A stretch of DNA of 64,000 nucleotides from a virus (Duplodnaviria > Heunggongvirae > Uroviricota > Caudoviricetes): IMG/VR virus record IMGVR_UViG_3300028048_000051, positions 111,843 to 175,842 of that record. The stretch is one strand, 5' to 3'. Position numbers and translations under genes: made by a program. Of this stretch, positions 1 through 64,000 are shown in pieces. How positions within the stretch are numbered: position 1 is the stretch's first letter; the number at the start of each line of letters is the position of its first letter. Below the pieces are notes generated by a model that worked only from the letters and a program-made list of their open reading frames with translations, made no database searches and was not told the DNA's origin.

Positions 1-162
1 ACCGGCCGCACAAGCTGCAGTTCACCTAATCTGCAGAACTATCCGTCGCGGGACAAGGAATATCCGTTGCGCAACATCTTCATGCCTCCGGAGGGGTTTG
101 TGTTGTGCGCTACGGACTTTTCCTTCATAGAGTCGAACGAGCATGGCTCTCTTGCCGGGTAA
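1..162 (+). CDS. polA: Family-A DNA polymerase (Pol I-like) fragment, 5'-truncated by window edge, ending inside motif A
   Basis: Frame 1 reads ...SPNLQNYPSRDKEYPLRNIFMPPEGFVLCATDFSFIESNEHGSLAG*, matching the Pol I region NLQNIP...DYSQIELR. In-frame TAA at 160-162. Confidence 0.7.
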   Translation, partial: TGRTSCSSPNLQNYPSRDKEYPLRNIFMPPEGFVLCATDFSFIESNEHGSLAG

Positions 163-1129
163 CCGACATGACAAAAGAAAGTGAATTGCTGGAACGCCCA
201 ATGTGCGTAAGCATAATGGCCGATCAGCAGCCGATCAAGGATCGCCTAAACCAGAGGCATGGCGACCGGAAAAGGTTCATCGACCATCCGAAAGGAGTAG
301 GACTCTTCGTCCGAAGCGCTCCATCCCCGGAAACAGGGATGATGATATGGTCAGACCCCGCAGGAATGCGGAAAGGAGAAGAAAGTACATGAAGAACAAA
401 CACGGTGTTATCTACAAGATAGTATGCGCTCTCCACGAGCCGCACGTTGTCTATGTAGGGAAGACAACCCAAACACTGACCGGAAGACTCAGTCATCATG
501 CGGCCAGGCAACGCAAGCCCACAGCTATCAATAAATTGATAAGAACTGTAGGAAAGCAGTATTTCAGTATAGCGAAGATAGCTGAATCAGACGATCCGGT
601 AGAGTTGGCAGCACTGGAGAAGCGCTACATACAGGAATATAAATGCCTGTACAACAAGCGTATTGGCGCAGACTTCACGGAAAAGGATGTGCAGGAAGCA
701 CGAGAAACCTGCTACAAGAACAGGGCCGTGATCTGCGACGAAATGGGTACTGCCTACATATCCAGCGCAGAGGCAGCACGAGCCTTGGGATTGTGCGGTA
801 GCGATGTTCAGGAATGCTGCGCAAAACACCTGCAGCAGACCAAAGGCCTCCATTTTCGGTATGCTGACATGCCGCGCGAGGGTTATGTCGAATATTGGAA
901 CAATTCCATGATCCACAGAAACCGGCGTGTGCACTGCCCGGAGCTTCGTCAGACCTACGTGAATTGTCAGGCTGCAGCCACGGCTACTGGAGTGTCGAGA
1001 GACATCGTTTATCGTCAGTGTAATCACAAGGTTGCCAATTCCCGCTGTGGCTACACCTTCATGTACGAGGACTCGAAATGAGTATGCGCGTTCGCACAAA
1101 GTTGCCTTACGCGGTTCGGCAAATCGCGT
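163..1129 (+). mobile_element. Insertion interrupting polA at motif A; carries a GIY-YIG homing endonuclease gene (candidate group I intron or free-standing HEG that splits the gene)
   Basis: polA reading frame stops at 162 and resumes at 1130 with the motif A continuation (MADIINAGLDPH..., then KxxNFG motif B and VHDE motif C). There is 226 nt without an ORF before the HEG gene. Confidence 0.45.
389..1081 (+). CDS. GIY-YIG family homing endonuclease
   Basis: N-terminus MKNKHGVIYKI...VVYVGKT is the GIY-x10-YVG motif. A C-terminal helix-turn-helix-like segment (SSAEAARALGL) follows. Sits inside the split polA. Confidence 0.8.
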   Translation: MKNKHGVIYKIVCALHEPHVVYVGKTTQTLTGRLSHHAARQRKPTAINKLIRTVGKQYFSIAKIAESDDPVELAALEKRYIQEYKCLYNKRIGADFTEKDVQEARETCYKNRAVICDEMGTAYISSAEAARALGLCGSDVQECCAKHLQQTKGLHFRYADMPREGYVEYWNNSMIHRNRRVHCPELRQTYVNCQAAATATGVSRDIVYRQCNHKVANSRCGYTFMYEDSK

Positions 1130-1945
1130 ATGGCAGACATCATCAACGCCGGCTTGGACCCCCACCGTTGGTTCGCCGCGGTGAAGGCCCATCGGATAAC
1201 GACAAAATTGGACTTCATCCATGATCCCAAAGCCTGCGAAGATTTCAATGAATATTTGAAGCAAATCGTCTCCAAAGAGGAGCGGCAATTTGCAAAATCT
1301 TCAAATTTTGGGTTCCCGGGAGCGTTGGGCGCCAAGACTTTCTGGCGAAATTGCCGGGAGCAAGGAGTCGTGATGACTCTGGAGGAAGCCGCCGAGGCCC
1401 GCAAGGCCTGGATCGACGCCTTCCCCGAGATGCGGTATCACATGAAGCCGGAAGAAATCAAAGAAGATGCGAGGACACTCGCTAAATACGGAGGGGACAT
1501 CGATGAAGATGAAATAGAGATCGAAGGCAGCGAATCGTCGCGGCAAAGGTACAAGGCCACAACCATTACGGGGTTCAGGAGATACAACTGCTCCTACAAC
1601 TCTGCCTGCAACATCCACTTTCAGTCGGTAGTTGCCGAAGGAGCCAAGGAGGCGATGTGGAATCTACTGGCCAATGGTTTCGCCGACCGGATGGTCAACT
1701 TTGTCCATGATGAGGTCCTCTACTTGCTACGGATCGCGGAGCTTTGCGAGCGGATCCCTATAGTAGAGAAGTTGATGATCGCCGGGATGAAGAAAGTGAT
1801 ACCGGACGTCAAGGTGGGCGTGGAGAGTTCTGTAATGCGCCATTGGGATAAGGGCGCCGTGGAATTCGACAAGCTGGAATGGAAAGACGGCCGGCCGATA
1901 ATCGAAGAACCGGCATTTGTAAAGGGGCTGTACGCCCAAGGTTAA
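1130..1945 (+). CDS. polA: Family-A DNA polymerase C-terminal fragment (motif A tail, motif B, motif C)
   Basis: RQFAKSSNFGFPGALG is motif B (R..K..NFG..YG); VHDEVL is motif C; the start aligns with the Pol I sequence following DYSQIELR. Confidence 0.8.
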   Translation: MADIINAGLDPHRWFAAVKAHRITTKLDFIHDPKACEDFNEYLKQIVSKEERQFAKSSNFGFPGALGAKTFWRNCREQGVVMTLEEAAEARKAWIDAFPEMRYHMKPEEIKEDARTLAKYGGDIDEDEIEIEGSESSRQRYKATTITGFRRYNCSYNSACNIHFQSVVAEGAKEAMWNLLANGFADRMVNFVHDEVLYLLRIAELCERIPIVEKLMIAGMKKVIPDVKVGVESSVMRHWDKGAVEFDKLEWKDGRPIIEEPAFVKGLYAQG

Positions 1946-1981
1946 CAAAATGTGCATAACGCACGGAAAGAGAGAAGAGAA

Positions 1982-3409
1982 ATGCAAAGCATGGTAGGAG
2001 AAAGGCGTCAAAGCCAGCAGGTGCGACTGGGCCTCGTTCGTCCGGATTATCAAACCGGGTACGAGATCCCGTTGCTCCCGTATCAGAAGCGTGGTATTCT
2101 GAGTCGTGAGTTCTGGCCGAGCAGGGATCAGATCGTTCGCATCATCCCGGGCTACGATCCGGATACCGGCGAGATCTTTCCTCAGAACATCAACGTCAAC
2201 GAATTCGCCACGGATTCCGCGTATGCGGATTATCTGAGCGACACCTTCTGTACCGCATCCATCATGAGTGGGTTCGGCGGAGTCGGCAAGTTGCTGATCG
2301 CCGATTATCTTCCGGGAAGCGGGGAGGCTGAACGTTATGGCGGAAATACCGTTCTGCGGTGTTTCGCCAATACGATCTTCAACAGCCTCCGTGCCGAAAA
2401 GGAGAAGAAGGAAGTCCGCTGCAAGGGGATCCCCGAGTGGAAGGAATGGATGGGGCGTCAGGGGAAGCTCCCTCTGCCCCGTACTGCACTGCTTATGCAG
2501 GCGCTGATGTTCAAGATCAACGGCGAGTACATGCAGACGCGGGATGCGGATCGTGACGGGAACGAGGACGTCCTGTCCGGACCTTCCGGAGAGCCGCTTC
2601 CGCTGCTGGGAACTATTGCGATGGGCCAGAAGGAATCCATCAAGCAGTTGTTGCAGGCGTTGGTCGAACCTCAGGACAACAACAAACCGCTGAACGCACT
2701 CACCAACAACAAGTATGGCGGCATGGCGGAAGCGGAAGGGAACATCCTGTATCTCAACACGGTTTCCAATGCCGAAAAGACGCGGAACTATCTGCGTCCG
2801 CATGTGCAGGAAGCGGCCAAAGGGTGGAATCCTCACCCGTTCCCGCTGACCCCCGAGCAGATCAGGGCATTGTGGGTGCCGTGGCGTAAGCTGCTGCATT
2901 TCATGACGCCCGAGGAGCAGATGGAGGTGCTGACCGCAGAATTCGGTGCAGACAGCGTGAACTATGTGATCGGTCTCGATCCGCGATTCCGCGATCTGCC
3001 GATTCCGGAGTTCATCGCCAAGGCCGGATTTGGAAGGTATGCCGCCCTCACCGGGACTGCCAAACTGCCGACTGTCGCGGCTGCTCCTGTGGTGACGGCT
3101 TCGGTGTCTCAGGCTGCCGAGGAAGACGGGATCCCGATGGGATCGGCTCCTGCAAAGCCCTCCGGACTCAGTGGCCTCGGTGGGCTCGGTGGTTTGTCCA
3201 CTGGCATTTCCACGCCGAAACCCGCTCCCCGAAACGAAATGGCCCCCGGTATTGGCGTCGGGTTGGCTGCGCACACTCCGGTGGACAGTGAGGCCATACA
3301 GCGCGAACTTCAGAATATGAAGGAGAACGGGGTGTCCAACCCCGCCGCATCGCGCGAGATGGCCGAATCACTGCTCGTAGATTGTGACGTCAACAAAGAC
3401 GCCGAATAA
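1982..3409 (+). CDS. hypothetical protein with Gly-rich C-terminal region
   Basis: Long + strand ORF with a purine-rich ribosome-binding site before the ATG at 1982 (the track ORF begins at a GTG at 1952). No motif recognised. Confidence 0.55.
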   Translation: MQSMVGERRQSQQVRLGLVRPDYQTGYEIPLLPYQKRGILSREFWPSRDQIVRIIPGYDPDTGEIFPQNINVNEFATDSAYADYLSDTFCTASIMSGFGGVGKLLIADYLPGSGEAERYGGNTVLRCFANTIFNSLRAEKEKKEVRCKGIPEWKEWMGRQGKLPLPRTALLMQALMFKINGEYMQTRDADRDGNEDVLSGPSGEPLPLLGTIAMGQKESIKQLLQALVEPQDNNKPLNALTNNKYGGMAEAEGNILYLNTVSNAEKTRNYLRPHVQEAAKGWNPHPFPLTPEQIRALWVPWRKLLHFMTPEEQMEVLTAEFGADSVNYVIGLDPRFRDLPIPEFIAKAGFGRYAALTGTAKLPTVAAAPVVTASVSQAAEEDGIPMGSAPAKPSGLSGLGGLGGLSTGISTPKPAPRNEMAPGIGVGLAAHTPVDSEAIQRELQNMKENGVSNPAASREMAESLLVDCDVNKDAE

Positions 3410-3429
3410 TCTTTTTCGGAGAACGGTAA

Positions 3430-4797
3430 ATGGCCAATTCATTCATATCTGACATGATGGCCGATGTGGTCAAGGGCAGCAAGCCTGGGGCTATAGCCAC
3501 CGTGCAGGAACTGAAGGAAAATCAGTTCGGGCTGCCCCTGCCCCATTACGCGCAACAGTACCTCTTTGGGAGTACAGGCCTCCGACTGCGGACGTTCCAT
3601 TCCATAGCCGGGGTTCCTGCCTCCTGCAAGAGTCCATTGCTGTTCGATCTGATGGGACACATTTGCGCCGCACCGGACATCGGTGGTCTTGGTGGAATTG
3701 GATTCCTCTATGAATTGGAAGATAAGATCTCGCCGAGTTTGCTCGATTCGATGATGCGTCCATACGGAAACATCATCGGGGAGACGTTCCGGGTTATCCA
3801 GGACATGACCATCGACGAGGCTTTCAAGCATTTGACGCTGACTGTCATCGTCAATTACCTGAAGCGCATAACCGCAAGGAATGTGCCTCTGGTAGTCGGT
3901 ATGGATTCCATTGGCGGCGCCGCCTCCGCGGACACCGTCAAGAAAATCATGCAGGAAGGTAACGCCGGCAAGGGGTTCTACGAGAAGTCACACTACGTGA
4001 AGTACTTCTGCGAGAACATGTCCAGGATCATGGAGGATATTCCGATGGTGGTGATCTGTGTAAATCAGGAAAAGGAGAAAGCCTCCAGTGCTCCTGGCTA
4101 CGCAGGTCCGCCTCAGAAGCAGATCACCGGCGGCGTGAGTCAGATCTTCAAAGATGGACACATGATTTCGGCCACCTTCAAGACGCTTGCGTCCGGGGAT
4201 GGAAAAATCGTGACGTTGCGTACCACGAAGACCAGTTTCAGCGACGCCCGGAAGATCGAAGTTCGCTTCATGTGGAACAAATTCGGTACGAGCGAAGAGG
4301 ACTATTACGGTCATCACTTCGACTGGGCTCTGGCCTCGGCTAAGTGCCTTGCCGATCCGGAAAAAGGTGTAGGCGAACTGCGCTCCATAGCGGATGTGAA
4401 GGTGTCGGATGCAAATCTTGTCACCTGTCCGCAGTTGGGGTGCAAATCGGTCAAGCCCGAGGAATTCGAGCAGGCGCTCTTCGAGAACAAGGAGGTACTC
4501 AACGCGCTGTACGTCTATCAGAAGATCGACAGGATCAAGGACGTGAATGCGTACGTCGAATATCTGGAAGCCCTGAAGAAGAGCGGCAAGAAGGGAAAAG
4601 AGGCGGAGGTGATTCAGGTCGATAAACCCAAAAAGGGTGCGGCCAAGAAAGGTAAAGCCAAGCCCCAGGAAGACGTTGCCGCTCCTCCGGAGATGACGAA
4701 GGTCAGACCCTTGATGAGTTTTTCGCCGTCTGCCGAGGACAAGGAGGACGAGGATGACAAACCAAGCGTCTCCTCAGATAGCCGCGTTCTTGAGTGA
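3430..4797 (+). CDS. RecA-like recombinase (UvsX/Sak4-like) with non-canonical Walker A and a Lys-rich C-terminal tail
   Basis: GVPASCKS aligns to the RecA Walker A GPESSGKT. RNVPLVVGMDSIGGA resembles RecA VDVIVVDSVAAL. VVICVNQ resembles RecA LIFINQ. Confidence 0.5.
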   Translation: MANSFISDMMADVVKGSKPGAIATVQELKENQFGLPLPHYAQQYLFGSTGLRLRTFHSIAGVPASCKSPLLFDLMGHICAAPDIGGLGGIGFLYELEDKISPSLLDSMMRPYGNIIGETFRVIQDMTIDEAFKHLTLTVIVNYLKRITARNVPLVVGMDSIGGAASADTVKKIMQEGNAGKGFYEKSHYVKYFCENMSRIMEDIPMVVICVNQEKEKASSAPGYAGPPQKQITGGVSQIFKDGHMISATFKTLASGDGKIVTLRTTKTSFSDARKIEVRFMWNKFGTSEEDYYGHHFDWALASAKCLADPEKGVGELRSIADVKVSDANLVTCPQLGCKSVKPEEFEQALFENKEVLNALYVYQKIDRIKDVNAYVEYLEALKKSGKKGKEAEVIQVDKPKKGAAKKGKAKPQEDVAAPPEMTKVRPLMSFSPSAEDKEDEDDKPSVSSDSRVLE

Positions 4798-5278
4798 TGT
4801 CGGAAAAAGAACGGCAGTTCTCAGAAAGCAGCAGAAAACGGATGATATCATCAGATTTATCCGCAGCAGCTGGCGTTTGTGGACTGACGACCGAAACGAT
4901 CTGGAAATGGCGGTATCGCAACTCCACCGGGACAATGATGTCTCGGTGGAGCATCTTGCGATGCTTCTCGGGATTCCCGATGGGGTGTATTTCAAGCGCG
5001 TGAAGCAGACTGATGTCGCACGAGCGTTGCTCGATTTCCCCAAATCTGACTTGTTTGAAATATTTCTCAAGTGTGTTGACATGCGTAAATCCGCCGAGGC
5101 CTGTCTCTTTGCCGTAACCGGCAAGGAGGCGTTGGTTATCACCAACATGCAGACTGATTATGTCCCGGGCAAGATGCATCACTTCTTCAAGTCGATGCGC
5201 AATGCCAAGGATATTCATCTGTTCATGTCCGCGGAGGCGCCGGAGCGCTTGTCGATGTTCAGACATTTCGATCAATGA
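4754..5278 (+). CDS. hypothetical protein
   Basis: ORF with ATG start overlapping the end of the previous gene. Confidence 0.5.
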   Translation: MTNQASPQIAAFLSDVGKRTAVLRKQQKTDDIIRFIRSSWRLWTDDRNDLEMAVSQLHRDNDVSVEHLAMLLGIPDGVYFKRVKQTDVARALLDFPKSDLFEIFLKCVDMRKSAEACLFAVTGKEALVITNMQTDYVPGKMHHFFKSMRNAKDIHLFMSAEAPERLSMFRHFDQ

Positions 5279-5295
5279 AAAAGGAGTTTAAAAAA

Positions 5296-6345
5296 ATGAG
5301 CGAAGAAAACAACAACGTACCCACCGAAATTGAAGATGTTGCCGGAGTGGATGCTGCTCTGATGACTGTGGAGCCCATGCAGGGTTCCGATGTGGAGAGC
5401 ATCGCCCTCCCCGGACTGGATGAGGTGGACGACGACAAGAAAATAATCAAATCCATTCGTGATGTCTTCCGTGGTTTCGATTTCAACACCAAGGATGACT
5501 TCGGCACTCGATTCCCCACACTCGATTCGTTGGTGGATTACACCAGAAGTGCGATCGAGGATATTCGTGATGCTCGTACGAAGAGTGTGGCGGAGACGCT
5601 GCTCAACCAGGGCGCCTGTATTGGGCGTTTCTGGTGTGTCGGCAAGGCACTGGATTCCGCGCTGACCAATGCGAGTTACGGCGTGAACGCCTACAACCAG
5701 TTGGCGACCTCGTTGGGAAAGAGTGTTGGATTCGTATACAAATGGCGGTCTGTTGCCAAGAATCTCACGCTCAGTCAGGCATATCTGCTCGGCATCCGCG
5801 GCGTGGAGCAGACCACCGTGGTCAATCTCGCCTACAACATACACGACGACAACACGCGCAATGCGCTCATCTCAGGCTTCGTGTCGGCGGTGGTCGATGG
5901 GGCAGATGAACAGACCCGACTGGAAGCGGTGCGCAAGTTGAAGCAGGCCATCAACGACATTCCGCACAATAATCTACTGGAGACCGGGAATACCGATCCG
6001 GCTACCGGCGGAAATGAAGTGGAAGTCACGCCGGAGTTCACTGCCGCAATGAAGCTGTTTGCGGATATGCACCGCAAATACGCTCCGGTGGCGGATGAGA
6101 AATTTTTCGACCGTGTCGCCACTGTCTGCGAGGATTTTTACCTGATGGACGACGTTCCCGACTGTGAGGATCATCTGGAACGTCTGCGCGAACAGGCAGA
6201 AGAACTCAAGACGATGCTCACCGCGGCCATGAACATGACCACCGATGCGATTGCTCAACTTGACTCCATCGCTCACTGTGAACTCACCAAGGCGGAAGAC
6301 AATGACCAGGATGGAGGGGCTGACGGACAGATTGTCCAAGGCTAA
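5296..6345 (+). CDS. hypothetical acidic protein
   Basis: ORF 5275..6345. The ATG at 5296 is preceded by AAGGAG; the ATG at 5275 (ATGA overlap) is an alternative start. Confidence 0.55.
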   Translation: MSEENNNVPTEIEDVAGVDAALMTVEPMQGSDVESIALPGLDEVDDDKKIIKSIRDVFRGFDFNTKDDFGTRFPTLDSLVDYTRSAIEDIRDARTKSVAETLLNQGACIGRFWCVGKALDSALTNASYGVNAYNQLATSLGKSVGFVYKWRSVAKNLTLSQAYLLGIRGVEQTTVVNLAYNIHDDNTRNALISGFVSAVVDGADEQTRLEAVRKLKQAINDIPHNNLLETGNTDPATGGNEVEVTPEFTAAMKLFADMHRKYAPVADEKFFDRVATVCEDFYLMDDVPDCEDHLERLREQAEELKTMLTAAMNMTTDAIAQLDSIAHCELTKAEDNDQDGGADGQIVQG

Positions 6346-7036
6346 AGAAATCGCCCACGCGTTTGCCGGTGATTCCTTCGGAGAAAAAGAACTCGTGGGG
6401 CTGTGCCGCGCCTGCTCCCGCCTATGTCTGCCTCGCAAAGGCAAACTGGACGGTGTGCAGGCATTGGCCCTGCAACAGAGCCTGGAACATTTGCGCGGAC
6501 GCGGGCATTCCGAGGACATCATATACCTCAACATGTACCGCGTGATCGCCAACTGGGATTTCATCCGGGAAGGCATGCGCATTCCGATTTGGCAGGGCGA
6601 GCCCATCACATCGGACGTCATCTTCATTGGCGTCCGACTGCTCTCCAACAAACCTGGAGAGATGCCGCGTTATCACCTTGACGTGAGGTTAAAAACCGGT
6701 ATCGGAGCAGGCATAATATGTGGGGCGGTCCTTAGGACTGAAGCCATGCAATTGTTCTTGGACCGCGTCTCAGGGTGTGCAAAATACAACTGCACAGTCG
6801 AGGAGATAGCCGGCATGCAAACCAGAGCCGTGGTATCCCTGGTGTCAGGAAATCTGCATTTTCACGACTGGAAGTGCACTCCGGAACAAAAACGCAAGAA
6901 CAAGGAATTGGCTGAATTGCGTGGTGATCCCTGCAAATGCAGGAAGAAGAATATGTGCAACACCTGCAAGTGCGACATCAACGAGTGTCCGCTTGCGGTG
7001 TGGCTGCCGAATGAGGAAAAAATAAAAAATGGATAA
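6302..7036 (+). CDS. hypothetical protein with Cys-rich C-terminus
   Basis: ORF 6245..7036 with an internal ATG at residue 20. C-terminus reads CKCRKKNMCNTCKCDINEC. Confidence 0.5.
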   Translation: MTRMEGLTDRLSKAKEIAHAFAGDSFGEKELVGLCRACSRLCLPRKGKLDGVQALALQQSLEHLRGRGHSEDIIYLNMYRVIANWDFIREGMRIPIWQGEPITSDVIFIGVRLLSNKPGEMPRYHLDVRLKTGIGAGIICGAVLRTEAMQLFLDRVSGCAKYNCTVEEIAGMQTRAVVSLVSGNLHFHDWKCTPEQKRKNKELAELRGDPCKCRKKNMCNTCKCDINECPLAVWLPNEEKIKNG

Positions 7037-7757
7037 AAAACTGCATATCGTCAGAGTGCGTGGACGTGGTGACGGGACGTTCTATGATCCGCAGGCAGAT
7101 TTCCGCGGGATCTTGCCGAACATTGCTGTGCTCACACTCGGTGAATTGGAGGATTCGACAGAGGACCAGGAAGCGAAACAGGCGTACAAACACCTGTATC
7201 ACAGTTTCCGGATCTTCCAGTTGAGACTGCTGGAGGACAGCACCCCGTTGAACGAGCAATTGAAGTTGTTCCATACCGCGGTGAGCACCGTTCCTCTGAA
7301 ATATCGGGAAACGTGGCGTGCGGCGTTCATGGAAGTGCTGTTGTCGTTGTATGCATTGCTCATGCGTCGAGATCAGCCGATGCGTGGACGGGACTTCAAG
7401 GATCTCGTTAATGCCGCAGGGATGCTCAGCCTGCAAAAGAGACTGTCTCCGGAACACTATCGGCAGGTGTGTTCCTGGCTCGGAGAAGAGGGCGTGGATT
7501 CCACGTTTCCGGTATCGCAGGAGTCCACCGCCATATGTGAAGAGACAGGAGACAAGTTCACGAGGTTGCGGGACATTGCCGCCAGACTGGTCAACGCCGA
7601 CGGTGCCGAAACATGGGAGGAGATGGCTGATTTGTGCGACAAGCAGTTCAATGCTGATGGTCTTGCCGACGTGGAGAACATTGCGCTGGCTTTGGCTTAT
7701 CCCACCTACCGGCATCCGACGATGCGTGTGGAAGTGGAGGAGGAAGATGGAAGGTGA
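7029..7757 (+). CDS. hypothetical protein
   Basis: ORF with GAGGA ribosome-binding site before the ATG. Confidence 0.55.
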   Translation: MDKKLHIVRVRGRGDGTFYDPQADFRGILPNIAVLTLGELEDSTEDQEAKQAYKHLYHSFRIFQLRLLEDSTPLNEQLKLFHTAVSTVPLKYRETWRAAFMEVLLSLYALLMRRDQPMRGRDFKDLVNAAGMLSLQKRLSPEHYRQVCSWLGEEGVDSTFPVSQESTAICEETGDKFTRLRDIAARLVNADGAETWEEMADLCDKQFNADGLADVENIALALAYPTYRHPTMRVEVEEEDGR

Positions 7758-8532
7758 TTTCATCGAAAAACTTCACCGGCTGTACGGCATAAAAGATCAG
7801 GTCCTCTATCGCTGGAAGATCGGACGAACCGCAGGTACGCGGTACTGTGTTCTTTCGAGCGTGAGGTTCGAGTCGTTGTCCTGTCGTGACGGCGATATTG
7901 CGTTCAGCAGCGCTGCAGGATATCTGCAGTATGCATACGGCAGACCTCAGATCATCTTTGCTGACAAGGACATCGTGTTGAGTCTGTCTGGTTCGCGGGC
8001 CGGATGCAATTTCCCGTCCCGTTTTCGGCGCGATGAGGAGGACGTCAGCAAGGCGCCCAACTGCGGACAGTACGATGTTGGTCCCAACAGCCCGTCATGG
8101 TTGATCAACAAGGTGTTGAGCATGGGTAATGATCCTTATTACAACACCTTCAAGATCGTGCAGCCCGAGTGGTATCGTTCCACCAGGATGCCGGAGAATC
8201 TGAAACCGCTGTTCAATGCGGAGCTGATTCATGCCATAGGCGGCAGCAAGGGAGATCATCTGGAGAAGCTGGAGAAACTTTTCCAGCAGAATCTCGACAG
8301 ATTCGGCACATACGAGGAGGAAGGTTATGTGATACCGTTCGATCTCGTGGTCGCCGGAGGGCGGGTCATGTGTGCGACCAAAGGACTTTACGGTCGACAT
8401 GGCGCATTGCACTGCATGGACGGCGCCCAGTTTCGCGCCGAGATGGCGAGACTGCATTGGCATCTCAAAACAGGGGACTCCTATGGAACAGAGGAAGCGG
8501 CTGACCTGGGGAAGCTTGCTGCCGACGAATAG
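7747..8532 (+). CDS. hypothetical protein
   Basis: Internal ATG (MEGDFIEK) of track ORF 7318..8532. Overlaps the previous gene end by 11 nt. Confidence 0.55.
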   Translation: MEGDFIEKLHRLYGIKDQVLYRWKIGRTAGTRYCVLSSVRFESLSCRDGDIAFSSAAGYLQYAYGRPQIIFADKDIVLSLSGSRAGCNFPSRFRRDEEDVSKAPNCGQYDVGPNSPSWLINKVLSMGNDPYYNTFKIVQPEWYRSTRMPENLKPLFNAELIHAIGGSKGDHLEKLEKLFQQNLDRFGTYEEEGYVIPFDLVVAGGRVMCATKGLYGRHGALHCMDGAQFRAEMARLHWHLKTGDSYGTEEAADLGKLAADE

Positions 8533-9100
8533 TCCGGTTATCCTGCTGTGTACCGCCACTACCGGGTTGAAACCGCCGGAGGGCAAGTGCATCGGGGTTT
8601 GGTATCGGATATTCGACGTCAGAAGTCAGATAAGCACACAAGATTGTCTGATCAGAGACCTTTCGGAAGAGGAGCTTGCTCAAGGATCCGAGTACCATAA
8701 AATTACTTCGGAGTTTGTCCGGGTTCATGCTTTGGACAAGGAAGCGTTCCGCAGACGTTGTGTTGAACTTTTCGGTTCCGCCACGCTGTTGACGTTCAAT
8801 CCGAAGTTCCAGTCGCAGTGGCTTCCGGAAGCCGTCGGGCATCTGTTTGATCTGCCGTTGCTATTGAAAGGAGCCGACATGCGCATATGTATGACGCCTG
8901 AGGATTCAGGCAGTCTGCGTAACGCGGAGGCATTTTTCATGACAATGACGTTTTCGCCGAAAATCCAGGAATCCATGCGTTGGCATGGTGTCACTGAGGC
9001 AGAGGCAGAATTCCCGGTCGAGTCGAAACTCGTCGGCCTTTTCCATCTTTTCCGGGCTTGGAAAAACTTGGAACTTTCGGTGCAGGAGCCGACAACTTGA
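8483..9100 (+). CDS. degenerate DnaQ-like (DEDD) 3'-5' exonuclease fold protein, probably catalytically inactive
   Basis: VILLCTATTGL resembles the Exo I motif DTETTGL with D changed to C and E to A. LLTFNPKFQSQWL is Exo II-like. Confidence 0.4.
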   Translation: MEQRKRLTWGSLLPTNSPVILLCTATTGLKPPEGKCIGVWYRIFDVRSQISTQDCLIRDLSEEELAQGSEYHKITSEFVRVHALDKEAFRRRCVELFGSATLLTFNPKFQSQWLPEAVGHLFDLPLLLKGADMRICMTPEDSGSLRNAEAFFMTMTFSPKIQESMRWHGVTEAEAEFPVESKLVGLFHLFRAWKNLELSVQEPTT

Positions 9101-9542
9101 TGGCGTCGAACATGGCATTTGCACGATTGACGACGCACACCTCGGGGATGCCTTCGTTGTTGATTCGTATTGCTTGCGCAACGACGGAGCGTGATTGCAG
9201 CACGACGTTTCCCGGTAGGGCATGGATGAGTATGAAGCCGTCCTTGCCTCCGGGATCAACGAGGGAGGCTCCCTGAGTGTCCATCAATCGCCAATGTGCG
9301 GAGTTGACGGAGAGCAGCACACCATCCCGAGAAGAGGCATCAGAATCTGATTCCTTTACAAAGGTGAGCGACTGCTGAGTAAGTTTACCAAATTTGTCAG
9401 GAGAATCGAATAATGGATACATCATAAGTGATGCACGTTGGATCTGTGCAGTTCCGGGATCGTCGGTAAGGATACTCTCGTATTTACCAACATCGATTCC
9501 CGGTACCGGGTCTGTATCAACCGTATAACAAAGAAGTGACAT
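8991..9542 (-). CDS. hypothetical protein (minus-strand ORF, divergent from the RT gene)
   Basis: 183-aa ORF with protein-like composition. Its start codon abuts the RT ATG (cat|ATG) and its 3' end overlaps 8483..9100 by about 110 nt. Alternative reading: this span is the RT-associated ncRNA. Confidence 0.3.
   Translation of the reverse strand: MSLLCYTVDTDPVPGIDVGKYESILTDDPGTAQIQRASLMMYPLFDSPDKFGKLTQQSLTFVKESDSDASSRDGVLLSVNSAHWRLMDTQGASLVDPGGKDGFILIHALPGNVVLQSRSVVAQAIRINNEGIPEVCVVNRANAMFDAIKLSAPAPKVPSFSKPGKDGKGRRVSTRPGILPLPQ
9101..9542 (+). ncRNA. candidate RT-associated non-coding RNA region (retron msr/msd-like or DRT-type ncRNA); speculative
   Basis: About 440 nt immediately upstream of a small retron-sized RT with no + strand ORF. 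Short palindromes (cccggtaccggg, ttgcgcaa, gggaggctccc); no long a1/a2 pair found by eye. Confidence 0.2.
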
Positions 9543-10499
9543 ATGTTTGATTTCGATATGCCTCCCATCTCATGGAGGGAAGCAAGGATTCCCAAAAAAT
9601 CCGGGGGATTCCGTAAACTGGAGATCCCCAACGACGAGTTGAAGGCGGTACAACGTACTATCTTACAATACTTGTACCGTAACAAACGGCTTCGTCCGTC
9701 TGCCATGGCCCACGGGTTTGTTCCGTTCAGGAATACCTGCACGGCCCTGACACACCACAATACCAAAGCACCGATTATTCTGTGCATGGATATCCATGAC
9801 TTCTTCGGGACCTTTCCCCTGGAACCGGTGCGGGGGCGAATGCTGTCTGCCGGGTTGCCGGCTACTGTGGTGGACAAAATCCTGTCTGTCTGTACCTACA
9901 AGGGACATTTCCCTCAGGGTGCTCCGACTTCGCCGTATCTTACCAACATCGGAATGTTGGACACCGACAGGGTGCTTGCCGCCTACGCGTCGCGCCATGG
10001 TTACATCTACACCAGGTATGCCGACGACATTACCTTCTCTCTGAAGTCGTCTGAAAGGCCGATCAAAGGACAGGCATTCATTTTCTACGGCGTGGAGAAG
10101 ATTCTCAGTGTGATGCTGGGTATTCATCTCAAGAAATCCAAAAGTCACATCATCGACATCAAAGGTCGTGCCGCACGTCGCGTCACCGGTGTCGTGGTGC
10201 GCAAAGACGGGCTTGGGTTCAATGCACCGCGGAAAATGCGTAAAAACACTCGCGCCGGTATTCATAACCTGGCGGAGAAGATCAGGAAAAATCGAGGCAG
10301 GGTTTTCGACGAGGACCATCTGAAGTGGCGTGAACTGCTGGGTTATGCCAGGTACATGGATACGCTGCGCAGTTACAGCCCGGAACCGCAGGCGGCCGGA
10401 GCCGATCCGACGATATCTGAGATCGACTGGCGCTATCTGTGTCGGAAATTCAATTACAAGAAAGGATTGGAAGATGGAAATGGAACAATTCCCGATTGA
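9543..10499 (+). CDS. reverse transcriptase, small retron/DRT-like (RT domain only, 318 aa)
   Basis: Contains motif 1/2 IPKKSGGFRKLEIP, motif A ILCMDIHDFF, motif B' QGAPTSPYLTN, motif C YTRYADDITF, motif D/E LGIHLKKSKS, and an RRVTGVVV 'VTG' motif typical of retron-type RTs. Confidence 0.85.
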   Translation: MFDFDMPPISWREARIPKKSGGFRKLEIPNDELKAVQRTILQYLYRNKRLRPSAMAHGFVPFRNTCTALTHHNTKAPIILCMDIHDFFGTFPLEPVRGRMLSAGLPATVVDKILSVCTYKGHFPQGAPTSPYLTNIGMLDTDRVLAAYASRHGYIYTRYADDITFSLKSSERPIKGQAFIFYGVEKILSVMLGIHLKKSKSHIIDIKGRAARRVTGVVVRKDGLGFNAPRKMRKNTRAGIHNLAEKIRKNRGRVFDEDHLKWRELLGYARYMDTLRSYSPEPQAAGADPTISEIDWRYLCRKFNYKKGLEDGNGTIPD

Positions 10500-11412
10500 T
10501 GACGTGATCCCGGTGGATCATGCGCATCTGATCGAGGACCAAAACCGCCTGATCCTGCAACATGGTGGGGTGGTTACTCGCGTATTCTTCAACAAGGTAT
10601 CGCGGATGCCGCTGGATCATTATCTGAAGCACGAACTGCCGAAGGCTGACGGGACGACGAAATGTCACCTGATCCGAGACTACAACCACAATAACATCAC
10701 CATGATTCTGGACGATCACGTGGCGGTGTATGATGTGGCTTCGATCGAGGAAGTGTCTTTGAAAGATTTGGCCGACAACCTGATCACGACACAGAATCTG
10801 GAGCTGTTTCCAGATATTCCGTATCAGATCATCGGGTACATCAAACAACAGGACTGCCTGCTCGTCACGGTGTATATCCCAGCCAGTTGGTTCAATTACA
10901 GAGCTGCTGACGTGGATTCGGTGCGGGTGATGCATCCGCCGCTGTGGTTCAGAATCAAGCTCAACAATGCCGGAGCCCTGCTGTCTTCCGCCATGGCGGT
11001 GGTGCGAACCACAGAACCGCGATGGAAAAATACGCAGCTGTACAAATGGCTGTTGCCTAACGTATTTCCGAACAATGAAATATGTTTGGGATGTTCCCAA
11101 CTGTCCGGGGGCATCGATAATCCCACGAGCGGCCAGGCAATCATGTCGGTGTATCATCAGGTATTCGACAGTTTGTGGAACTACCATTTGTTCAACAGCG
11201 ATGATGCCGACAAGGCCGTCATGGCTGCATTCAATGCATTACCGAAAAACAGGGTACCGTTCGAGGGTCTGACGGACAAGGCACACAGTGCCACCGCATC
11301 CATAAAACGCATGCTGTCCGTGCTGCACCAGCCGGAAGGTTGGCGACAGATAAAATGGCCCGAGAATCAGTTTTCCGCCGAGGACTTTGTCCGAGGTAAG
11401 GGAGGTAGGTGA
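10474..11412 (+). CDS. hypothetical protein immediately downstream of and overlapping the RT gene
   Basis: Internal ATG (MEMEQF) of ORF 10330..11412. Contains VFPNNEICLGCSQL and MHPPLW segments with weak resemblance to E2/UEV-like HPN loops. Confidence 0.5.
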   Translation: MEMEQFPIDDVIPVDHAHLIEDQNRLILQHGGVVTRVFFNKVSRMPLDHYLKHELPKADGTTKCHLIRDYNHNNITMILDDHVAVYDVASIEEVSLKDLADNLITTQNLELFPDIPYQIIGYIKQQDCLLVTVYIPASWFNYRAADVDSVRVMHPPLWFRIKLNNAGALLSSAMAVVRTTEPRWKNTQLYKWLLPNVFPNNEICLGCSQLSGGIDNPTSGQAIMSVYHQVFDSLWNYHLFNSDDADKAVMAAFNALPKNRVPFEGLTDKAHSATASIKRMLSVLHQPEGWRQIKWPENQFSAEDFVRGKGGR

Positions 11413-11669
11413 TGAGACCGAGTATTGCCGGCCGCCACTCCAAATTGAGGTGTGTAGAAGCGCCAGTCATGGTTACACGCGCCGGTAAAATGCTTTTTGA
11501 GGATGTTACGGTGTATTATCCGGAACTGAAAGCACTGGCGCTGGCTTTCAACAAATCCAAGGAGACCAGACGTATGAACATCTTGGCTGAACACGTCAAG
11601 AACGAACGACATATGGCTGGGGAAATCAACACGGAGGACCTGGATATAACCGTCCTCGACAACAAGTAA
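11409..11669 (+). CDS. hypothetical small protein
   Basis: ATGATG start overlapping the upstream stop codon (GTGATG). Confidence 0.45.
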   Translation: MMRPSIAGRHSKLRCVEAPVMVTRAGKMLFEDVTVYYPELKALALAFNKSKETRRMNILAEHVKNERHMAGEINTEDLDITVLDNK

Positions 11670-11679
11670 AGGTATTCAA

Positions 11680-12747
11680 ATGAAAAACATGATTGTGGGC
11701 AGCGATGGCTGTCTGATTCGGACTCAGTCCAAGCTGATTTCCGGATGGGAGAAGTGCGACGACCTGAAAGTACTCAAGGCGTATGCCAAACCCCTGCCCG
11801 ATGGCTTTCAGGATGGGCTGAAGTGGATCGGAGCCAAAATTCCGGTCGAACTGATGCGCCGCATGTGGGCAACAATGAAAGAATTTCCTCATCGGGAAAT
11901 CGGATTCATGTTGTACATCAACAGCGAGAGTGGGGAGTGGTATGTAAAGTGCCCGCCTCAGCGCGGTTCCGGCGGCAGCGTCTTCATGGAAGACAAGGGA
12001 GAAGGCGTTCCTGACGGATTCGCCTGGATCGGCACTGTGCATACGCATCCCAACATGGGCGCGTTTTGGAGTGGCACCGATCAGAATGACCAGAAGGCCA
12101 AGTACGGGCTGCACTTCGTTTTCGGACTTGACGACGGTGTGCCCAAGCGGTGGAAGGTGACGATCTTCACACCGCGGGCGTCGTACGATCAGGAGATTCT
12201 TGACGTAGTTGAAGCCCTTCCGGATGACCAGAATCTTGGCGAGCCCGTCAAGGAATGGCTGGAGGTGTTGAATAAGCCGCTGCCCGAATCCGCCGAACGT
12301 CAGCGCTGCAATGTCGCGTGGTCTACTCCGATGTCGCCCTCGATGGCGTCGGCATTGCTCACCAAGCCGACGCTGTCGATACCTTCCGGGTCTTACTCCG
12401 ATCCTTCTCGCGAACGCAGAGCGCTCATGACCGATGTATTCAGAGAGGGATGGGAAGAGGTGCTCAAGGCACATATCGATTCTCTGTTCGGGCTTCTCGA
12501 TATGTGCGAAGATTCTTTCCCCGAACTTATGATATCCGACCTGCTCGTTGAGCAAATGTATAATCACGGGTGGCAGGATGCGGTGATGCAGTCATTGATG
12601 GAGATCCAGTCCGATGATGGATGGAGTTCTGCAGAATTGCGCAGAGCCTACGACATGCAACTTGCCGAGGGTCAGGATAAGTATCCGCCGAATGACGCTG
12701 ATGATGACCTGTGGGATGTGGGCTGCAGAAAGGCTTCCAAATGCTGA
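11680..12747 (+). CDS. JAB/MPN (JAMM) metallopeptidase domain protein with C-terminal extension
   Basis: E...GTVHTHPNMGAFWSGTDQND is the JAMM motif HxHx7Sx2D. Confidence 0.75.
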   Translation: MKNMIVGSDGCLIRTQSKLISGWEKCDDLKVLKAYAKPLPDGFQDGLKWIGAKIPVELMRRMWATMKEFPHREIGFMLYINSESGEWYVKCPPQRGSGGSVFMEDKGEGVPDGFAWIGTVHTHPNMGAFWSGTDQNDQKAKYGLHFVFGLDDGVPKRWKVTIFTPRASYDQEILDVVEALPDDQNLGEPVKEWLEVLNKPLPESAERQRCNVAWSTPMSPSMASALLTKPTLSIPSGSYSDPSRERRALMTDVFREGWEEVLKAHIDSLFGLLDMCEDSFPELMISDLLVEQMYNHGWQDAVMQSLMEIQSDDGWSSAELRRAYDMQLAEGQDKYPPNDADDDLWDVGCRKASKC

Positions 12748-13640
12748 ACATATATGTGATCGGCTGTGGAGGAATCGGAGGATATCTGCTGGACTTGCTG
12801 CCTCAGGCACTGGCCAGTGCCAGTCTCGATGCAATACAGGCCAACGGCACCGACATTACCCCCTTGCTGGAGAAAGCGGGTAATTGCTATATCCAATGTG
12901 TTGCCGACAGGCTGGTATTGATCGATGGCGACTCGTTCAATGCCCGCAATGCGCTGCGCCAGGGAGCAGGAGCCGGAGGCAAGCTGGTGACGCGCCTGCG
13001 GAGGATCAAGGATTCCATGCTGATGCAGACCTATCTGCAGGGCATGCATCTTTCAGGGGTCGATGGATACATCACCCCCGACAATATGGAGGATCTCATC
13101 CCTCGCATGGCTCCCGAAAACCCGGATAACATGCCGGACAACGCGTTTGCCGACAACTCTGGTGGGTTTGTGCTGCCAGGCCGCAAACACTATGCTTCCA
13201 CGGTAGTGTTCCTGTGCGTGGACAACGTCAAGACTCGGTACGAGGTTTCCAAATATATGGAGACATTCGATAATTGTCTAGTCATCAATGGCGGAAACGA
13301 GCGTACCACCGGGCATGTAACCGTGTATGAGAGGGTTGGCGGCATACCGCTTGATCCCAACATCATGGACATCTATCCCAACATCACGCCGGATGCCGAC
13401 AAGCGTCCGGACGAGTTGGCGTGTACTGCGGTAGCCCCCAAGCATGACCAGATCGCGGTCACCAATGCGATCGTAGCCAACGTGATGGCGATGATTTTCA
13501 TCCGATGGCTCGCCAACGGCACCATCAACCGGCAGATAACCCGCAAGGGATCTGTTGTGGTGGAACGCAAGAATGAAGTCGTCATCGACATAGAAACTAT
13601 GACGATGACTCCGTTGTATCACCCGAGAAACGATGGGTGA
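12741..13640 (+). CDS. ThiF/MoeB/E1-like ubiquitin-activating-enzyme family protein
   Basis: MLNIYVIGCGGIGGYLLDLL is the Rossmann GxGxxG motif. LIDGDSFNARNALRQ resembles the E1 motif LxDxDxVexSNLnRQ. ATG overlaps the upstream stop (ATGCTGA). Confidence 0.8.
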   Translation: MLNIYVIGCGGIGGYLLDLLPQALASASLDAIQANGTDITPLLEKAGNCYIQCVADRLVLIDGDSFNARNALRQGAGAGGKLVTRLRRIKDSMLMQTYLQGMHLSGVDGYITPDNMEDLIPRMAPENPDNMPDNAFADNSGGFVLPGRKHYASTVVFLCVDNVKTRYEVSKYMETFDNCLVINGGNERTTGHVTVYERVGGIPLDPNIMDIYPNITPDADKRPDELACTAVAPKHDQIAVTNAIVANVMAMIFIRWLANGTINRQITRKGSVVVERKNEVVIDIETMTMTPLYHPRNDG

Positions 13641-13679
13641 TTATAGTAAACCAAGGCCAACAAAGAAAGGAAAAGGAAA

Positions 13680-14057
13680 ATGGCTCAGGTTAACTTCCAT
13701 GTCAGGTCCAACCGCATCTCGCAGATGGAGGTGGACGGAAACAAGACGGTTGCGGAGATCCGTGAGATGCTCGCGCAGGCCGGTTTCGATGTGCGGGAAT
13801 CGCACGTCACGATCATCCGTAAGGACAATACGGCCTTGATCGGACACACCGATGGCTATGTCCCGGGGAATACCGACATCGTGCGTTTCGACACCTCGAC
13901 CGTGAATCTGCCGCTGGCGGAACGGGCCTATCGTGAGGCGGGTAATGCCTGCTGCGAAGCCTGCCGGCAGCCCGATGCTTCTGTTCGCGTCGGCGGTCAT
14001 GTGCTGAGTGTCGAGGCCGGCGAGGACGGCAAGACCGTGGTCATCAGGTTCCGGTAA
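13680..14057 (+). CDS. hypothetical protein (possible beta-grasp-like)
   Basis: ORF with a purine-rich ribosome-binding site; no motif recognised. Confidence 0.5.
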   Translation: MAQVNFHVRSNRISQMEVDGNKTVAEIREMLAQAGFDVRESHVTIIRKDNTALIGHTDGYVPGNTDIVRFDTSTVNLPLAERAYREAGNACCEACRQPDASVRVGGHVLSVEAGEDGKTVVIRFR

Positions 14058-14138
14058 TCCCGGAACCAGATGGGAGTATTCAACAAACAATCAACAACCA
14101 AATGTAAAAACACAATTTTTCAAGAAAGGTATTTCAAA

Positions 14139-14684
14139 ATGAAGAACATCACCATTATCGCCATCGAGAACAACGTCACCCGTACTTTCGTCGCCGCCGA
14201 GGATGAAACTCTCCGCTCCGTGTTGGAGCATGAGGATGTCCTCAATTTCTTCGACGCCGAGGCAGAGACCATCCGCAGCCATTTCGACACCTACAACGGC
14301 ACCGACATGTCGAACGAGGCGGTCGCCAGTGCGCTGCTCAACGCCGTCGTCAACGATGGCGACGTCATCGAGATCGATCTTGCCGGCAGCGAAGAAGCGG
14401 GAGAGGACAACGACGCTCAGGGCGGAACTTGTGTGGTCGCCACCTCCGGCGGCATGCAGGAAACCGAAGTTACGATCACCGAAGGCATGACCGTGCGTGA
14501 TGCGGTCTACAGCGAGGCCGTGCGCACCCGCTCCGGCATGACCGACGCCCAGCTTTCGGCCAGCAACTTCACCATCAACGGTGAAACCATTGCGGCAGCC
14601 AACCTCGGCAGTCGGCAGGTCCGTAACGGAGATCGCATCGTGCTTTCCCCGCATGCCGCCTGCACCAAGGGCTGCCGTCGGTAA
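14139..14684 (+). CDS. tandem ThiS/MoaD-like (beta-grasp, ubiquitin-like) domain protein with internal di-glycine motifs
   Basis: Domain 1 ends ...NDGDVIEIDLAGSEEAGEDNDAQGG; the linker reads TCVVATSGG; domain 2 reads EVTITEGMTVRDAVY...FTINGETIAA...NGDRIVLSP, resembling ThiS INGE...DGDxIxI. Confidence 0.55.
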   Translation: MKNITIIAIENNVTRTFVAAEDETLRSVLEHEDVLNFFDAEAETIRSHFDTYNGTDMSNEAVASALLNAVVNDGDVIEIDLAGSEEAGEDNDAQGGTCVVATSGGMQETEVTITEGMTVRDAVYSEAVRTRSGMTDAQLSASNFTINGETIAAANLGSRQVRNGDRIVLSPHAACTKGCRR

Positions 14685-14692
14685 TCCGCACT

Positions 14693-15208
14693 ATGCGGAC
14701 ATGGCAGATACACATTCCAGTACGTCCCAAGTGCGTACAGTCCACCGCGTTCAGACGCGGTCAGGGCGCGTACGCACCTAAGGACGTAAAAGAGTGGAAA
14801 GCCAAGATACGCCCGTTCATAATGGCCTCCTGCGGGGGGCCTCCCACCAAACTTCCGGTCGAGATCGTAGCACTCAGATACATATTCAAGTACCCGCAGA
14901 GCACGCCCCTGAACGTCAGAGAGTACATCCGTGCCGGAGGACTTGTTCCTTACCTAAAGGCCGCGGATATTCATGACAACCTCAACAAGGGCACGATAGA
15001 TGTCTGCAAAGGTATCGTATTCGAGGACGACAACCTCGTATGGCGGATCAAAGGCACGGTGGAGAAGGTGTACGGAGAACAGGACGGAATGTATCTGGAA
15101 TTCCGCGAATGTCCAGATGTCATGCTGATAGACGGACGGAAAGGAAAAGATCTTGATGAGTCTGCTGACGAAATTCAAGACGACTCCGGAACTTTTGGCT
15201 GGTCGTAA
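14693..15208 (+). CDS. rusA: RusA-like Holliday junction resolvase
   Basis: WQIHIPVRP... N-terminus, and ADIHDNLNKGTIDVCKGIVFEDDNLV matching the RusA DxDNxxKxxxDal...DD motif. Confidence 0.55.
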   Translation: MRTWQIHIPVRPKCVQSTAFRRGQGAYAPKDVKEWKAKIRPFIMASCGGPPTKLPVEIVALRYIFKYPQSTPLNVREYIRAGGLVPYLKAADIHDNLNKGTIDVCKGIVFEDDNLVWRIKGTVEKVYGEQDGMYLEFRECPDVMLIDGRKGKDLDESADEIQDDSGTFGWS

Positions 15209-15551
15209 GGATCTCCATCTGATTGTGGATCTGCTGTGGCAGAGAGGACCGTTCACCCGTACCCAGGTGTATCGGAAAATCTCCGATATGCTTGGATCGG
15301 GTGAGCTGGTCCACATTTCCGATCTTAAACTGTCCCAGATACGCTGGCTTGTCGATGCACTGCAGTTTGAATTGCAGAAAGTCGGAGTACTGCGTTGCAA
15401 GGACTGCAAGTACAAGTTCGTAGATCCGGTTTCCGGATTGTTTCGTTGCTCCAAATGGGGCAGTTTTTTCGAGAAGGGCGCGGTTGACATTGTCCCGTGC
15501 GAGGATTTCAGGAGAATAAAAAATGATTTTTCCATCAACCTTCAAACTTGA
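15153..15551 (+). CDS. hypothetical protein with Cys cluster (CKDCKY...C...C)
   Basis: ORF with ribosome-binding site; overlaps rusA 3' end by 56 nt. Confidence 0.4.
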   Translation: MMSLLTKFKTTPELLAGRKDLHLIVDLLWQRGPFTRTQVYRKISDMLGSGELVHISDLKLSQIRWLVDALQFELQKVGVLRCKDCKYKFVDPVSGLFRCSKWGSFFEKGAVDIVPCEDFRRIKNDFSINLQT

Positions 15552-16584
15552 CTGGTACGGAAGAATACTGGACGTTTATCTTCCGGTCGGGAAACGGAAT
15601 ACCAAAGAGTATCCGGAGTTCTACAAGGATTCCGAGGTATATCTGAACGCACGTCAGTTGAGTCAGCGTTTCCCGTACAACCCTCTGTGGATGTTGCTGC
15701 ACAGGCAAAATACACTGAAACACGACGTCAGAAAGATGAACAGATTGCCGCCTTCCACCGGCAAGCACAAGATCAAGCGAGATCAGACGCAATCGGATAG
15801 AGAGTCCATCATCGGACTGCTTTCAGAGGTGCTTCAGCCCGGTGTGAAGGGTTCGCGGCAGGGGCGCTACATAAGCATTCAGCAGCTGAGAGATATTCTC
15901 TATCTCGCCATCGCGAATTGGAACAAGCTCAAGATGCCCAAATCCGTGTACATCGACAGATGCTGTGCGTCTCCATCTGACGCAGATGCGCTGTACCTGT
16001 CGACCAAGGAGTGGTTCAGTGCCTGGTTGAATCTGCTCACCTCCGATCTGCCGGCAGCAGAGGGAGAGGCGGATGCGCTGTCCTATTACAGGGATTGGGC
16101 AAGGCAACTGGTGCACCGGGATCATCATCCGGAAAACTCTTCCGCGATGCTTCCGGAGCGTATCATCCCCTACGCCGGTGAGGACCGCGTGGAACTGCAG
16201 CTGGCTCCCGTGCAGAGTGTGGCACAGCAGATGGCGTTGAAGCCGGAAGATATCATTGCCGATCCGCATACCACACTGACTTTGAAAACCGAAGTGGTAG
16301 TCAATCACGCAACCTCGGAAGAGATACATGAAATCATGGAGCGCATCCAGTTGCTCGATGATTCCGGAGCCAAATTCTCGGTAGGAGGGATGGGAACGCT
16401 GGTGATCGAGATCACGGTTCCCACTTATTGCGGATATCCGATAAGCGATGGAGACCACTCGTTGTCTTTGGTCACCGCGGCGAGACATATCGACACCATA
16501 TTGCGACTAGTTGAAGTAGCCCGCAATATGCAGGAAAGTCAGCGGCATGTGGAAAAACTGGCAGAAGCCTATTCCGGGAGGTGA
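15523..16584 (+). CDS. hypothetical protein
   Basis: 353-aa ORF with ribosome-binding site GGAG before the ATG. Confidence 0.55.
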   Translation: MIFPSTFKLDWYGRILDVYLPVGKRNTKEYPEFYKDSEVYLNARQLSQRFPYNPLWMLLHRQNTLKHDVRKMNRLPPSTGKHKIKRDQTQSDRESIIGLLSEVLQPGVKGSRQGRYISIQQLRDILYLAIANWNKLKMPKSVYIDRCCASPSDADALYLSTKEWFSAWLNLLTSDLPAAEGEADALSYYRDWARQLVHRDHHPENSSAMLPERIIPYAGEDRVELQLAPVQSVAQQMALKPEDIIADPHTTLTLKTEVVVNHATSEEIHEIMERIQLLDDSGAKFSVGGMGTLVIEITVPTYCGYPISDGDHSLSLVTAARHIDTILRLVEVARNMQESQRHVEKLAEAYSGR

Positions 16585-16586
16585 AT

Positions 16587-17819
16587 ATGAAACTTGCCGA
16601 TGTGTTCGCAGACATAGCAGCAGAAGCTCCTGAAGCCACCAAGGTACGGCTTGAGGAGAACATGATCCATGTAACTGCCGCTGTGGTTTATGTTGGACCG
16701 GTGGAGTCCGAACATCAGCGTGCATGTCCCAACGGCAAACTTCTGCCATATCTTCCGAACAAGCCCAGACACAAGAATATCACCGATGTGGATCATCTGC
16801 GTCCGGAAAAACTTTTCAGGCCGGAGTCGGTAAAGTTGCCGACGGAGGTGCTGGCGAAGTATGCCGTGGAGGGTATGGCAGGCGATCTGTATATCACCTT
16901 CGGCAATATCCCGGGTCGTACATTCGAGCTTCTGTTGATGGTCGCCAGCGAGGTAAATGATAAGAAGATATGGCGCATCGTCTGGCGTTCGGAAGCATCG
17001 GATCATTTCAAGATAGCATACAAACGGTTTCTCTTGTCGACTTTGGAACCGCGTCTGTGCAGTGACTGTATTTCCGGTGAGTATGATTGGAAGATCCAGA
17101 CGTCGTATCGCGTCAATAATCCGGTATTGGCGATCAACAACAAGACCGAGACCTTGTATCATCTTCTGAAATACATCAAGGACCCTGCCGCGCTCCCCGA
17201 TTTCATCGTCGATGATGACTACGGACAGATATATTGTCCGGATGGCTGGAAAGATTCCACTCGGGATTTCACAAAACTCAGAACGGCTAAAGCCAAGGAG
17301 GTAAAAATGAGCGATGTAAAAATGCTCGGAAAACTGCCAATGCCCGATATCGGGACGGCCAAGAAGAAAGAAGAGGCCGGCGTCGCACCGGCTGCGGATC
17401 AGTCTGCCGTGACGTCGAATACCGTCAAGCAGTCCGCGGTACAGGAACCGTCGCAACCCGCTGCTCCGATATCGACGTCGAAAGTTTCGGACACCCCTGA
17501 ACTCCAGACTCCGCCAGCGGAAGCAGTCCAGCCGGAGATCGCGAATGCTCCCGCCGAAGAGGAGAAGCCTAAGCGTCAGCGTCGAATGAAGCAGGCCACG
17601 ACTGTGGGATTCAACTTCGACGAGGTGATTGAATATCTCGGGCATCCGGTAACTCTTGGCGCGGCAGATATTCCTGCGGCGGTCAATGAGGTGCGTATTA
17701 TTCGTGATCTACAGATCGCGGCAGCACGCAGGATGGCTAACATCTGTACCGGGCTGAACGAAATCGCCGGCCCGGCGATGGAGAAGTGCGGTAAGATCAA
17801 GGATCTGATGAACAACTAA
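16587..17819 (+). CDS. hypothetical protein with Pro/Ala/Glu-rich disordered segment
   Basis: ORF 16581..17819; second ATG chosen (GGGAGG at good spacing). Confidence 0.55.
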   Translation: MKLADVFADIAAEAPEATKVRLEENMIHVTAAVVYVGPVESEHQRACPNGKLLPYLPNKPRHKNITDVDHLRPEKLFRPESVKLPTEVLAKYAVEGMAGDLYITFGNIPGRTFELLLMVASEVNDKKIWRIVWRSEASDHFKIAYKRFLLSTLEPRLCSDCISGEYDWKIQTSYRVNNPVLAINNKTETLYHLLKYIKDPAALPDFIVDDDYGQIYCPDGWKDSTRDFTKLRTAKAKEVKMSDVKMLGKLPMPDIGTAKKKEEAGVAPAADQSAVTSNTVKQSAVQEPSQPAAPISTSKVSDTPELQTPPAEAVQPEIANAPAEEEKPKRQRRMKQATTVGFNFDEVIEYLGHPVTLGAADIPAAVNEVRIIRDLQIAAARRMANICTGLNEIAGPAMEKCGKIKDLMNN

Positions 17820-17829
17820 GCAAGAAAGG

Positions 17830-17882
17830 ATAAGAGCGTGTGACTCTCCTGTCGAAGGTGGTCACACGCTCTTATTGTTTGT
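17830..17882 (+). terminator. rho-independent terminator-like hairpin
   Basis: ATAAGAGCGTGTGAC / GTCACACGCTCTTAT perfect 15-bp stem, 16-nt loop, then TGTTTGT. Confidence 0.55.
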
Positions 17883-17883
17883 C

Positions 17884-18762
17884 ATGGAGAAATTTTTTAG
17901 TTCCAAATTCAGGAAACGTGTGAATGCTCTGCTGGATGCGGCTCAGGCTCAGGCAACACACACTCCTACGCTGGCCGTTGAATATAATTCCGGCGATCAT
18001 GTACATCTCGGAAGGGAGGCAAAACTCAGTACGTTAACTCCGTTGCCACCTGGGCTGGAAGTGATTGTTGGTGATCACAGCAGTGTTTCCGAGCTGCTTG
18101 TTCCTTCTGTCATGCATGAATGCCGCATCAGCATCGGTAAGCAGTGCTGGATACACAACATGCGCATTCGATGTGCGGTTAACATGCCAAGCGGGATAGA
18201 AATATCCATTGGCGATAACTGCAGATTATATGATGTAAGTATAAGCATCTTTGCGCATCAAGTATCGCTTACGATAGGCAGGGATTTTCGTGACAGCCAT
18301 GGTGATTTTTCGTTGTATAACTCTCTGCGGGTCGGCAATCGCGTTTTTTGTGACGGAGTCTCCATTCAAACTCCCTATGACATAAAGCGGAGGATACCGC
18401 GATGTATAGGAGATGACACGGTTATCGGAAGGTCAGGGTGCCTTAGCACCGAGTTGTCGCAACTTAGCGGAATAACTACTTTGCGCTTGTGCGGTGATGT
18501 CGGCAAGCGGAATATTATTCTTGCTGACAGCGCCAGTCTGTATAAGACGGGAGATGATGTCACCGCGGTATTCAAAGGGAAGACGTGTGCTATGAAGCAT
18601 ATATTGTATGACGGAGCCACGCTTATTTCCACCCGAGAGCTGGGCTTCCAAAGTGGTGTGGACACTTCCATCACTGTGGGAAGAAACGCCATATGCACAA
18701 TCAGGTCTCAGTTTTATGACGAAAACATTGTGGTGCATCCCAGTGCAGTGGTGATGCTGTAA
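17884..18762 (+). CDS. hexapeptide-repeat (left-handed beta-helix) protein, putative acyl/acetyltransferase
   Basis: Repeated [LIV]G-x-x-x-x hexapeptides (IGDNCRL, IGRDFRD, VGNRVFCDGVSI, IGRSGCL). Lower GC than neighbours and sits just after a terminator. Confidence 0.5.
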   Translation: MEKFFSSKFRKRVNALLDAAQAQATHTPTLAVEYNSGDHVHLGREAKLSTLTPLPPGLEVIVGDHSSVSELLVPSVMHECRISIGKQCWIHNMRIRCAVNMPSGIEISIGDNCRLYDVSISIFAHQVSLTIGRDFRDSHGDFSLYNSLRVGNRVFCDGVSIQTPYDIKRRIPRCIGDDTVIGRSGCLSTELSQLSGITTLRLCGDVGKRNIILADSASLYKTGDDVTAVFKGKTCAMKHILYDGATLISTRELGFQSGVDTSITVGRNAICTIRSQFYDENIVVHPSAVVML

Positions 18763-18779
18763 CAGGAAAGGTAAAGAAA

Positions 18780-19280
18780 ATGGCATTGACCGATTCTGTC
18801 GTGAAGGGCCTTGGTGCACATGTAGAGGAGCCCAGCGGAGTAAAACTGGCCAACGGGTGCATCAAGACCGCGGACGGCTTTATTGTCGTACCGCGTTCAC
18901 GACATCGTGAGGGTCTTCGCACCGGAAGACCGACAGAGTTGGACGAGACACCACCGTCGGAACAACCGGAAGTTGGGTGTTCCGGTTCTTCCGCGGCTTC
19001 GGTGGCACCCACGTCGGAGCGTGAGACGGTGACGTTCGGGTTTTCGTCCATGGGGCAGATACCGAGTCAATACACCGCTATAGGTACCGGACCTGATTGT
19101 GTGGTTTTGGGAATGATCCCGGGATTGTCGTTCATGCCTCCGGTAAGCACTGGCGAGGATATAAAAATGTTCTCGTTGAGCGTTAGTCAAGGTATGTTTG
19201 CCTTCACCGGCCTGGAATTTACGTTCGGTGACGCGACACGTTATATCGTGTTGCTGAAGGTAAGTTCGGAACAGGCTTAG
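18780..19280 (+). CDS. hypothetical protein
   Basis: ORF with ribosome-binding site. Confidence 0.5.
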   Translation: MALTDSVVKGLGAHVEEPSGVKLANGCIKTADGFIVVPRSRHREGLRTGRPTELDETPPSEQPEVGCSGSSAASVAPTSERETVTFGFSSMGQIPSQYTAIGTGPDCVVLGMIPGLSFMPPVSTGEDIKMFSLSVSQGMFAFTGLEFTFGDATRYIVLLKVSSEQA

Positions 19281-19301
19281 AAAACAGCAGGGAGAAAGAA
19301 A

Positions 19302-19457
19302 ATGGATAAGAATTCGAGTGAACACAAGGTCTGCATCTACTGTGACTCCGATGCACTTCCCGGTACCGAGCCGCCGGTTTGCGAAGTGCACAAGAACACA
19401 AAGCAGGCGTCCGATACCCCGGTGAACCTGAAGGATCTGGAAAGTCGTGAGGGGTAA
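19302..19457 (+). CDS. small Cys-containing protein (51 aa; CIYC...C..H)
   Basis: Not in the track (under 60 aa). GGGAGAAAGAAA ribosome-binding site before the ATG. Confidence 0.3.
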   Translation: MDKNSSEHKVCIYCDSDALPGTEPPVCEVHKNTKQASDTPVNLKDLESREG

Positions 19458-19571
19458 ATGGGTGATATCATCAATTTCATCGTCGGCTCCGCGGTGTTCT
19501 GCATCGTGTTGTCGGCGGTGACTCCGTTTTTCATGGCATTGAAAATAATCATAAAGGAGTTGTCGAGATGA
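19458..19571 (+). CDS. small hydrophobic membrane peptide (37 aa)
   Basis: MGDIINFIVGSAVFCIVLSAVTPFFMAL...; its stop overlaps the next ATG (ATGA). Confidence 0.3.
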   Translation: MGDIINFIVGSAVFCIVLSAVTPFFMALKIIIKELSR

Positions 19572-19861
19572 CTGAGTCGCAAAAACTTGCCGCATCTTTC
19601 GGTTTTACCACCAAGGGGTATCCGGCGCCTCCACAGGGAGTGCACAGTGTTCAGGATGCTTACTACAAAGCCGAGGATAAGCGTCCGGCAATCACAGAGG
19701 TGGATTCGAGTTGGCAACCTGCGCCTCCGCCTGCCGTAACCGGCAGTGCGAGTGAGGATCGCCAGGCGATCTTGGATCGGCTTTACGCCGAACGCGATCG
19801 GCTGTTGAAGTCTCTCGATGAAGTCAATGCTGAAATCTATCGGTTGCTCGGTCAGCAGTAA
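19568..19861 (+). CDS. hypothetical protein
   Basis: ORF with GGAG ribosome-binding site. Confidence 0.5.
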   Translation: MTESQKLAASFGFTTKGYPAPPQGVHSVQDAYYKAEDKRPAITEVDSSWQPAPPPAVTGSASEDRQAILDRLYAERDRLLKSLDEVNAEIYRLLGQQ

Positions 19862-19882
19862 TTTTATCCTTGGGTATAAAAA

Positions 19883-20116
19883 ATGAGCGGCGAGCAGTTG
19901 AGTAAACTGGCCGCGGCTGTATTGGCCGATGCCACCGGAGATAAACCGCAGGGCGTTCCGTTGTCTGGTGGATTGCGGGCGTGGTTTGAGTTCATCGACT
20001 ACCGCGAAAAGCCGAGGATGGCCGTCGCTGTGAAGAATGCGCATGGGGAGACGTTGTATCGGTATATTTCGAAGTCGTTCTACCGCATGTGCGCGTTGAA
20101 GAAAGTGCCGGCATAA
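19883..20116 (+). CDS. hypothetical protein
   Basis: ORF with ribosome-binding site. Confidence 0.5.
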   Translation: MSGEQLSKLAAAVLADATGDKPQGVPLSGGLRAWFEFIDYREKPRMAVAVKNAHGETLYRYISKSFYRMCALKKVPA

Positions 20117-20754
20117 TGTCCCGCCCGACGATGGCTATGCCGCCGGCTGTTTACAGCTGTGTGAAACGCGTAGGTGTGAAAGAATTTGCGCGTTCAGTCG
20201 GTATCAGCAAGAAAACACTGGAATCGGCAATGTGGCGGGGACGCATACTCCAATCATTATATCCCAGATACGAACTGGCGTTGCGGCTCTGTGCCGAAAG
20301 GATCCCGGAGCGGGATCGCTTTGCCGAATTCAGAGAAAAGCATCCGCGGATTGCCCGTCGTTTATTGGTTGCTGTTGGTGAAATGTTAGCAGTACAGCCG
20401 CAGAAAGTCAGTGAAATCGAATGTCATACACCTCTGTTGAGAGCATGGCGCGAATTCATGAACGCCCGGGCAAGAATGGAAAACATCTATGAGAACATAG
20501 GAATAAAAATGACGAAAATCCTGAAATTCACCACTCCCAGTTGTCCGCTGTGCAAGCAGCTGGGAAAAATGCTGGGTAAGCTGACTGACGTGCTGGTCGA
20601 GGAGCATAACGCTCTTGAATCGCCGTTGGCCGCCCAGTACAACATCACGACGGTTCCCACGTTGGTGATACTGCGCGATGGTAAAGAGATCGGCAGAACG
20701 GTTTCCATGACCGATCTTACAACGATTCGCGGAATCATCAACAAAAAGGACTGA
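20116..20754 (+). CDS. HTH-like N-terminal region fused in-frame to a thioredoxin/NrdH-like redoxin domain
   Basis: C-terminal MTKILKFTTPSCPLCKQLGKML has the CxxC thioredoxin-fold signature. The internal ATG at 20509 could give a stand-alone redoxin. TAATG overlap with the upstream gene. Confidence 0.55.
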   Translation: MSRPTMAMPPAVYSCVKRVGVKEFARSVGISKKTLESAMWRGRILQSLYPRYELALRLCAERIPERDRFAEFREKHPRIARRLLVAVGEMLAVQPQKVSEIECHTPLLRAWREFMNARARMENIYENIGIKMTKILKFTTPSCPLCKQLGKMLGKLTDVLVEEHNALESPLAAQYNITTVPTLVILRDGKEIGRTVSMTDLTTIRGIINKKD

Positions 20755-20758
20755 CAAG

Positions 20759-23700
20759 ATGTCGCTTACACAGATTGTGAAGCGGGACGGGACGACCGTG
20801 CCCTTCAACGAGACCAAAATATCCACCGCCATCGAGAAAGCGCTCGCCTCCGTAGGTATGAAGAGCGATCGTCTGATGAAGCTCGTGACCCGCGATGTAC
20901 TTACTGCACTTAAGGATCATGAGGGAATACCCACGGTCGAACAGGTGCAGGACATCGTCGAGCGCATGTTGACCAAACGCGGGCTCTACGCGGCGGCTAA
21001 GTCATTCATTCTCTACCGGGCGCAGCATGAAAAGATGCGCGACGGTAAAGAGCTGATGATGGATATCAGCGGTCTCATCAATGCCTACCGGGACCAGTCC
21101 GACTGGCGGGTTCACGAGAATGCGAACAGTGGATACAGCTACAGCAGTTTGCTGAAGCATGTTTCCAGCAGCGTGATGGCCAAGTACGGTCTGATGGAGC
21201 TGTATCCGCCGGAGATCGCTCGTCATCATATCGACGGTGATTTCCACATTCATGACCTGCAGTGCAGCATCATTCCGTACTGTGCTGGTCACTCGTTACG
21301 GGATCTCTTGCTCAAGGGTTTCAAAGGAACTCCAGACAAAAATACCGCAGGTCCGGCCAAGCACCTGGCTCCGGCGTTGCAGCAGGCGGCGAACTTCCTT
21401 GCCACGTTGCAGACCGAGTGGGCGGGGGCTCAGGCCTTCAGTTCCTTCGATACTTACATGGCCCCGTTCGTGAAAGTAGACAAGGAATACTTCGCCAAGC
21501 GCGGTTTCGCCAACTGGGGGTATACCGAGGTCAAGCAGGCGCTTCAAATGTTTTTGTACGTGATCAACGTCGCCTCGCGCTGGGGCGAATCGCCGTTCAC
21601 GAACATCACCATGGATCTAGTCTGTCCCCCGGACATGAAGGACCAGCCGGTAATCATCGGCGGTGAGTACGTAGACGGTCTCCATTATGGCGATTGTCAG
21701 GAAGAGATGAATATGCTCAACAAGGCGTTCATCGAACTGATGATGGCCGGGGACTATGAGGGCAAGCCGTTCAGCTTCCCGATTCCGACGTACAACATTA
21801 CGTCCGAGTTCGACTGGGAAAGCGATCTTTCTCGGGACCTGTTCGCACTGACCGGCAAGTATGGTATTCCGTATTTCCAGAACTTCATCGGCAGCGACAT
21901 AAGTCCGCAGGACACCCGCTCGATGTGCCCCATGGACGGTGATACGCCGGTGTGGGTCAAGGCTGGCAGGGGCATCCATATAAGAAAGATCAAGGATGTT
22001 TATCACCAGCCGGGCGGATATGTTGAACCTTTCCAGACATTGCTTCCTGATGGCAGCTGGGTTTCCGCCAGGGCAACCAGGCAGGAGCCGACAGACGTCA
22101 TCGAGGTGGAGCTGTCAAACGGCGATAAAAAGACGCTCGGAGTGGAACACATCCAACCCATCGTCAACCCGGATGGAAAGCTCGTCAGTATACGTGCCGC
22201 AGAGATTGAAAACGGGATGTATATTCCGTATTCGCTCGGAGGCATGGATACGGGGTGTGTGGGCAGCTACGATCTCGGATATGTTGTCGGGGTGTATCTC
22301 GGCGACGGGTCTACCGATGAGATCAACCGAGACGGGGAGAAGAATATCATCTTCTCGCTGTCGGCCTCCAAAGTCGATAAAACAGGTAAACCCGTAGCTG
22401 AGCGAATACGCGAATTTTTCCAGCCCATGGGCTTCGCAGTCACGGTCACTCCGCACGAGGACAGTCCGTTGATCACCGTAAGAGCCACAGGTCCGGCGTT
22501 TCATGTCATATCTCGCTTCATAGACGGAAATGACGCGAATGACAAAAGCATGACGCGCTATGTGTTCAATATGTCCTCGGAGTTCCGCCAAGGTGTGTTG
22601 GATGGCATACAGGATACTGACGGCTGCAGAGTCCGTCGCAGAATCTACACCTCCTCTCCTGCCCTGAGAGACGACCTGTTCAACTTGTGCTACTCTTTGG
22701 GCATCAAAGCCAGAAAGGTGTACACGGATGTCCGGGACAATCGGATCTCGCCCAACTCCAAGCCTGTGTACAGAATCGACTATACGCTTCGTAGCGGGTA
22801 CGGAGAGCTGTATAAAGAACTGGGCGGTTATTCTTGTGTATCGGTGGTGTCAGTCAAGCGGGTGAAAAACGGCAAGGCGCTCTACTGCTTTGAGGTGGAT
22901 ACGGACGAGCATTTGTTCGTACTCCCCGGCGGTATGGTCACGCACAACTGCCGCCTGCGTATCGACCTGCGCGAACTTCTCCGCAAGACCGGCGCGTTGT
23001 TCGGCTCGGGTGAAAAGACCGGCAGTATCGGCGTGGTGACGCTGAATATGCCGCGTCTCGGATACCTCCACCAGGGCAACGAGAAGACGTTCTTCGCGGC
23101 CTTGGAGCAGCTGATGGACGATGCGCGGGATTCGTTGGAGATCAAGCGCAAAGTGGTCGAGCGCAGCCTCAACAGTGGGCTGATGCCGTACTCGAAGGAG
23201 TACATCGGTTCATTCGACAACCACTTCAGCACCATCGGACTCGTCGGCATGAACGAGTGTTGTTTGAACTTCATGGGTGTGAATATCGCAGACCCCAAGG
23301 GCAAGGACTTCGCAGTCCGGGTCCTGAAGTTCATGCGTGATCGGCTCTCCTTCTATCAGGAGGAAACCAAGCACCTATACAACCTGGAAGCCACTCCGGC
23401 CGAGGGCACCTGCTACCGGCTTGCCAGAGCTGATAGGAAGGCGTATCCGGATATTATCACCGCCGGCGGAGATGGGGAGCCGTACTACACGAACTCCACG
23501 CATCTGCCGGTAGGTTATACGGATGACGTCTTCAAGGCTCTCGACCATCAGGAAGAGCTGCAGACTATCTACACCGGCGGTACTGTGGTTCATGTGTTCC
23601 TCGGCGAGGGTATCCAGGATCCCATGCAGTGCATGAAACTGGTGAAGAAAATCGCGGAAACCTACAAGATCCCTGCGTTCACCATTACTCCCACATACAG

Positions 23701-23815
23701 TGTGTGCCCGGAACACGGGTACATCAAGGGCGAGCATAAGCGGTGCCCGAAGTGTGTGGAGGTCGAAGTGTCCGGGGAAGAAATCATCAAACAAATGAAG
23801 GAAGAAGGAAAATGA
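20759..23815 (+). CDS. nrdD: anaerobic ribonucleoside-triphosphate reductase (class III) large fragment, intein-containing
   Basis: N-terminal ATP-cone (IVKRDGTTVPFNETKISTAIEKA). C-terminal CPEHGY...CPKC Zn-site half. The glycyl-radical motif is in the next overlapping ORF. Confidence 0.85.
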   Translation: MSLTQIVKRDGTTVPFNETKISTAIEKALASVGMKSDRLMKLVTRDVLTALKDHEGIPTVEQVQDIVERMLTKRGLYAAAKSFILYRAQHEKMRDGKELMMDISGLINAYRDQSDWRVHENANSGYSYSSLLKHVSSSVMAKYGLMELYPPEIARHHIDGDFHIHDLQCSIIPYCAGHSLRDLLLKGFKGTPDKNTAGPAKHLAPALQQAANFLATLQTEWAGAQAFSSFDTYMAPFVKVDKEYFAKRGFANWGYTEVKQALQMFLYVINVASRWGESPFTNITMDLVCPPDMKDQPVIIGGEYVDGLHYGDCQEEMNMLNKAFIELMMAGDYEGKPFSFPIPTYNITSEFDWESDLSRDLFALTGKYGIPYFQNFIGSDISPQDTRSMCPMDGDTPVWVKAGRGIHIRKIKDVYHQPGGYVEPFQTLLPDGSWVSARATRQEPTDVIEVELSNGDKKTLGVEHIQPIVNPDGKLVSIRAAEIENGMYIPYSLGGMDTGCVGSYDLGYVVGVYLGDGSTDEINRDGEKNIIFSLSASKVDKTGKPVAERIREFFQPMGFAVTVTPHEDSPLITVRATGPAFHVISRFIDGNDANDKSMTRYVFNMSSEFRQGVLDGIQDTDGCRVRRRIYTSSPALRDDLFNLCYSLGIKARKVYTDVRDNRISPNSKPVYRIDYTLRSGYGELYKELGGYSCVSVVSVKRVKNGKALYCFEVDTDEHLFVLPGGMVTHNCRLRIDLRELLRKTGALFGSGEKTGSIGVVTLNMPRLGYLHQGNEKTFFAALEQLMDDARDSLEIKRKVVERSLNSGLMPYSKEYIGSFDNHFSTIGLVGMNECCLNFMGVNIADPKGKDFAVRVLKFMRDRLSFYQEETKHLYNLEATPAEGTCYRLARADRKAYPDIITAGGDGEPYYTNSTHLPVGYTDDVFKALDHQEELQTIYTGGTVVHVFLGEGIQDPMQCMKLVKKIAETYKIPAFTITPTYSVCPEHGYIKGEHKRCPKCVEVEVSGEEIIKQMKEEGK
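21926..22948 (+). mobile_element. intein (341 aa) with LAGLIDADG homing endonuclease domain inside nrdD
   Basis: Begins CPMDGDTPVWV (block A) and ends VTHN followed by extein Cys (CRLRIDL). LAGLIDADG motifs LGYVVGVYLGDGS and FRQGVLDGIQDTDGC. Confidence 0.75.
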
Positions 23816-23973
23816 AAGAGAAAAAGGAATGCGGCCAGAAGACTGCGGTGTTCAGCCGAGTCAACGGGTACTACCGTCCGGTGGAAAACTGGAATAAGGG
23901 CAAGCAGTCCGAGTTCGCTGAGCGCAAGGAGTACGAGAACGGCAAGGAGTGCGCCTGCGCTACCGGGTGCTGA
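23812..23973 (+). CDS. nrdD: NrdD C-terminal glycyl-radical domain encoded as a separate 53-aa ORF (ATGA overlap, -1 frame relative to nrdD)
   Basis: MKEKKECGQKTAVFSRVNGYYRPVENWN... carries the RVxGY glycyl-radical motif plus Cys ligands (CG...CACATGC). Confidence 0.6.
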   Translation: MKEKKECGQKTAVFSRVNGYYRPVENWNKGKQSEFAERKEYENGKECACATGC

Positions 23974-23988
23974 GAGCCAGTAACACGC

Positions 23989-24028
23989 GAAGGCGGCGGG
24001 ATATAAAAGTCCCGCCGCCTTCTTTTTG
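23989..24028 (+). terminator. rho-independent terminator
   Basis: GAAGGCGGCGGGA / TCCCGCCGCCTTC 13-bp stem, 8-nt loop, then TTTTTG. Confidence 0.7.
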
Positions 24029-24033
24029 CGGTC

Positions 24034-24063
24034 TTGACAGAGCGCCCGATGGGAGGTTATATT
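24034..24063 (+). promoter_or_regulatory. sigma70-like promoter (TTGACA, 17-18 nt spacer, TATATT)
   Basis: Consensus -35 hexamer and a near-consensus -10 immediately upstream of the lipoprotein gene. Confidence 0.5.
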
Positions 24064-24090
24064 AGACCGTAGCTGAAAGAAACGGAGGAA

Positions 24091-24591
24091 ATGATGAAGA
24101 GTAGCATACTGTTGTGCGCGGCAGTGCTGTGCATGCTGTTTGTCGGATGCCGCAGCAAAGCCCCGGGGATATGTGATTATGATGATTGTCCGCTGATCGC
24201 GGTCACGGCCGACAGACATTATTGCACCATCCATTGTGCCGAGGATATGGAGAAGCGGAATGATAGCGACATGGCCCACCGGTGTGCGGTGGTCTGTCAG
24301 GTGTGCGGCGAGAAGCTCGACCCTCCGCAGTGGATCAGGGCAAGGATCGTGTACTGCAGAGGTTATGAGTTTCAGCCCTCGCAGTATAATTTCTACAACA
24401 TCCCTGTCTGCCCCAAGCACAGTAAGCACTGTATACGGAAATCGGTTTATCCGGTATTTATCGTGTTCGGGGGCAGAATCGAATATGTACTCGATAAAAT
24501 GCGACCATTCGATTTCAGCAATCTTGAAAGCGGTTCCGATGATCTGTTTGATCATTGTCGGAGGAAAAGAAGTCGTCAATACGAGGATTGA
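24091..24591 (+). CDS. predicted lipoprotein, Cys-rich (moron-like)
   Basis: MMKSSILLCAAVLCMLFVGC is a signal peptide with a lipobox-like FVGC. Flanked by its own promoter and a terminator. Confidence 0.55.
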   Translation: MMKSSILLCAAVLCMLFVGCRSKAPGICDYDDCPLIAVTADRHYCTIHCAEDMEKRNDSDMAHRCAVVCQVCGEKLDPPQWIRARIVYCRGYEFQPSQYNFYNIPVCPKHSKHCIRKSVYPVFIVFGGRIEYVLDKMRPFDFSNLESGSDDLFDHCRRKRSRQYED

Positions 24592-24688
24592 CCGTTCCAT
24601 CTGTGTGTGGCTGAGTGCCGATCTTCAAGGATAGACGCATTCTCTTATATGTATCAGTGCATTTTATTTTACGTAGGAGAAATGTGTT

Positions 24689-26137
24689 ATGGCCGCTGAA
24701 GCTTTGATGCCTAACGACCCGGCAGCCATTGTTCGTAAGGGGTTCGCCGATGTACCGGCACAACCATATAGTTATATTCTGGGCAGGTTGCTGCGGGATC
24801 CGGCGTACACCTTGGCAGCGTACATCAATCCCCAGAAAGCGTACAATGGCAGTCTTGTCGGAGTTCCTAATCCGAGAATGTCTACAAAAGGTACGGACTG
24901 GTATTATTGGCTTACGCAGGGCATCAATCCCCGGCATGTACGGGAGCAGAACGAAAGAGCCTGGGCGGAAATCAACAAGGATGCGGACACGCTGGGTATT
25001 CCGAAGGATCATATCGTCCGCGCCAATCTTCCAGTGGTGTACCCGTTAGATGGCAACGGTAATCCGGTTCCGTTGAGGCTTAAGACGGTGGATGACCGTA
25101 CCGGCCGGGCCGCGAGGCGTTTGCGGCGTGCAGGCAAGGATCCGGAGCCGGGAGTGTACGCCGGAGATTATTACGACTCGGGCAAGCGCGGATTCTCTCC
25201 GGAAGATGTGCTCCTTCCCTCGTGGCGACGCAAGTTCGTTCCCGGGACTCCCGAATACAACCGGATACTGATCGGCACGAACAATGCCAACAGGCCCTGG
25301 GATGAAACGCGCTCCTACTCCATACCGATGACCGGTTATGTGGATCTCGACCGCAGAGATGACCTCGGGACAGTCACCGAGGAGGTACTGCACAACTTCA
25401 ATCCGGCGCTCCACCACGGCGGCAGCGGTGCAATTCTGCGTTGGATGTTGTCCGGACATTACGACTCGCGGAATCGTACTGTACCGAAAATACCCGGTCT
25501 GACAGAGTTTGATATTCTGCCGATGTTTGATTCCCGCCAAAGCAGTGATGTTTACGTTAACAGACGTTATCGTTCCGGAGCCCACCCTACGCAGTTGGGT
25601 TACAATACGCCGGTACATACTATGGAAAATTCCGCTGGAGTTGCTGCTCTGGTACTGAATGAGATGGGAATGACTGGCAAAGAAGCTCCTGGAGGTTATG
25701 CTGCCTTGTTGAAGGGTATGATCGACCGTGGTGCATTATTGGAGGGTTTCGACGGTAAACTGTACGAAGTCCCCGGTGCCAAGAGGTTTTTCAACAACAA
25801 GTTCACCAACGAAAATACTGGCTGGAACGAGTTCATTGATAATGAGAACCGTTTCCGAGAAGCTGAGAATACAGTGAAAGCGCGCCTGCAGAAGGCCCGC
25901 AGTTATCTTACCGGTGGTTTCAAAACTGGTCTCAAGGCGGCGCCGTTGCGTACACTCGGCATGCCCTTTCAGAAGGCGCTGCAGGAGGCCAACAAGTATG
26001 GTTGGGCATACGAGGGTGCGCGCTATGCTCCCATGTACCGTACCAACATGGATAAAGCCGTGAGAACCGCACGCTTTGGTCCGGATCCCAGAGCAGTCGG
26101 AGCATATATTCCACCTCCCGCTGCCGATCCTAAGTAA
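24689..26137 (+). CDS. hypothetical protein (482 aa)
   Basis: Long ORF with ribosome-binding site; no recognisable motif. Confidence 0.6.
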   Translation: MAAEALMPNDPAAIVRKGFADVPAQPYSYILGRLLRDPAYTLAAYINPQKAYNGSLVGVPNPRMSTKGTDWYYWLTQGINPRHVREQNERAWAEINKDADTLGIPKDHIVRANLPVVYPLDGNGNPVPLRLKTVDDRTGRAARRLRRAGKDPEPGVYAGDYYDSGKRGFSPEDVLLPSWRRKFVPGTPEYNRILIGTNNANRPWDETRSYSIPMTGYVDLDRRDDLGTVTEEVLHNFNPALHHGGSGAILRWMLSGHYDSRNRTVPKIPGLTEFDILPMFDSRQSSDVYVNRRYRSGAHPTQLGYNTPVHTMENSAGVAALVLNEMGMTGKEAPGGYAALLKGMIDRGALLEGFDGKLYEVPGAKRFFNNKFTNENTGWNEFIDNENRFREAENTVKARLQKARSYLTGGFKTGLKAAPLRTLGMPFQKALQEANKYGWAYEGARYAPMYRTNMDKAVRTARFGPDPRAVGAYIPPPAADPK

Positions 26138-26160
26138 AGTCAAGTTCCCTACCCTTTTCA

Positions 26161-26191
26161 CCCACGGTAGTTAACTACCGTGGGTTTTATT
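26161..26191 (+). terminator. rho-independent terminator
   Basis: CCCACGGTAG / CTACCGTGGG 10-bp stem, TTAA loop, then TTTTATT. Confidence 0.6.
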
Positions 26192-26226
26192 GTATATACA
26201 CACATCAAAACCAAGGAGGAAAACCA

Positions 26227-27387
26227 ATGTACAAAATTGCAGAGAATGTCCTGTCATGGTGCAATGATCCGGAGTCCGGAGCGCAGTTTCAGGCGATGAA
26301 TATCTCTCGCCATCCGTGTCTCATTGGCAATGTGTGTCTCATGCCGGACACGCATGAAGGTTACGGCATGCCGATAGGCGGCGTGGCGGCATTTGAAAAT
26401 GCCGTCTGTCCCAACATGGTCGGCGTGGATATCGGCTGTGGGATGCTCGCGGTGAGGACATCCATCATCGAAAAACCCGGTCGTGAGGAGCTGTGTCGGG
26501 TCGTACAGAAGATACGAGCGTCCGTTCCTGTCGGGACTTCCCATCAGAGTACACCGCAGCCCGACGAATTGTTCGACGAGCCGATTTGGAGCAGTAACAG
26601 TGTTTGCGGGTTTGAGTGCGAAAATGCCAAGCGACAACTTGGTACGCTCGGCGGTGGCAATCACTTCATCGAGCTGCAGTGGGGTGATGATGGGCATATG
26701 TGGCTCATGATCCATTCCGGCTCACGTAATCTCGGTAAAAAAGTTGCCGATTATTACAACAACATCGCGGTAGAACTCTGCACCAGATGGCGGCAGATCG
26801 AGTGCGTCAGGGATCAACTGGCTTTCTTGCCTCGCGGCACCACGGAATATACTGATTACATGCGCGAGATGAACGCCTGCATACGTTTCGGTCAGGCCAA
26901 TCGTCGACATATTGCCGATGCCGTGATCCGCGCGATCAGTGAGGTATTCAGCAGCCAATGTCCTGATTTTGCCGATCCCATCAACATCAAGCACAACTAC
27001 GCCACTCTGGAACATCACTACGGCAAGGATGTCATGGTACACCGCAAGGGCGCTACGCTTGCCAGGAAAGGCGTCATCGGTATCATTCCCGGGTCACAGG
27101 GCAGCTGCTCGTATATCGTGGAGGGTCTGGGTAACGAGGCGTCGCTTTGTTCCTGTTCACACGGAGCCGGCCGCAGAATGTCGCGTTCGCGCGCACGCTC
27201 AGTGTTGAGTCTTGAGGACGAGGTTGCCAAGATGGATGCTTGCGGCATAGTGCATGGCATCAGCTGTGCCGATGACCTGGACGAGGCGCCGTCCGCGTAC
27301 AAGGACATAGACACTGTCATGCGGGAGCAGGCTGATCTGGTGAAGCCGTTGGTGCAGCTTAGCCCGTTGGCGGTCATCAAAGGATAG
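26227..27387 (+). CDS. rtcB: RtcB-family RNA ligase
   Basis: MPDTHEGYGMPIGGV, GGGNHFIE, HRKGAT and SCSHGAGR are RtcB active-site motifs. CAAGGAGGAAAACCA ribosome-binding site. Confidence 0.9.
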   Translation: MYKIAENVLSWCNDPESGAQFQAMNISRHPCLIGNVCLMPDTHEGYGMPIGGVAAFENAVCPNMVGVDIGCGMLAVRTSIIEKPGREELCRVVQKIRASVPVGTSHQSTPQPDELFDEPIWSSNSVCGFECENAKRQLGTLGGGNHFIELQWGDDGHMWLMIHSGSRNLGKKVADYYNNIAVELCTRWRQIECVRDQLAFLPRGTTEYTDYMREMNACIRFGQANRRHIADAVIRAISEVFSSQCPDFADPINIKHNYATLEHHYGKDVMVHRKGATLARKGVIGIIPGSQGSCSYIVEGLGNEASLCSCSHGAGRRMSRSRARSVLSLEDEVAKMDACGIVHGISCADDLDEAPSAYKDIDTVMREQADLVKPLVQLSPLAVIKG

Positions 27388-27395
27388 GAGGAATC

Positions 27396-28151
27396 ATGCA
27401 TCATTTCAGCGAAAACGACAATCTCATCGCTGGCATTACGCCCTTCACCACCATCGACTACCCGGGCGAGCTTGCAGCAGTGCTCTTCGTCCGCGGCTGT
27501 CCGTTGAGATGTCGATACTGTCACAATCCTTCGCTGCTCGGCACTGAGGGCGAGCACATGTCGGACAACTCGGTGTTCGAGTTTCTGGAGCAGCACAAAG
27601 GCAAGCTCTCAGGCATCGTGCTTTCCGGCGGCGATCCGCTGCTGGCGGCACGAAGGCAGCTTCCTGGCATCAATGAACTCATCGCCCATGCTCACGCCAT
27701 GGGCTACAAGGTCAAGTTCGACACCAACGGCGTGTGCTATACCGAGTATTTTAGCGAGGAGCCGTACAACCGTGGTAAGCAGCTGATAGCGTCGATGGAC
27801 TACATCGGGCTGGACATCAAGGCTCCGGTCGACAAGTACACCCTATTTCAGGGCAGCCCACAATGTTTCAAGAATGTGCAGGCCTTCATCGAGGACGTAC
27901 TCGAAAGCGGCGTCCCCATCGAGGTGCGCACCACCGTGCACAAATCACTGCTTGACGAGCGCGACCTCGTCCGGATCAAGGAGGAGATCATCGATCCTTA
28001 CGGCCTGGGAGATCGGTGGTGGCTGCAGCAGTTCCACGAGGGCGAGCTGTATGACAATTCAATCAATAAGGAACCGACGTATTCTGACATTGAACTTACC
28101 CGGATCGCTGGTGAACTGGGGTGTCGGATACGCGGAGTAAAGGAGGAATAA
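27396..28151 (+). CDS. nrdG: anaerobic ribonucleotide reductase activating protein (radical SAM)
   Basis: GCPLRCRYCHN is the CxxxCxxC radical-SAM cluster motif typical of NrdG/PflA-type activases. Confidence 0.8.
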   Translation: MHHFSENDNLIAGITPFTTIDYPGELAAVLFVRGCPLRCRYCHNPSLLGTEGEHMSDNSVFEFLEQHKGKLSGIVLSGGDPLLAARRQLPGINELIAHAHAMGYKVKFDTNGVCYTEYFSEEPYNRGKQLIASMDYIGLDIKAPVDKYTLFQGSPQCFKNVQAFIEDVLESGVPIEVRTTVHKSLLDERDLVRIKEEIIDPYGLGDRWWLQQFHEGELYDNSINKEPTYSDIELTRIAGELGCRIRGVKEE

Positions 28152-28153
28152 AG

Positions 28154-28597
28154 ATGGAGAAACAGAAACTCAAGTTCCATTGTTCGGAACCTAACCTTGA
28201 CCAGCTGGTCAAAGCGCATCCCACTGATGCCGGGTACGACCTGTGCTGTGCCGAACACACCGTGACCGTTCCGGCACGCGAGTGGGCGGTGATAGCTACC
28301 GGCGTGCGCCTGGCTATTCCGGAAGGCTACGTCGGCATTGTCAAGCCGCGTTCCGGTCTGGCGGCCAAACAAGGCATCGACGTAGGTGCCGGCGTCATCG
28401 ACTCCGGATATCGTGGAGAGGTCAAGGTGGTGCTTTTCAACCATTCCGATACGGATGTCCAATTCCAATACGGAGATCGTATCGCTCAGTTGGTGGTGCT
28501 CCAACTTTTCACCGGAGATTTGGAGAAAGTTGAATCCACGGATGATCTGCCGGAAGCCGATCGTGCGGAAAAGGGATTTGGAAGCAGTGGAGTATGA
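28154..28597 (+). CDS. dut: dUTP diphosphatase
   Basis: AGYDL, RSGLA, GVIDSGYRGEV, GDRIAQL and a C-terminal GFGSSG motif. Confidence 0.9.
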   Translation: MEKQKLKFHCSEPNLDQLVKAHPTDAGYDLCCAEHTVTVPAREWAVIATGVRLAIPEGYVGIVKPRSGLAAKQGIDVGAGVIDSGYRGEVKVVLFNHSDTDVQFQYGDRIAQLVVLQLFTGDLEKVESTDDLPEADRAEKGFGSSGV

Positions 28598-28668
28598 ATG
28601 ATGCAATACTTTTCGGAGTTTTGCTCGCAGTGTTTCTCGGATCACTGCGACTTTTCACGAGGTGAGCC

Positions 28669-29352
28669 ATGTACAGATTAGATACCATCAGTCCCGAGGC
28701 TGGACAGTATCTTCATTTGGTCGTGATGGATGTACATCCTTTATTCACTGATGATTTGAGCATAAAAAGGATATCTGTCAGTCCCGTGAATGGAAGAACA
28801 TATCGGGTTTATATCGGACTTTCCGATGGCAAAGACGAGGTGGTGACCATAGACAAACTGGTCCATTTTAACCGGAGAAATTTCAATAAAACTTCCTGTG
28901 TTCCAGTGTTTTCGAACATAACTTACGAAGAGACCTCTGACGGGTTTGACGATAATTTTCTCCATATCGAGTTGAGTGCGCCTGGAACTGGGGATACGCT
29001 GCTTGTTCGTATGCCCAGTTCCGATTTCCTTAGGCGGCGAGTGTGGTATGGAGGTACAAGTATCGGTATGTCTCCTTGGGAAATCAGATATTCAACGCCG
29101 CTGATGTTTCAACTGTCCGAGTTGCTCAACTCACCGGAACACTTCCGGAAGGTGCATCTACCCGGGTATTCCTCGGAGCAGGTAGCGCAACTGGTACACA
29201 AGATTCCGGAGACGATCGGTCGTTCCGATGGCTGTCTGGCGATATTGCGTAAGGCCAGAGTCAAACAACTGACACTGCAGGAACTTGCCCGTAAGTATCG
29301 TGTGGACAGCGACAAGCGTGAATTGGCCTCGTTTATCGATCCTGAGGATTGA
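28669..29352 (+). CDS. hypothetical protein (AT-rich gene)
   Basis: ORF with distinctly lower GC than its neighbours. Confidence 0.5.
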   Translation: MYRLDTISPEAGQYLHLVVMDVHPLFTDDLSIKRISVSPVNGRTYRVYIGLSDGKDEVVTIDKLVHFNRRNFNKTSCVPVFSNITYEETSDGFDDNFLHIELSAPGTGDTLLVRMPSSDFLRRRVWYGGTSIGMSPWEIRYSTPLMFQLSELLNSPEHFRKVHLPGYSSEQVAQLVHKIPETIGRSDGCLAILRKARVKQLTLQELARKYRVDSDKRELASFIDPED

Positions 29353-29370
29353 AAGGAGTTTATGTGAAAA

Positions 29371-29631
29371 ATGTTTGAAAAGTGGCTGTTGAAGTTGAAG
29401 GAAGGTTTGGAACTTCCGTGCCTGTTCGTCCCCCGGAGGACCTCTTTTGACGAGGTGCCGGATAAAGCGTATGCGTACCGTTATGAGGCGTCCACCAGCA
29501 TAATGACCGGAAAGGTGAATGCCATCCAACAGAAGGCATACTGCAACTACTGCGGAGATATTTGGCTGGCCAGACCTCTCCGAGTGGGTAAGTTCTCGTG
29601 GAGGGAAGTCGTCAGCATTCTTCCGCGGTAG
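29371..29631 (+). CDS. hypothetical small protein
   Basis: ORF with GGAG ribosome-binding site. Confidence 0.45.
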   Translation: MFEKWLLKLKEGLELPCLFVPRRTSFDEVPDKAYAYRYEASTSIMTGKVNAIQQKAYCNYCGDIWLARPLRVGKFSWREVVSILPR

Positions 29632-29660
29632 CTCCAAAGAAAAAGAAAATTCATTAACCC

Positions 29661-29696
29661 GGCGGGGTTGAGCGATCTGCTCCCCCGCCTTTTTTG
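29661..29696 (+). terminator. rho-independent terminator-like hairpin
   Basis: GGCGGGG / CCCCGCC stem followed by TTTTTTG. Confidence 0.55.
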
Positions 29697-29723
29697 TGTC
29701 CATTTACAAGGAGTATTGTAAAA

Positions 29724-30314
29724 ATGTTCAGAAAGAAATCCGTATCCGCATCCGTTTCCTCGGCGTCTATCGTTCACCCCGGCGTCTCCAAGTCCGATTT
29801 GCCCAGTCGCACCACCGTCTCCGTTACCCGAGAGTCGAAGCGGCTGCGTACAGAGCACTTGCGTTATATCCGGCGTGAGGCGGCAGCGGCGAAGGCGCAG
29901 AAACTTCAAGACTTCCGTGCGAAGACCGAGGCCGCACTTCAGGTGTTCGACGACACCGCCGTGATGGTGCGTTTCGCGGATATCCTCTCGTCTCGCGGAG
30001 GGGCCTACATCCAGAAGCAGCTGATTGACCTAATCATCGGGCGTCTCCGTGACGGACGTACCTCGGCCAAGCACAATGTCATCGGGATCGATCTGTCGAA
30101 GATCCCTGAATTCATTGCCCTGAGGAGTAATTTCCAGAAGTCCAGGGATGCATTGAACGAGGCCTACGAGGCCGGAGTTCAGAAGATCGAGCAGTCCATC
30201 TCGGATGTCGTCGACGGTGTGTATCTCGACAGCATGCCGGACGAGTGTGCTGAAAAGGTGCGGCTGCTCCGGGAACTGCCGATACCGGGACTTCCGCAGC
30301 CGGCAGTGGTGTAA
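29724..30314 (+). CDS. hypothetical protein
   Basis: ORF 29694..30314; ATG preceded by AAGGAG. Confidence 0.5.
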   Translation: MFRKKSVSASVSSASIVHPGVSKSDLPSRTTVSVTRESKRLRTEHLRYIRREAAAAKAQKLQDFRAKTEAALQVFDDTAVMVRFADILSSRGGAYIQKQLIDLIIGRLRDGRTSAKHNVIGIDLSKIPEFIALRSNFQKSRDALNEAYEAGVQKIEQSISDVVDGVYLDSMPDECAEKVRLLRELPIPGLPQPAVV

Positions 30315-30365
30315 TGTACAGTAAAGCGGTGGGGACACTGTGTCCCCACCGTACGTCTGGAGGTA

Positions 30366-30623
30366 ATGATGGTAGACGAGGAAAAAGGCGAACTTCATAT
30401 CATCTGGGATGTGAATGATATCCGAAATTACGCCACCATGTGCTTGGAGCCGGAGACGTGTCAGGAACTGTCGCACGAGGACGCGCTGAATATTCTGCAC
30501 GAGCTTGATCGCGAGCACGACAGCAGTCGAGGCATCACCTGGAAGGTGGTGGAGTCGAAGATACGTGAGTATCTGAGGAACAAGGAAACCGAATTGCAGA
30601 GGGCGGTGAATTATGGCAGCTGA
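30366..30623 (+). CDS. hypothetical small protein
   Basis: ORF with GGAGG ribosome-binding site. Confidence 0.45.
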   Translation: MMVDEEKGELHIIWDVNDIRNYATMCLEPETCQELSHEDALNILHELDREHDSSRGITWKVVESKIREYLRNKETELQRAVNYGS

Positions 30624-30792
30624 GTTCGAGTTAAATGGCAAACAGTATACGACGAAAGAGCATTTCGCGCGCACTTGCGCAGGCTGTGTCTTTGCACATG
30701 GAGATCATTCGGAATGCGCCGAAGCACAGAATGTATCCGGTAAGTCTTGTGGTTTGGATCACGTAGTTTTTATCGAGGTTAAACATGAATGA
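30613..30792 (+). CDS. small Cys/His protein (59 aa)
   Basis: Not in the track; MAAEFELNGKQYTTKEHFARTCAGCVFAHGDHSECAEAQ...; overlaps its neighbours. Confidence 0.3.
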   Translation: MAAEFELNGKQYTTKEHFARTCAGCVFAHGDHSECAEAQNVSGKSCGLDHVVFIEVKHE

Positions 30793-31033
30793 AGACGAAT
30801 ATCTGAAAGCACTGCTGCAGCGCAATCCGGGATTGAACAAAGGCGACGACGATACTGTCACGCTGAGAGTCCGCGGACTGAAGGCCATTATCCGTCAGGC
30901 TTTCCAGAAGGGACGGGAATCGGCGTTGGGTGATCAGAAAAATTACAGTGCCGCAGGTGACGGCAGCAGCGGTTCCGCGCTGTTCGATAAACTTTTTGGA
31001 GGAAACCGAAATGGACAAAGCAGCTTCTTTTGA
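30785..31033 (+). CDS. hypothetical small protein
   Basis: ORF with ATG. Confidence 0.4.
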   Translation: MNEDEYLKALLQRNPGLNKGDDDTVTLRVRGLKAIIRQAFQKGRESALGDQKNYSAAGDGSSGSALFDKLFGGNRNGQSSFF

Positions 31034-31463
31034 TCAGAAAAAGGCAGATGATCCGGTAAATCACCCCGGTCATTATTGTGTTGGAAATCTGGAATGCATT
31101 GAGGTGATGCGCAGTATCCACGGCGATTTCGCGGTGGGTTGTTTTGCCCGCTGTAACGCCTGGAAGTACTTGTGGCGCACCAACCGGAAAAACGGCAAGC
31201 AGGACATTGAGAAAGCCTTGTGGTACTTGACCAAGTACAATAATGAGCTTTCCAACAGTACCGATGAGGTTAAAGCCGCCATTCGTGTTCTGACATCTTG
31301 TGCCATAAAAGTCGGCGTGCGCAGGTCTTCCGGGTGCGGTACGGAATCCGCGGAAATGGAACTTTGCAAGGCATTCAGGAGACTGCATGATCTCCTCGGT
31401 TTGAGCAGCGACTGGAATCCTGTGAGCGGCACGCTGCCCAGTATATTGGGGGAGGACAAGTAA
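31011..31463 (+). CDS. DUF3310-like phage protein
   Basis: NHPGHYCVGNLECIEV...NAWKYLWR...KALWYL matches the DUF3310 pattern HY..g.iE.id.....NaiKYl.R....KA.wYl. Confidence 0.5.
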   Translation: MDKAASFDQKKADDPVNHPGHYCVGNLECIEVMRSIHGDFAVGCFARCNAWKYLWRTNRKNGKQDIEKALWYLTKYNNELSNSTDEVKAAIRVLTSCAIKVGVRRSSGCGTESAEMELCKAFRRLHDLLGLSSDWNPVSGTLPSILGEDK

Positions 31464-31799
31464 ATGATGCAGAAGGCATGCATAAAGACTCCCAATGGCA
31501 CTGCGGTGGCCATAAGCGTTGATCTGCACAAGGTGTTTTCTGATGACTTCAAGGCCATCGTCAGAACGACGTTGGTGGGTAACCTGCTCAAGGAATTCGC
31601 CGCGGCCAAGTGCAATCCCGAAGACACCAGTCACAAGGGAGAAGCCTTCCGCAACACGGTATGCGACATTGCGGAATATACCGCGGCGGCAATCCAGCCT
31701 ATGATCAATGAACTCATGGAGGAAATACGTCATGGCGATGTTCTCGATCAGGAGCTGGCGGATATGGGCATCACCTTCGCCGATGATAAGGAGAAGTAG
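31464..31799 (+). CDS. hypothetical protein
   Basis: ORF; its ATGATG follows the upstream stop. Confidence 0.5.
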   Translation: MMQKACIKTPNGTAVAISVDLHKVFSDDFKAIVRTTLVGNLLKEFAAAKCNPEDTSHKGEAFRNTVCDIAEYTAAAIQPMINELMEEIRHGDVLDQELADMGITFADDKEK

Positions 31800-31801
31800 C
31801 A

Positions 31802-32197
31802 ATGGGATTGATGATAGGTAAGACTGGAGCAAATCCTACGATTCCGATTTGTCCATACTGCGGCAAAGGAAAGAACGAGGTAATACTTACCGGATTGGCC
31901 GGTGAGAAGTGGGCCAAAGAAAACGGACGTCCAGACGGCCAGATGCCGATGTATGTGCAGATCGAGGGTGATGTTGAACCTTGCGCTGAATGCAAAAAGA
32001 AGGGCATTGCGATAGTAGAGATGGCTCCGGACACCCGGAAACCCACCGGTAAACGGTGGCTGGTGACCAGGGATTACATCAAGCGTACGGTGAAACAACC
32101 GCTGCAGGATCAGATTCTTAAAAAAGGTATCGCCTTCATTGATCCCGAGACCGCCGAGTCGGTGGGATTGCATGCAGCACTAGAACAGGAGGGTTAA
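31802..32197 (+). CDS. hypothetical Zn-ribbon protein (CPYCG...CAEC)
   Basis: ORF with two CxxC pairs. Confidence 0.5.
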   Translation: MGLMIGKTGANPTIPICPYCGKGKNEVILTGLAGEKWAKENGRPDGQMPMYVQIEGDVEPCAECKKKGIAIVEMAPDTRKPTGKRWLVTRDYIKRTVKQPLQDQILKKGIAFIDPETAESVGLHAALEQEG

Positions 32198-32199
32198 AC

Positions 32200-32508
32200 A
32201 TGAGCTGGGGTACTTATTACAAACACAAGGGTTATCTGTCTCATATTTGTGAGAATGAGTTAGATAACAAATACGATGAGTGTAAACAGATCAATGATAT
32301 GATCTGGCGTGAGATACTCTCGTATATGGCTTCGACGCCTCCCGCTACGGCGAAGGACTTCGAAGGTAATGAGTACCCCTGGCCCGAGTTTATCGCAAAT
32401 AAGGTGCGGGAGTTTCGTGAAACCATTGAGGAGAACAATCACTTGATGACACGAATTAACGACTGCATTGAAGCTCGTGAAGACAATCCTGAAAACGTAT
32501 GGTCGTAG
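32200..32508 (+). CDS. hypothetical protein
   Basis: ORF. Confidence 0.5.
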   Translation: MSWGTYYKHKGYLSHICENELDNKYDECKQINDMIWREILSYMASTPPATAKDFEGNEYPWPEFIANKVREFRETIEENNHLMTRINDCIEAREDNPENVWS

Positions 32509-32515
32509 GTGTATT

Positions 32516-32689
32516 ATGGATTTTGTGTTTTTCTATTTGATCGTGACTGCGTGGACATGGCTCGGCAGACAGTATATGCTGACATCTGAAGATGACCGTC
32601 GCGATTATTTTCGTAACGGCTTTGCCGAGTTCATCAGATGTCTTGGCTGGCCGTTGATGTTGATTAACCACAAGGAGAAAACTAAATGA
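32516..32689 (+). CDS. small hydrophobic protein
   Basis: Internal ATG of ORF 32468..32689; MDFVFFYLIVTAWTWL... Confidence 0.35.
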   Translation: MDFVFFYLIVTAWTWLGRQYMLTSEDDRRDYFRNGFAEFIRCLGWPLMLINHKEKTK

Positions 32690-33753
32690 GGAAGTTGGCA
32701 AGCATCAGAACGATAGAGTCTCTCAGTCCTATCGAGGGCGCGGATAAGATCGAGTTGGCTCATACCGGTGGATGGCAATGTGTGGTCGGCAAGGACCAGT
32801 TCAAACCTGGTGAAGCTGCTGTGTTTTTCGAGATCGACAGTGCTTTGGCTCCAAATGATGAGCGTTATGCTTTCTTGAAGCCGACATGTCTTAAGGAATG
32901 GCGGAACAAGGACGGACAGCTCGTTGATTCCTGTATACGGATTCGTACCATGCGGTTCCGTGGTCAGATCTCGCAGGGGTTGTTTATGCCCATTCACGAT
33001 TTTCCAGAGATTGTGGATAGGACTGAGGGAATTGACCTTACTGAAGTACTGCATGTACGGCATTTCGACCTGATCAAGGAGCAGGCCGATACCATTCTCG
33101 GCAAGGTAAAGCTCGCTGGAGACATCTATGGTAGTTTCCCATCGGCATTGGTCCCGAAGACCGATGAGGAAAGACTGCAGAATCTGATGGACTATTTCGA
33201 GACCAGGAAAGATGTAGCCTTTGAATGTACTGAGAAGTTCGACGGATGCAGCGTTACCTTTGGGTACTCCACCACGTTGGAGGATCCATTCTTTGTCTGT
33301 GGCAGAAACAACCGTCTCAAGGACACGGGAGAGAATCTCTACTGGCGAATGGCGAGAAAGTACGATCTGCAGCATCTTCTGGAGCAGTGCTCCAAGATGG
33401 GAACTGACCTGGCCATCCAAGCCGAGATAGTCGGTCCCGGAGTCAACGGCAATCGGGATCAATACACCGAGCATGAGATACGGGTATTTCGTATCTACGA
33501 CATGCAGAAGCAGCAGTGGTTGACTCCTGAAGCGCGTCATGCATTTTGTGAACGCCATAAACTGCCGCATGTCAAGATCGTCCGTGATAACTGGGAGGTG
33601 TTCAAGGAGTTCACATCGTTGGATGACTTCCTGAGGTTCGTTGAGGGCAAAACCGATCGGGGGCATGAGCGGGAGGGCATGGTGTGGAAATCTCTAAATG
33701 GTCGTACCAGCTTCAAGGTCATCAACAATAATTACTTGCTGAAGGAGAAGTGA
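32686..33753 (+). CDS. ATP-dependent polynucleotide ligase of the covalent nucleotidyltransferase superfamily, RNA-ligase-like
   Basis: TEKFDGCS (motif I KxDG lacking the Arg typical of DNA ligases) and EGMVWK (motif V). Confidence 0.6.
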   Translation: MRKLASIRTIESLSPIEGADKIELAHTGGWQCVVGKDQFKPGEAAVFFEIDSALAPNDERYAFLKPTCLKEWRNKDGQLVDSCIRIRTMRFRGQISQGLFMPIHDFPEIVDRTEGIDLTEVLHVRHFDLIKEQADTILGKVKLAGDIYGSFPSALVPKTDEERLQNLMDYFETRKDVAFECTEKFDGCSVTFGYSTTLEDPFFVCGRNNRLKDTGENLYWRMARKYDLQHLLEQCSKMGTDLAIQAEIVGPGVNGNRDQYTEHEIRVFRIYDMQKQQWLTPEARHAFCERHKLPHVKIVRDNWEVFKEFTSLDDFLRFVEGKTDRGHEREGMVWKSLNGRTSFKVINNNYLLKEK

Positions 33754-33754
33754 A

Positions 33755-34141
33755 GTGGTTACCGAAAGCATGATTTATTGGATATTCCGCCTAGATTATA
33801 TCCGTGCATTTTGTATCGGAGTTGCGGTAGTATCCAGTGTTGCTGCTGTTTTGTTGCCGTTTGCTGCGATGGATATCAACAGTGACGATGACCTTGCAAA
33901 GCGATGGAAACGGCGTCTGTTTCGATTGTCGGCATTGTGCGCGGTGTTGTTTATCTCGGCCGTACAAGGATCAATATTCATACCCACCACACAAGAGATG
34001 ATCTTAATCAAGGTGATTCCTGTCATCAGCAATTCCAAGTTCATGACCGAACAATTGCCTGGTGAAATGAAGGAATTTTACGACCTCGGCAGAAAGGCGC
34101 TCATCAGTAATTTGAAAGGTGCGGTCGATGGACAAAAATGA
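33755..34141 (+). CDS. small membrane protein, paralogue of 35029..35427
   Basis: GTG start. MxYWIxRxDxIR... and FxPTTxExxxIxVxPxIxNS... are shared with the paralogue. Confidence 0.5.
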   Translation: MVTESMIYWIFRLDYIRAFCIGVAVVSSVAAVLLPFAAMDINSDDDLAKRWKRRLFRLSALCAVLFISAVQGSIFIPTTQEMILIKVIPVISNSKFMTEQLPGEMKEFYDLGRKALISNLKGAVDGQK

Positions 34142-34526
34142 ACTTGTAAAAACTTGCGTGGCCTGTGGTAAGTGTCAGGGATACGAACTGTTCGCCTCGC
34201 AGGGTGTTCCCGATGGACTGGATTGCGAAACCGCCCGAAAATGGGCGGAGTCCGGGACGTTGCGGAACAACGTGCGGAGCAATGTCGAAGCCGACGGCAA
34301 GTTGTATCATGTGTACTACGGAGCCAAATTCAACGGTACTCAGCAGGAATTCGTCCTCGATGTTCGGGCGAGTAGTGCCAGGGAGGCCTGTGCAGAATGT
34401 AAACGACTGGTGTTCAAGAACACTGGACGTAACGCATTTACACCGCAGGCGGTGCTTTCTGACAAAAGACCCAAATGGTACTCCGAAGCTAAAGTGCGTA
34501 AGGGGTATCCTCCTCCGAAGATGTGA
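34128..34526 (+). CDS. hypothetical Cys-containing protein
   Basis: ATG inside track ORF 34119..34526. Confidence 0.45.
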   Translation: MDKNELVKTCVACGKCQGYELFASQGVPDGLDCETARKWAESGTLRNNVRSNVEADGKLYHVYYGAKFNGTQQEFVLDVRASSAREACAECKRLVFKNTGRNAFTPQAVLSDKRPKWYSEAKVRKGYPPPKM

Positions 34527-34528
34527 CC

Positions 34529-34834
34529 ATGTTCAAATTACTGAAATTTGTGTGTATTCACTGTGGCTCAGATGATGCGCATGTACGTGAGCATTTGCGT
34601 GCACCGATGCTTGTGAAGCAGTATATCGCAGTAAGTACTGATGGCCAATGTTGGAAAGGCAATAACGCCCTGTCCGAGTATGACATTGACGACACATCGA
34701 CTCAGGTACCTAAAGTGGAGTTCTTTTGTAGCAACTGTGGGCGTCCTATACTGGCAAGACCAATGGACGTCAAAGAGGGACGTAAGGCTCTTTTTGAATT
34801 TTTGAAGACATTGCCCTGTAACCAGAAGGAGTAG
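34529..34834 (+). CDS. hypothetical Zn-ribbon protein (CIHCG...CSNCG)
   Basis: ATG at residue 3 of track ORF 34523. Confidence 0.45.
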   Translation: MFKLLKFVCIHCGSDDAHVREHLRAPMLVKQYIAVSTDGQCWKGNNALSEYDIDDTSTQVPKVEFFCSNCGRPILARPMDVKEGRKALFEFLKTLPCNQKE

Positions 34835-34837
34835 ATA

Positions 34838-35032
34838 ATGTCTACCAAGCCGGAAAGAGATAAAGAGGGCTGGACGTGGTTGTGGAACGCCCGTAAGGAT
34901 CATTATTTCCGCAATGGAAGAAGTCTTTGCGGGCGTTGGCTGTGCCTGGGAAGTGAACTCTACGACTCCCCGAATCCGTTGGCAACTTGTGCCGCTTGTT
35001 TGAAGAAACTTGAAAAGGAGAAGAAAAAGTGA
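34838..35032 (+). CDS. hypothetical small protein
   Basis: ORF with GGAG ribosome-binding site. Confidence 0.45.
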   Translation: MSTKPERDKEGWTWLWNARKDHYFRNGRSLCGRWLCLGSELYDSPNPLATCAACLKKLEKEKKK

Positions 35033-35427
35033 TTACGACAACACAGATGTATTGGATCACACGTGCCGATGCGATACGGCATGGCCTCGTGGGGATAATG
35101 ATACCAATCATTCTTCTATTTGTGCTGGCTTCGGTGGGTAAGATAGTTACGTTGATCGAGCAGACGGTCAGCGGTGACGAATCACCGTTGGCCAGAACTA
35201 TGACGCGACTTTGGGTCGGGTTCTCCGCGGCACTTATACTGGTGATTGGCGCGGAGATGTTCACACCCACTACCAAGGAACTGGCGGCGATCATCGTTGT
35301 GCCGAAGATCGCCAACTCCACGCTGGTGACGGAGAAGATCCCGCAGGAGCTTAGCGAGTTGTACACGCTCGCCAAGCAGTATATGATCGAAAGTCTGAAG
35401 GAAAAGAAAAAGGAGGCAGAGAAGTGA
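35029..35427 (+). CDS. small membrane protein, paralogue of 33755..34141
   Basis: GTG start; pattern shared with its paralogue. Confidence 0.5.
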   Translation: MITTTQMYWITRADAIRHGLVGIMIPIILLFVLASVGKIVTLIEQTVSGDESPLARTMTRLWVGFSAALILVIGAEMFTPTTKELAAIIVVPKIANSTLVTEKIPQELSELYTLAKQYMIESLKEKKKEAEK

Positions 35428-36278
35428 AAATCGTAATGCCCAGCGTGGAAATCATTCCGCGCATGGACCCCATCAAGAAGATAGAACTGTGCGCCCGTGT
35501 GGCGTACAAGTCCGAGGACAAAATCACCGAGGATTCCGCAGAACGCTTCGTCAAGCGCCTGATCGAGCGGGGGCATACGAGTGTGTTGGAACATGCGAGA
35601 GTACTGGCTCCCGAGACAGCCCTCAGTTACTGCCCACCGGATGCAGAACGGCCGTATGGATGGCGTGATCGAGTGAAATGGTTCAGTAGCAAGGAGTATG
35701 GCGCCCAATACCACGTAACTTGGTGGCGTACTTTGAATGCGCGTGATTTCATTGCGCTAGGCGGAACCCTCGAGCAACTCAAAACGCTCGAAGAAGCCGA
35801 TGACTACATGTCGGTGCGATTCACCTGCGACCGTGCCATTGCCAACGAACTGGTGCGCCACAGACAACTAAGTTTTACTCAGTCATCAACACGCTATATC
35901 AACTACAGAGAGGGCGTGGAGTTCGTGCTACCAGTGCCGTTCGGCTGGACGGCGTATTCCGAAGTGGTCACCGACCTTCGTCCGGCCTCCGAGGATCCGC
36001 TGTATGCCGAGTGGAAACAGGCGTGCTCATATGCCGAGCGTGCGTACATCCAGATGATCCGTCATGGCGCCACCCCGCAGGAAGCGCGCGACGTGCTACC
36101 ATTGTCTACCAAGACCGAGCTTATCATGACCGGCATGTACAAGCAGTGGGAGGACGTCTTCAAGCTGCGACTCGACAAGGCCGCCCATCCGCAGATGCGG
36201 TACCTGATGAAACTGCTGGTCAACCTGCCGGAGTTCCCGAAGGATAAGATCCACGTGGAGGACAAGACCGATGACTGA
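35424..36278 (+). CDS. thyX: flavin-dependent thymidylate synthase
   Basis: VRHRQLSFTQSSTRY is the ThyX motif RHRxxSxxxxSxR. GTG start 7 nt after AAGGAGG. Confidence 0.85.
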   Translation: MKIVMPSVEIIPRMDPIKKIELCARVAYKSEDKITEDSAERFVKRLIERGHTSVLEHARVLAPETALSYCPPDAERPYGWRDRVKWFSSKEYGAQYHVTWWRTLNARDFIALGGTLEQLKTLEEADDYMSVRFTCDRAIANELVRHRQLSFTQSSTRYINYREGVEFVLPVPFGWTAYSEVVTDLRPASEDPLYAEWKQACSYAERAYIQMIRHGATPQEARDVLPLSTKTELIMTGMYKQWEDVFKLRLDKAAHPQMRYLMKLLVNLPEFPKDKIHVEDKTDD

Positions 36279-36615
36279 CGCGCATGGCGTAATAGCAGGA
36301 TTGCTGTTTCTCTTTTTCGTTATCCAGTTCATAGAGCTGTTAGCGTTTGAGCATGGCGATCGCAGTCAGGCGATGAACACTGGGATTGTGTACGTCGTAC
36401 TCATCGGCGCTCTGGCGATAGCCAATCTCGTGTGCTGGATGAATCCGGACGTCGCATTAGTCGGGTTGGACAAGCGTGAGATAGCCATCATCCGCGAGTG
36501 CCGTGCCGAACAGACAGTTATCAAAGCGCAGCAGGAGCTGCAGAAATTGAAACAGAAAGGAGATACTGATGGTAACGATCAAAATCGAGACGGACAACGC
36601 CGCCTTCCACGATGA
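36271..36615 (+). CDS. hypothetical membrane protein
   Basis: ATGA overlap with thyX; hydrophobic N-terminus. Confidence 0.45.
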   Translation: MTDAHGVIAGLLFLFFVIQFIELLAFEHGDRSQAMNTGIVYVVLIGALAIANLVCWMNPDVALVGLDKREIAIIRECRAEQTVIKAQQELQKLKQKGDTDGNDQNRDGQRRLPR

Positions 36616-36814
36616 CGACGGCAAGCCCAGTGCGTATGCTCAAACACTGGAAGTGGCGCGTATTCTGCGTAAGTTGGTGCACGAACTGGAGTCCAATTTG
36701 TCCATAGGATCTCACGTGTATGCTACCCCGCTGATGGACTGCAACGGCAATCATGTCGGTGACTTTTCCATGGATCCCCCTTGCAATGAGGAGGACCACC
36801 ATGAAGAAGCGTAA
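36569..36814 (+). CDS. hypothetical small protein
   Basis: ORF with GGAG ribosome-binding site. Confidence 0.45.
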   Translation: MVTIKIETDNAAFHDDDGKPSAYAQTLEVARILRKLVHELESNLSIGSHVYATPLMDCNGNHVGDFSMDPPCNEEDHHEEA

Positions 36815-36989
36815 GCGCGGATACAAAGTCTACGTCAGATTCAGTCAGGTGACTCCGATCATCGTGGATGCCTACAGTGCATCCGGCGCGCTGAAGAAGG
36901 CCTTGGAAAAAGCCAGCGCCATGTCTGTGGTCGGCGAGGAAGTGGAAACGGTTTCATGGATTTATCTGGAAAAGGAGAAAAATGAGTAA
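36801..36989 (+). CDS. hypothetical small basic protein
   Basis: Internal ATG of ORF 36753..36989, preceded by GGAGGA. Confidence 0.4.
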   Translation: MKKRKRGYKVYVRFSQVTPIIVDAYSASGALKKALEKASAMSVVGEEVETVSWIYLEKEKNE

Positions 36990-37518
36990 CTACAGTGGTG
37001 ATATCGAACTTACTTTCAAAACGTTTGGGACGGTGGTTCCTGATGTCTATGACTTTTTCGTACAAAACACACTGTCTGTGCTGTTGGACTGGCCTGATCT
37101 AGCAGCGGATTCGGTTTGTCATCCGGAATCCAGTGCATTCGGACGAATTTGCATATACTACACGGCTTCCAATCTTCCGGATGTTCCAACGTTTAAGCGG
37201 TTGATGTCTATAAATGATCTGCAGGAGTTCAATATTTGGTACTCCGACAGCGATATGACTGATCGCGGTGAATTTCATTGGAGTTTTACTTCTGGCAGCA
37301 AAGAGTCTGAGGTTGTTGTGTGGACGCATCTTCAAGAGGCGTTTAAACGACAGAAGCTGATGGCCATGACGTTTAAGTGCTTCAATGAATATGAGTTGGA
37401 GGAATTGTACCAGAAATATCGCGATATAGATCGTATTGACGTTCCTGTCAGGAATCCCAACGATCCCTCATTCCAGGCGATCATGGAAGCGCTCCAGCAT
37501 CATCGGAGGCATGTATGA
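36982..37518 (+). CDS. hypothetical protein
   Basis: ORF with ribosome-binding site. Confidence 0.5.
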   Translation: MSNYSGDIELTFKTFGTVVPDVYDFFVQNTLSVLLDWPDLAADSVCHPESSAFGRICIYYTASNLPDVPTFKRLMSINDLQEFNIWYSDSDMTDRGEFHWSFTSGSKESEVVVWTHLQEAFKRQKLMAMTFKCFNEYELEELYQKYRDIDRIDVPVRNPNDPSFQAIMEALQHHRRHV

Positions 37519-37916
37519 GTGATATTCGTAGTGTTCCTCCTGAGAAGCTGTTGGGGCGTGGCGTGTGGGTGTGCGTCAACAACAAAACCGATGACTGGGA
37601 AAAGCGCATTGTTATCAAAGCATTAGTGCCGATGAGCTTGGAGCCCATTCTTGATAACGGTGTTGGGCGTTGTAGGGCCTACGTTGATTCGGTGACAGTA
37701 CGCGATCGGGGCGGACAGCAGCATTTTGTTCCTGGGCGGGAGGCGTTTTTGCGTAAGCGTGACATTCCCTATGTAGGAGCATACACCGAGGCTGCAAAAA
37801 AAGTCAGGACTGCACTTAATGAGTGCAATGAGAAGATCGGGCAACTGAAGACGAAGCGCAGACAGTTGATGGATAAGCTGAGATGGCTGTCGGTAAGACG
37901 CGTCGTGAAAGGATAA
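37515..37916 (+). CDS. hypothetical protein
   Basis: ORF with GGAGG ribosome-binding site. Confidence 0.5.
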   Translation: MSDIRSVPPEKLLGRGVWVCVNNKTDDWEKRIVIKALVPMSLEPILDNGVGRCRAYVDSVTVRDRGGQQHFVPGREAFLRKRDIPYVGAYTEAAKKVRTALNECNEKIGQLKTKRRQLMDKLRWLSVRRVVKG

Positions 37917-37918
37917 AA

Positions 37919-38140
37919 ATGGATACGCTCAAGAAAATCATGCAGAATCTCACGGAGTCGATAAACAACAGCACTGCGAGTTTCAATAACTCGTTGGACG
38001 AAATATCGGACTGGTTGGCGCAGGACCCTACCGCCAGTCCCACTCTGCGGGGCAAAGTTATTGAGATCGCAATGATGCTCAACAGTCTCGTCGATCGACA
38101 TTCCGAACTGCTTTCCAAGGTAAGTGATGTGCGGAGGTGA
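37919..38140 (+). CDS. hypothetical small protein
   Basis: Internal ATG of ORF 37883..38140. Confidence 0.45.
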   Translation: MDTLKKIMQNLTESINNSTASFNNSLDEISDWLAQDPTASPTLRGKVIEIAMMLNSLVDRHSELLSKVSDVRR

Positions 38141-38144
38141 AGTG

Positions 38145-38492
38145 ATGCCTAAAACATATGTGGCCCGGAGGTATGATGTAAAGTTCCAGAGCTGGCTTCA
38201 GTCCAGTGAATGGGATGAGATGTGCGTAACATGGGCTGATCTCTATGAGGCGTACGTCGATTCGGACGGCTGGGATTGCGACTCAGATCTTGATGCCGGC
38301 TGGTATGAGTTCAAAAAGGCCGATGTCCGGAAGCTGTTGGAGGTGCTGAAAACCTTCAGATGTTTGAACGGTTGGTTGTACGCTCCAGGAGAAGCATCTC
38401 CGATATGTCCGATCGCTACGCGTGATTATCTGGAGGAGTTGTTGCTCATCTCAAAGCACGTCCCTGGATTTATTCGAGTGGAGGTGAGATGA
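38145..38492 (+). CDS. hypothetical protein
   Basis: Internal ATG of ORF 38124..38492, preceded by GGAGGTGA. Confidence 0.45.
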   Translation: MPKTYVARRYDVKFQSWLQSSEWDEMCVTWADLYEAYVDSDGWDCDSDLDAGWYEFKKADVRKLLEVLKTFRCLNGWLYAPGEASPICPIATRDYLEELLLISKHVPGFIRVEVR

Positions 38493-38860
38493 GTACGCAA
38501 AAGTACACGGTCGAGCTGAGTACCGACAACGTAGAAGCAATGAGACTCATAGAAGAACTCGGCAAGGTGGCCAACGTCGTAAAACGACCGTACTGGGACG
38601 ATTATCTCAAATGTCATTGTCCATCGTGTGGAACATCAGCGCGGATCATGCGCAAGTGCGAGGATCTGAAGATGTTGGTGCCGACGTTCGAAGAGTCACC
38701 CGGATTTGTCGGATTGGACTGGACCGAGTGGGAAAGTCAGCCGGACATTGGCGATACCGAACCGTTGTACGTCTGTGAAAACTGCGGACATGTACTCTTT
38801 CGAGGCATCACCGAGATCGATGAATGGTTGAAGGAGCATCCGCAAAAGAAGGAGGAATGA
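38489..38860 (+). CDS. hypothetical Zn-ribbon protein (CPSCG...CENCG)
   Basis: ORF with ribosome-binding site. Confidence 0.5.
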   Translation: MSTQKYTVELSTDNVEAMRLIEELGKVANVVKRPYWDDYLKCHCPSCGTSARIMRKCEDLKMLVPTFEESPGFVGLDWTEWESQPDIGDTEPLYVCENCGHVLFRGITEIDEWLKEHPQKKEE

Positions 38861-38861
38861 T

Positions 38862-39293
38862 ATGGGACATTTAGAGGATTTGGTGCCCCCGCTGGAGTTG
38901 TGCGAGCAGCTTCCTGCTGGGGCTTTCAGCGACAGCGCCCTGGTACATGTCGAAGTGCTGATTAAGGATGGCTTGGTCAACCTCAAAGGCATTGTTCCTC
39001 GGGCTTGCTTGAAAGCATGTTACGATGGCACGCTCGGCACCGTTTTCGGCACCGTTCTTGCCCCTGCTCCGACTCTACAGGAGATTATGGACGCGCTGTA
39101 CACGGATGCCGAAGGCACCTGTGAGTGCATCAACTGTGAGCGAGATATGCTAGGATGGAACGTGGATACAACATACGAATGTCACGATGACAGCGGTTAC
39201 GGGTCGGACGATGGAACGGAATCCGATGGATCCAATCCTGCCGCCGCTGCGTTGAGGCTGTATCTGGAAAGGTATGGGAACGATGGAGCGTAA
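38862..39293 (+). CDS. paralogue family A member (LVPxLELC...FxDSALV...PAPTLxEIM)
   Basis: Shares its N-terminal motif with 39283, 47141 and 50495. Confidence 0.5.
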   Translation: MGHLEDLVPPLELCEQLPAGAFSDSALVHVEVLIKDGLVNLKGIVPRACLKACYDGTLGTVFGTVLAPAPTLQEIMDALYTDAEGTCECINCERDMLGWNVDTTYECHDDSGYGSDDGTESDGSNPAAAALRLYLERYGNDGA

Positions 39294-39732
39294 GTACCTG
39301 GTGCCGTCGCTCGAACTGTGCAAGCGACTCCATGAGGACTCCTCGCCGCCGTACTTCTGTGATTCGCACTTCATGTGGTGCGAGGATGATAAGGGCGCGG
39401 CCGTCATCGAGCGCGACAGTTCGTGCCCGGACGGCGGCACGCACCGCATCGGCTATCCGGGGCAACTGGTCTATCCGGCGCCCACGATCGGGGAGCTGAT
39501 GCGGGCGATCATGTGCCAGGTGGGCAAGCAGAAGACCGTGGAGTTGAGAGTCATCAACGACGGCAACCCGCATTGGTTCGTGAAATGCCAGGTCAAGGAC
39601 AGCCTGCTCGACTACCTCGAGAATACTGAGCACGGCCCGGCGCGTCCCGAGGATCAGCTGGCGCAGACATGGCTGATGCTTCGCGAGGCTAAGCGACGGA
39701 GGCGTGTAAGAAAGGAGAAACAAAATGGATGA
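39283..39732 (+). CDS. paralogue family A member
   Basis: MERKYLVPSLELCKRLHE...YPAPTIGELMRAI. Internal ATG of ORF 39274. Confidence 0.5.
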   Translation: MERKYLVPSLELCKRLHEDSSPPYFCDSHFMWCEDDKGAAVIERDSSCPDGGTHRIGYPGQLVYPAPTIGELMRAIMCQVGKQKTVELRVINDGNPHWFVKCQVKDSLLDYLENTEHGPARPEDQLAQTWLMLREAKRRRRVRKEKQNG

Positions 39733-40402
39733 GGAAAAAGAAAAGGCGCAGTGCCTCAACTTCTGGCCAACCGGGAAGCAGTTGTCGCTGCTCACGCTGG
39801 ATTTACTGGTGTGCGGCATGGTCAACAAACTGTCGCACAGTAACGAATACTGGATGAAGAACCTCGACGTCGTTCGCAACGCCGATCGGATCACGTTGTG
39901 GTTTCACGGCACTACCGGTTGCGATCAGTTCTGGCACGAGCTGACCAATTTGTGCACCTATGCACATGAGTGCGGTGCGCTGAAGGAGGTCGGCGGCGAG
40001 CTCTGGTTTATTCCAACGTTGGGCGGACAGGAATCGATAGTGGCTGGTCCGGGCTATCATCTGGAGAGACTGGTACGTAAGCGGGTGGCACGGTGGGGAG
40101 AGGAGGTGCCGGTGAAGTTGGACGAGGCACTGGGGACCGAAAAACCCGTGCGACCGGATAACGAGGTAAAGCTGGGTGTCGTGCAGAAGGTGTGGGAGCA
40201 CTGCAATGAGTGTCCCAACATGCGTGTGGCATGTGTCAGCGATACGCCGTGTCCTTCCTGCATCCTGTCCACTGAATTTGATCCTCCGCCGGCAGGGTGC
40301 CCAACGATCAAGCAGTGCAAGCTCGACAATCGGCCGTGCGACCACAGCTGCGATGGACATAAGCTCTTCGCGGCGAAGCTGGAAGCGGGAGACCAGGTAT
40401 GA
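39725..40402 (+). CDS. hypothetical Cys-rich protein
   Basis: ORF with ribosome-binding site. Confidence 0.5.
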   Translation: MDEEKEKAQCLNFWPTGKQLSLLTLDLLVCGMVNKLSHSNEYWMKNLDVVRNADRITLWFHGTTGCDQFWHELTNLCTYAHECGALKEVGGELWFIPTLGGQESIVAGPGYHLERLVRKRVARWGEEVPVKLDEALGTEKPVRPDNEVKLGVVQKVWEHCNECPNMRVACVSDTPCPSCILSTEFDPPPAGCPTIKQCKLDNRPCDHSCDGHKLFAAKLEAGDQV

Positions 40403-40587
40403 ACCACGACTACGCGCATTGTCAAAACGGGTTGTGCCCGCTGCACCAGTCCTGCCACCGGTACATTTTGTACTTGGAGGATAAAAAGGGCAACAGCCCT
40501 GGCTGGTGCAGCTATTCCAGCTTCAAGCCGGACAAGAAGGGCGAGTGCGAACATTACATCCCAGAGGATTGGAAGGAGAACGACTGA
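40399..40587 (+). CDS. hypothetical small Cys/His protein
   Basis: ORF with ribosome-binding site. Confidence 0.45.
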   Translation: MNHDYAHCQNGLCPLHQSCHRYILYLEDKKGNSPGWCSYSSFKPDKKGECEHYIPEDWKEND

Positions 40588-40701
40588 TAGCTTTTGTCAT
40601 TGTAATCTTGATGTGTATTGCGCCGGTATTGGAGTTGGTGGCTGCCGCCAGCGACAGGAACGAGGCTCGCAACCATGAGGACTACATGCGGAGGATCAAA
40701 G

Positions 40702-40941
40702 ATGCCTACCATCGGTGAATGCTATCATGCGCTCGCGGTCAAGATGGCCGCGTTGATGGGTGATCTGCAGGAGGTCATGGAGAAGTGTGAGGATCTTCAG
40801 GACGCTGCAGACGATGATGGGCTGCCGTATTATGAGATGCAGAGCTGCGTTCGGTATGGCGGGACCGCGTTGGCGGCTATGGTTACCTACGCGGATGAGT
40901 ATCTCAAAGCGGAAAAGAACGTGAAAGGAGAAACTAAATGA
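40702..40941 (+). CDS. hypothetical small protein
   Basis: Internal ATG of ORF 40618..40941. Confidence 0.4.
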   Translation: MPTIGECYHALAVKMAALMGDLQEVMEKCEDLQDAADDDGLPYYEMQSCVRYGGTALAAMVTYADEYLKAEKNVKGETK

Positions 40942-41435
40942 GTTTTTACGTTTATGCACGGTGGCGCTTCGAGGTCCCTTACCACACAAAGGGACAGAAG
41001 AAGGCGCTTATCGAAAAAATCAACCTCGAGCAGCTGATTGCACGGTTGGAGATGTTCCCTGCCGACAGCAATACAAGTCTCGAAGATGTGCCCGAGTGCA
41101 GTATGCTGGTCATTGATTCCAACGGCACTACCGAGATCAAGGCTGATTTCGATGATGTCGTGGAGGATCTTTGGTACCGGCTGCGCTACGAGAACAGTGC
41201 CCAGATGACCGGGTATGTAGTGACCGACAATTCAGAGGGAGCTTACTACCGTGGAGATCTCACTTCAGAGGGAAAGCTCGATTATGAGGACGTTCGACAG
41301 TTTACTGATTTCAAGGTAGATGATCTGCGTAAATTGCTGAAGATCGCCGACATACTGGACAAAGAACAGAGCGGCCTGGGTAAATTGCTCAAAGTTGCTG
41401 AAGTTTTGAAGGAGGACGAAGAAGATGCCGAGTAA
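40938..41435 (+). CDS. hypothetical acidic protein
   Basis: ORF with ribosome-binding site. Confidence 0.5.
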   Translation: MSFYVYARWRFEVPYHTKGQKKALIEKINLEQLIARLEMFPADSNTSLEDVPECSMLVIDSNGTTEIKADFDDVVEDLWYRLRYENSAQMTGYVVTDNSEGAYYRGDLTSEGKLDYEDVRQFTDFKVDDLRKLLKIADILDKEQSGLGKLLKVAEVLKEDEEDAE

Positions 41436-41925
41436 ACTTAAATTCATATGTCCGCAGTGTGGTTGCACCGAGATCGAGGCCGTGCAGCAGAACGCGCAGG
41501 TCTCGCAGAAGGTCGAGCTGGACCGCGACGGCAGCATCGAATGGATCGGTTTTCCGGCGATCAGTGGTGATGACATCTTCACCGAGCGTTTTCAGTGCGC
41601 GGCGTGCGGTAAGGTTTTGCCGCTGCATTACGGTGATGGTGACGAGATGGATCAGCTGTGTGAGTATCTGGAGTCACAAGACTACAACCGGCCTATTACA
41701 AGGTCTAAACAGGAGTTATCCGCTATTGCAAAGGCTGTGGACGCTCTCGTGGATCAAGCCAAGGAACTTGCACAGATGGAGAATCTGTTTAACGAGGATT
41801 CCGATGAGTTGAAAAAGTGCTTGCACACGTTCTATGAGCGACGCGACGAGTTATATGCGGTTATCGGCGGTTGCGATGAGCTGCTTGAGTCTGTGAATGA
41901 GGCTGAGGAGACTTCAAATGAGTAG
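41425..41925 (+). CDS. hypothetical Zn-ribbon protein (CPQCGC...CAACG)
   Basis: ORF. Confidence 0.5.
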   Translation: MPSKLKFICPQCGCTEIEAVQQNAQVSQKVELDRDGSIEWIGFPAISGDDIFTERFQCAACGKVLPLHYGDGDEMDQLCEYLESQDYNRPITRSKQELSAIAKAVDALVDQAKELAQMENLFNEDSDELKKCLHTFYERRDELYAVIGGCDELLESVNEAEETSNE

Positions 41926-42256
41926 TAACAATCCGCAGGACCCCGAGTACAATCCGTTCGATGACCGCTCTCCGGAGGACAGAAAATATCCGCAACCCAA
42001 GTTCAGCATCGGCGAGGCTGTATATTGGCTATCAAGTGCTGCTGATAATGGTTTCATAGTGACGCTGGTAACCGTCACCAGTATTCGGTATTGTGCCGAT
42101 TGCGGTTTTCGTTACGATGTAAAAGAAAGCGAGGATTGTTATATAGTAAAGGAGTCCCGCCTGTTCTCTACGCCGCGTGCTGCAATGCGTCAAGGTATGC
42201 AGGAGTACGAAAAGCAGTTGGAGATGGAAGAGAAAATCCGACAGGCGAAAGCATAA
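41918..42256 (+). CDS. hypothetical protein
   Basis: Internal ATG of ORF 41897..42256. Confidence 0.45.
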   Translation: MSSNNPQDPEYNPFDDRSPEDRKYPQPKFSIGEAVYWLSSAADNGFIVTLVTVTSIRYCADCGFRYDVKESEDCYIVKESRLFSTPRAAMRQGMQEYEKQLEMEEKIRQAKA

Positions 42257-42263
42257 TTGTGTT

Positions 42264-42328
42264 CCCGCACAGAGAGTTAAACAAACAAAAGTACAGGTTG
42301 CTTGCCCTCTCTGTGCGGGGCTTTTATT
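42264..42328 (+). terminator. terminator-like hairpin with large loop
   Basis: CCCGCACAGAGAG / CTCTCTGTGCGGG 13-bp stem, about 30-nt loop, then GCTTTTATT. Confidence 0.4.
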
Positions 42329-42345
42329 ACAGAAAGGATTGAAGC

Positions 42346-42570
42346 ATGAAGGTTATCCAAATAATAAGCTGTCGTGAGTACACTGCCCATCGTCCTCGTG
42401 CGCGTGTCCTCTTGCGCCGGGTGTGCGACGCCGGTAAGTGCGAGGAACTGGAGATGCTGCTGAACATGTGGGCTCCTCACGGCTTTACCCAAGAGGGGTG
42501 GGACAGCTTCCTCACCGAGCATTACGACCACATCTTGAACAAACTGATGCTGGCGGAGTCCGAGTCGTGA
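42346..42570 (+). CDS. hypothetical small protein
   Basis: ORF with ribosome-binding site. Confidence 0.45.
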   Translation: MKVIQIISCREYTAHRPRARVLLRRVCDAGKCEELEMLLNMWAPHGFTQEGWDSFLTEHYDHILNKLMLAESES

Positions 42571-42678
42571 AGTTGTTGGTAAACCTTTTGTTGTTCACTG
42601 GTTGCGTAGTTTTGGCGGTCATCACATTATCGGTGATCGCCTTTTCTATCTGTTTTGATTCGATGGTGGAGGACGTGG

Positions 42679-42945
42679 ATGGTGGCTAAGACAATCATTT
42701 ACGAATTGCGCATAGACCATACCAATAAGTTCTTCTGGTCGTTGGCCCGCATCAGGGCGGCCTTAAAGAAGCTGCCGGAAGAAACTCAGTTCAAATCGTA
42801 CGGCGGTGTTAAGCTTTCACGTACCCAGGCATTGTGTACGCGGTGGTGGAAGGAAGAGTTGGACAAGTGGGGTATGGCATCGTTTATTTGTCGTTATGAC
42901 AACGAATGTAAAAGTATCGATATCCTGAATCATGAGGTGAACTGA
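42679..42945 (+). CDS. hypothetical small protein
   Basis: Internal ATG of ORF 42655..42945, preceded by GGAGGACG. Confidence 0.45.
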   Translation: MVAKTIIYELRIDHTNKFFWSLARIRAALKKLPEETQFKSYGGVKLSRTQALCTRWWKEELDKWGMASFICRYDNECKSIDILNHEVN

Positions 42946-42979
42946 TGGAGTGCATAAAATATATCCCGTTTGCCGCGGT

Positions 42980-43354
42980 ATGTATCGCCGTGGCATTCGC
43001 ATTCGGAGGTACAGATTGACAGTGGAAAGTATTCTCGGCATCATTGCGGCGGTGCTGTGCTTTTGCGTGATTCGGCAGTATTACTACAACATGGTGTTCG
43101 CCAAGAGCATCAAAAAGTTGATCGAGACGGTCACTCGCGACAGTGTCTCCGACCTATTCATGAACAGTCAGGATTTGTCGGAGGCGAGCCTGCATGACCC
43201 CCGCAACGAGGAATTCGCAAGGTATTACAAGGTCATCGAGGCGGAGCATGTACATGCGAAGCGTGGATGGCCGCGTGGAACTTGGATGGCGTCCAACAAA
43301 TTCGGTGAAGTGATAAAGAGAGGAACGCTATATGTCGAAAGATTGCAGCAATGA
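42980..43354 (+). CDS. hypothetical membrane-anchored protein
   Basis: Internal ATG of ORF 42950..43354; the track start is a GTG, so the true start is uncertain. Confidence 0.4.
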   Translation: MYRRGIRIRRYRLTVESILGIIAAVLCFCVIRQYYYNMVFAKSIKKLIETVTRDSVSDLFMNSQDLSEASLHDPRNEEFARYYKVIEAEHVHAKRGWPRGTWMASNKFGEVIKRGTLYVERLQQ

Positions 43355-43553
43355 AGTCTTGCCGAGCATTATTCATATCCCGGTGGATGATATGCCGAAA
43401 TTACAGGAGATAGCTCCTGTAAAGTGGACTGGCTGTCGTTTTTCCCTGTTCGGTATCACAATAAAACCCAACCGCACAGTGGAACCTGGTACGTGGGTTG
43501 CCGTATATCCTGACGGTGAGCTACTGGTGGGAAAAATAAAGGAGGATTCGTAG
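43332..43553 (+). CDS. hypothetical small protein
   Basis: ORF. Confidence 0.45.
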   Translation: MSKDCSNEVLPSIIHIPVDDMPKLQEIAPVKWTGCRFSLFGITIKPNRTVEPGTWVAVYPDGELLVGKIKEDS

Positions 43554-43820
43554 ATGTCTAAAGACATTCTGTCGGAAAAGCTTAAGCCCTGCCCTTTTTG
43601 CGGTAACAATGTTTTGCACGTCAGGCACGCTGAAATAGGCGGACTGCAGTACGCAGCTCCCGGTTTTATCAGTTGTGAATGCGGTGTCCGCATGCCTGGT
43701 ATAATGCTGTGGGAAGCTGGAAAGGATGAGGTTGCAAACGCAGAGGCATGTGATGCCGATATGGTGCGTCGCTGGAATACAAGAAAGGGGAATGACGATG
43801 GAAATCAAGACCAAGTATGA
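43554..43820 (+). CDS. Lar-like (restriction alleviation family) small Zn-binding protein
   Basis: LKPCPFCGN...C.C matches the Lar-family KPCPFCG signature. Confidence 0.4.
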   Translation: MSKDILSEKLKPCPFCGNNVLHVRHAEIGGLQYAAPGFISCECGVRMPGIMLWEAGKDEVANAEACDADMVRRWNTRKGNDDGNQDQV

Positions 43821-44271
43821 TATTGGAGATATTGTGTGGTTGACCAGGCTTGGGCAATTTCAACAAGGCCCGGTGCAGGGCAAAATTTTCGAGATACGTA
43901 TAGACAACTTCGGCAGTATTTCGTATCAGACCTGTGATGATCACATCTTCTACGAGGAGCGGTATCTGCATGACAATGAAGAGGACGCTATCTTGGCGCA
44001 TGCCAAAGCACTTGTAAGTTGTCAACAGCAGGTGGTGGAAAGTTCTCGCGATACTTTGAGATACTATGAGCGACTGGTACAAGAGAAGCAAGCAGAACTT
44101 GAAAATGAGGAGAAAAGACTTAGCTTCTATAGAGAAGTCGCAAACAGCAGTAAGCATTGCGGGTCTTGTGTGTACTTCAAAAAGAATGCTTGCATTTATT
44201 CACACCCTATCACCGCTGTTAGCGATGCCAGTTCCTGCCCCATATACGAAGCAAGTGAGGTTTGTCCATGA
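43798..44271 (+). CDS. paralogue family B member (N-terminal KYxIGDxV beta-rich domain plus C-terminal coiled coil)
   Basis: MEIKTKYDIGDIVWL...; tandem with 44268 and 44620. Confidence 0.5.
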   Translation: MEIKTKYDIGDIVWLTRLGQFQQGPVQGKIFEIRIDNFGSISYQTCDDHIFYEERYLHDNEEDAILAHAKALVSCQQQVVESSRDTLRYYERLVQEKQAELENEEKRLSFYREVANSSKHCGSCVYFKKNACIYSHPITAVSDASSCPIYEASEVCP

Positions 44272-44639
44272 AACTACTGCCCACAAAATATACCGTCGGA
44301 GATAAGGTGTATTGCACATCAGAGTACGCCAAAGAGGAATATGGAGTGATATGCGGAATAATTTCCGCAATCAAATACACCGAGTTCGGCGGCAATATGT
44401 ATCAGTTCAGGAATGCCTATGAGTGGTATGAGGAGTGTGAACTCTACGATACGGAAGAGGAGGCCCGTAGTAAGTTCAACACCGATCTTCTCAAACGGTA
44501 TCAGGAGCGCTTGGAGTCTCTGGAACGCGATCTGGAAGGACATAAGAGTGTTGTACAGATCATCAAGAGACACATAGAAGAGGTAAAGGATAAAATCAAG
44601 CAAGTAAAGGAATGGCTCGATGGCAACACTGGAAACTAA
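44268..44639 (+). CDS. paralogue family B member
   Basis: MKLLPTKYTVGDKVYCTSEYAKEEYGVICGII...; ATGA overlap. Confidence 0.5.
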   Translation: MKLLPTKYTVGDKVYCTSEYAKEEYGVICGIISAIKYTEFGGNMYQFRNAYEWYEECELYDTEEEARSKFNTDLLKRYQERLESLERDLEGHKSVVQIIKRHIEEVKDKIKQVKEWLDGNTGN

Positions 44640-44988
44640 GTACGGTATTGGCGACAAAGTGTATGTGATGACCGAGTACGCAAAAGACATGTACGGTGTG
44701 GTGTGCGGAGTAATCGATAGCATTCGCGTCAGCACCTTTGGTCGTCCTTGTTATCAGTTCAAAGGAGGGTACGATTGGCACTTGGAAGATGAACTGTATA
44801 AGACTTGTGCGGAGGCTGAGAGTAACAAGACTCGTTCGATGTTGGCCGCTTATCGTTCGACTTTGGCGCGCAATAACAAGGAGCTCGCCCAATATCAGAA
44901 CGCCGTACAGCACCTTAGCGATCATCGGAAAGAGTTGGAAGAAAAGATAAAGGAGCTGGAGAAGAATGAAGAAACGGGTAAGGATTAA
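44620..44988 (+). CDS. paralogue family B member
   Basis: MATLETKYGIGDKVYVMTEYAKDMYGVVCGVI... Confidence 0.5.
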   Translation: MATLETKYGIGDKVYVMTEYAKDMYGVVCGVIDSIRVSTFGRPCYQFKGGYDWHLEDELYKTCAEAESNKTRSMLAAYRSTLARNNKELAQYQNAVQHLSDHRKELEEKIKELEKNEETGKD

Positions 44989-45148
44989 TAAGTATTGGCG
45001 GCACAAAGACTTTTTGTGTTTGTTGATCCGGCGTTACAAGGCGCGTCTTGGTTGTTTCGGTGAGCGTGAACTCCTTGCTTTTATGAACTCCAGAGATTGG
45101 TTTGAGCGTCCGTGGAGTATCAAGATAAAACGAAAGGGCAAACGATGA
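44966..45148 (+). CDS. hypothetical small basic protein
   Basis: ORF. Confidence 0.4.
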   Translation: MKKRVRINKYWRHKDFLCLLIRRYKARLGCFGERELLAFMNSRDWFERPWSIKIKRKGKR

Positions 45149-45543
45149 GCAGAGATTATCTGAAGTATCGGGTGTGGGACACAGAGAAGAAGGAGTACAT
45201 TGGAGACGATACCGATGCCGAGCTGCGTGTCGACGGCACATTGTTGCTCTATCGTAGGGCCCTGGGTGAGCGCTACGTGGATGATGACAGTTATGACGAG
45301 TGCAGACACGCTGTAGAACGTTGTACTGGCTTTAGAGACGACCGTGATATACCCATTTATGAGAAGGATCGCATCAAGGTTGAAGATCCCATAAAGGGAA
45401 TCAAGGAAGACACCGAATACTATATCGGATGGTTCTACGGGTGTTGGTATGCGCTGGGTGTTCACGGTATGAGGAGACTCTCGGAGTTGTTGGAAAAGCA
45501 CAGTGTAGTTGTATTGGGTACTGTTCACGACAAGGAGGACTAA
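45145..45543 (+). CDS. hypothetical protein
   Basis: Internal ATG (MSRDYLKYRVWD) of ORF 45112. Confidence 0.5.
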   Translation: MSRDYLKYRVWDTEKKEYIGDDTDAELRVDGTLLLYRRALGERYVDDDSYDECRHAVERCTGFRDDRDIPIYEKDRIKVEDPIKGIKEDTEYYIGWFYGCWYALGVHGMRRLSELLEKHSVVVLGTVHDKED

Positions 45544-45545
45544 AA

Positions 45546-45920
45546 ATGTTCAAAATCTTTTTGCTTTGCCTCGGATTGCACTTTTTCGCCGATTACACGC
45601 TGCAGGGTTGGCTGGCACAAGCCAAGTGCACGGCGTGGTGGGAGAAAAACGCTCCTGATCCGTTGTATAGGTGCGACTGGTCCTGCGCCCTGCTGTGTCA
45701 CGCGGTGTACTGGACGCTCGTCACGTATGCACCGTTGATTTGGCTGTGGCCCGGACATACGGCCAAGTTGGCCGTGTTGTTGTTCCTTAATATCATTGCT
45801 CATTGCGCCATTGATGACCTGAAGGCCAATCGTCATCACATCAATCTGTGGCATGACCAAGCGCTACATGTCCTACAGATAGCAATGACGATGTTGCCGC
45901 TTGCTGCTTTATTGCACTAG
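45546..45920 (+). CDS. hypothetical integral membrane protein (Cys/His/Trp-rich)
   Basis: MFKIFLLCLGLHFFADYTLQGW...; GGAGGACTAAAA ribosome-binding site. Confidence 0.5.
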   Translation: MFKIFLLCLGLHFFADYTLQGWLAQAKCTAWWEKNAPDPLYRCDWSCALLCHAVYWTLVTYAPLIWLWPGHTAKLAVLLFLNIIAHCAIDDLKANRHHINLWHDQALHVLQIAMTMLPLAALLH

Positions 45921-45930
45921 GAGGGGCAGT

Positions 45931-46530
45931 ATGGAGATTAGACGCTGGGGTGACTATGAAATACCCGCGGGGTTGACTGATCCGGCAAAACAGATCGTGA
46001 CTTTCGGAGCCTGCTGTTTGAAGGGAGACTCCGAAATGAGCAAATGCTGCTACGGGGACACAAGGGTAGCCTGTAAGGATTGCATCTGCTTTGCAGCCAA
46101 TCGCAGTCACCTGAAGGATATGCTCAGATACCAGGGAATACCCTACAACTACATGCCGGAGATAAAGCCCGGTTATGTAATCGGCAAGGACATGCTTCAG
46201 GGGCGTGTCTGGGTGTTTGTTCAACAGGTAAAGGGCACCGAGGCAGAAGGATACGTGCTGCAGGAAGGTTGCAATCGTGCAGGAGACGCTGCCGTTGTAC
46301 TGGTCGGATTGGGGTGGATACCCTTCAGCGATATCGTCGAGATATACGCACCTAGGGTTCCTGTTGTTTCTACGGTTGCTTTGATGGATCTGGTACGCAA
46401 CGGTGAGTGCAGTTTCATGGATCGTATCTACAGGAGAATCAAGGAGGAGTACGAGGTTATGGAGTTGACACATAGACAGCTGGAACAACACTTCGGGCGC
46501 AAGATCAGAATCGTGGAGGACGAGAAATGA
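45931..46530 (+). CDS. hypothetical protein
   Basis: Internal ATG of ORF 45901, preceded by GGAGGGG. Confidence 0.5.
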   Translation: MEIRRWGDYEIPAGLTDPAKQIVTFGACCLKGDSEMSKCCYGDTRVACKDCICFAANRSHLKDMLRYQGIPYNYMPEIKPGYVIGKDMLQGRVWVFVQQVKGTEAEGYVLQEGCNRAGDAAVVLVGLGWIPFSDIVEIYAPRVPVVSTVALMDLVRNGECSFMDRIYRRIKEEYEVMELTHRQLEQHFGRKIRIVEDEK

Positions 46531-46617
46531 GGAGTAAAGAATCCAGTCCACTATAACGGGGCGCTCGCAGCAGCTTGTTTGTGGCGTTTGGCTGATTGTT
46601 ACAAGGAGGTAGAATAG

Positions 46618-47148
46618 ATGAATAACTTAACGACGAGGGAGTTTTGCAGGGATTTCGGGGCGTGCCCCGAGGGCACACGCTTCGCGCTCAAGTTCGAAAC
46701 AATGAAGGATTGTTACGCCGCTTTGCTTCGCGGCGAAGCGGGAGAGAAGTCCGCAGGATGGGCGGTTTGGACGATCACGCGCGAAGGAGTGATAAGTGAC
46801 CGCAACTTGCGACTGTTCGCCGTGCGTTGTGCGAGGAGAGTGCAACATCTGATGACGGATGAGCGCATCATCAAGGCGCTCGACGCGGCGGAGCGGTATG
46901 CCAACGGCGAAGCGACGGACGATGAGCTTGCTGCCGCCCGTGCCGCCGCCTATGCTGCCCATGCCGCCGCCTATGCTGTCGCCTGTGCCGCCCATGCCAC
47001 CGCGAGCGCCGCCGCCTATGCTGCCGCCCGTGCCGCCTGTGTCGTCCATGCCCCCGCCTATTACGCCGCCCGTGCCGCCGAGCGTCGAGCGCAGTTGGAG
47101 ATTCTCGCCGAGTTCGGCAACCCGTTCGAGGAGACGAAAGATGAATAA
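46618..47148 (+). CDS. hypothetical protein with Ala-rich tandem-repeat region
   Basis: AAARAAAYAAHAAAYAVACAAHATASAAAYAAARAA... encoded by degenerate 21/24-nt repeats. Confidence 0.5.
   Translation: MNNLTTREFCRDFGACPEGTRFALKFETMKDCYAALLRGEAGEKSAGWAVWTITREGVISDRNLRLFAVRCARRVQHLMTDERIIKALDAAERYANGEATDDELAAARAAAYAAHAAAYAVACAAHATASAAAYAAARAACVVHAPAYYAARAAERRAQLEILAEFGNPFEETKDE
46930..47085. repeat. degenerate tandem repeat (about 21-24 nt units, GCCGCCCGTGCCGCCGCCTATGCT-like) inside a coding region
   Basis: Visible periodic repetition of gccgcc(c/t)(g/a)tgccgccgcctatgct units. Confidence 0.5.
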
Positions 47149-47485
47149 TCTCGAACAACTTGTGCCGCCGCCGAAAATGTGCCGGGAAATACCGGAAGGC
47201 GCGTTCGCGGACAGCGCGCTGGTGTGGACGCAGGGCATAGACGGTATGTTCATTGATTTCCGCGACGCGCTCCCAGAGGATGAAGAGGGCGATTTGCCCG
47301 CGCCAACGCTAGTCGAGATCCTTAAGGAGGGCGGCGCCCGTATGGAGTTCGAGATCGCTAACCTGCTGCTCATGGGCGGCGAGCATGCCGACACCATAAC
47401 CGATTCGGCTCTGGAGGCGTGGCTGGACATTCAAAAGGAGAAGCAGGAGCAGCCAGATGACGCAGGAAGAGACCCGTTTGATTGA
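47141..47485 (+). CDS. paralogue family A member
   Basis: MNNLEQLVPPPKMCREIPEGAFADSALVW...LPAPTLVEILKE. Confidence 0.5.
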   Translation: MNNLEQLVPPPKMCREIPEGAFADSALVWTQGIDGMFIDFRDALPEDEEGDLPAPTLVEILKEGGARMEFEIANLLLMGGEHADTITDSALEAWLDIQKEKQEQPDDAGRDPFD

Positions 47486-47777
47486 GATGCTTCGTCGCGT
47501 ACCGAAAGGGTTTATGTTCGGAAACGAGTATATGCCCGGGCAATACGAGATCGCCGACCTGCTCGAAGAAGTGCGGGATGCCATCGAGCGCAGGGATAAG
47601 GAACAAGTTATCCAGGCTCAGCGTTTTTGTGAGGAGTTCTCGAAGCGCGAAGCTGCCGAGGCTATAAAGCTGTCGGAGTTGCGTAGAGAGTCTTACGAGG
47701 GCATCTCGCAGGTCTATTCTGGGTTGGTCGACGATCTGGACAAGATCGCCGATGATTTGAGGAAAGGTAAAACGTAA
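47457..47777 (+). CDS. hypothetical protein
   Basis: ORF. Confidence 0.5.
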   Translation: MTQEETRLIEMLRRVPKGFMFGNEYMPGQYEIADLLEEVRDAIERRDKEQVIQAQRFCEEFSKREAAEAIKLSELRRESYEGISQVYSGLVDDLDKIADDLRKGKT

Positions 47778-47795
47778 AGAAAGGAGAAGCGGAAT

Positions 47796-48281
47796 ATGGA
47801 GGAGGATAAGGAGTTCTTTCCCACCACGCCGCGATCGGATGGTGTGAAACGGTTTTTCACACTTCCGGAAAAGCAACCGTTGTCGCGGGGGATGGCAGTG
47901 CTGTATAGCATCGGTTACGTGGTGGACAAGTGCATTACCGTGCTGCTGATCGTACTGTGGCCGCTGCTGACGCTACTCACCTGGGCAAGCTACTGCTACT
48001 TCAACGTCAGGACAAGACAGTGGGTCTGTATGGAAAAGGATGATCAACCGTTGGTTGATTTACGCGGCGGAGATGGTTCAGACTTTGTCGAGGCGTTGTT
48101 CATTACTTTTTTGGGCAATATTGCCGTCGGTGGATGTTTGGCTTCGTTGCTCGCCGTAGGTTGTTGGATGTGGGACCACCCGCGGATATCAGCTGTTATT
48201 CTCGGGAGTACGGCAGTGGTAGTAGCACTGTCGTATTGTGAGCATGTGTACTTAAAAAATAAAGGAATGAAACATGTCTGA
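47796..48281 (+). CDS. hypothetical membrane protein
   Basis: Two or three hydrophobic segments; ribosome-binding site present. Confidence 0.5.
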   Translation: MEEDKEFFPTTPRSDGVKRFFTLPEKQPLSRGMAVLYSIGYVVDKCITVLLIVLWPLLTLLTWASYCYFNVRTRQWVCMEKDDQPLVDLRGGDGSDFVEALFITFLGNIAVGGCLASLLAVGCWMWDHPRISAVILGSTAVVVALSYCEHVYLKNKGMKHV

Positions 48282-48699
48282 CTACCAGATCTGTGTGGTG
48301 ATCGATGGTGATGACGTCGATCTCCGGGCCAACCGTGAGAAGTTTCGTATCTTGGAACAGACCATGCGGGACAAGATGAAGGAGCTTGGATTGGATAAAC
48401 CGCGGTGTGGTGTGGTCAGCTGCTGTACCGAGGTTCCTAAACCGCTGCGCCACTACTGCCCCGAGTGCGAGCAGGAAACGCTGGTGATGCTCATATATGA
48501 GAACGCCGACGTTCAGATGCTGCTCACCAACGAGTTCGGCAACATTGTGGAGAACCGTGACAATGTGGGTATCGAGCCGGATGAAAACACTTCTGTCAAG
48601 TGCGTCTGTCACAACTGTCGGCATGTGTTTTGTTTGGATGTGATTCCGGAAACGGTTGAGCAGTTCGAGGAGATGTGCGGAAAGGAGGAGTGCCAATAA
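48274..48699 (+). CDS. hypothetical Cys-rich protein
   Basis: ORF with multiple CxxC pairs. Confidence 0.5.
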   Translation: MSDYQICVVIDGDDVDLRANREKFRILEQTMRDKMKELGLDKPRCGVVSCCTEVPKPLRHYCPECEQETLVMLIYENADVQMLLTNEFGNIVENRDNVGIEPDENTSVKCVCHNCRHVFCLDVIPETVEQFEEMCGKEECQ

Positions 48700-48700
48700 T

Positions 48701-49180
48701 ATGAAGCACTTTGATCTCCTGATAAAAGCCGAGGAGCAGCTCAAGCGTTGGAAGTGCAGCCCGATTGTAACGGAACTCCATACTTGTAACAACACCGGAG
48801 AGATCCCAGATACTATCGGCTGGACTTGCAGGGGTTCTATTCTCTTCGAGTGTAAGGCCAGCAGGGAGGATTTCCTACGGGACCGTAACAAGCTGTTTCG
48901 CCATGATCTTCCGGATCGTGGGATGGGAGATTTTAGGTTCTACCTCACCAATCCCGGCGTTGTTCATTCCGCCGACGAGCTGCCTGCCGGTTGGGGATGC
49001 TACGAGGTTAACCCAACCGGTGGGAAACCACTGTTAATCCACAAGTTCGGTGTAAAATACCACTGGTCGCTGCAGCCACCGTTGTGTGGCAATAAGCATA
49101 ATGAGATTATCATGCTGAGAAGCGTGATAAGGAGAAAAGGCGGTTATATTTCCAAATCCAGTTTGAAGGAGGAAGTATGA
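48701..49180 (+). CDS. PD-(D/E)xK-like nuclease fold protein (VRR-NUC/RecB-like), putative
   Basis: IPDTIGW...GSILFECK resembles the D...E.K core. Confidence 0.4.
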   Translation: MKHFDLLIKAEEQLKRWKCSPIVTELHTCNNTGEIPDTIGWTCRGSILFECKASREDFLRDRNKLFRHDLPDRGMGDFRFYLTNPGVVHSADELPAGWGCYEVNPTGGKPLLIHKFGVKYHWSLQPPLCGNKHNEIIMLRSVIRRKGGYISKSSLKEEV

Positions 49181-49344
49181 AAAACTTCACTGTGCATATG
49201 AAAGTCACCAAAGAATATAGCTTCACATTGCCGGCGGAAGATCTCGACGACGCATGGGAGAACGCCAAGGAGGCATTTGACCTCAATGATGCTGAGGAGA
49301 TATTCTCAAAGAAAGACATCATCAACATCGTGGAGCAGAAGTAA
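49180..49344 (+). CDS. small acidic protein (54 aa)
   Basis: Not in the track; GGAGGAAGT ribosome-binding site; coordinates hand-counted. Confidence 0.3.
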   Translation, partial: KNFTVHMKVTKEYSFTLPAEDLDDAWENAKEAFDLNDAEEIFSKKDIINIVEQK

Positions 49345-49733
49345 TGGACAAAACATGTGAATCCATCTACCAGGGCAAACCCTTGATTGCAGTAGGCAGT
49401 ACGGCGTGGGTGATACACTCGTCGAATCTTGTCAATGGCCCGAATGTGGGGACTGCGCGAGTGTCGAAAATAGAGATCACCCCGAATGGCGTGTATTATT
49501 TGCTGCATGGCGATGATAATAACGTCACGTACACCAAGAGCGCAAACCATGTTTTCGGCGATCGGGATGCCGCATACATGGCGGCTCTCGGGTGCATGCA
49601 CGAGGCTTGTCACCAGCAACTTGAGCAGGCTGAAAAAGCTATTTCCGAAAAGAAGGAGGAGCTGGAAGAACTCCTGAAGATCCGGGAGCGCATCAACTCG
49701 ATGATGACATCGATGCCGTGGAGGGACAACTGA
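49344..49733 (+). CDS. paralogue family B-like member (beta-rich N-terminus plus coiled coil)
   Basis: Same architecture as 44268 and 44620. Confidence 0.45.
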   Translation: MDKTCESIYQGKPLIAVGSTAWVIHSSNLVNGPNVGTARVSKIEITPNGVYYLLHGDDNNVTYTKSANHVFGDRDAAYMAALGCMHEACHQQLEQAEKAISEKKEELEELLKIRERINSMMTSMPWRDN

Positions 49734-50065
49734 TGGTGCAGAAGAAAACCATTGGTGTTGGTGACAAGGCGTTCTTCTACGAGATCGATCCGTTCGGCGA
49801 TGGCGACGTGTGGGAGGGTCGTGTTACTACGGTTACTAAGGAACATAGCTATGTGTTGATCGTCAACGATAAGCCCATATATGTCCCAGAAGCCCGTATT
49901 TTCGACTCTAGGGTCAAAGCCAAACATGCTCTCAGGAAAGCGATGATCAATAGTCTGGAGCAGAGACTTGACAATCTGCATGGTCGAGTTGAGGATTTGG
50001 AGCAGGCCTTACGGTTGATGAAGAAGGTCCTCGGCAATATAATTATGAAGATGAAGGAGATGTGA
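49733..50065 (+). CDS. paralogue family B member
   Basis: MVQKKTIGVGDKAFFYEID...; ATGA overlap. Confidence 0.5.
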   Translation: MVQKKTIGVGDKAFFYEIDPFGDGDVWEGRVTTVTKEHSYVLIVNDKPIYVPEARIFDSRVKAKHALRKAMINSLEQRLDNLHGRVEDLEQALRLMKKVLGNIIMKMKEM

Positions 50066-50494
50066 GATGTCCAAGGAAAACATCGAAAGCGCTCTCATCC
50101 CGCACAGAGTGGTGGAAGACGTGTACATCGGTGACATGTCTCCACTTCGCGCCTGGCGATTGTACCAGAGCTTCGTCAATCCGGGATACGTCCCGACGCT
50201 GTGGTAGATCGATGCGATGTGCGCCAAGCTCGGCATGACGCGGAACGAGTACATCGAACTCGAACTAAAAAAGCATCCCGACCCGGAGCTGCTGAAGAAG
50301 GCGGCCGATGCGCTCGGCATCACGCCGGAGCAGCTCGACGTGCGCGGTACGTATTTCGGACATGCGAAGGATACTGAAAATGCCTGATTGCACATCGACG
50401 GGATTTGCGTCGTGGGAACTCGCGGCCTGGCATGCCTGTGCTGACATGTACGCTTTCTACAGTAAGGCGCAGGAATGCGGAATAAGGAGTACGT

Positions 50495-50839
50495 ATGGAA
50501 GAGCAACTCAAGAATATCGTTCCTGACCTGAAGTTGTGCAAACATATCCCGGAGGGCGAGTTTGCCGACAGTGCCCTGGTGTGGGAACGGAACATCGGGC
50601 TGGACAGAACGGAGTATGAACCGGTCGTGAACACGCGCAAGGCCGCGCTCGACCACAACATCATCTGCCCTGCCCCCACTTTGGAGGAGGTGCTGAAGAA
50701 ACTTCCGCTCGCCATGTGCCGCCAGTATTTCGATGACGGCGATTGGTGCGTAGGATTGAATCACGTGGTCGTATGCGAGCCCTGCGCCGCTTCGGCGGCA
50801 CTGCAGCTGTGGCTGGCGCGACAGAAACCGAAACCCTGA
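50495..50839 (+). CDS. paralogue family A member
   Basis: MEEQLKNIVPDLKLCKHIPEGEFADSALVW...CPAPTLEEVLKK. Confidence 0.5.
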   Translation: MEEQLKNIVPDLKLCKHIPEGEFADSALVWERNIGLDRTEYEPVVNTRKAALDHNIICPAPTLEEVLKKLPLAMCRQYFDDGDWCVGLNHVVVCEPCAASAALQLWLARQKPKP

Positions 50840-50853
50840 ATAAGGACAAAGCA

Positions 50854-51210
50854 ATGAAGAAATTCACATTCATCGAACTGCTGACCATCATCGGCATCAT
50901 TCTCATCATCGTCGCCATGTTGTCACCGGCGTTCCATTCCTGCAACGCCAAACGGGTGAACGACATCCGCGAGTCGTACATCACTCAGGACGCCGACGTG
51001 CGCGTCAACTCCTACGAGTGGTTCTACGACATGTACCATCAGATCCAGGCGACCAAACGCAAGGCCGAACTGGCCAAGGGCACTCCCGAGGAACGCGGCA
51101 TCCGCATGGTGCTCTCCGGCATGATCGAGGAGTACAACGCCAAAAGTCGGATGACAGGTACGAAGGCGCAGTGGAAGCCGCGCGACCTGCCGTTCGAGAT
51201 CACCGAGTAA
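50854..51210 (+). CDS. protein with prepilin-type N-terminal hydrophobic segment (pilin/pseudopilin-like)
   Basis: MKKFTFIELLTIIGIILIIVAML resembles the class III (G)FTLIELxxVIxII segment, with the conserved Glu5 but no Gly before Phe. Confidence 0.4.
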   Translation: MKKFTFIELLTIIGIILIIVAMLSPAFHSCNAKRVNDIRESYITQDADVRVNSYEWFYDMYHQIQATKRKAELAKGTPEERGIRMVLSGMIEEYNAKSRMTGTKAQWKPRDLPFEITE

Positions 51211-51234
51211 CAAACAAACCAAGGAGGAAACAAC

Positions 51235-51762
51235 ATGAAGAAGGTATTCGGAATTCTCACCATCGCCGCTGCAGCTGTCTGTTTGCTGTGCGGAGCCAAG
51301 GGCGGCTGTTTGGACGAGCCGCAGGACGTCGAAAGACAGGAACAGCGTCGCAACATTCAATCGGCGCAGGCATCGATCCCGATCCCGCGGATGACGTATT
51401 ATCAGGAGCGTCGCACCATTTCCAAGTGGGCGCAGCGGTGGGATACGCCGAATCTGCCGTGCTACGTCTATCTCGTATCGTACGGGCGGATCATCGGGTA
51501 CTACGTCACCAATGGCAAGCCGTCGAGCACCCGCAGCTACATCCTGCCGGAGTACAAGCACAATTACCACGGAAGCGGTAACTGCTGTCTGGAGCCGACC
51601 GCGGATCTGGACGGTACCTACGGGCAGAACAACCCCGGCATCCGGTTCTTCACGGCCGAGGGCACCGCGGTGGAGTGGGCGGGAGACGGCGCGAGCTACA
51701 TATACTCCGACGCCCCGCTGCCGGTGAATGCGCCGATGCTCAATCAGAGACCCGCAAAATGA
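51235..51762 (+). CDS. secreted or lipoprotein-like protein with signal peptide
   Basis: MKKVFGILTIAAAAVCLLCGAKGGC...; GGAGGAAACAAC ribosome-binding site. Confidence 0.5.
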   Translation: MKKVFGILTIAAAAVCLLCGAKGGCLDEPQDVERQEQRRNIQSAQASIPIPRMTYYQERRTISKWAQRWDTPNLPCYVYLVSYGRIIGYYVTNGKPSSTRSYILPEYKHNYHGSGNCCLEPTADLDGTYGQNNPGIRFFTAEGTAVEWAGDGASYIYSDAPLPVNAPMLNQRPAK

Positions 51763-52211
51763 AGCGGGTCTTCTGGTTCGAGTGCCGGTACTCCGATGTT
51801 CTTTCCGATGTAGTTATCCGCACGTGCGACAGTCCGATCAAGCGCGTGGACAAGGAGGCTTGCCTCGTCCATACGACCGACGGTCAGGCCGTCCCGTTGG
51901 ACGAGGGGCTGTACAAGTCCCCGCAGGATGCGCTGCACCACGACTGCATGGCACCGCTGCGGGTGGATATCGAGGAGGCCAAGTATGGTTGCATCACCAG
52001 TGTCTACGGCGCCGGATTCGTGTACAAGGAAAACGTCGATGTCAAGGCTCTGTTGAAAGCCAGACTGAAGATCGCGTTGGAGTGCACGGCGTCCTGGAAA
52101 AGGCATGTGACCGAGCTTCGTACCGCGCTCGCGGACAAGTCGAGAATGGTGGCCCGCGCCGAGCTCGCCGTCAACAACTCCGTCAATATGAAGGAGGAGG
52201 CAAATGGATAA
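51759..52211 (+). CDS. paralogue family C member (RVFWFECRY...HTTDG...LDEGLYxSPQDA..HDCMAP...YGAGF)
   Basis: Near-identical motif order to 52479. Confidence 0.5.
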   Translation: MKRVFWFECRYSDVLSDVVIRTCDSPIKRVDKEACLVHTTDGQAVPLDEGLYKSPQDALHHDCMAPLRVDIEEAKYGCITSVYGAGFVYKENVDVKALLKARLKIALECTASWKRHVTELRTALADKSRMVARAELAVNNSVNMKEEANG

Positions 52212-52482
52212 CTATGTCTACATGGTCCGCAGTGCTTGGTATGACGAGTACCATGTGTTCGGCATATACACCACCGCGGAAGCCGCACGTGAGGTCTTGA
52301 GAAAATATCTTGACGAACGTACCATGATTGGATTACACACCTATAAATGGCGAGACGATAATACCGTTGATGAGTATGCTCGCATTGACCACATTACTGA
52401 GGATGTGTATTGCAATGAGTACAAAATAATCAAAGTACCGCTCAATCAGTGGACAGAAAAACCCGAGGCATGGAGAGCATGA
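52204..52482 (+). CDS. hypothetical small protein
   Basis: ORF with GGAGGAGG ribosome-binding site. Confidence 0.45.
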   Translation: MDNYVYMVRSAWYDEYHVFGIYTTAEAAREVLRKYLDERTMIGLHTYKWRDDNTVDEYARIDHITEDVYCNEYKIIKVPLNQWTEKPEAWRA

Positions 52483-52901
52483 AAAAGAGCAGAAAGAGAG
52501 TTTTTTGGTTCGAGTGCCGTTACTCTGCCGCGGTTGTTGATGTCGAGATCAGGAAGATAGACGGTGTAATCAGGTCCCGTGATGAATATTCCATCCATAC
52601 AACGGACGGCAAAGAAGTCCTGCTTGATGAAGGACTGTATAGATCTCCTCAGGACGCAAGCGACCACGACTGCATGGCGCCGGCCAGGTACTATATCGAA
52701 GCCAACAAGGTAACAAATATCTACGGTGCCGGATTCGAATACGAATCTACTGACGATCCGGAACTTGTGTACAGGACCAAAGTCAGAATAGCTGAAGAAT
52801 GCACCACGCAATGGCGCATTGAGGCTGCCGGGTATCGCCGTGATCTTGACGAGCGTGCCGTAGAAGTTACCAGGGAGGTGCTTAAAGCAGGGAAAGGATA
52901 A
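52479..52901 (+). CDS. paralogue family C member
   Basis: MKKSRKRVFWFECRYS...IHTTDGKEVLLDEGLYRSPQDASDHDCMAP...YGAGFEYESTDDPELV. Confidence 0.5.
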   Translation: MKKSRKRVFWFECRYSAAVVDVEIRKIDGVIRSRDEYSIHTTDGKEVLLDEGLYRSPQDASDHDCMAPARYYIEANKVTNIYGAGFEYESTDDPELVYRTKVRIAEECTTQWRIEAAGYRRDLDERAVEVTREVLKAGKG

Positions 52902-52906
52902 TACTG

Positions 52907-53329
52907 ATGTCTAAACGACTTTTTTGTTTTGCCGTGGAGTATACGGAGTCGCTGTCCATTTTCAACATCACGGTCAACATGGACGAGGAGGTCGATCGCA
53001 TGTCGTCGGGGACCTACCTGGCAAAAGACGGTCTGACGAAAGAAGCCTGGAGGATACTGGACTCGCCTTTGCAGGTATTGGCAATGGATCATCCGGCAGA
53101 TCACCATACGGTATATCCGCGGTTTCGAGACGAACTGCTGCATTGTCGTGGCGGGGCCTTTGCCTATAACTCTGATGATGATCCTGAGTTGGTTGAAAAG
53201 GCCAAACGTCATATTCTTCACGCGGTTACCGATCCTGTTTCGGAAGTCTGTGCAAACCTCTACAGACGTGTGTTGGCGATATCCGATAAGATATTGGTTA
53301 CCAACGACCAAATCTGTCAGCATCACTAA
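52907..53329 (+). CDS. paralogue family C distant member
   Basis: KRLFCFAVEY...GGAFAYNSDDDPELVEKAKRHI. Confidence 0.5.
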   Translation: MSKRLFCFAVEYTESLSIFNITVNMDEEVDRMSSGTYLAKDGLTKEAWRILDSPLQVLAMDHPADHHTVYPRFRDELLHCRGGAFAYNSDDDPELVEKAKRHILHAVTDPVSEVCANLYRRVLAISDKILVTNDQICQHH

Positions 53330-53342
53330 GGGAGCTACGTCA

Positions 53343-53801
53343 ATGAGTAAGTACGTGTTTTACTTTAGGTGTTCATTTACCCAAGATCCTGAGGATTTGC
53401 GCATCGACGTGGTGGACGATCTTGTTAGAGAGTCTACTGGCAACGGTATTGTCACAAAGGGCGGCAGGTATGTGATTACCAGTCATGGAGGAGTATATCC
53501 TACGTTGAAGGCAATGAAAAATGCCATCAAGCAAGGATATAGGCACGGCAGTGACATCCACGTATGTGATGATGCCGGCACGTTGATGAGGCATCACTGG
53601 TTTGGCTTCTGCTATGACTCAGAAGATGATTCGGAAGATGTCGCTGTTACAAGAGCACGTGTGGCCGATATCTGTACCGCGGCATACCTTGACATGCTGA
53701 AACACCAACGCGAGGTCATTGATGATATGACGGTCAAAGTGAAGGATGCTGTAGCTATGGTAAGAAGGGGAGAGATTCCAAGGAGTGTTATCAATGAATA
53801 G
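53343..53801 (+). CDS. paralogue family C distant member
   Basis: KYVFYFRCSF...FGFCYDSEDDSEDVAVTRARV. Confidence 0.45.
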   Translation: MSKYVFYFRCSFTQDPEDLRIDVVDDLVRESTGNGIVTKGGRYVITSHGGVYPTLKAMKNAIKQGYRHGSDIHVCDDAGTLMRHHWFGFCYDSEDDSEDVAVTRARVADICTAAYLDMLKHQREVIDDMTVKVKDAVAMVRRGEIPRSVINE

Positions 53802-54300
53802 ACCTACCATTTATGCCATCGACTTCGATGGTACCATCGTGAGGGATGCCTGGCCAGGTATTGGTGATCCTATTCCAGAGGTATGTAATCTCATCCTGAA
53901 CATCCAGAAACGCGGGGACAAATGGATCTTGTACACCATGCGCGAAGGAGAGTTGCTGGATAAGGCTCTGAAGGAGTGCGAAAGGATAGGTCTGAAGCCG
54001 GATGCGGTCAACGACAACATCAAATCCATGCAGGAGTTGTTTGGCAATAATCCGCGGAAGATATATGCCGATGTATATATCGACGACCACAACGCCGGTG
54101 GGCTGCGACTGGACAACCAAGAATCGTCGAAAAGTACAACACCTTTTTGCGATGATTGTCGGTATCGGCTTCCCATATGGCCGAATGACATTTGCGTTTA
54201 CGGTAATATGAGTCGTTCCTGCAAAATTCTTCGAGACACAAAAGATCTTTGTGGTCCGGAGGGTAAATGGTTTGATCCTAACAAGGTGGTACCTGTGTAG
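53794..54300 (+). CDS. HAD-superfamily phosphatase-like protein
   Basis: IYAIDFDGTIV is HAD motif I (DxDGT). Confidence 0.5.
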   Translation: MNRPTIYAIDFDGTIVRDAWPGIGDPIPEVCNLILNIQKRGDKWILYTMREGELLDKALKECERIGLKPDAVNDNIKSMQELFGNNPRKIYADVYIDDHNAGGLRLDNQESSKSTTPFCDDCRYRLPIWPNDICVYGNMSRSCKILRDTKDLCGPEGKWFDPNKVVPV

Positions 54301-54591
54301 ATGAAATCTTCGGTAGACATGTTGTGGGAGCGTATTTTCGCAGAGCCCGACATTGGGACAGACCAGTGGAGACAGCGCACTCGACAATGGTTGATGGACT
54401 TCGGAGCAAGTCATCGTGATTGGGTTTACTGTCGCAGACTGAAGCGAAGGGACAAACGTAAGAACACAAGGTTCTGGCGTACCAAGCAGGTCTGTGCAAC
54501 ATGGAAATCACATCCGCGCATAGTATCCACTCCGCATTCACCTGGGATGTCTGTATACGCTATGGCGTTTGGCGTCAATACAGAGCAGTAG
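54301..54591 (+). CDS. hypothetical small basic protein
   Basis: ORF. Confidence 0.4.
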   Translation: MKSSVDMLWERIFAEPDIGTDQWRQRTRQWLMDFGASHRDWVYCRRLKRRDKRKNTRFWRTKQVCATWKSHPRIVSTPHSPGMSVYAMAFGVNTEQ

Positions 54592-54611
54592 GTTTTAAGA
54601 AAGGAAAAGAT

Positions 54612-54899
54612 ATGAGTTGTCGGTTCTGCAAACACTGTAAACCGGCGCCGGAGGGCGCGGATTACTGCGATATGGACGTAGAACATATCATTACGCCGGA
54701 GGGTGTGAAGACCGAGAATTATCCGCGCAGTTGGTGTGGAGCGTCCTTGGAGTATTTCAGATCCAAGAACAACGGTCGGTGTCCGCACTTTTCCAAATCA
54801 TGGTACTGTAGTGGTAATTGCGGATGTTGCGGCGCCCTTCTGTGTGGAATACCGGCAGTGTTACTGCTTTTGTTTGTGTTGTTCGTATTATGTAGGTAA
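54612..54899 (+). CDS. hypothetical Cys-rich protein with C-terminal transmembrane segment
   Basis: Internal ATG of ORF 54501, preceded by AAGGAAAAG. Confidence 0.4.
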   Translation: MSCRFCKHCKPAPEGADYCDMDVEHIITPEGVKTENYPRSWCGASLEYFRSKNNGRCPHFSKSWYCSGNCGCCGALLCGIPAVLLLLFVLFVLCR

Positions 54900-54903
54900 G
54901 ATC

Positions 54904-55326
54904 ATGTCTGCATCGTTGGCAAAAGCCTTTGGGCTTTTCAGTGGATTGCTTCAGTACAGGTACTACCACGCCATTCACATGGCATTGGAACATTACGACG
55001 ATCCGGATGCGGTGGTGGCATTGTTTCATGATCTGGTGGAGGATGGTGATGTAACTTGGCAGCAGATAGAGGATGCCGAGGTACTGAGTGACGAGCAACT
55101 GGAGGCCCTTAAAATTCTTACGCATGACAAGATCATGACTTATCGCGATTACATCTTATCCTGTGTGGGTAATCCCATAGCGCGAAAGGTGAAATTGTGG
55201 GATGTCGAGCATCACTTGAACACCAAGGACTCACTGGCTAACTGGTTGGAGCCTAAATACCATAAAGCGAGAAGAGTGTTGATTGGAACCAAAACCGAAC
55301 ACCAAGGCTACGGAAAGGAGGTATGA
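54904..55326 (+). CDS. Rel/SpoT-type HD-domain hydrolase (small alarmone hydrolase-like)
   Basis: HMALEHYDDPDAVVALFHDLVEDGDVT resembles SpoT H...aALLHDviEDT. KVKLWDVEHHLNT resembles IKLADRLHNMRT. Confidence 0.65.
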   Translation: MSASLAKAFGLFSGLLQYRYYHAIHMALEHYDDPDAVVALFHDLVEDGDVTWQQIEDAEVLSDEQLEALKILTHDKIMTYRDYILSCVGNPIARKVKLWDVEHHLNTKDSLANWLEPKYHKARRVLIGTKTEHQGYGKEV

Positions 55327-55565
55327 TGCTACGTATACTGTTGGTGTTGGGACTCACGTTTGCGCTGTGGTGGACTGTCTACAGGTTTCTGCTGAGACGG
55401 TTCATACGCGTACGCAGTGAGTTGGAAGACGAAGACGAACCCTGCGAGGGTCGTCTTTATGAACTGAAGGAAAAGCGAAACAAACTCAAAGCCGACTGTG
55501 CGGAGGCGCAGAAGGCAGCCGCCCGTAAGATCAAAGAGGCGGAGAAGATCAAAAAAGCACTATGA
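55323..55565 (+). CDS. small membrane protein with charged coiled-coil tail
   Basis: MMLRILLVLGLTFALWWTVYRFLL... Confidence 0.45.
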   Translation: MMLRILLVLGLTFALWWTVYRFLLRRFIRVRSELEDEDEPCEGRLYELKEKRNKLKADCAEAQKAAARKIKEAEKIKKAL

Positions 55566-56764
55566 GCAAAAAGAAAAAGGAGGATAACAGAATGAATCAG
55601 AAAGGTATTGTGGCTATCATAGCCGTGGTCGTGGCGCTCGTGTTGGCGCTCATCATCAGCAATGTGTTTCTGCACAGCAACAACGTGCAGAACTTCCAGG
55701 TCATCCAATCCATTACCGGTGACATCGAGGTTCGTCATGACGGTGGATACTACTTCCGGGTGCTGCCCAAGATTTGGACGTACCCGAAGGTCAACACCGT
55801 GTTTTTCTCCAACGAGACGCAGGAGAGCAAAGAACGCGACGGCGTGCAGGTCCGCTTCTCCAACAAGGGCGAAGGCGATGTCTCCTGCCAGGTGGTGTAT
55901 CGTCTGTACACCGAGCAGGAATCCATCAAGCGGATGCACAACTATGCCGGCGGCAATATCGATGTGGTCGACAACCTGGTGTTGTCGAAGCTTAAGGATA
56001 TCGCCATGACCTGTGCCGCCAATATCACTTCCAGTCAGGCCATCGAGAACCGCGAGGAGTTTGCCAGCAACATCCGAAAGCTGTTTGTGAACAATCCGGA
56101 ACTCAAGGCTACCGGTATCGTTGTCGAACAGTTCTCGATCACGAAGATCAATTTCGACAAGATCACCACCGACCTGTTCCAGGCGCAACAGAAGGCAGAC
56201 CTGCAGAAGAAGACCGCGGAGGCCGAAAAGCAGAATCTGCTCATGCAGAAGGAGCGCACTGTTGCCCAATATGAACAGCAGGTTGCCGAGTCCAAGGGTA
56301 AGGCCGAGGTCGAGAAGATCAAGGCAGTGACCGACGCTCAGCGGCAGAAGGAACTTGCCGAGATCAAGGCTCAACAGGAAGTTGCTGTTGCCGAGCTCGC
56401 CAAGAAGCAGGCTACGGTTGAGGCCCAGAAGAAGCTGGAAGTTGCTGAAATTCAGAAAAAGGAAGAGGCTGCCAAGCTCGAAGTCATCCGTATTCAGGCC
56501 GAACAGAAGGTGGCCGCGGCAAAGGCACGTGAGCAGGAGATCAAGCTGTCCGGCGCCATGACCGAGCAGGAGAAGGTGCGGCTGGAGATCGAGAAGGAAA
56601 CCCGCATCGGAGTGGCCAAGGCGTGGGCCGACGGCATATCCCGTATGACCCTGCCGAGTACGGTCATGCTGGGTTCCGGAGCCAACGGATCTCCGGTCGG
56701 CGATTTGATCAATTTGATGACGGTCGAGAAGGCCAAAGCACTTGCCGCGAAGCCGAGCAAGTAA
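55562..56764 (+). CDS. SPFH/band-7 (flotillin/YqiK-like) membrane protein with long coiled coil
   Basis: N-terminal transmembrane segment, a beta-rich SPFH-like core, then Ala/Glu/Lys/Gln heptad repeats. Confidence 0.55.
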   Translation: MSKKKKEDNRMNQKGIVAIIAVVVALVLALIISNVFLHSNNVQNFQVIQSITGDIEVRHDGGYYFRVLPKIWTYPKVNTVFFSNETQESKERDGVQVRFSNKGEGDVSCQVVYRLYTEQESIKRMHNYAGGNIDVVDNLVLSKLKDIAMTCAANITSSQAIENREEFASNIRKLFVNNPELKATGIVVEQFSITKINFDKITTDLFQAQQKADLQKKTAEAEKQNLLMQKERTVAQYEQQVAESKGKAEVEKIKAVTDAQRQKELAEIKAQQEVAVAELAKKQATVEAQKKLEVAEIQKKEEAAKLEVIRIQAEQKVAAAKAREQEIKLSGAMTEQEKVRLEIEKETRIGVAKAWADGISRMTLPSTVMLGSGANGSPVGDLINLMTVEKAKALAAKPSK

Positions 56765-56813
56765 GACATTCATCGAACAATGGCCCTATAGAAAAACAGG
56801 CCAATATTTCTGC

Positions 56814-56846
56814 AAACACCGGGGTAACTCCCGGTGTTTGTTTTTA
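56814..56846 (+). terminator. rho-independent terminator
   Basis: AAACACCGGG / CCCGGTGTTT 10-bp stem then GTTTTT. Confidence 0.55.
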
Positions 56847-56923
56847 TGCCCACAGTGGGCAGAACAAATCGGGCTTTCAGTCCGTGCCGCCGGAAGCGGT
56901 AATAATCATAACGAGAGTATGAA

Positions 56924-57172
56924 GTGGGTAACAACAGAAAAAGTATCTTCCATTTGTGGAAGTCCATAGGTGCCACGAGAAAATTGCGCAAGATGGGCGC
57001 AGGACGTGGTGTGTATTGTCTGTACTATGAAATAGACGGTAAGCCGCTATACTGCATCCGCTGTACCAGACGTGATTCAAGGATAGTGGCTTATACGGAT
57101 CTGGAAGGAGCGTACTCGCTATGGAAATATTGTCCCTGCGCACCAAGGGTTGTGTCACGCTGGGGATGTTGA
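56924..57172 (+). CDS. hypothetical small Cys-rich protein
   Basis: 82-aa ORF followed directly by a strong terminator; weak ribosome-binding site. Confidence 0.3.
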   Translation: MGNNRKSIFHLWKSIGATRKLRKMGAGRGVYCLYYEIDGKPLYCIRCTRRDSRIVAYTDLEGAYSLWKYCPCAPRVVSRWGC

Positions 57173-57182
57173 AAATTTGACA

Positions 57183-57217
57183 GTCCTTCCGATGGATACG
57201 GGAGGACTTTTTTTTTT
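57183..57217 (+). terminator. rho-independent terminator (T10 tract)
   Basis: GTCCTTCCG / CGGGAGGAC stem with one G·U pair, then TTTTTTTTTT. Confidence 0.6.
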
Positions 57218-57350
57218 ACTCTTCGTCAGTCAGGCCGAGAAGGATCTCCATCGCCAGCACCACAGCAGGGTCTACGCATTCACATGGAGTGTACTCTTCG
57301 TCTTCGTCCGCCTTCAGGAATTCAGTTAGTTCCAGGACATCCCCGAACAT
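57216..57350 (-). CDS. small acidic protein (44 aa) immediately downstream of the sigma factor gene; candidate sigma-associated or anti-sigma factor
   Basis: MFGDVLELTEFLKADEDEEYTPCECVDPAVVLAMEILLGLTDEE. Same frame as the sigma gene and one codon after its stop (TGA ACG ATG), with AAGGGG ribosome-binding site. Confidence 0.35.
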   Translation of the reverse strand: MFGDVLELTEFLKADEDEEYTPCECVDPAVVLAMEILLGLTDEE

Positions 57351-57353
57351 CGT

Positions 57354-58211
57354 TCACACCCCTTCATGTCTGCCGGTGATTCCATCTGCCAACAGGCGTT
57401 TCTTCAGTGTTGCCAGTTCCTGCTGAAGGAATGCCTCGGTGTTTCTTATGGACATGCCGATCTCTTGGGCCACTACCTTAATAGGCCATGTCTTTTTGCC
57501 CATACCGAAAAACAACTCCACAGCCAATTTACCGCGGTCAGACAGTTGATCTATGTGTTTCTGCAGAGTTTTAACGAGCATTTCGTTATATGCAGCATCC
57601 TGAGGATCCTCGCATTCTGCACACAGCACGTCTCCAAACGTAAGTTCTTCATCCTCTTTGATTTTCTCATCTAACGAGCACGCGTGTACAGCAGCGTATT
57701 TGAGTGTCTTTACTGTGCCGAGTCCGATGTTGGACAGTGCGGCGAGTTCTTCATCGTCCGGCAGTCTGTCGAATTCACGTACAAAGGCCGCTTTTGCCTG
57801 TTCTATCTTGTGCAGTTGTCCTGTGGTTTGCGTAGACAGTTTCACTGCGTGCGCTTGTGCAGATATCGCCAAACGCATGGTCTGTTTGATCCAGTATGAA
57901 GCATAGGCTCCGAACTTAGGGCACTTGGAGGGATCGAAGCGTTGTGCTGCGATGATGAGTCCTAGATTACCTTCGGATACGAGATCCTGAAATCCAAGTC
58001 CGCAGTATTTCAGGTCGTGGGCTATCTTCACAACTAATCGCAGATTACCGGTGACAAGTTCGTTGATTGCGTTGGTGCGCTCTTCAGGAGTACCATGTTG
58101 GATGATCTCTGCGAGTTCCGTTTCGCGGGAACGGACGATGCGCGGGAACTGATTGATGCTGCGTACGTACCTGTTTACTGATTCGATCGGCGCCGCTGCT
58201 GTCTGTGTCAT
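57354..58211 (-). CDS. sigma-70 family RNA polymerase sigma factor
   Basis: Regions 2 (ELVTGNLRLVVKIAHDL...YASYWIKQ), 3 and 4 (helix-turn-helix near the C-terminus). AGGAGGAAGTACC ribosome-binding site before the ATG. Confidence 0.85.
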   Translation of the reverse strand: MTQTAAAPIESVNRYVRSINQFPRIVRSRETELAEIIQHGTPEERTNAINELVTGNLRLVVKIAHDLKYCGLGFQDLVSEGNLGLIIAAQRFDPSKCPKFGAYASYWIKQTMRLAISAQAHAVKLSTQTTGQLHKIEQAKAAFVREFDRLPDDEELAALSNIGLGTVKTLKYAAVHACSLDEKIKEDEELTFGDVLCAECEDPQDAAYNEMLVKTLQKHIDQLSDRGKLAVELFFGMGKKTWPIKVVAQEIGMSIRNTEAFLQQELATLKKRLLADGITGRHEGV

Positions 58212-58345
58212 GGTACTTCCTCCTACTGTATGGCTATGACGCTGATAAAGTATACTACTTAAAGTTGATAATTTCAAGTCGAAAACGACTTAATTTCAAA
58301 GGTTTTTTCGGCATAATATAATGGAACGAAAGTTCCAAAAGTAAA

Positions 58346-58365
58346 TTTTGTACTTAAGTACAAAA
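58346..58365. promoter_or_regulatory. perfect 20-bp palindrome TTTTGTACTTAAGTACAAAA (candidate operator) in a divergent promoter region
   Basis: Seen directly; lies 5 nt upstream of the AAGTATAACCCA motif, between the sigma gene and 58401. Confidence 0.45.
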
Positions 58366-58369
58366 TCAA

Positions 58370-58381
58370 AAGTATAACCCA
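58370..58381 (+). promoter_or_regulatory. conserved promoter-like motif AAGTATAACCCA (copy 1 of 4), 8 nt upstream of AGGAGGGTA
   Basis: Repeated at 59223, 60523 and 61856 at fixed distance from ribosome-binding site and ATG. Confidence 0.5.
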
Positions 58382-58400
58382 AACACAGGAGGGTACAAAA

Positions 58401-58769
58401 ATGAGTATGACCGCTACGTTGTTTCTGAAACTCGAAAAGGAGTTTTGCTCCGAAACATATTTTGACTTTCATGGCGTTCCGGCGCTTAAGCGCAAAATCG
58501 CCAGTCTTCGCAAGTTCATTCAGTCGTGCAGGTCATGGCTGGACAAAGAAACCTCGGATGATCTCAAACTAAAGCTCAAGGCTGCTGAAGCCGAGCTCGA
58601 CCGACGTCTGAATCCCGACATACCTTGTCGGGACTGCCGTCAATATCGTGTTGTCTGGAATTACCTGGACAATTGTCCGGAAGAGGTTCGGAACTGCCGT
58701 CGTGCATGGCAGAGTCATCCCTTCAAATGTCCGCGGAGAGTACACGGCGAAAAGAAGGAGGGCAGATGA
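58401..58769 (+). CDS. hypothetical protein
   Basis: ORF downstream of the motif and ribosome-binding site. Confidence 0.5.
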   Translation: MSMTATLFLKLEKEFCSETYFDFHGVPALKRKIASLRKFIQSCRSWLDKETSDDLKLKLKAAEAELDRRLNPDIPCRDCRQYRVVWNYLDNCPEEVRNCRRAWQSHPFKCPRRVHGEKKEGR

Positions 58770-59080
58770 TGGACTGGAGTGCTCTTTTTCAAAAACCAGC
58801 GCGGGAGCGCAAAGCACTCCGCGAACTGGATCTTGCGGATAAACTGGTCAGTTGGGGGACGGATCATATCTGGATCGCCAACGCCAAGTACCCGGTCACG
58901 TACATCAACGTGGCCAGGGACGTTGTTGACGGCGAATCGGTTATGCAGGCCGGAGATATCCGGTTCGCATACCGTAATAATGACAACCAGTGGTTGGATG
59001 GTATTGCCAGTCGCTACAAAACCGATGCGTGCATCGGTCATCCTGCCGCATGGCGGTGGGAGATAAAATTTTTCCACTGA
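58766..59080 (+). CDS. hypothetical protein
   Basis: Internal ATGATG of ORF 58625, preceded by AAGGAGGG. Confidence 0.5.
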   Translation: MMDWSALFQKPARERKALRELDLADKLVSWGTDHIWIANAKYPVTYINVARDVVDGESVMQAGDIRFAYRNNDNQWLDGIASRYKTDACIGHPAAWRWEIKFFH

Positions 59081-59222
59081 ACAAAAAAAAAAACAGGCTT
59101 GGGCAGTGCCGTTAAACTGCCCACCGTCCAGGCGGGTCGTTCCCGTCTGCCGATGAGCCAACGATCCGCAAAACAGCGGTAAAGGCGAAACGGTAACGTC
59201 GTTACGGTCATTGTTCAGCCGT

Positions 59223-59234
59223 AACGATTCACAA
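59223..59234 (+). promoter_or_regulatory. AAGTATAACCCA motif copy 2
   Basis: acaAGTATAACCCAaacataAGGAGGGTAcatcATG. Confidence 0.5.
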
Positions 59235-59263
59235 GTATAACCCAAACATAAGGAGGGTACATC

Positions 59264-60283
59264 ATGAACGTCAACACCAACACCATTAACAACAACGTCA
59301 TCAGCTGCCGTGATCTCGAGCTTCCGTTCAACGAGGCTCTGCTCACAGCCAACGAGAAGCTCTTCATCGAGAAGGGCTGGGACGGCGAGGCCTGCCTCAA
59401 GACCGCGCTGCGTTTCGAAGATGTGGTTGCCGTCCACGACGGCGAGTTCCACAGCGATGAGGTTCTGAGCCTCGCGCTGTTGGTAGTATTCGCGGGGCTG
59501 GACCCCGAACAGCGGATGCGGACCCGCGATCCGAAGAAGCTCATGGACGCCGACCTCCGGGTCGACGTGGGCGAAGGCCTCCTCGACCATCACGGCGCTC
59601 GTGCCACCACCGGAGTAGCGGCCTGCAGCCGGGTGTTCGCGTTGTTGAGAAACACCGGAGTTTTCCGTAAACTAGCGCTGTCGACCAGGGCGGTAGACGC
59701 CCTGGTCGACCTGGTCGATCGGGTAGCCGCGGTCGACACCGGCGATCCCAATGCCGAGGGGCACTGGATCATCGACATGGTCCAGACTTTTAATCGGGCC
59801 ACTACAGTAATAACTGGAGAAGATTTCTTCGACCGCGCCGTAGCGGCGGTCGTCGACGCTCTTCAATGCATCATCGGCATTGCCGATGCCGAGGCGATCG
59901 CAACCAATGCGGCGCTTGATGCGATCGTGGCCGCTGACGGGGATGCCGTCGTGGCATTCCCGGCGGAAGCCCGGGCGGCGAAGTGCAAGGAGCTGTTGTG
60001 GAAACACGCGAAGGACTGCGTGTACTACGTCAGCCCCGAGAGTCCTGACGATTGGCGCATTCTTTGCGCCGCGGCTCCGGAAGTCAGCCCCGCGGACGGA
60101 AAGGCATTCGCTTTCTCCAGCCGTCGACTGATCCCGGAGAGATTCCGAGGACTTCGCGGAGAACAACTCTCGGAGGTCACCGGCATCGACGGAGGCATCT
60201 TCAGCCACGCGGCAGGTTTTATCGCGGGTTTCAAGACTCGCGAGGCGGCAATCCATTTCGCGGTGCTTTGTCTCCGCGACTGA
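59264..60283 (+). CDS. MYG1/UPF0160-like metal-dependent hydrolase family protein (high-GC gene)
   Basis: VAVHDGEFHSDEVLSLALL resembles the MYG1 signature THNGTFHCDEALACALL. GC content is clearly above the surrounding genome. Confidence 0.4.
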   Translation: MNVNTNTINNNVISCRDLELPFNEALLTANEKLFIEKGWDGEACLKTALRFEDVVAVHDGEFHSDEVLSLALLVVFAGLDPEQRMRTRDPKKLMDADLRVDVGEGLLDHHGARATTGVAACSRVFALLRNTGVFRKLALSTRAVDALVDLVDRVAAVDTGDPNAEGHWIIDMVQTFNRATTVITGEDFFDRAVAAVVDALQCIIGIADAEAIATNAALDAIVAADGDAVVAFPAEARAAKCKELLWKHAKDCVYYVSPESPDDWRILCAAAPEVSPADGKAFAFSSRRLIPERFRGLRGEQLSEVTGIDGGIFSHAAGFIAGFKTREAAIHFAVLCLRD

Positions 60284-60295
60284 TTTAATGATCGG

Positions 60296-60375
60296 GGGGC
60301 CGGAAGAGGTTCGACGGGGCGCAAAGCCAAAGCGCAAAGCTCCGGACAGGGATTCGATTCCCCTCGGCTCCACCA
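60296..60375 (+). ncRNA. tmRNA tRNA-like-domain mimic (5' and 3' tmRNA termini fused, about 80 nt, genomically encoded CCA, G3·U70 acceptor pair)
   Basis: GGGGCCGGAAGAGGUUCGACGGGG... resembles the tmRNA 5' end GGGGCUGAUUCUGGAUUCGACGGG. ...GGACAGGGAUUCGAUUCCCCUCGGCUCCACCA resembles the tmRNA 3' end GGACGCGGGUUCAACUCCCGCCAGCUCCACCA. No mRNA-like domain. Confidence 0.45.
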
Positions 60376-60388
60376 ATTCTTTCATGGG

Positions 60389-60461
60389 GGCGCGGTAGCT
60401 CAAAGGTAGAGCTCTCGACGCTTAATCGAGCGGGTGAAGGTTCGAGTCCTTCCTGCGCCCC
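60389..60461 (+). tRNA. tRNA (anticodon-loop positions give CUU = Lys, but with unusual G at position 33)
   Basis: Acceptor GGCGCGG/CUGCGCC; U8A9; D-stem GCUC/GAGC; anticodon stem CUCGA/UCGAG with loop CGCUUAA; T-arm GAAGG-UUCGAGU-CCUUC. Confidence 0.65.
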
Positions 60462-60522
60462 CGTCATTTTATAAATCAATATGGACGTCATCCACGGTGG
60501 GTGGCGTCCTTTTTATTTCCCA

Positions 60523-60533
60523 AAGTATAACCA
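60523..60533 (+). promoter_or_regulatory. AAGTATAACC(A) motif copy 3
   Basis: cccaAAGTATAACCAAGGAGaataaaaATG. Confidence 0.45.
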
Positions 60534-60545
60534 AGGAGAATAAAA

Positions 60546-61088
60546 ATGAAGAAGGTTTTTTCAATGTTTTTGGCGCTCATTTGCGCCGTTACCGTCTTTG
60601 CCGGATTCCCGGCCAACATATACATCGCGGATCCACAGGACGTCGCGTCCGTGGTGTCCAAACTGCAGAAGCAGCAGAACGCCGAAACAGTGTACGTCGA
60701 AACCTTTATGCAGGGTTTCCGCGCTGGCTTCACAATAGCCAGTGACAAGGAGTTGGGAACTCTCGAACTGCGGTACGTTCGTAAGAAGGTAGAGGAGTTC
60801 GTGGCTACTAAGCTGGTTCCGGTCCTGAAGCGGGATGGCTTTTATGAAGACTGGCGAAAGGCCCAGTTTGATCCGGAGCAGATCTTCATGGTCGAGGACG
60901 TTGTACAGATGTATCTCGATCATGAGGCTTACTCCCCTAAGGAGCTGATGGCTAAAATAGAAAAGCATGTGGCCATCATGAGGAAGAAGCATCCTGTCAT
61001 AAAGATGATGGAAAACGATCCCAAATACGTGGGTATGATCGTTATCCTGAACAGAGATATCGTCGCCCACTTCAAACAGGACAAGTGA
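60546..61088 (+). CDS. secreted protein with signal peptide
   Basis: MKKVFSMFLALICAVTVFAGFPA... Confidence 0.5.
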   Translation: MKKVFSMFLALICAVTVFAGFPANIYIADPQDVASVVSKLQKQQNAETVYVETFMQGFRAGFTIASDKELGTLELRYVRKKVEEFVATKLVPVLKRDGFYEDWRKAQFDPEQIFMVEDVVQMYLDHEAYSPKELMAKIEKHVAIMRKKHPVIKMMENDPKYVGMIVILNRDIVAHFKQDK

Positions 61089-61214
61089 TCATGGCCAAGG
61101 TCAAAATGGTACTTTGTTTCGCGGTCGGAGATTTCTTCGACTTCGCCGGTTGCGGTATTTGTGCGGCTCGTTGGTACCTGCGCGGTGCCAATTGCATCAA
61201 GGGAGGTGACTACA

Positions 61215-61658
61215 ATGAGTAACCATCTCACTTTTGATGAAGCAGTCAACGACGGCAGTTTCATTCTCAGGTTCCTGATGCAAGGCCTGGAGACCGGTAA
61301 GAGCATTACTCCGGAGCAGGCCATCCGCAACGGTGAGAAGATATTCGCCAAGATCAGGGCGAAGGGCATCACCGGAGCAGATGTCACCTTGCTACGTGCC
61401 TACAAGGCCATAGTGCAGGCCGAGTACATCATCAGGTCTTGTCCGGAAGACGCTCCGTTGCCGGCGCGTATTCTTGGCACTCTCGCCAAGGAAACGCAAC
61501 AGGCGATCATCCGCACTTGGACCTTCAAGGGTCCTGGTAACGACGACCGGTGTCGCGACGCCAGGTTCCGGGCATTGAAAGAGATAGAGTTCAGGTTGAG
61601 GGTCATTCAGCAGATCTTCAACAAACTGGGCTACGATATGGGGGATACGGAACAATGA
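61215..61658 (+). CDS. hypothetical protein
   Basis: Internal ATG of ORF 61161, preceded by GGGAGGTGAC. Confidence 0.5.
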   Translation: MSNHLTFDEAVNDGSFILRFLMQGLETGKSITPEQAIRNGEKIFAKIRAKGITGADVTLLRAYKAIVQAEYIIRSCPEDAPLPARILGTLAKETQQAIIRTWTFKGPGNDDRCRDARFRALKEIEFRLRVIQQIFNKLGYDMGDTEQ

Positions 61659-61780
61659 ATAATCTCCCTGCTTGGACTCAGGCACTCTTGCTGATTACCG
61701 GTATTACGCTGATAGTTATCGGCGTAGCCGGTGCGTTTGACAAGGCCGAGAAGGATTACGAAGATCCTGATCGGTGGTAA
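61655..61780 (+). CDS. small membrane peptide (41 aa)
   Basis: MNNLPAWTQALLLITGITLIVIGVAGAF... Confidence 0.3.
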   Translation: MNNLPAWTQALLLITGITLIVIGVAGAFDKAEKDYEDPDRW

Positions 61781-61855
61781 TGTAAAGTATCTCGGAAGCA
61801 TGGCGCCCTATCCCCATTGGGGCGATCTCCTCCGTGCTTCCGAGATTTTTCTTTT

Positions 61856-61867
61856 AAGTATAACCCA
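61856..61867 (+). promoter_or_regulatory. AAGTATAACCCA motif copy 4
   Basis: ttttAAGTATAACCCAGGAGGGTAaacacaaATG. Confidence 0.5.
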
Positions 61868-61882
61868 GGAGGGTAAACACAA

Positions 61883-62248
61883 ATGAGTGAAGTCAAAAAA
61901 GAGCAACCCACGTTGATCGAAGGCCGTTGGTATTGGGTGAAGAAACATCACGCGGTACCGGAATGCGCCTTGTATGGAACCAAGGACGGCATCAGAGGGT
62001 TCCATCTGATATATGAAGACGACAAGGTCTACCAGTTGGAAGACTTCGAGCTCTTCATCGGAGAGGCAATCAACCCGGCGTTGAAGAAAATATACAACAT
62101 CCTGAAGAAGGATATTAAAGCCAAGTTGGCCGATGTGGAGCTGCGCATGCTATATAACCACGTTTGTCGCAACACTTGCGTGGTGGAAGGCTGTCCGGAA
62201 TCCCAGATGAGGGAGTGTTTCCTCGTCAGAATGAAGAAAAATTTGTAA
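61883..62248 (+). CDS. hypothetical protein
   Basis: ORF downstream of the motif and ribosome-binding site. Confidence 0.5.
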   Translation: MSEVKKEQPTLIEGRWYWVKKHHAVPECALYGTKDGIRGFHLIYEDDKVYQLEDFELFIGEAINPALKKIYNILKKDIKAKLADVELRMLYNHVCRNTCVVEGCPESQMRECFLVRMKKNL

Positions 62249-62354
62249 CAGATGTCGTTACTTATTGTCGGGAGCCATCGTTCCGGCTCCCTCCAATAAG
62301 TACAACATCGTAAAATGCCTGCTTACGCAAGGCTAGACAAAGGAGAATCATGAG

Positions 62355-62573
62355 ATGAAAAATATAATCAAAAAAATCAATGACTGTGTGGAAAATATAA
62401 AGAAAAGCCTACTGCCGCGGTGTATCCACAAGTGGACTCTTTACAGAGGCCATTATTATGTGGACAACGACGGAAATCGTCATGTGGTGGTGCGTTGCAA
62501 CAAGTGCGGCGCCATGATGACGTCGTTCGGAGTACTGCGTCCGGAAGAGCTCATCAGCGTGAAGGAGGCGTAG
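62355..62573 (+). CDS. hypothetical small Zn-ribbon-like protein
   Basis: ORF with AAAGGAGAATC ribosome-binding site. Confidence 0.5.
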   Translation: MKNIIKKINDCVENIKKSLLPRCIHKWTLYRGHYYVDNDGNRHVVVRCNKCGAMMTSFGVLRPEELISVKEA

Positions 62574-62575
62574 TA

Positions 62576-62611
62576 TGGGATTCAAAACATTTACTTGCGT
62601 CATCTGCGGCT
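62576..62611 (+). repeat. direct repeat copy 1: truncated duplicate of the 5' end of gene 63126 (encodes MGFKTFTCVICG then stop)
   Basis: ATGGGATTCAAAACATTTACTTGCGTCATCTGCGGC versus ATGGGATTCAAGACTTTCACCTGTGTCATCTGCGGC at 63126. Confidence 0.5.
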
Positions 62612-62652
62612 AATCTCTCCTAAAAGGAGGATTAAAAAAAAGGAGTAACGAC

Positions 62653-63105
62653 ATGGATTTCAAGCGCATCATGAAGTACATCATTCCGGTTGAGAAGCAG
62701 ATTCCCACCGGTGATGTCGATGAGCAGAGTCTGTTTTATCAAAAGGTCGAAGGCCGGTGGGAGTTGGTTTACGACTATTATCGCGACAGTGCCGGTCATG
62801 AGTATGAGAATCAGAGAATCGGTAATCTTCCGCGAATCGAAGATAATCTTCCGCACAACGGAATTCGTACGATCAATCCGACTGTTGATTATAACGGTAA
62901 CATGGCGATCGTGATCGAGGGAACGATCTCCTATGACGGCGATAACATCATGAATGACAACTTCCGTCTGCGCACGGAGATCAAGGAGCAGATGATGTTC
63001 GAAGTTCAGCGGATTTTCGACGAGGCTCGTAGCCGCATTCGTGAGCAGAAGAAACGTCTTGACGATCTGCTTGCCAAATATGAGCATCTTCCGATCAAGG
63101 GCTAA
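62653..63105 (+). CDS. hypothetical protein (cassette between direct repeats)
   Basis: ORF with AAAAAAGGAGTAACGAC ribosome-binding site. Confidence 0.5.
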   Translation: MDFKRIMKYIIPVEKQIPTGDVDEQSLFYQKVEGRWELVYDYYRDSAGHEYENQRIGNLPRIEDNLPHNGIRTINPTVDYNGNMAIVIEGTISYDGDNIMNDNFRLRTEIKEQMMFEVQRIFDEARSRIREQKKRLDDLLAKYEHLPIKG

Positions 63106-63125
63106 CAAACAATGAGGAGATCAAA

Positions 63126-63161
63126 ATGGGATTCAAGACTTTCACCTGTGTCATCTGCGGC
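63126..63161 (+). repeat. direct repeat copy 2 (intact 5' end of gene 63126..63926)
   Basis: See copy 1. Confidence 0.5.
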
Positions 63162-63926
63162 AAGGAAGGACTGACGAAGCGCAGCAGCTATGCGGTAGGC
63201 GTTGGTCGTGCCTGCAGGGAACACCAGGAGGCGCAGGATGCCAATAACAAACGGCAGGAGGCCTGTCGGAAGGCACAGGAAAAGCGAGATGACATCGTTG
63301 CCGAATTACGGAAGATGAATCGTCGTAATTTCCTGCCCTGTGATATAGAGCAGTATGATTTCAGATGTCTGGAATATCTGGAGTCGGCCGCGTCGGACAA
63401 CACGACTAACGGCTTCATGACTGAAATACTTCCGTTGTTGAGACAACTCGCGAAATCTCCATATGCATTCTACCCGCGACACTACACCCAGATGGCCCTG
63501 GATGACATAGAAAAAATGCTTGACGAGGACAACTGCCAGATGCACTTTGTAAAGGCGGTCGTGAAGAACGCCAAAGATGCATTGCGTCGGGACAGTCTGA
63601 GACAGTTGAACAGCAATCTTGTCGCCCAGGTGGAGAAGTGCTTGTTGGATTGGTGTCGTGCCACTGTCGCAGTACTGAAGGCGCCTGTGGAGAAACGTAC
63701 TCCGATAATGCTTGAAGCAGTATTGAAGACGTTGAGGCAGGTCAGGGAAACCGAAAAGCAGTTTTCTCAGCTGGACTATCGGTTGTGGGCCTTCACCGAT
63801 GACACTTCGGTATATCCGGCTCACGTGGAGAAACTGCATTGTTTGCGCTATGCGATTGTATCCATGGGCGGAAGGCAGGAGAAACTTCCGGAATTACTTC
63901 GCATGGTGATGACGTTGCGGAAGTGA
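63126..63926 (+). CDS. hypothetical protein with N-terminal CxxC...C..H cluster
   Basis: ORF. Confidence 0.55.
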   Translation: MGFKTFTCVICGKEGLTKRSSYAVGVGRACREHQEAQDANNKRQEACRKAQEKRDDIVAELRKMNRRNFLPCDIEQYDFRCLEYLESAASDNTTNGFMTEILPLLRQLAKSPYAFYPRHYTQMALDDIEKMLDEDNCQMHFVKAVVKNAKDALRRDSLRQLNSNLVAQVEKCLLDWCRATVAVLKAPVEKRTPIMLEAVLKTLRQVRETEKQFSQLDYRLWAFTDDTSVYPAHVEKLHCLRYAIVSMGGRQEKLPELLRMVMTLRK

Positions 63927-63942
63927 AGGAAACCACACGTGG

Positions 63943-63974
63943 AGACGGCTTGGATGCCGTCTTTTTTTTTTTTT
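63943..63974 (+). terminator. rho-independent terminator (T13 tract)
   Basis: AGACGGC / GCCGTCT stem, TTGGAT loop, then 13 T. Confidence 0.65.
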
Positions 63975-64000
63975 ACCCTATAGGTGGAAATATTAAAAGG

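Follow-up and report, generated by a model that had tools for sequence, protein, structure and literature searches.

A putative mobile group IA2 intron with a GIY-YIG endonuclease gene at motif A of a family A DNA polymerase gene in an uncultured phage lineage

A DNA polymerase gene interrupted at motif A

The window analysed here (the whole stretch of 64,000 nt, with 52% GC) belongs to a phage lineage represented by contigs of ~165–195 kb, and neither its nucleotide sequence nor its proteins have a match in the GenBank phage collection, so that the lineage has no annotated relative there. The window begins inside a gene for a family A DNA polymerase, the remaining N-terminal part of which is encoded farther upstream in the contig, at L001 7114..8790 (exon 1 starts at L001 7114; position x of the window is position x+8628 of L001). 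The polymerase frame (frame 1) reads ...TGRTSCSSPNLQNYPSRDKEYPLRNIFMPPEGFVLCATDFSFIESNEHGSLAG up to a stop at 160..162, and a downstream polymerase piece is found in the ORF that runs from the ATG at 1130 to 1945 and starts with MADIINAGLDPH. Both flanking fragments match the Pfam DNA_pol_A profile, the upstream one at positions 118–163 and the downstream one at positions 186–380, which places the break at motif A. Between them lies a gene for a GIY-YIG homing endonuclease (table 1). All the features from which the first-pass annotation had described a family A polymerase broken in motif A by a GIY-YIG insertion are indeed present in the sequence, and the 226 nt that it reported as ORF-less ahead of the endonuclease gene (163..388) contain no convincing ORF.

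The boundaries of the interruption were set from intron-less homologues, the U(−1)/omega-G rule and the P1/P10 pairing described below. Uninterrupted homologues (P0003, L003, L004, L006, L008 and L223) read DFSF[IV]ELC[AG]FAQxCYxRFGxSxM[RA]DIINAG across the break, and intron-less alleles carry GAG followed by CTT, CTC, CTA or TTG and then TGY, i.e. E-L-C; the CTT and TTG variants occur in L003 and L004. Only the joining of U133 to U1083 meets the U(−1) and omega-G rules while giving this leucine; the 5' splice site is predicted after U133 and the 3' site after G1082. Note that the two polymerase pieces recognized in the first-pass annotation are real, with the coding sequence ending at 133 rather than 159 and resuming at 1083 rather than 1130, and that the element measures 949 nt instead of the 968 nt given there.

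Excision in silico leaves exon 1 ending in ...TTCATAGAGT and exon 2 starting with TATGCGCGTTCG..., and yields an in-frame sequence of 2511 nt encoding 836 amino acids and reading GAG-U/UA-UGC (the slash marks the junction) and ...DFSFIELCAFAQSCLTRFGKSRMADIIN.... The predicted spliced protein has one Pfam DNA_pol_A (PF00476) match at residues 451–805, scoring 87.2 bits against a cut-off of 34.3, compared with 33.2 and 37.5 bits for the fragments taken apart. The motifs used to recognize family A polymerases, A (D..[IL]E), B (K..NFG) and C (HDE), are all found in it, as DFSFIE from residue 544, NFGFPG at 624 and HDE at 758. When the same protein serves as a tblastn query, residue 549 (E) is where the alignment stops, both in the window and in every relative with an intron at this site. 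The ligated-exon sequence GAYTWYTCNTTYRTNGAGTTATGCG had no match in the metagenome contigs, meaning that neither a spliced cDNA nor an intron-less allele with TTA was encountered there, and a looser junction pattern recovered from the viral contigs only intron-less alleles with CTN or TTG.

Table 1. Features of the interrupted polymerase gene (window coordinates; intron-related features are predictions).
Feature	Position (nt)	Strand	Remarks
Polymerase exon 1, 3' end	1..133	+	Frame 1; ends ...CATDFSFIE plus U133, first base of Leu codon
P1, exon strand (AUAGAGU)	127..133	+	U133 is the predicted 5' splice-site U
Group I intron, subgroup IA2	134..1082 (949 nt)	+	Ends in omega-G1082; Rfam RF00028
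Intron leader (CGAACGAGCAUG), P10 strand	134..145	+	3'-exon-binding part of the guide; pairs with exon 2
Internal guide, P1 strand (GCUCUCU)	146..152	+	Pairs with 127..133
P2, small hairpin	154..167	+	CGG-GUAA-CCG core, GNRA loop; putative, from reading the sequence
Catalytic core	173..375	+	P3–P9
P3	180–183/317–320	+	Core
P4	187–192/224–229	+	Core
P5	196–198/218–220	+	Core
P6	230–232/274–276	+	Core
P6a	239–246/261–267	+	Core
P7	281–286/348–354	+	Core
P7.1 (GAAA loop)	287–289/294–296	+	UCC-GAAA-GGA, 287–296
GUA linker	297–299	+	Between P7.1 and P7.2
P7.2	300–303/309–312	+	GGAC-UCUUC-GUCC, 300–312; covaries
P8	322–327/336–341	+	Core
P9	358–361/368–371	+	Core
Shine–Dalgarno-like AAGGAG	373..378	+	10 nt upstream of endonuclease AUG
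ORF-closing helix, 5' strand (GUACAUGAAG)	385..394	+	Covers endonuclease AUG
GIY-YIG homing endonuclease gene, 230 aa	389..1081	+	3' of P9; stop UGA abuts omega-G
ORF-closing helix, 3' strand (CUUCAUGUAC)	1057..1066	+	Inside last endonuclease codons
Polymerase exon 2	1083..1945	+	Frame 2; (L)CAFAQSCLTRFGKSRMADIINAG...YAQG-stop; motifs B and C

Predicted structure of the intron

A search with the Rfam model Intron_gpI (RF00028) matches 110..373 (model positions 1–253; 52.1 bits against a gathering score of 50, E 8.6e-12), and this is the sole match in the 64 kb. The score barely exceeds the threshold. Our own model (R1) detects homologous cores in relatives at 173–232 bits. Two extra helices, P7.1 and P7.2, joined by a G-U-A linker between P7 and the 3' strand of P3 are the mark of subgroup IA2 (PMC3428280), and the presence of exactly this arrangement assigns the intron to that subgroup. 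The helices of the core covary: three introns at the same site have 94.2% of cells paired and 11 pairs changed on both sides (0–2 in slid controls), and 20 distinct family members have 94.4% paired and 28 pairs changed on both sides (7–11 in slid controls), the pairing percentages being inflated because the structure was derived from the same sequences and the alignment (A4) was fitted to the model. No convincing P9.0 could be assigned in the intron. The minimum free energy fold of the whole intron does not reproduce the core, which is no surprise in view of the pseudoknot and the length, and was used only as a pointer to two long-range helices that were checked separately.

The guide pairings agree with the predicted boundaries. 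P1 is formed by AGAGU (129–133) and GCUCU (146–150), with a U133.G146 wobble. Relatives have GUUGAGU in the exon with GCUCAAC in the guide, so that positions −5 and −7 are altered on both strands; these compensating exon and guide changes separate L005, L007 and L219 from the window and L217. Upstream of the P1 strand, the leader (134..145) pairs with 1083..1094 at 11 of 12 positions to give P10 (dG −13.8 kcal/mol; 8 of 1000 shuffles are as good). The corresponding P10 helices of L217 (16 bp) and L005 (13 bp) have different sequences, and P1 together with an extended P10 occurs, with compensating differences, in all five same-site introns. The in-frame stop of exon 1, UAA at 160..162, sits in the loop of P2; the corresponding position in L217 reads GCGGC-GCAA-GCCGC, and L005, L007 and L219 have no P2. 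Rfam's own alignment places P1 at 114..134 with a splice after U119; we rejected this placement, as it would make the conserved DFSFIE codons intronic and contradicts the homologues.

Introns at the same site in relatives

Two relatives, L005 and L007, have ORF-less introns of 248 and 229 nt, respectively, whose insertion point is the identical codon position (549/550). In the core they are ~80% identical to 173..375 of the window, and both end exactly before UAUGCG. Contigs L217 and L219–L222 have the same intron with an endonuclease gene, which is likewise located 3' of P9. Among relatives, this one site holds an intron with an endonuclease gene, an intron without it, or no intron. It is not the only target in the polymerase family of this uncultured lineage: motifs SPNLQN, A, B and C are each hit by introns, as is a further site at ~320–334. 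The motif C site (VH/DE) holds an intron in L007 and L219 and is uninterrupted in the window. The group I intron proposed in the first-pass annotation, for which an Rfam search had been named as a check, is therefore upheld by an Rfam score above the gathering value, by ORF-less homologues at the same site, by the covariation of the helices and by the fit of P1 and P10.

The endonuclease gene

The protein encoded within the intron matches the Pfam GIY-YIG domain (PF01541; E 4.3e-8, 33.8 bits against a cut-off of 22.6) and the homing endonuclease family PHROG 314 (6.3e-10). Its only relatives, P0035 and P0036, both come from same-site introns; the copies in L217 and L219–L222 are 50% or 43% identical to that of the window. 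In three family members, which are 42–49% identical, Y9, Y22, R33, E77 and N89 are invariant at the expected positions of the GIY-YIG motifs. The C-terminus has only sub-threshold NUMOD-like matches (PF22083, E 0.024; NUMOD1, E 0.1), two internal repeats are visible in the protein, and a sequence comparison with PDB chains gave only noise, with no detectable similarity to solved GIY-YIG structures.

The two strands of the ORF-closing helix are perfect complements over 10 bp, and in a duplex search none of 500 shuffles gave an energy as good. In L217 and L219, comparable helices lie over the AUG or the Shine–Dalgarno sequence and are statistically weaker (73/500 and 53/500 shuffles, respectively). 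The helix may regulate the expression of the endonuclease.

Alternative readings of the locus

Taken at face value, the locus might be a true split gene, in which a non-splicing insertion leaves an N-terminal part ending in ...IESNEHGSLAG and a C-terminal part starting with MADIIN at ATG1130. Both pieces are ORFs, a stop and an ATG are in place, public gene calls treat the two as distinct genes, and the ligated-exon scan of metagenome contigs found no spliced sequence. However, the 16 codons at 1083..1129 (CAFAQSCLTRFGKSR), located directly after the in-frame UGA at 1079 and lacking an in-frame ATG, GTG or TTG, are conserved in homologues and yet could not be translated without splicing. ATG1130 has no Shine–Dalgarno sequence upstream, and its methionine is a conserved internal residue in intact homologues; we read the start of MADIIN as an internal methionine and not as the start of a gene. 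Where the conserved sequence resumes, the C-terminal part has no translation start of its own. What follows IE is not conserved among relatives: it is SNEHGSLAG-stop in the window, W-stop in L005, and in L217 an ORF that continues for ~70 codons into the core of the intron. The ribozyme core, P1 and P10 are all kept by compensatory changes. With 16 conserved codons lacking a start and ATG1130 lacking a ribosome-binding site, a polymerase made as two polypeptides, which the first-pass annotation had offered as the alternative, is very improbable.

There is a similarly slim chance that the element is decaying, i.e. that intron, endonuclease or both have lost activity and that the polymerase is a pseudogene of a genome that is defective or was misassembled. 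A marginal Rfam score would be in keeping with decay, but the exons are intact across 836 codons with all motifs present, an identical sequence occurs on two independent contigs, the endonuclease family retains its conserved motif residues, and the changes in the core are compensatory, not random.

A group I intron with other boundaries, spliced after U144 and G1132 to give ...DFSFIESNEH-ADIINAG..., had been the junction preferred initially (NEH/ADIIN). It restores the frame and formally satisfies the U(−1) and omega-G rules. Every intact homologue, however, has ELC[AG]FAQxC...M between IE and DIINAG, and the alignment with uninterrupted homologues, chosen beforehand as the test of this junction, refutes it, because 16 conserved residues would be deleted and SNEH added. 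Moreover, position 144 is part of the P10 guide strand, and while P1 and P10 agree with 133/1083 in five lineages, no such pairing speaks for 144 and 1132. In addition, the ORF-less introns of L005 and L007 stop exactly before UAUGCG; we give the U144 and G1132 sites practically no credence. Hardly any weight can be attached, either, to read-through of a recoded or suppressed UGA (1079..1081) into a fusion of the endonuclease with the C-terminal part of the polymerase. In its favour it might be cited that the endonuclease ORF has the frame of exon 2, with only the UGA between them, and that the frames also coincide in L217, whose endonuclease stops at UAG. This coincidence is not conserved, however: the endonuclease of L219 is in another frame and has a 48-nt overlap with exon 2. 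Moreover, the only tRNA of the window is Lys-CTT and no suppressor, and neighbouring genes read normally under the standard code.

Proposed splicing mechanism

We therefore consider it highly probable, judging from the sequences compared, that 134..1082 is a mobile IA2 group I intron that interrupts the Leu codon following DFSFIE after its first base, and that it splices. The pre-mRNA would fold into the P3–P9 core (173..375), and the internal guide (134..152) would align both exons: its 3' part (GCUCU) would form P1 with the end of exon 1 (AGAGU), including the U133.G146 wobble, and its 5' part, comprising the whole 12-nt leader, would form the long P10 with the first 12 nt of exon 2. Guanosine would attack after U133, the freed 3'-OH of exon 1 would then attack after omega-G1082, and ligation would produce ...GAG UUA UGC... 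(ligated junction GAGUUAUGCG) and a continuous polymerase of 836 amino acids. The helix 385–394/1057–1066 would turn the ORF into a closed loop, bring the 3' tail beside the core and cover the AUG of the endonuclease. The endonuclease presumably cuts intron-less alleles near the site and so brings about homing, which would explain why some relatives have the intron with an endonuclease gene, others have it without the gene, and still others lack it.

A more specific idea may be put forward tentatively, although we think it more doubtful than probable. The same-site introns would use the whole leader of 12–19 nt as an unusually long guide for the 3' exon (P10 of 11–16 bp), and in the endonuclease-bearing copies the 700-nt ORF would be closed off by another long-range helix that conceals the start codon or the Shine–Dalgarno sequence. 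Together, these elements could be a dedicated device for finding a 3' splice site 700 nt away, and could make translation of the endonuclease depend on how the RNA is folded or whether it has been spliced. If so, only intron RNA that has misfolded or been excised would serve as message for the endonuclease.

Comparison with known systems

The td and nrdD (sunY) introns of phage T4 encode the GIY-YIG endonucleases I-TevI and I-TevII. In sunY the ORF lies downstream of the catalytic core and the 3' splice site is remote, and in the T4 introns the translation start of the endonuclease is occluded by RNA structure. The window intron resembles sunY in having its ORF downstream of the core and a remote 3' splice site, and the T4 introns in the RNA structure (here a predicted helix) over the endonuclease start; it differs from td and sunY in the host gene and in its much longer P10 (11–16 bp).

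IA2 introns have been described in the family A polymerase genes of phages SPO1/SP82 (I-HmuI/II), Bastille (I-BasI), the T7-like PhiI/W31 (I-TslI), Xanthomonas phiL7 and cyanophage Pf-WMP3 (I-PfoP3I) (PMC3428280). They share with the window the host gene family, the subgroup IA2 with its P7.1-GUA-P7.2 signature, insertion at catalytic motifs and a homing endonuclease gene. Their endonucleases are all HNH nickases, with ORFs located in P6a or P8 or spanning the core, and their three insertion sites are given as 676, 881 and the fingers site (PMC3428280); in contrast, the window has a GIY-YIG endonuclease, an ORF 3' of P9 and an insertion at motif A (DFSFIE/L).

Multi-intron polymerase genes are known in Bastillevirinae (PMC11878797), and the Jug phages (PMC12880540) and zeta crAss-like phages (PMC12386605) are intron-rich gut phages. 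The likeness to these groups extends to polymerase genes split by one to three group I introns, to intron and endonuclease presence that varies between close relatives, and to inteins in nrdD. The window phage is provisionally taken to be of a different, unclassified lineage, and its GC content of 52% is unlike that of the zeta phages listed (PMC12386605).

Conclusions

The intron is an ordinary kind of mobile element. The combination of a long P10 with an ORF-closing helix would make it a tidy natural example of remote 3'-splice-site selection, the principle of which is not new. For annotation, the consequence is that public gene calls break the polymerase up into two or three short ORFs that look unrelated, some of them called from internal methionines, whereas the correct predicted product is a single enzyme of 836 amino acids. 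To the introns known from phage Pol A genes, so far associated with HNH enzymes, the lineage adds the motif A site and a putative GIY-YIG endonuclease.

The interrupted DNA polymerase gene

The polymerase gene starts upstream of the window, and its N-terminal ORF (558 aa on L001, the viral contig locus containing the window, L001 coordinates being window positions plus 8628) lies among replication genes (SbcCD-like, helicases, DnaB-like). Frame 1 of window 1..162 ends in ...SPNLQNYPSRDKEYPLRNIFMPPEGFVLCATDFSFIESNEHGSLAG and a stop codon, a 230-aa ORF occupies 389..1081, and a third ORF, beginning MADIINAGLDPH, runs from ATG1130 to 1945. Both outer pieces match Pfam DNA_pol_A, at profile positions 118-163 and 186-380, respectively, and the ORF between them matches GIY-YIG (E 4.3e-8), so the first-pass annotation had correctly recognized a split Pol A gene housing a GIY-YIG ORF. 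Its proposal of a group I intron is likewise borne out: Rfam Intron_gpI matches 110..373 (+ strand, full model, E 8.6e-12), the sole match within the 64-kb window, with 52.1 bits, a marginal score given the gathering score of 50. Because of this marginality, relatives were sought by tblastn with the spliced protein against IMG/VR loci retrieved with the C-terminal fragment. The polymerases of L003 and L008 are not interrupted anywhere, and those of L002, L004 and L006 are not interrupted at this site; L005 and L007 carry insertions without an ORF (248 nt and 229 nt, respectively) exactly between residues 549 and 550, with ~80% identity to window 173..375.

Coordinates of the core elements of the intron and of insertions elsewhere in related polymerase genes.
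Feature	Position	Reference	Remark
P3	180-183 / 317-320	window
P4	187-192 / 224-229	window
P5	196-198 / 218-220	window
P6	230-232 / 274-276	window
P6a	239-246 / 261-267	window
P7	281-286 / 348-354	window
P7.1	287-289 / 294-296	window	GAAA loop
GUA linker	297-299	window
P7.2	300-303 / 309-312	window
P8	322-327 / 336-341	window
P9	358-361 / 368-371	window
Further site	about 320-334	spliced protein	no named motif
Further site	516/517	spliced protein	SPNL/QN
Further site	623-627	spliced protein	motif B, NFG/FPG
Further site	758/759	spliced protein	motif C, VH/DE
Insertions	1597..1853 and 2432..3466	L005
Insertion	4595..5507	L007
Insertion	~1600..3250	L002/L004
Insertion	2802..4000	L006
Insertions	2474..2702 and 3147..3888	L219

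Splice sites and the spliced product

Intact homologues (the public protein P0003 and others; L003, L004, L006, L008, L223) read DFSF[IV]E-L-C[AG]FAQxCYxRFGxSxM[RA]DIINAG, and frame 2 right after the endonuclease stop codon (UGA 1079-1081) reads V-CAFAQSCLTRFGKSR-MADIIN. This match places the predicted start of exon 2 at about 1083, and the Met that opens MADIIN is a conserved residue within the protein. One pair of sites alone, 5' after U133 and 3' after G1082, obeys the U(-1) rule as well as the omega-G rule, and the resulting junction, GAG U/UA UGC, encodes E-L-C. The message spliced in silico (2511 nt) encodes 836 aa with one DNA_pol_A match (residues 451-805, 87.2 bits). The junction originally suggested (sites after 144 and 1132) also leaves the reading frame intact but deletes 16 conserved residues, in conflict with the E-L-C of intact homologues, and is ruled out. 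A search of metagenome contigs for the ligated-exon pattern did not find it.

The alternative raised in the first-pass annotation, a polymerase made as two polypeptides, is opposed by several observations. Codons 1083..1129 are conserved, yet they lack an in-frame start and follow a UGA, and so would be untranslatable without splicing; no ribosome-binding site precedes ATG1130; the residues following IE differ between relatives; and compensatory changes preserve the ribozyme as well as the P1 and P10 pairings. We thus favour a single polymerase restored by splicing.

Public gene calls begin the C-terminal part of the polymerase at an internal Met (MTLEEA..., ATG at window 1373), upstream of which an SD-like AGGAG lies inside the coding sequence. 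As this start yields truncated proteins of ~190 aa (P0001, P0008, P0012, P0013, P0017, P0019), the polymerase is systematically mis-annotated in public calls for this phage group.

Intron structure and guide pairings

Helix coordinates were assigned with the window as reference. P7.1 and P7.2 linked by G-U-A are the stated hallmark of subgroup IA2 (PMC3428280), and the window intron has this arrangement. Among three same-site introns, 94.2% of cells are paired and 11 of 46 pairs show changes on both sides (slid controls, 0-2 double changes; shuffles reaching the observed value, 0/500). The covariance model built from these introns (R1) has a single match in the window and another 21 in related loci; across 20 distinct sequences, 94.4% of cells are paired and 28 of 42 pairs show double changes, versus 7-11 in slid controls, all these pair counts coming from the same sequences from which the structure was derived, with the 20-member alignment (A4) fitted to the model. 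The in-frame stop of exon 1 (UAA, 160..162) falls within P2, 5' of the catalytic core, where it forms the last three bases of the GUAA tetraloop; the exon 1 frame also stops before P3 in L005 and L007 and is open through the core in L217.

P1 pairs exon AGAGU (129-133) with GCUCU (146-150), with U133.G146 as a wobble; where a relative's exon reads GUUGAGU, its guide reads GCUCAAC, with both-side changes at -5 and -7. P10 is unusually long: it joins the full 12-nt leader 134..145 (CGAACGAGCAUG) to exon 2 1083..1094 (UAUGCGCGUUCG) by 11 bp (-13.8 kcal/mol, equalled by 8/1000 shuffles). Its counterparts in L217 (16 bp) and L005 (13 bp) differ in sequence, and those in L007 and L219 are weaker.

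The endonuclease gene

AAGGAG lies 10 nt 5' of the endonuclease AUG389, and the last base of the gene (1081) directly adjoins omega-G (G1082). GUACAUGAAG (385-394, AUG included) is the perfect complement of CUUCAUGUAC (1057-1066), a duplex energy reached by 0/500 shuffles; statistically weaker counterparts lie over the AUG (L217) or the SD (L219). Such a helix would close the ORF into a peripheral loop, bring the 3' tail beside P9 and limit endonuclease translation, a role resembling the known arrangement in T4 introns. The GIY-YIG motif positions Y9, Y22, R33, E77 and N89 are invariant in three family members, and Pfam weakly detects C-terminal NUMOD-like modules. The only relatives in a collection of 5.8 billion proteins are P0035 (50% identity) and P0036 (43%), whose genes likewise lie 3' of P9 in this intron, inserted at the identical site (L217, L219-L222).

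Other features in the window

The NrdD (anaerobic ribonucleotide reductase) ORF at 20759..23815 (+; 1018 aa) contains an intein-like insert of ~340 aa (about 21926..22948; start ...TRSM/CPMDG, end ...VTHN/CRL). Its LAGLIDADG-like block reads LGYVVGVYLGDGS, and Pfam Intein_splicing and LAGLIDADG_3 match weakly. A reverse transcriptase gene at 9543..10499 (+; Pfam RVT_1 7.6e-20; PHROG 2825) may belong to a diversity-generating retroelement. Directly 5' of tRNA-Lys(CTT) (60389..60462, +; called by ARAGORN and Rfam), 80 nt at 60296..60375 (+) match the Rfam tmRNA model (52.2 bits versus a gathering score of 47) without an ARAGORN call and may be a tRNA-like fragment. The phage also encodes, along with the group I intron, an RtcB-type RNA ligase (26227..27387, +; PHROG 1075, E 6e-115).

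Relationship to known phage introns

In relatives, the same polymerase is interrupted at four further sites, with up to three insertions per gene; several of these insertions have Rfam or R1 group I matches and some a second GIY-YIG-like ORF. A sister intron subfamily (L002 1676, L004 1686, L094 and L202-L216, from IMG/VR 3300045988 contigs and others) has a long conserved 3' extension (...GAAGCCC...GATAAGCCGGG...GAACAAGAACCACGAGGTC...) and up to four copies per ~130-190 kb phage genome.

Since SPO1, phage Pol A genes have been known to carry group I introns that encode homing endonucleases; the enzymes described are HNH and lie at other sites (PMC3428280), whereas that of the window is GIY-YIG and lies in motif A. 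Bastillevirinae have multi-intron polymerase genes, and GIY-YIG enzymes in other host genes (PMC11878797), and intron-rich gut phages have been described (PMC12880540; PMC12386605). The element is thus of an already known kind. What sets it apart is modest: insertion in motif A, an endonuclease of the GIY-YIG type, an ORF located 3' of P9 and a long P10. With a looser core pattern occurring in >120 viral contigs and a subfamily-specific one in 18, often several times per 110-194 kb genome, the window intron, judging from these patterns, belongs to a large family of phage introns.

Follow-up and report, generated by a model that had tools for sequence, protein, structure and literature searches.

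A small reverse transcriptase (RT) gene of retron type in the genome of a large rumen phage, preceded by about 440 nt that hold no open reading frame (ORF) on its own strand, raises a question: is a template RNA (msr-msd) encoded just upstream, or does the locus work in some other way? Retron-type RTs are understood through the template RNA that is encoded with them in cis, and are known to defend bacteria against phages. We analyzed a 64-kb stretch of DNA (64,000 nt; hereafter, the window) from a genome of about 180 kb. For the segment upstream of the RT gene, a first-pass annotation had offered two alternatives, a noncoding RNA (ncRNA) template or a divergent gene pair sharing its start region; the second proved to be the correct one. 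On balance, we lean toward the reading that the locus is a head-to-head pair of independent protein genes and not a retron with an upstream msr-msd, its RT being a stand-alone, retron-like enzyme with no dedicated template in cis. The attribution of the DNA to a phage was borne out by PHROG matches for NrdD and RtcB, by relatives that are IMG/VR viral contigs of 164-192 kb, by TAG recoding in relatives, and by a group I intron carrying a GIY-YIG endonuclease.

The RT gene (9543..10499, plus strand) starts with ATG and encodes 318 amino acids; it was recognized by RVT_1, by retron RT models and by its AF2 fold. All of the motifs first attributed to it are present in the translation: IPKKSGGFRKL (residues 16-26), MDIHDFF (81-87), QGAPTSPYLTN (125-135), YADD (159-162), LKKSKS (198-203) and RRVTGVVV (212-219). 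Also upheld was the claim that no maturase or endonuclease domain is attached: Pfam detected RVT_1 alone (7.6e-20), and because the PDB profile match to the retron Ec67 RT covers residues 8-293, no space is left for an extra domain. Across 40 members of the clade to which this RT belongs, the catalytic residues D83, Y159-A160-D161-D162, K200 and G216 are invariant. The enzyme is predicted to be catalytically intact, and its dN/dS of 0.04-0.05 denotes strong purifying selection. By sequence and by model, it is a minimal fingers-palm-thumb enzyme of the retron lineage.

In a PDB search with the clade profile, the retron Ec67, Ec86 and Ec83 RTs came out on top at 127-151 bits (Ec67, 151), compared with 84-88 bits for group II RTs, 54 for DRT2 and 39 for G2L4. 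When the AF2 model (pLDDT 93.5) was compared to the PDB using Foldseek, ranks 1-12 were all retron RTs, with TM-scores of 0.65-0.71 over the full length, thumb included; DRT2 ranked 25, G2L4 26-27 and a DGR RT 41. The retron RT models of PADLOC matched the window RT at 1e-40 to 2e-48, and the NCBIfam model retron_St85_RT scored it at 155, which is below the curated cutoff of 235. The best profile and fold matches are therefore retron RTs (Eco2/Ec67, Eco1/Ec86, Ec83, Eco7/Ec78 and type XIII), which the protein also resembles in its length of about 320 aa and, in the window, in its VTG motif. This “VTG” signature in RT motif 7 serves as a retron criterion (PMC8632793). The window RT carries it within RRVTGVVV; in the 40 clade members, (V/I)TG and (I/V/A)LG each account for about half, and Gly is the sole invariant residue of the motif.

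The first-pass annotation had described the RT as retron- or DRT2-like, and only the former half of that description stands. DRT2 is a defence RT of the UG/Abi class that builds a neo gene from an upstream ncRNA. The phage locus shares with it a small stand-alone RT and an opposite-strand reading frame 5' of the RT gene, but the Drt2 model NF041746 gave 48 bits against a cutoff of 390 and matched residues 123-207 only. The opposite-strand frame in the phage, termed orfX, is a normal genomic gene that has its own start and stop and exists without the RT, and no ncRNA structure was found there. Group II RT/maturases (GsI-IIC, G2L4) form the second-best match class and have the RT fold and the QGxxxSP and YADD motifs in common with the phage enzyme; they nevertheless score below retron RTs, the RT-maturase model TIGR04416 gave the phage RT 76 bits against a cutoff of 300, with no maturase/X-domain signature at that level, and Rfam detected no group II intron RNA at 8000-12000 or in the whole window. 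DGR RTs were absent among the sequence matches, no long direct repeat (TR/VR) is present within 8800-9800, and the orfX protein is beta-rich, unlike the four-helix Avd. By profile and predicted fold, the RT belongs to the retron lineage and not with DRT2, group II or DGR enzymes.

The clade comprises about 88 protein clusters, seen only on viral contigs of 150-196 kb, mostly from rumen samples. Its members scored 123-164 bits on every retron type model with no preferred type; on the same models, true type XIII RTs scored 530-540 bits and other cellular relatives 250-285, so that true members span 250-540. Outside the clade, the closest cellular relatives are typed as RT_XIII-like. Judged by these scores, the RT fits none of the 13 defined retron types. 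A family of phages of 150-196 kb transmits the clade vertically, the RT being a near-core, syntenic gene. Its setting therefore differs from that of known retrons: it belongs to the gene complement of large, apparently lytic phages and is not defence-island or prophage cargo. The phage RTs also depart from retrons in having (I/V)LG in place of VTG in about half of the clade, in lacking a fused domain or an obligate effector (both orfX and a downstream gene cassette occur without the RT), and in having no msr-msd and no noncoding DNA next to their gene.

What, then, occupies the upstream segment? The opposite-strand ORF noted at the outset, orfX (8991..9542, minus strand; 183 aa, function unassigned), is a genuine protein gene, conserved whether or not the RT is present. 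It lies head-to-head with the RT gene, the two start codons being back to back with 0 nt between them (CAT|ATG, 9540-9545). Every RT-bearing locus examined (at least 23, with RT identities of 34-95%) has its two starts 0-34 nt apart, and orfX is present in every relative. It evolves at a dN/dS of 0.11-0.13 with synonymous sites near saturation (dS 0.64-1.5), and its invariant residues persist down to 24-31% identity across the clade. The protein has a beta-rich domain (residues 1-150) followed by a basic, disordered tail; its AF2 model is confident, and the predicted fold has no structural match. Searches of Pfam, NCBIfam, PADLOC and PHROG for its function gave no match, and marginal matches to PKD/BACON Ig-like repeat proteins were set aside as uninformative. 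The family, with 76 representatives, thus represents a new, structurally unmatched group of proteins and, like the RT family, is confined to this group of phages. At its 3' end, orfX converges on up1 (8483..9100, plus strand), a conserved gene of 205 aa (dN/dS 0.17-0.24), with an overlap of 110 nt; by gene calls, this overlap measures 68-150 nt in relatives and is kept in RT-less loci as well.

The stretch from 9101 to 9542 (442 nt, plus strand) is indeed free of credible plus-strand ORFs, as first annotated: the longest is no more than 72 aa, and the preceding plus-strand gene stops at 9100. It is, however, the antisense of the orfX coding sequence, with no detectable ncRNA gene. The RT gene fits precisely into the interval from the orfX start to that of the operon downstream, leaving 0-34 nt of noncoding DNA. 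Since the upstream 440 bases are an opposite-strand protein gene, no template for the RT is visible. Could this stretch nonetheless house a canonical retron, with an msr-msd on the plus strand, antisense to orfX, from which the RT makes msDNA? An RNA immediately 5' on the same transcript is normal for retron-lineage RTs (PMC8632793), and read-through of the operon would necessarily yield a plus-strand leader RNA. The segment also folds about 3 SD better than shuffles (z of -3.1 to -3.8), and several imperfect inverted repeats of 10-12 nt join 9240-9390 with 9578-9619. Yet the folding z is equal on the minus strand, and the coding-DNA control had a mean of -2.2 (SD 1.6; minimum, -5.0); because ordinary coding windows reach z = -5, we rejected folding energy as evidence of an ncRNA. 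The search for a1/a2 repeats proposed for this segment yielded only chance-level imperfect pairs of 9-13 nt, none of them conserved. The alifold consensus energy for 15 clade loci was 0.0 in every window, on a codon alignment that would miss structures that are lineage-specific or shifted relative to the alignment. Three-way nucleotide identity across the segment was 0.52-0.77 against a background of 0.63, no conservation island was seen in that comparison, and orfX synonymous sites are nearly saturated. In Rfam searches of 8000-12000 (E-values up to 10) and of the whole window (gathering threshold), no RNA of msr, retron or intron type turned up around the RT. In phages devoid of the RT, moreover, orfX and its antisense leader are unchanged, so the leader is not kept for the RT. 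We conclude that no ncRNA gene occupies the stretch upstream. The proposed ncRNA template thus gives way to a coding sequence under purifying selection; as far as computation shows, the segment contains no structured RNA and the minus-strand ORF is predicted to be translated, the combination that the first-pass annotation had named as refuting its ncRNA. A canonical retron at this locus is highly unlikely.

The analysis covered the window and flanks of 6-8 kb in relatives. The small ORFs p86, p125 and p204 and a supposed gap at 15208-15523 were considered as template sites, and all are protein-coding; a second minus-strand ORF (19337-20044) bears no relation to orfX and seems to be spurious. 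The promoter-like motif reported just 5' of the RT start codon, GTATAACAAAG (9523-9533, plus strand), turned out to be an artefact of the orfX codons Leu-Cys-Tyr-Thr: its reverse complement spells the Cys-Tyr-Thr codons that are conserved at the N-terminus of orfX. When 2 or fewer mismatches are allowed, the window contains it 12 times (9.5 +/- 2.9 expected), i.e., at chance level. Scans for sigma-70 promoters and terminators remained at background. Synonymous conservation at the divergent starts was mildly raised (0.5 vs. 0.33), on few sites.

In a TAG-recoded subclade of the relatives, orfX is distinguished from its surroundings in another respect: it contains 7-12 in-frame TAG codons, and all neighbouring genes contain none. 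TAG is the only in-frame stop that orfX has in these phages, and lineages share 9 of the 21 TAG columns. Recoded stop codons cluster in late genes (Borges et al., bioRxiv 10.1101/2021.08.26.457843), and the translation of TAG as Gln has been verified (Peters et al., PMC9523058). Like the recoded late genes of gut phages in those reports, orfX is packed with TAG while the early-type genes around it are TAG-free; it differs in being a lone opposite-strand gene, abutting an RT gene, in an otherwise unrecoded block. Because orfX alone is filled with TAG in these relatives, we infer that it would be translated late. Its placement and exclusive TAG loading offer a clean natural test case for stop-codon recoding as a means of timing late expression.

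Natural variants without the RT bear on how tightly the gene is tied to its neighbours. Downstream of the RT gene lies a cassette on the plus strand that begins with an E2-like gene (10474..11412; Prok-E2_D at 0.001 here, stronger in relatives), whose first 26 nt overlap the end of the RT gene, and continues with a JAB peptidase gene (11680-12747; Prok-JAB, 3e-6; PRTRC_A, weak) and a ThiF/E1 gene (12759-13640; ThiF, 3e-8; PRTRC_ThiF, weak). Locus L203 retains up5, up3, up1, orfX and the E2-like, JAB and ThiF genes, with 110 nt between the divergent starts; both tblastn and the clade HMM found no RT in it. Because its ThiF identity falls inside the range among RT-bearing phages, loss of the RT is favoured. 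L198 and L199 keep up2, up1, orfX, a Ubl-like gene and RusA, and everything from the RT through p125 is missing, the cassette included. Two distant phages, L196 and L197, have JAB and ThiF without an RT. As orfX or the cassette persists without the RT (L203, L198/L199), the RT gene arrives without noncoding DNA. The RT is thus separable from orfX and from the E2/JAB/E1 cassette and has no obligate partner gene; JAB and ThiF/E1 are context genes whose linkage to the RT is not obligate.

These variants weigh on two readings in which the RT acts with a neighbour. It might form a two-gene module with orfX (an enzyme with a late regulator, inhibitor or partner), the head-to-head layout providing reciprocal transcriptional control. 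The constant spacing in at least 23 loci could still mean a functional link despite the two RT-less variants; neither family occurs outside this phage group, orfX alone is TAG-locked, and the layout tolerates insertions in relatives, namely a ligase 3' of the RT and an intron within it. But L203 and L198/L199 retain an intact orfX, still overlapping up1, and as the whole region is syntenic, adjacency alone carries little information; we regard such a module as unlikely. Alternatively, the RT could work with the E2/JAB/E1/ubiquitin-like cassette as effector or regulator, by analogy with type II CBASS, in which CD-NTases are regulated by Cap2/Cap3. The 26-nt overlap in the window suggests one operon, the RT and the entire cassette are jointly missing from L198/L199, and a ThiF scan recovers the RT-bearing contigs. 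Against this, the cassette genes are kept without the RT in L203 (and JAB and ThiF in L196 and L197), three lineages have a DNA ligase inserted after the RT, which separates it from the E2-like gene, and no publication that we found connects retron RTs with E1/E2/JAB proteins. Cooperation with the cassette is very unlikely.

The wider surroundings, devoted to replication and nucleotide metabolism, invite a further possibility. RusA, NrdD, ThyX, dUTPase and DNA polymerase A genes lie around the RT, with an NAD-ligase directly 3' of it in three lineages. The RT could accordingly be a domesticated repair or replication polymerase, like the group II intron-like G2L4, acting on DNA or RNA-DNA substrates with no dedicated template RNA. 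Its position among replication, recombination and repair genes, the lack of a cis ncRNA and the strong purifying selection fit this idea. On the other hand, G2L4 falls far below retron RTs in sequence (39 vs. 151 bits) and fold, L203 does without the RT, and we know of no retron-lineage RT with such a role. This proposal, too, seems improbable.

Under the reading that we favour, of two independent genes and an RT with no cis template, the RT would be translated from a long plus-strand, early-type transcript that runs through orfX in antisense, as the gene context suggests, and orfX would be transcribed from a putative promoter embedded in the 5' coding region of the RT. As its template the RT may take RNA provided in trans or some ordinary transcript of phage or host, and it may serve the phage's replication/repair or counter-defence genes as an accessory polymerase. 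The phage's possession of a family A DNA polymerase of its own, and its replication and nucleotide-metabolism context, also speak for this reading. What the RT copies, and why, is the least certain step of this explanation. To our knowledge, every RT of the retron lineage examined to date needs an ncRNA encoded in cis; its absence here, which rests on negative computational evidence, is therefore unusual. In contrast to known retrons, these phages harbor a diverse, constrained RT lineage that has neither room for a template nor an obligate partner. If the RT is active, its template must be found in some other way, and the scope of retron-derived RTs would be widened; the enzyme would also be a compact RT for study and tool-building. 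A bolder version holds that RTs of the retron lineage, across an entire clade in large rumen or gut phages, work without any dedicated msr-msd, for example by copying the antisense leader across the TAG-locked orfX or RNAs in trans, the early cDNA then timing late genes or countering host defence. Such a scheme is unlikely; if true, it would define a mechanistically new class of retron-derived RT.

Attempts to extend the clade gave modest returns. No close relative was present among GenBank phages. RTs of Zeta crAss-like phages, known from the literature, were considered as clade members and rejected, as they are DGR RTs. Eight genome-contig matches to a clade-specific pattern were likewise discarded, all being due to chance, and the profile of orfX diverged too much to be of use in pattern scans. 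A metagenome scan with the RT profile was dominated by generic retron RTs and added two clade loci.

The 318-aa open reading frame at 9543..10499 (+ strand) was confirmed as a reverse transcriptase (RT): its translation contains every RT motif quoted in the first-pass annotation, and its sole Pfam match is RVT_1 (7.6e-20). To which RT lineage does it belong? PADLOC retron RT models matched it with E-values of 1e-40 to 2e-48, and NCBIfam models ranked retron families (St85, 2e-45) ahead of group II (3e-21) and Drt2 (1e-12), each under its own curated cutoff. A profile (A1) built from 40 members of the RT’s clade was compared with solved structures. It scored best on retron RTs (Ec67, 151 bits over positions 8-293; Ec86, 130; Ec83, 127), as against 88 bits for GsI-IIC, 54 for DRT2 and 28 for AbiK. 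When the AF2 model of the RT (pLDDT 93.5) was compared with the PDB, ranks 1-12 were all retron RTs, matching over the full length; group II, DRT9, DRT2, G2L4 and DGR RTs ranked lower, and a G2L4-like repair role for the RT appears improbable. The catalytic residues do not vary across the clade, and dN/dS is 0.04-0.05. Because of these profile and fold matches, the invariant catalytic residues and the low dN/dS, we conclude that the RT is of retron lineage and, as judged from sequence and model, almost certainly catalytically active.

The clade is sharply delimited in protein searches (P0001-P0088, 35-95% identity, 198-701 bits; next matches at most 145 bits). Its sources are the rumen of sheep, cattle and buffalo, other gut metagenomes and IMG/VR viral contigs, and many members lie on contigs of 150-196 kb. 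A degenerate DNA pattern specific to the clade retrieved exactly the 10 IMG/VR clade contigs; in 185,579 species (one genome each) it gave eight chance matches, none encoding the RT. No close relative of the window was found in GenBank. The window covers a section of a large phage genome given over to replication and nucleotide metabolism (NrdD, RtcB, ThyX, dUTPase, radical-SAM activase, RNA ligase, family A DNA polymerase), and the RT is near-core in a family of such phages. On any retron-type model, clade RTs reached only 123-164 bits with no type favoured, whereas bona fide type XIII RTs scored 530-540 bits and other cellular relatives 250-285. VTG is a retron RT signature (PMC8632793); about half of the clade has (I/V)LG in its place. 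By sequence, no defined retron type accommodates the clade.

The first-pass annotation had found no same-strand ORF in 9101..9542 and had proposed that this stretch holds either an ncRNA template or the shared start region of a divergent gene pair. Indeed, up1 (8483..9100), the nearest + strand gene upstream, stops at 9100, and no + strand ORF longer than 72 aa occurs in 9101..9542. On the minus strand lies orfX (8991..9542, 183 aa), whose ATG is back to back with that of the RT (CAT followed directly by ATG). The two genes are head-to-head in all clade loci having enough sequence, with start codons 0-34 nt apart. The orfX proteins are as low as 24-31% identical, yet length, alignability and a basic, disordered tail at the C-terminus are retained, and nine residues never vary. 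In its own frame orfX has a dN/dS of 0.11-0.13, with dS (0.64-1.5) comparable to that of adjoining genes, and an exhaustive HMM search yielded 76 representatives, nearly all stand-alone, of 150-208 aa. The 442 nt upstream of the RT are thus shown to be an independent, conserved protein gene, and the divergent-pair alternative is upheld. Every locus, RT-less ones included, has orfX and up1 running into each other at their 3' ends, with a convergent overlap of 68-150 nt (8991-9100 in the window) that codes for the orfX tail.

Does the same DNA also encode a template RNA? Rfam gave no match in 8000-12000 even with E-values of up to 10 allowed, nor any relevant one across the whole window. Fold z-scores of the 442 nt were roughly -3.1 to -3.8 for the + strand and -2.8 to -3.2 for the minus strand, and 20 ordinary coding windows of the same genome had a mean of -2.2 (SD 1.6, extreme -5.0). 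Among the window and two relatives (L002, L003), which are close to synonymous saturation, the upstream region held no conservation island (0.52-0.77 vs. 0.63 background identity). When 15 diverse clade loci were aligned by codon in + strand orientation, consensus folding gave 0.0 kcal/mol in all 150-column windows over orfX and the junction. The only inverted repeats were short, imperfect and unconserved. No non-coding space of RNA-gene size exists between up1 and RusA; the small ORFs p86, p125 and p204 were rejected as RNA genes, their dN/dS (0.09-0.27) being that of proteins. With Rfam, fold control, conservation and consensus folding all null, the proposed template in 9101..9542 was not substantiated. 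That this is a canonical retron is very improbable: RT sequence and fold are retron-like, but cis msr-msd, type assignment and effector, the defining features open to computation, are absent. The promoter motif claimed just before the RT ATG fared no better, as the window holds 12 GTATAACAAAG-like sequences where chance predicts 9.5, and the copy at 9523-9533 is the antisense of conserved Leu-Cys-Tyr-Thr codons at the orfX N-terminus.

Downstream, 10474-14684 (+) looks like a complete ubiquitin-like (Ubl) conjugation cassette in a phage: an E2-like protein (10474..11412), an 86-aa protein, a JAB peptidase (11680-12747), ThiF/E1 (12759-13640), a beta-grasp-looking 125-aa protein and a last protein with a ThiS-like C-terminus. 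Purifying selection acts on each of its genes, all of them conserved in the phage group; resemblance to the PRTRC system is weak (E-values 0.01 to 1e-5, far under cutoffs). The 3' end of the 86-aa ORF holds one of the block’s strongest nucleotide-conservation islands (11626-11665, +; three-way identity 0.92), with a GAGGAC...GTCCTC hairpin just 5' of the JAB start. The island may serve translational coupling or regulation.

Natural variants separate the RT from both neighbors. L203 belongs to this phage group, with up5, up3 and up1 at 28-34% identity, JAB at 37% and ThiF at 46%. Between its orfX and its E2-like gene lie 110 nt of intergenic DNA, and neither tblastn nor the clade HMM found an RT there in any frame. 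Because its ThiF is as near to RT-bearing members (47-50%) as those are to one another (38-84%), sequence comparison favors loss of the RT in this lineage. L198/L199 retain up2, the up1-position gene and orfX and, past 224 nt of intergenic DNA, a p204-like Ubl protein and RusA; the cassette is missing en bloc (E2-like, p86, JAB, ThiF, p125), as is the RT. Two distant phages (L196, L197) have JAB and ThiF and no RT. In L005, L006 and L008, an NAD-dependent DNA ligase (649-660 aa) directly follows the RT, before the E2-like gene; its start overlaps the RT stop. These variants indicate that orfX and the cassette are each independent of the RT, whose unit is its ORF alone. It is accordingly unlikely that RT and orfX, despite their constant pairing in the clade, form one module, and a coupling of the RT to the adjoining cassette has a similarly low probability.

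In one subclade (L009, L016/L017, L019, L020/L091, L200), TAG occurs 7-12 times in the frame of each orfX, TAA and TGA never, while all long + strand genes within 6-13 kb, RT included, have no in-frame TAG; 9 of 21 TAG columns are common to different lineages. There, orfX is the lone opposite-strand recoded gene within an unrecoded early-type block. Recoded stops sit mainly in late/lytic genes (bioRxiv 10.1101/2021.08.26.457843), and TAG-to-Gln translation has been confirmed (PMC9523058). Since orfX is TAG-loaded, it would presumably be translated late.

What is shown, then, is an intact retron-lineage RT gene in a divergent start region that holds virtually no non-coding DNA. The RT would be expressed from a long + strand transcript; overlap of its stop with the next gene’s start suggests an operon. 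The orfX promoter and 5' UTR would lie within the RT coding sequence, of which a mild rise in synonymous conservation (0.5 vs. 0.33) at RT codons ~20-60 and at the first codons of orfX gives a weak hint. The template would be something other than a dedicated cis ncRNA, and we consider a trans or non-dedicated template, with an accessory replication/repair or counter-defense role, most likely. A diverse, constrained retron-type RT clade without room for its RNA would surprise a specialist, but a new mechanism is at present hypothetical.

In L009, the syntenic block has a TnpB/IS605 OrfB gene on either side (121-1218 and 12676-12945), so mobile elements are active in these phage genomes. In L020 (2400-3908; also L091), a group I intron-like RNA (43 bits, E 3.5e-9, under the Rfam gathering score), followed by a 361-aa TnpB/OrfB_IS605 ORF, splits the RT gene past roughly codon 23, and orfX is 1.7 kb upstream of the remainder of the gene. 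The window itself has a group I intron at 110-1078 (+; Rfam, 52 bits) enclosing a GIY-YIG homing endonuclease ORF (203-1078), in a host gene that extends beyond the window start. At 60296-60462 (+), a tRNA-like element stands ahead of tRNA-Lys(CTT); ARAGORN leaves it uncalled, and Rfam scores it at 52 bits as part of a tmRNA. With RtcB (26227-27387) and an RNA ligase, the pair suggests a tRNA repair/replacement kit.

Follow-up and report, generated by a model that had tools for sequence, protein, structure and literature searches.

The window analysed here, a 64,000-nucleotide stretch of DNA from a large uncultured phage (positions 111,843 to 175,842 of the IMG/VR record IMGVR_UViG_3300028048_000051), probably carries at 10474–14684 a phage-encoded, self-contained cassette for the conjugation and deconjugation of a ubiquitin-like protein (Ubl). 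Six abutting or overlapping genes on the plus strand, about 4.2 kb in length, encode in this order an E2-like protein, a small protein of 85 aa, a JAMM/JAB metallopeptidase, a ThiF-type E1, a beta-grasp-like protein (X), and a tandem beta-grasp Ubl precursor (Y). A first-pass annotation of this DNA had proposed a set of E1, JAB, and tandem Ubl, which is borne out. It had counted three adjacent genes in the span 11680–14684; there are four, and the gene for protein X (13680–14057) had been overlooked. The successive intergenic gaps, from an upstream reverse transcriptase (RT) gene through the gene of Ubl Y, are −26, −1, 10, −7, 39, and 81 nt, an operon-like packing, and an AAAGG motif recurs roughly 10–15 nt upstream of the gene starts. 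A scan of the cassette for promoters and terminators gave nothing above chance, with internal terminators no more numerous than in shuffled sequence.

The E2-like protein (10474–11412, plus strand, 312 aa) was assigned to Prok-E2 family D, resembling PRTRC_B, from Pfam matches and motif spacing. The window protein matches Pfam Prok-E2_D (PF14460) with E 1e-3 and 19.3 bits, under the 25-bit gathering threshold; among the 67 members of its family, 46 match this model at E<=0.01, the best with E 3.7e-9. Comparison by hhalign with Vibrio PRTRC_B proteins gave probabilities of 75% and 67%. The equivalent of the HPN motif is L194-P195-N196, and the pattern L-P-N196-x7-C204 has the spacing of a canonical E2, the LPN..C motif aligning on HPNINSNGSIC (HPN..C) of UbcH5b. 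The putative catalytic Cys204 (nt 11083–11085) is invariant in the family, together with P155 and G206; N236 is nearly so, and N196 is found in at least 90% of sequences. The earlier suggestion that this upstream protein is a divergent E2 is supported by these sequence features. Of the two weak segments on which the suggestion drew, FPNNEICLG holds the putative catalytic Cys, and MHPPLW, taken as HPN-like, aligns instead with the conserved beta-strand FPYV[IV]F. The core is flanked by a beta-rich N-terminal region (residues ~1–130) and a helical C-terminal region. The E2 profile found no solved relative and no significant match among PDB sequences, and an AF2 model built on a four-sequence alignment, with only three usable homologues, had a pLDDT of 46.5, at which the fold is not readable.

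The start of the next gene (11412–11669, plus strand) overlaps the E2 stop codon (ATGA). Its 85-aa product has homologues of 77–93 aa at the same position in 11 of 17 closely related sequences, none was detected in loci L010, L011, and L013–L016, and no family match was found in Pfam, NCBIfam, PHROGs, or PADLOC. The JAB/JAMM (MPN+) metallopeptidase follows (11680–12747, plus strand, 355 aa). It scores 27.5 bits against Pfam Prok-JAB (PF14464; cut-off 25), which places it in the JAMM/MPN+ family, and it matches NCBIfam PRTRC_A with E 1.4e-5. The catalytic domain covers approximately residues 57–158, and the C-terminal ~200 aa are variable. The stretch HTHPNMGAFWSGTD (nt 12040–12081) is the HxHx7SxxD motif; all 18 relatives compared, gp195 of a Bacillus jumbo phage among them, share E73, H121, H123, S131, and D134 without exception. 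The first-pass reading of this gene as a JAMM/MPN metallopeptidase is thus confirmed by both the score and the invariant catalytic residues.

The E1-like adenylating enzyme (12741–13640, plus strand, 299 aa) consists of a single ThiF/MoeB-type domain, and its gene overlaps that of JAB by 7 nt. Gene callers and homologues place the start at ATG 12741, and the open reading frame list has GTG 12711. The protein belongs to the E1/ThiF superfamily (PF00899, 33.5 bits; cut-off 28.1), as had been annotated; GCGGIGG corresponds to the invariant GxGGxG motif and DGDSFNARNALRQ to the invariant DG..N..RQ motif. The GxGGxG motif, D62-G63, N70, R73, Q74, D161, R166, and C228 are invariant across close and distant phage loci, and these residues, C228 included, are also found in a bona fide PRTRC ThiF. 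Cys228 (nt 13422–13424) is the putative thioester cysteine, judged by its position after the VDN motif. Against PDB sequences the E1 profile gave nothing significant, the best match (E 0.026) being an uncharacterised ThiF-type protein (9egc/9egb). The profile searches proposed with the first-pass annotation recovered ThiF and Prok-JAB above their cut-offs and Prok-E2_D below it in the window protein.

Two beta-grasp proteins complete the cassette. Protein X (13680–14057, plus strand, 125 aa) has an N-terminal beta-grasp-like domain (~1–72), which does not end in Gly, and behind it a variable tail rich in Cys (CCEAC). It is present in 16/16 close loci and has no Pfam or NCBIfam match; its N-terminal domain aligns with the Ubl of distant loci with an hhalign probability of 95.7% (E 1e-8). 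X is possibly an adaptor, a regulator, or a substrate. Ubl Y (14139–14684, plus strand, 181 aa) has a beta-grasp fold and is composed of an N-terminal domain (1–80), an acidic linker (81–94), a C-terminal domain (95–178), and the tail C179-R180-R181. The conserved C-terminal Gly expected of a Ubl modifier is present, since K177 and G178 (nt 14667–14672) are invariant, and the CRR tail (nt 14673–14681) follows. Cleavage had previously been proposed at GG sites. AQGG, named as the end of the first Ubl domain, sits at the boundary between the linker and domain 2, and SGG, named as the end of the linker, belongs to the turn between beta1 and beta2 of domain 2. Relatives do not conserve either site as a terminus, and their conserved end corresponds to K177-G178. 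In 39 of 42 distant loci the gene after E1 ends with EF[ILMV]K.AG.KG plus 0–6 residues, and among relatives the tail after KG is missing in L011 and P0130 and reaches about 20 residues at its longest. In L014–L016 and L023 the encoded protein is a poly-Ubl with a pair of KG sites, and L043 has two tandem Ubl genes. These variable tails, poly-Ubl proteins, and tandem genes imply the need for a processing protease.

Relatives in IMG/VR were collected by an alignment-based E1 scan, a scan with the single E1 protein having matched nothing. The close set comprises the window and L001–L016 (17 sequences) and the distant set 42 loci; L043 and L048 end at a contig edge and were left out of the 56 complete loci. 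The order E2, JAB, E1 is kept in all 56 complete loci fetched. More than 165 E1 homologues were found, many on contigs of 150–187 kb, and the E1 identity drops to 36–45% across loci while cassette position and gene order stay fixed. A Ubl ending in KG is encoded directly 3′ of E1 in 39/42 distant loci and one gene further in the close loci. The E1 alignment had no relative in a GTDB scan of 185,579 species genomes, which therefore gives no clue to the host. A literature search of partial coverage, and so amounting to absence of evidence only, turned up no account of E1, E2, JAB, and Ubl encoded together as a cassette by a phage, and a comparative survey of jumbo phages makes no mention of one (PMC7824862).

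The cassette, with its overlapping reading frames, sits in a replication block of uniform gene orientation, among genes for RT, RusA, and NrdD, and not in a tail-gene setting. Enzymes acting on nucleic acids and nucleotides are abundant in the window (RtcB, RNA ligase, ThyX, NrdD), together with one tRNA. The retron-type RT (9543–10499, plus strand, 318 aa; RVT_1 E 7.6e-20) matches NCBIfam retron_St85 (E 2e-45, below cut-off) and PADLOC retron RT models (E 2e-48), and its gene overlaps the E2 start by 26 nt. It lies upstream of E2 in 16/16 close loci, in some with a NAD-ligase gene inserted between the two, and the 42 distant loci that retain E2-JAB-E1-Ubl lack it. The RT thus neighbours the cassette constantly within the close phage family alone, and we regard it as no more than a candidate member of the cassette. 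PHROGs has no family for any of the six cassette proteins, PADLOC gives them nothing beyond glycine-loop matches, and Megablast of 9500–15300 against GenBank phages and PLSDB plasmids returned no match.

From the motifs observed in these proteins we infer each catalytic step of a possible cascade. Y would be made as a di-beta-grasp precursor ending in TKG-CRR, and the JAMM peptidase would remove its tail to expose Gly178, in relatives also cutting the poly-Ubl precursors. The ThiF-type E1, presumably a homodimer, would adenylate Gly178 and form a thioester on Cys228, from which the Ubl may be handed to Cys204 of the family-D E2-like protein with the assistance of Asn196. The E2 would then join the Ubl by an isopeptide bond to a lysine on its target without a separate E3, probably by means of its own flanking regions, and the JAB enzyme would be able to reverse the mark. 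Conserved residues alone leave the chemistry unfixed, as the related Bub pathway is reported to act through oxyesters and not thioesters (PMC11601596).

The closest known kind is the PRTRC cassette, and the working is Bil-like; the phage set nevertheless falls outside the definitions of PRTRC, Bil, and CBASS Cap2/Cap3 alike. We know of no experimentally established function for PRTRC (TIGR03735-03742), which, matching on published components, we take to be operon type '6d' of Iyer, Burroughs, and Aravind (2006). Type 6d has a single-domain ThiF E1, a JAB, an E2-like protein with a conserved Cys but no canonical His, and a beta-grasp Ubl whose C-terminal Gly is conserved (PMC1779556). The phage cassette has the same components (E1, JAB, His-less E2-like protein, Gly-ending Ubl), and the only family-level matches of the window E2, JAB, and E1 are to PRTRC_B, PRTRC_A, and PRTRC_ThiF. 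However, the scores are far below the NCBIfam cut-offs of the PRTRC models (24.8 vs 144.75 bits for ThiF, 24.7 vs 101.8 for A (JAB), and 15.3 vs 131.45 for B (E2)), and Ubl Y has no PRTRC_C match. Among the ten proteins of 9543–16584 there was no match to PRTRC_C/D/E/F (NCBIfam) or ParB (Pfam, NCBIfam), nor to Pfam ParB in eight further window proteins. The phage cassette also differs in residing in large phage genomes rather than on plasmids and ICEs, in its tandem or poly beta-grasp precursor with KG and tail, and in its extra genes for X and the 85-aa protein. A Vibrio PRTRC locus that seemed to share the order 'E2-small-JAB-E1' was dropped from the comparison, as NCBIfam shows its ThiF neighbour to be PRTRC_B-like and not a JAB.

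BilABCD unites the same four activities (Ubl, E2, JAB deubiquitinase, E1). In type I, BilA is built of two beta-grasp domains, and in Bil Ubls a conserved Gly is followed by up to nine non-conserved residues, the JAB enzyme exposing the Gly before E1/E2 conjugation to lysine (PMC10557695); the KG and CRR of Y appear to follow this pattern of Gly and short tail. In contrast to the 299-aa single-domain phage E1, the Bil E1 is multidomain, with inactive and active adenylation domains (IAD, AAD) and a CYS insertion, and neither this architecture nor a CEHH-type E2 is found in the cassette. Furthermore, bacteria use Bil to defend themselves, tagging one of the structural proteins of the virion of the infecting phage, whereas here it is the phage that encodes the cassette. 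CBASS type II likewise combines E1/E2 chemistry with a JAB antagonist in phage-host conflict, but Cap2 fuses E2 to E1 and has the CD-NTase itself as the protein that it conjugates, without a separate Ubl, and the phage E1 and E2 are separate proteins. No CD-NTase or Cap3 was found at the cassette, and matches to PADLOC E1-E2 models are confined to the glycine loop (E 0.006–0.04). The resemblance to Bil and CBASS put forward at first thus stands for the logic and not for the proteins, there being no PADLOC Cap2/Cap3-type match and no solved Bil, Cap2, or Bub chain retrieved from the PDB by the E1 and E2 profiles. The Bub operons (type 6e) likewise hold divergent bacterial versions of E1, E2, and Ubl, and the Ubl precursor is reported to be processed (PMC11601596); the phage set differs in the invariant Cys of its E1 and E2 and in its JAMM protease. 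In lambda and T1 tail modules the proteins I (Ubl) and K (JAB + NlpC/P60) likewise place a JAB next to a Gly-ending beta-grasp (PMC1779556), though without E1 or E2, whereas the cassette is a full cascade in a replication block.

Could the Ubl be a sulfur carrier, its C-terminal Gly adenylated by E1 and converted to a thiocarboxylate that provides sulfur for a nucleoside of tRNA or phage DNA or for a cofactor, with JAB only maturing the carrier? ThiS, MoaD, Urm1, and SAMP are of this kind. The single MoeB/ThiF-like domain of E1 and the nucleic-acid and nucleotide enzymes of the window are in its favour, as is a protein after the Ubl in L037 that looks QueC-type and PP-loop-like by sequence appearance alone. 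The best structural matches of Y, which include sulfur carriers and RnfH, count against conjugation, and so does the simple MoeB/ThiF type of E1. Yet every complete locus has an E2-like protein with an invariant Cys, and we know of no sulfur-carrier system with an E2. In addition, the terminus is KG and not GG, placing Y outside ThiS/MoaD; the 18 window proteins scanned include no partner of the rhodanese, cysteine desulfurase, MoaE/ThiG, or thiolase-type PP-loop kind; and di- and poly-Ubl precursors suit conjugation better. We judge this explanation improbable. Even less credible is that no conjugation in trans takes place, with JAB and the beta-grasp protein forming a processing or chaperone pair like lambda I and K and with E1 and E2 degenerate or self-modifying. 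A JAB with a C-terminal-Gly Ubl is an established phage pair in lambdoid and T1-like tail modules (PMC1779556), and Foldseek also finds beta-grasp domains in entries for tip attachment protein J. However, the cassette lies among replication genes and not tail genes and has no NlpC/P60 domain or J-like neighbour, and catalytic residues that stay unchanged across deeply diverged loci speak for E1 and E2 being active enzymes; we give this explanation very little weight.

The remaining explanation retains Ubl conjugation as the chemistry and concerns its purpose: the module may be accessory cargo, a PRTRC- or Bil-like defence or superinfection exclusion system, perhaps acting with the RT, carried by the phage to block competing phages or mobile elements. 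The weak family links do point to PRTRC, a cassette of plasmids and ICEs, and a retron-type RT, a typical defence gene, lies immediately upstream in all close loci. In bacteria, the E1/E2/JAB operons known so far serve immunity against phages (PMC10557695, PMC11601596). Against this, position and order are fixed down to 36–45% E1 identity, unlike patchy defence islands; the genes are embedded with overlapping reading frames in a co-oriented replication block; the distant loci retain E2-JAB-E1-Ubl without the RT; and none of the 185,579 species genomes has a relative. Cargo of this kind is therefore, in our view, unlikely.

Because the cassette keeps its place in a block of replication and nucleotide metabolism across deeply diverged large phages, we think that it serves the phage's own infection cycle and is not accessory cargo, and that it modifies proteins of phage or host origin during infection. 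It possibly counteracts host defence. That a large virulent phage lineage (about 150–190 kb) and a wider jumbo-sized set encode a complete, co-transcribed Ubl module (E1, E2, deubiquitinase, and a di- or poly-Ubl precursor with a Lys-Gly end) as a core function, covalently tagging host or phage proteins, we put forward tentatively, at slightly short of an even chance; this core-function reading is drawn from synteny among E1-positive contigs, a sample outside which any family genomes without the cassette would fall.

To our knowledge, all Ubl conjugation demonstrated in bacteria to date belongs to anti-phage systems that the host encodes (CBASS Cap2 and Bil), and Bub is biochemically active. 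The system is small and its putative catalytic residues are clear (H121/H123 of JAB, C228 of E1, C204 of E2, and G178 of the Ubl), so that the question is directly testable. If the cascade is as proposed, the same chemistry would operate on both sides of the conflict between phages and bacteria, as a phage counterpart of the exploitation of ubiquitin by eukaryotic viruses and a mirror image of the Bil and CBASS defences. It would also provide a function for the long-uncharacterised PRTRC/Prok-E2_D type of cassette, and a very compact E1-E2-deubiquitinase-Ubl set with polyubiquitin-like precursors would join the picture of how ubiquitin signalling evolved. The conservation of this set in many big phages suggests a tagging of proteins by these viruses that resembles the one in eukaryotic cells.

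The module of JAB peptidase, E1-like enzyme and ubiquitin-like (Ubl) precursor proposed in the first-pass annotation is real, and it is wider than was seen there, with six genes and dozens of phage lineages carrying it. The plausible genes around the cassette are all on the + strand and closely packed. A retron-type reverse transcriptase (RT) gene (9543-10499, +) overlaps by 26 nt the gene of a 312-aa E2-like protein (10474-11412, +), whose stop codon overlaps, as ATGA, the start of a gene for an 85-aa protein (11412-11669, +). The JAB gene (11680-12747, +; 355 aa) follows and overlaps the E1 gene (12741-13640, +; 299 aa) by 7 nt. Next come the genes of a 125-aa protein, X (13680-14057, +), overlooked in the first-pass annotation, and of the 181-aa Ubl precursor, Y (14139-14684, +), and then RusA (14693-15208, +). 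An AAAGG motif, which looks like a ribosome-binding signal of phage and host, recurs about 10-15 nt 5' of the ATG in the E2, JAB, E1, X and Y genes (window 10455-14138) and supports the chosen start codons. Promoter and terminator counts inside the cassette were not above those of shuffled sequence.

The JAB and E1 assignments were upheld by Pfam (Prok-JAB, 27.5 bits against a cut-off of 25; PF00899, 33.5 bits against 28.1). JAB residues E73, H121, H123, S131 and D134 are invariant among 18 relatives. The GxGGxG motif of the E1, together with D62-G63, N70, R73, Q74, D161, R166 and Cys228, is invariant across close loci, distant loci, the ThiF of a Bacillus jumbo phage and one bona fide ThiF of PRTRC, a bacterial plasmid/ICE cassette. 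The protein upstream of them had been put forward as a possible divergent E2, and family profile matches and an LPN-x7-C motif make it probable that it is one; the MHPPLW segment taken as its HPN motif falls instead on a conserved strand, which in distant relatives reads FPYV[IV]F. Alone, the protein gives a weak match to Pfam Prok-E2_D (E 1e-3; 19.3 bits, cut-off 25) and one to NCBIfam PRTRC_B with E 0.01; 46 of 67 aligned family members match Prok-E2_D, the best with E 3.7e-9. P155, C204 and G206 are invariant in the family and N196 and N236 nearly so, and the L-P-N196-x7-C204 spacing is that of the HPN-x7-Cys of UBC enzymes, on which it aligns in UbcH5b. Comparison by hhalign with two PRTRC_B-like proteins of a Vibrio PRTRC plasmid gave probabilities of 75% and 67%. 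The AlphaFold2 model is of low confidence (pLDDT 46.5), and no solved relative was detectable by a profile search of the PDB. The form of about 310 aa is rare, with 81 clusters among 1.84 billion representatives in an exhaustive profile search.

AlphaFold2, Foldseek and hhalign all agree that Y is a tandem beta-grasp protein. Its model (pLDDT 76.7) has two beta-beta-alpha...beta units with a disordered acidic linker between them; both domains align on viral polyubiquitins in Foldseek, and hhalign shows the pair to be homologous (probability 95.6%, E 1e-8). The proposed Gly-Gly sites did not survive: AQGG, read as the end of the first Ubl, sits at the boundary of linker and domain 2, and SGG, read as the linker end, forms the turn between beta1 and beta2 in domain 2; neither is a conserved terminus. 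The conserved feature is Lys-Gly at 177-178, followed by CRR; relatives end exactly at KG (the close locus L011 and a further relative, P0130) or with 1-20 residues more. X is beta-grasp-like over its N-terminal ~72 residues (hhalign probability 95.7% against the Ubl of distant loci) and has a variable Cys-rich tail.

Metagenomes yielded more than 165 homologues of the E1, many of them on contigs 150-187 kb long. The order RT, (NAD-ligase in some), E2, (small protein in most), JAB, E1, X, Y, RusA is constant in 16 close loci and persists where E1 identity has fallen to about 36-45%. A further 42 viral loci, more distant, came from an alignment-based scan of IMG/VR; several of them lie on contigs 200-250 kb long. 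Iterated HMMs recovered E2-like, JAB and E1 in that order in every one of these covering the full region (L043 and L048, cut by the contig end, stand outside this count). The E2-like domain here lies within proteins of ~300-1,100 aa, mostly 800-890 aa. The gene directly after E1 ends in ...EF[ILMV]K.AG.KG plus 0-6 residues in 39 of the 42 loci, and its product is homologous to the C-terminal domain of Y (hhalign probability 92%), the alignment ending on KG in both. One distant locus has two Ubl units in a single ORF (L023, 7713-8672) and another a tandem pair of Ubl genes (L043, 1509-2356). In three close loci (L014 5146-6486; L015 8226-10049; L016 8226-9650) the product is 446-607 aa long and contains two Ubl domains that each end in KG; judged by their sequences, these proteins are polyubiquitin-like precursors that would need a processing protease. 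In such single-ORF arrangements further beta-grasp-like domains lie between the two KG-terminated ones. Cultured representatives are few and not annotated as such a cassette; Bacillus phage vB_BauM_KLEB27-3 has gp194 annotated 'ThiF' and gp195 'PRTRC_A domain'. No relatives turned up in a pattern scan covering 185,579 species genomes. At 120822-121328 of OY725881.1, a 167,780-bp 'plasmid' of Subdoligranulum variabile, lies a distant relative of the E1 (25% identity, E 8e-7). This extrachromosomal record of 168 kb, without annotation and from a gut Firmicute, is comparable in size with the present phage family; it may therefore be a phage or a phage-plasmid, and a host clue.

Distant loci of jumbo size have a second pair of genes 3' of the Ubl (L017 8800-9992; L020 8282-9471; L026 8287-9595; L023 9243-10633). 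One encodes an E1 paralogue of ~285-320 aa (ThiF E 7e-15); its last ~100 residues, with ...TGGA or ...ETGAA at the very end, are possibly a fused Ubl. The other encodes a small protein of 108-160 aa with a canonical HPN-x8-9-C E2 motif. Such a locus thus has two E1/E2 sets. An RNA-polymerase beta'-like gene comes next in at least 11 second-pair loci, with the motif NADFDGDQM seen in L026. The KG-terminated Ubl of distant loci also carries an N-terminal domain (L017 7697-8185; L020 7717-8202; L026 7732-8205; L037 7710-8171) that by eye resembles a nucleic-acid-binding helix-extended-helix of Rho_N/SAP type. A Pfam scan of 28 pooled distant-locus proteins, in which matches were not assigned to individual proteins, found Rho_N in four (best 1.5e-5) and SAP in one (3.8e-6), a hint that the role of the tag is associated with nucleic acids.

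The RT matches PADLOC retron RT models (E 2e-48), with NCBIfam retron_St85 under its cut-off, and lies immediately 5' of the E2 gene in 16 of 16 close loci. Same-strand intergenic room for a retron-like ncRNA is absent on both sides, since the RT gene is abutted at its start by a minus-strand gene and runs into the E2 gene at its end. The minus-strand gene (8991-9542, -; 183 aa), the sole convincing one of the region, is kept in relatives directly 5' of the RT (26-34% identity, DPCG motif); its product had no Pfam match, and its one PADLOC match (E 0.033) is at chance level. With a DNA-polymerase fragment, NrdD, RtcB, RNA ligase, ThyX, RusA, tRNA and group I intron, the wider window has the appearance of a large phage, and no close DNA match was found among GenBank phages and PLSDB plasmids. 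The intron (110-373, +; Rfam RF00028, 52.1 bits, gathering score 50) is found just 5' of the DNA-polymerase-like fragment (1130-1945, phrog_17) and is probably a self-splicing element interrupting the polymerase gene. The tRNA-Lys(CTT) (60389-60462, +) lies within 60296-60462; the 80-nt stretch directly 5' of it scores as Rfam tmRNA (52.2 against a gathering score of 47) with no ARAGORN call, and may be a second, degenerate tRNA-like element.

On balance we think that the cassette carries out protein conjugation. Its four predicted activities have intact and invariant catalytic residues, the gene packing is operon-like, and the terminal Gly of the Ubl is invariant and often masked by a tail or another Ubl unit. 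In the experimentally established Bil pathway, a JAB DUB exposes a conserved Gly preceding up to nine residues, and the Ubl is then attached to lysines through E1 and E2 (PMC10557695). By analogy, JAB would trim Y after Gly178, E1 would adenylate the Gly and form a Cys228 thioester, and the Ubl would pass to Cys204 of E2, which, with no dedicated E3, could hand it on to a lysine of the target; JAB might also undo the mark. Because Bub, a related pathway, employs oxyesters (PMC11601596), thioester chemistry is here only putative.

A sulfur-carrier role would suit the MoaD/ThiS-like fold, the simple E1 and surroundings rich in nucleic-acid enzymes, but we hold it to be quite improbable given an E2 in every complete locus, the KG terminus and no sulfurtransferase among the scanned window proteins. 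A processing pair like lambda I/K, working without conjugation, is unlikely given the genomic setting and the conservation of the active sites in both E1 and E2. Cargo for defence or superinfection exclusion, to which the PRTRC affinity and the adjoining RT might point, seems doubtful, as synteny is strict and the RT is absent from distant loci. For the conjugation cassette, its fixed place in the replication block across deep divergence, as judged on E1-positive contigs only, speaks more for a part in the phage's own programme than for accessory cargo.

The cassette resembles Bil in its Ubl, E2, JAB and E1, its di-beta-grasp Ubl and its masked Gly, but the E1 here consists of one domain of 299 aa, and a profile search of the PDB found no sequence link from it to solved Bil chains; we therefore reject Bil membership. 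CBASS Cap2/Cap3 identity was also rejected: E2 and E1 are not fused, there is no CD-NTase, and PADLOC gave no meaningful match. The sole sequence-level affinities are to PRTRC, presumably type '6d' of Iyer et al. 2006 (PMC1779556), with all scores far under curated cut-offs; no ParB-related gene or PRTRC proteins C-F were seen among scanned neighbours. A phage-encoded E1-E2-JAB-Ubl cascade was not found described in the literature covered, including a jumbo-phage comparative survey, although this coverage is incomplete and an earlier description possible. Since neither Bil nor CBASS membership holds and the PRTRC affinity lies under cut-offs, we place the cassette in the class of prokaryotic E1/E2/JAB/Ubl operons as a new variant borne by phages, nearest the uncharacterised PRTRC type, and its function is directly open to experiment.
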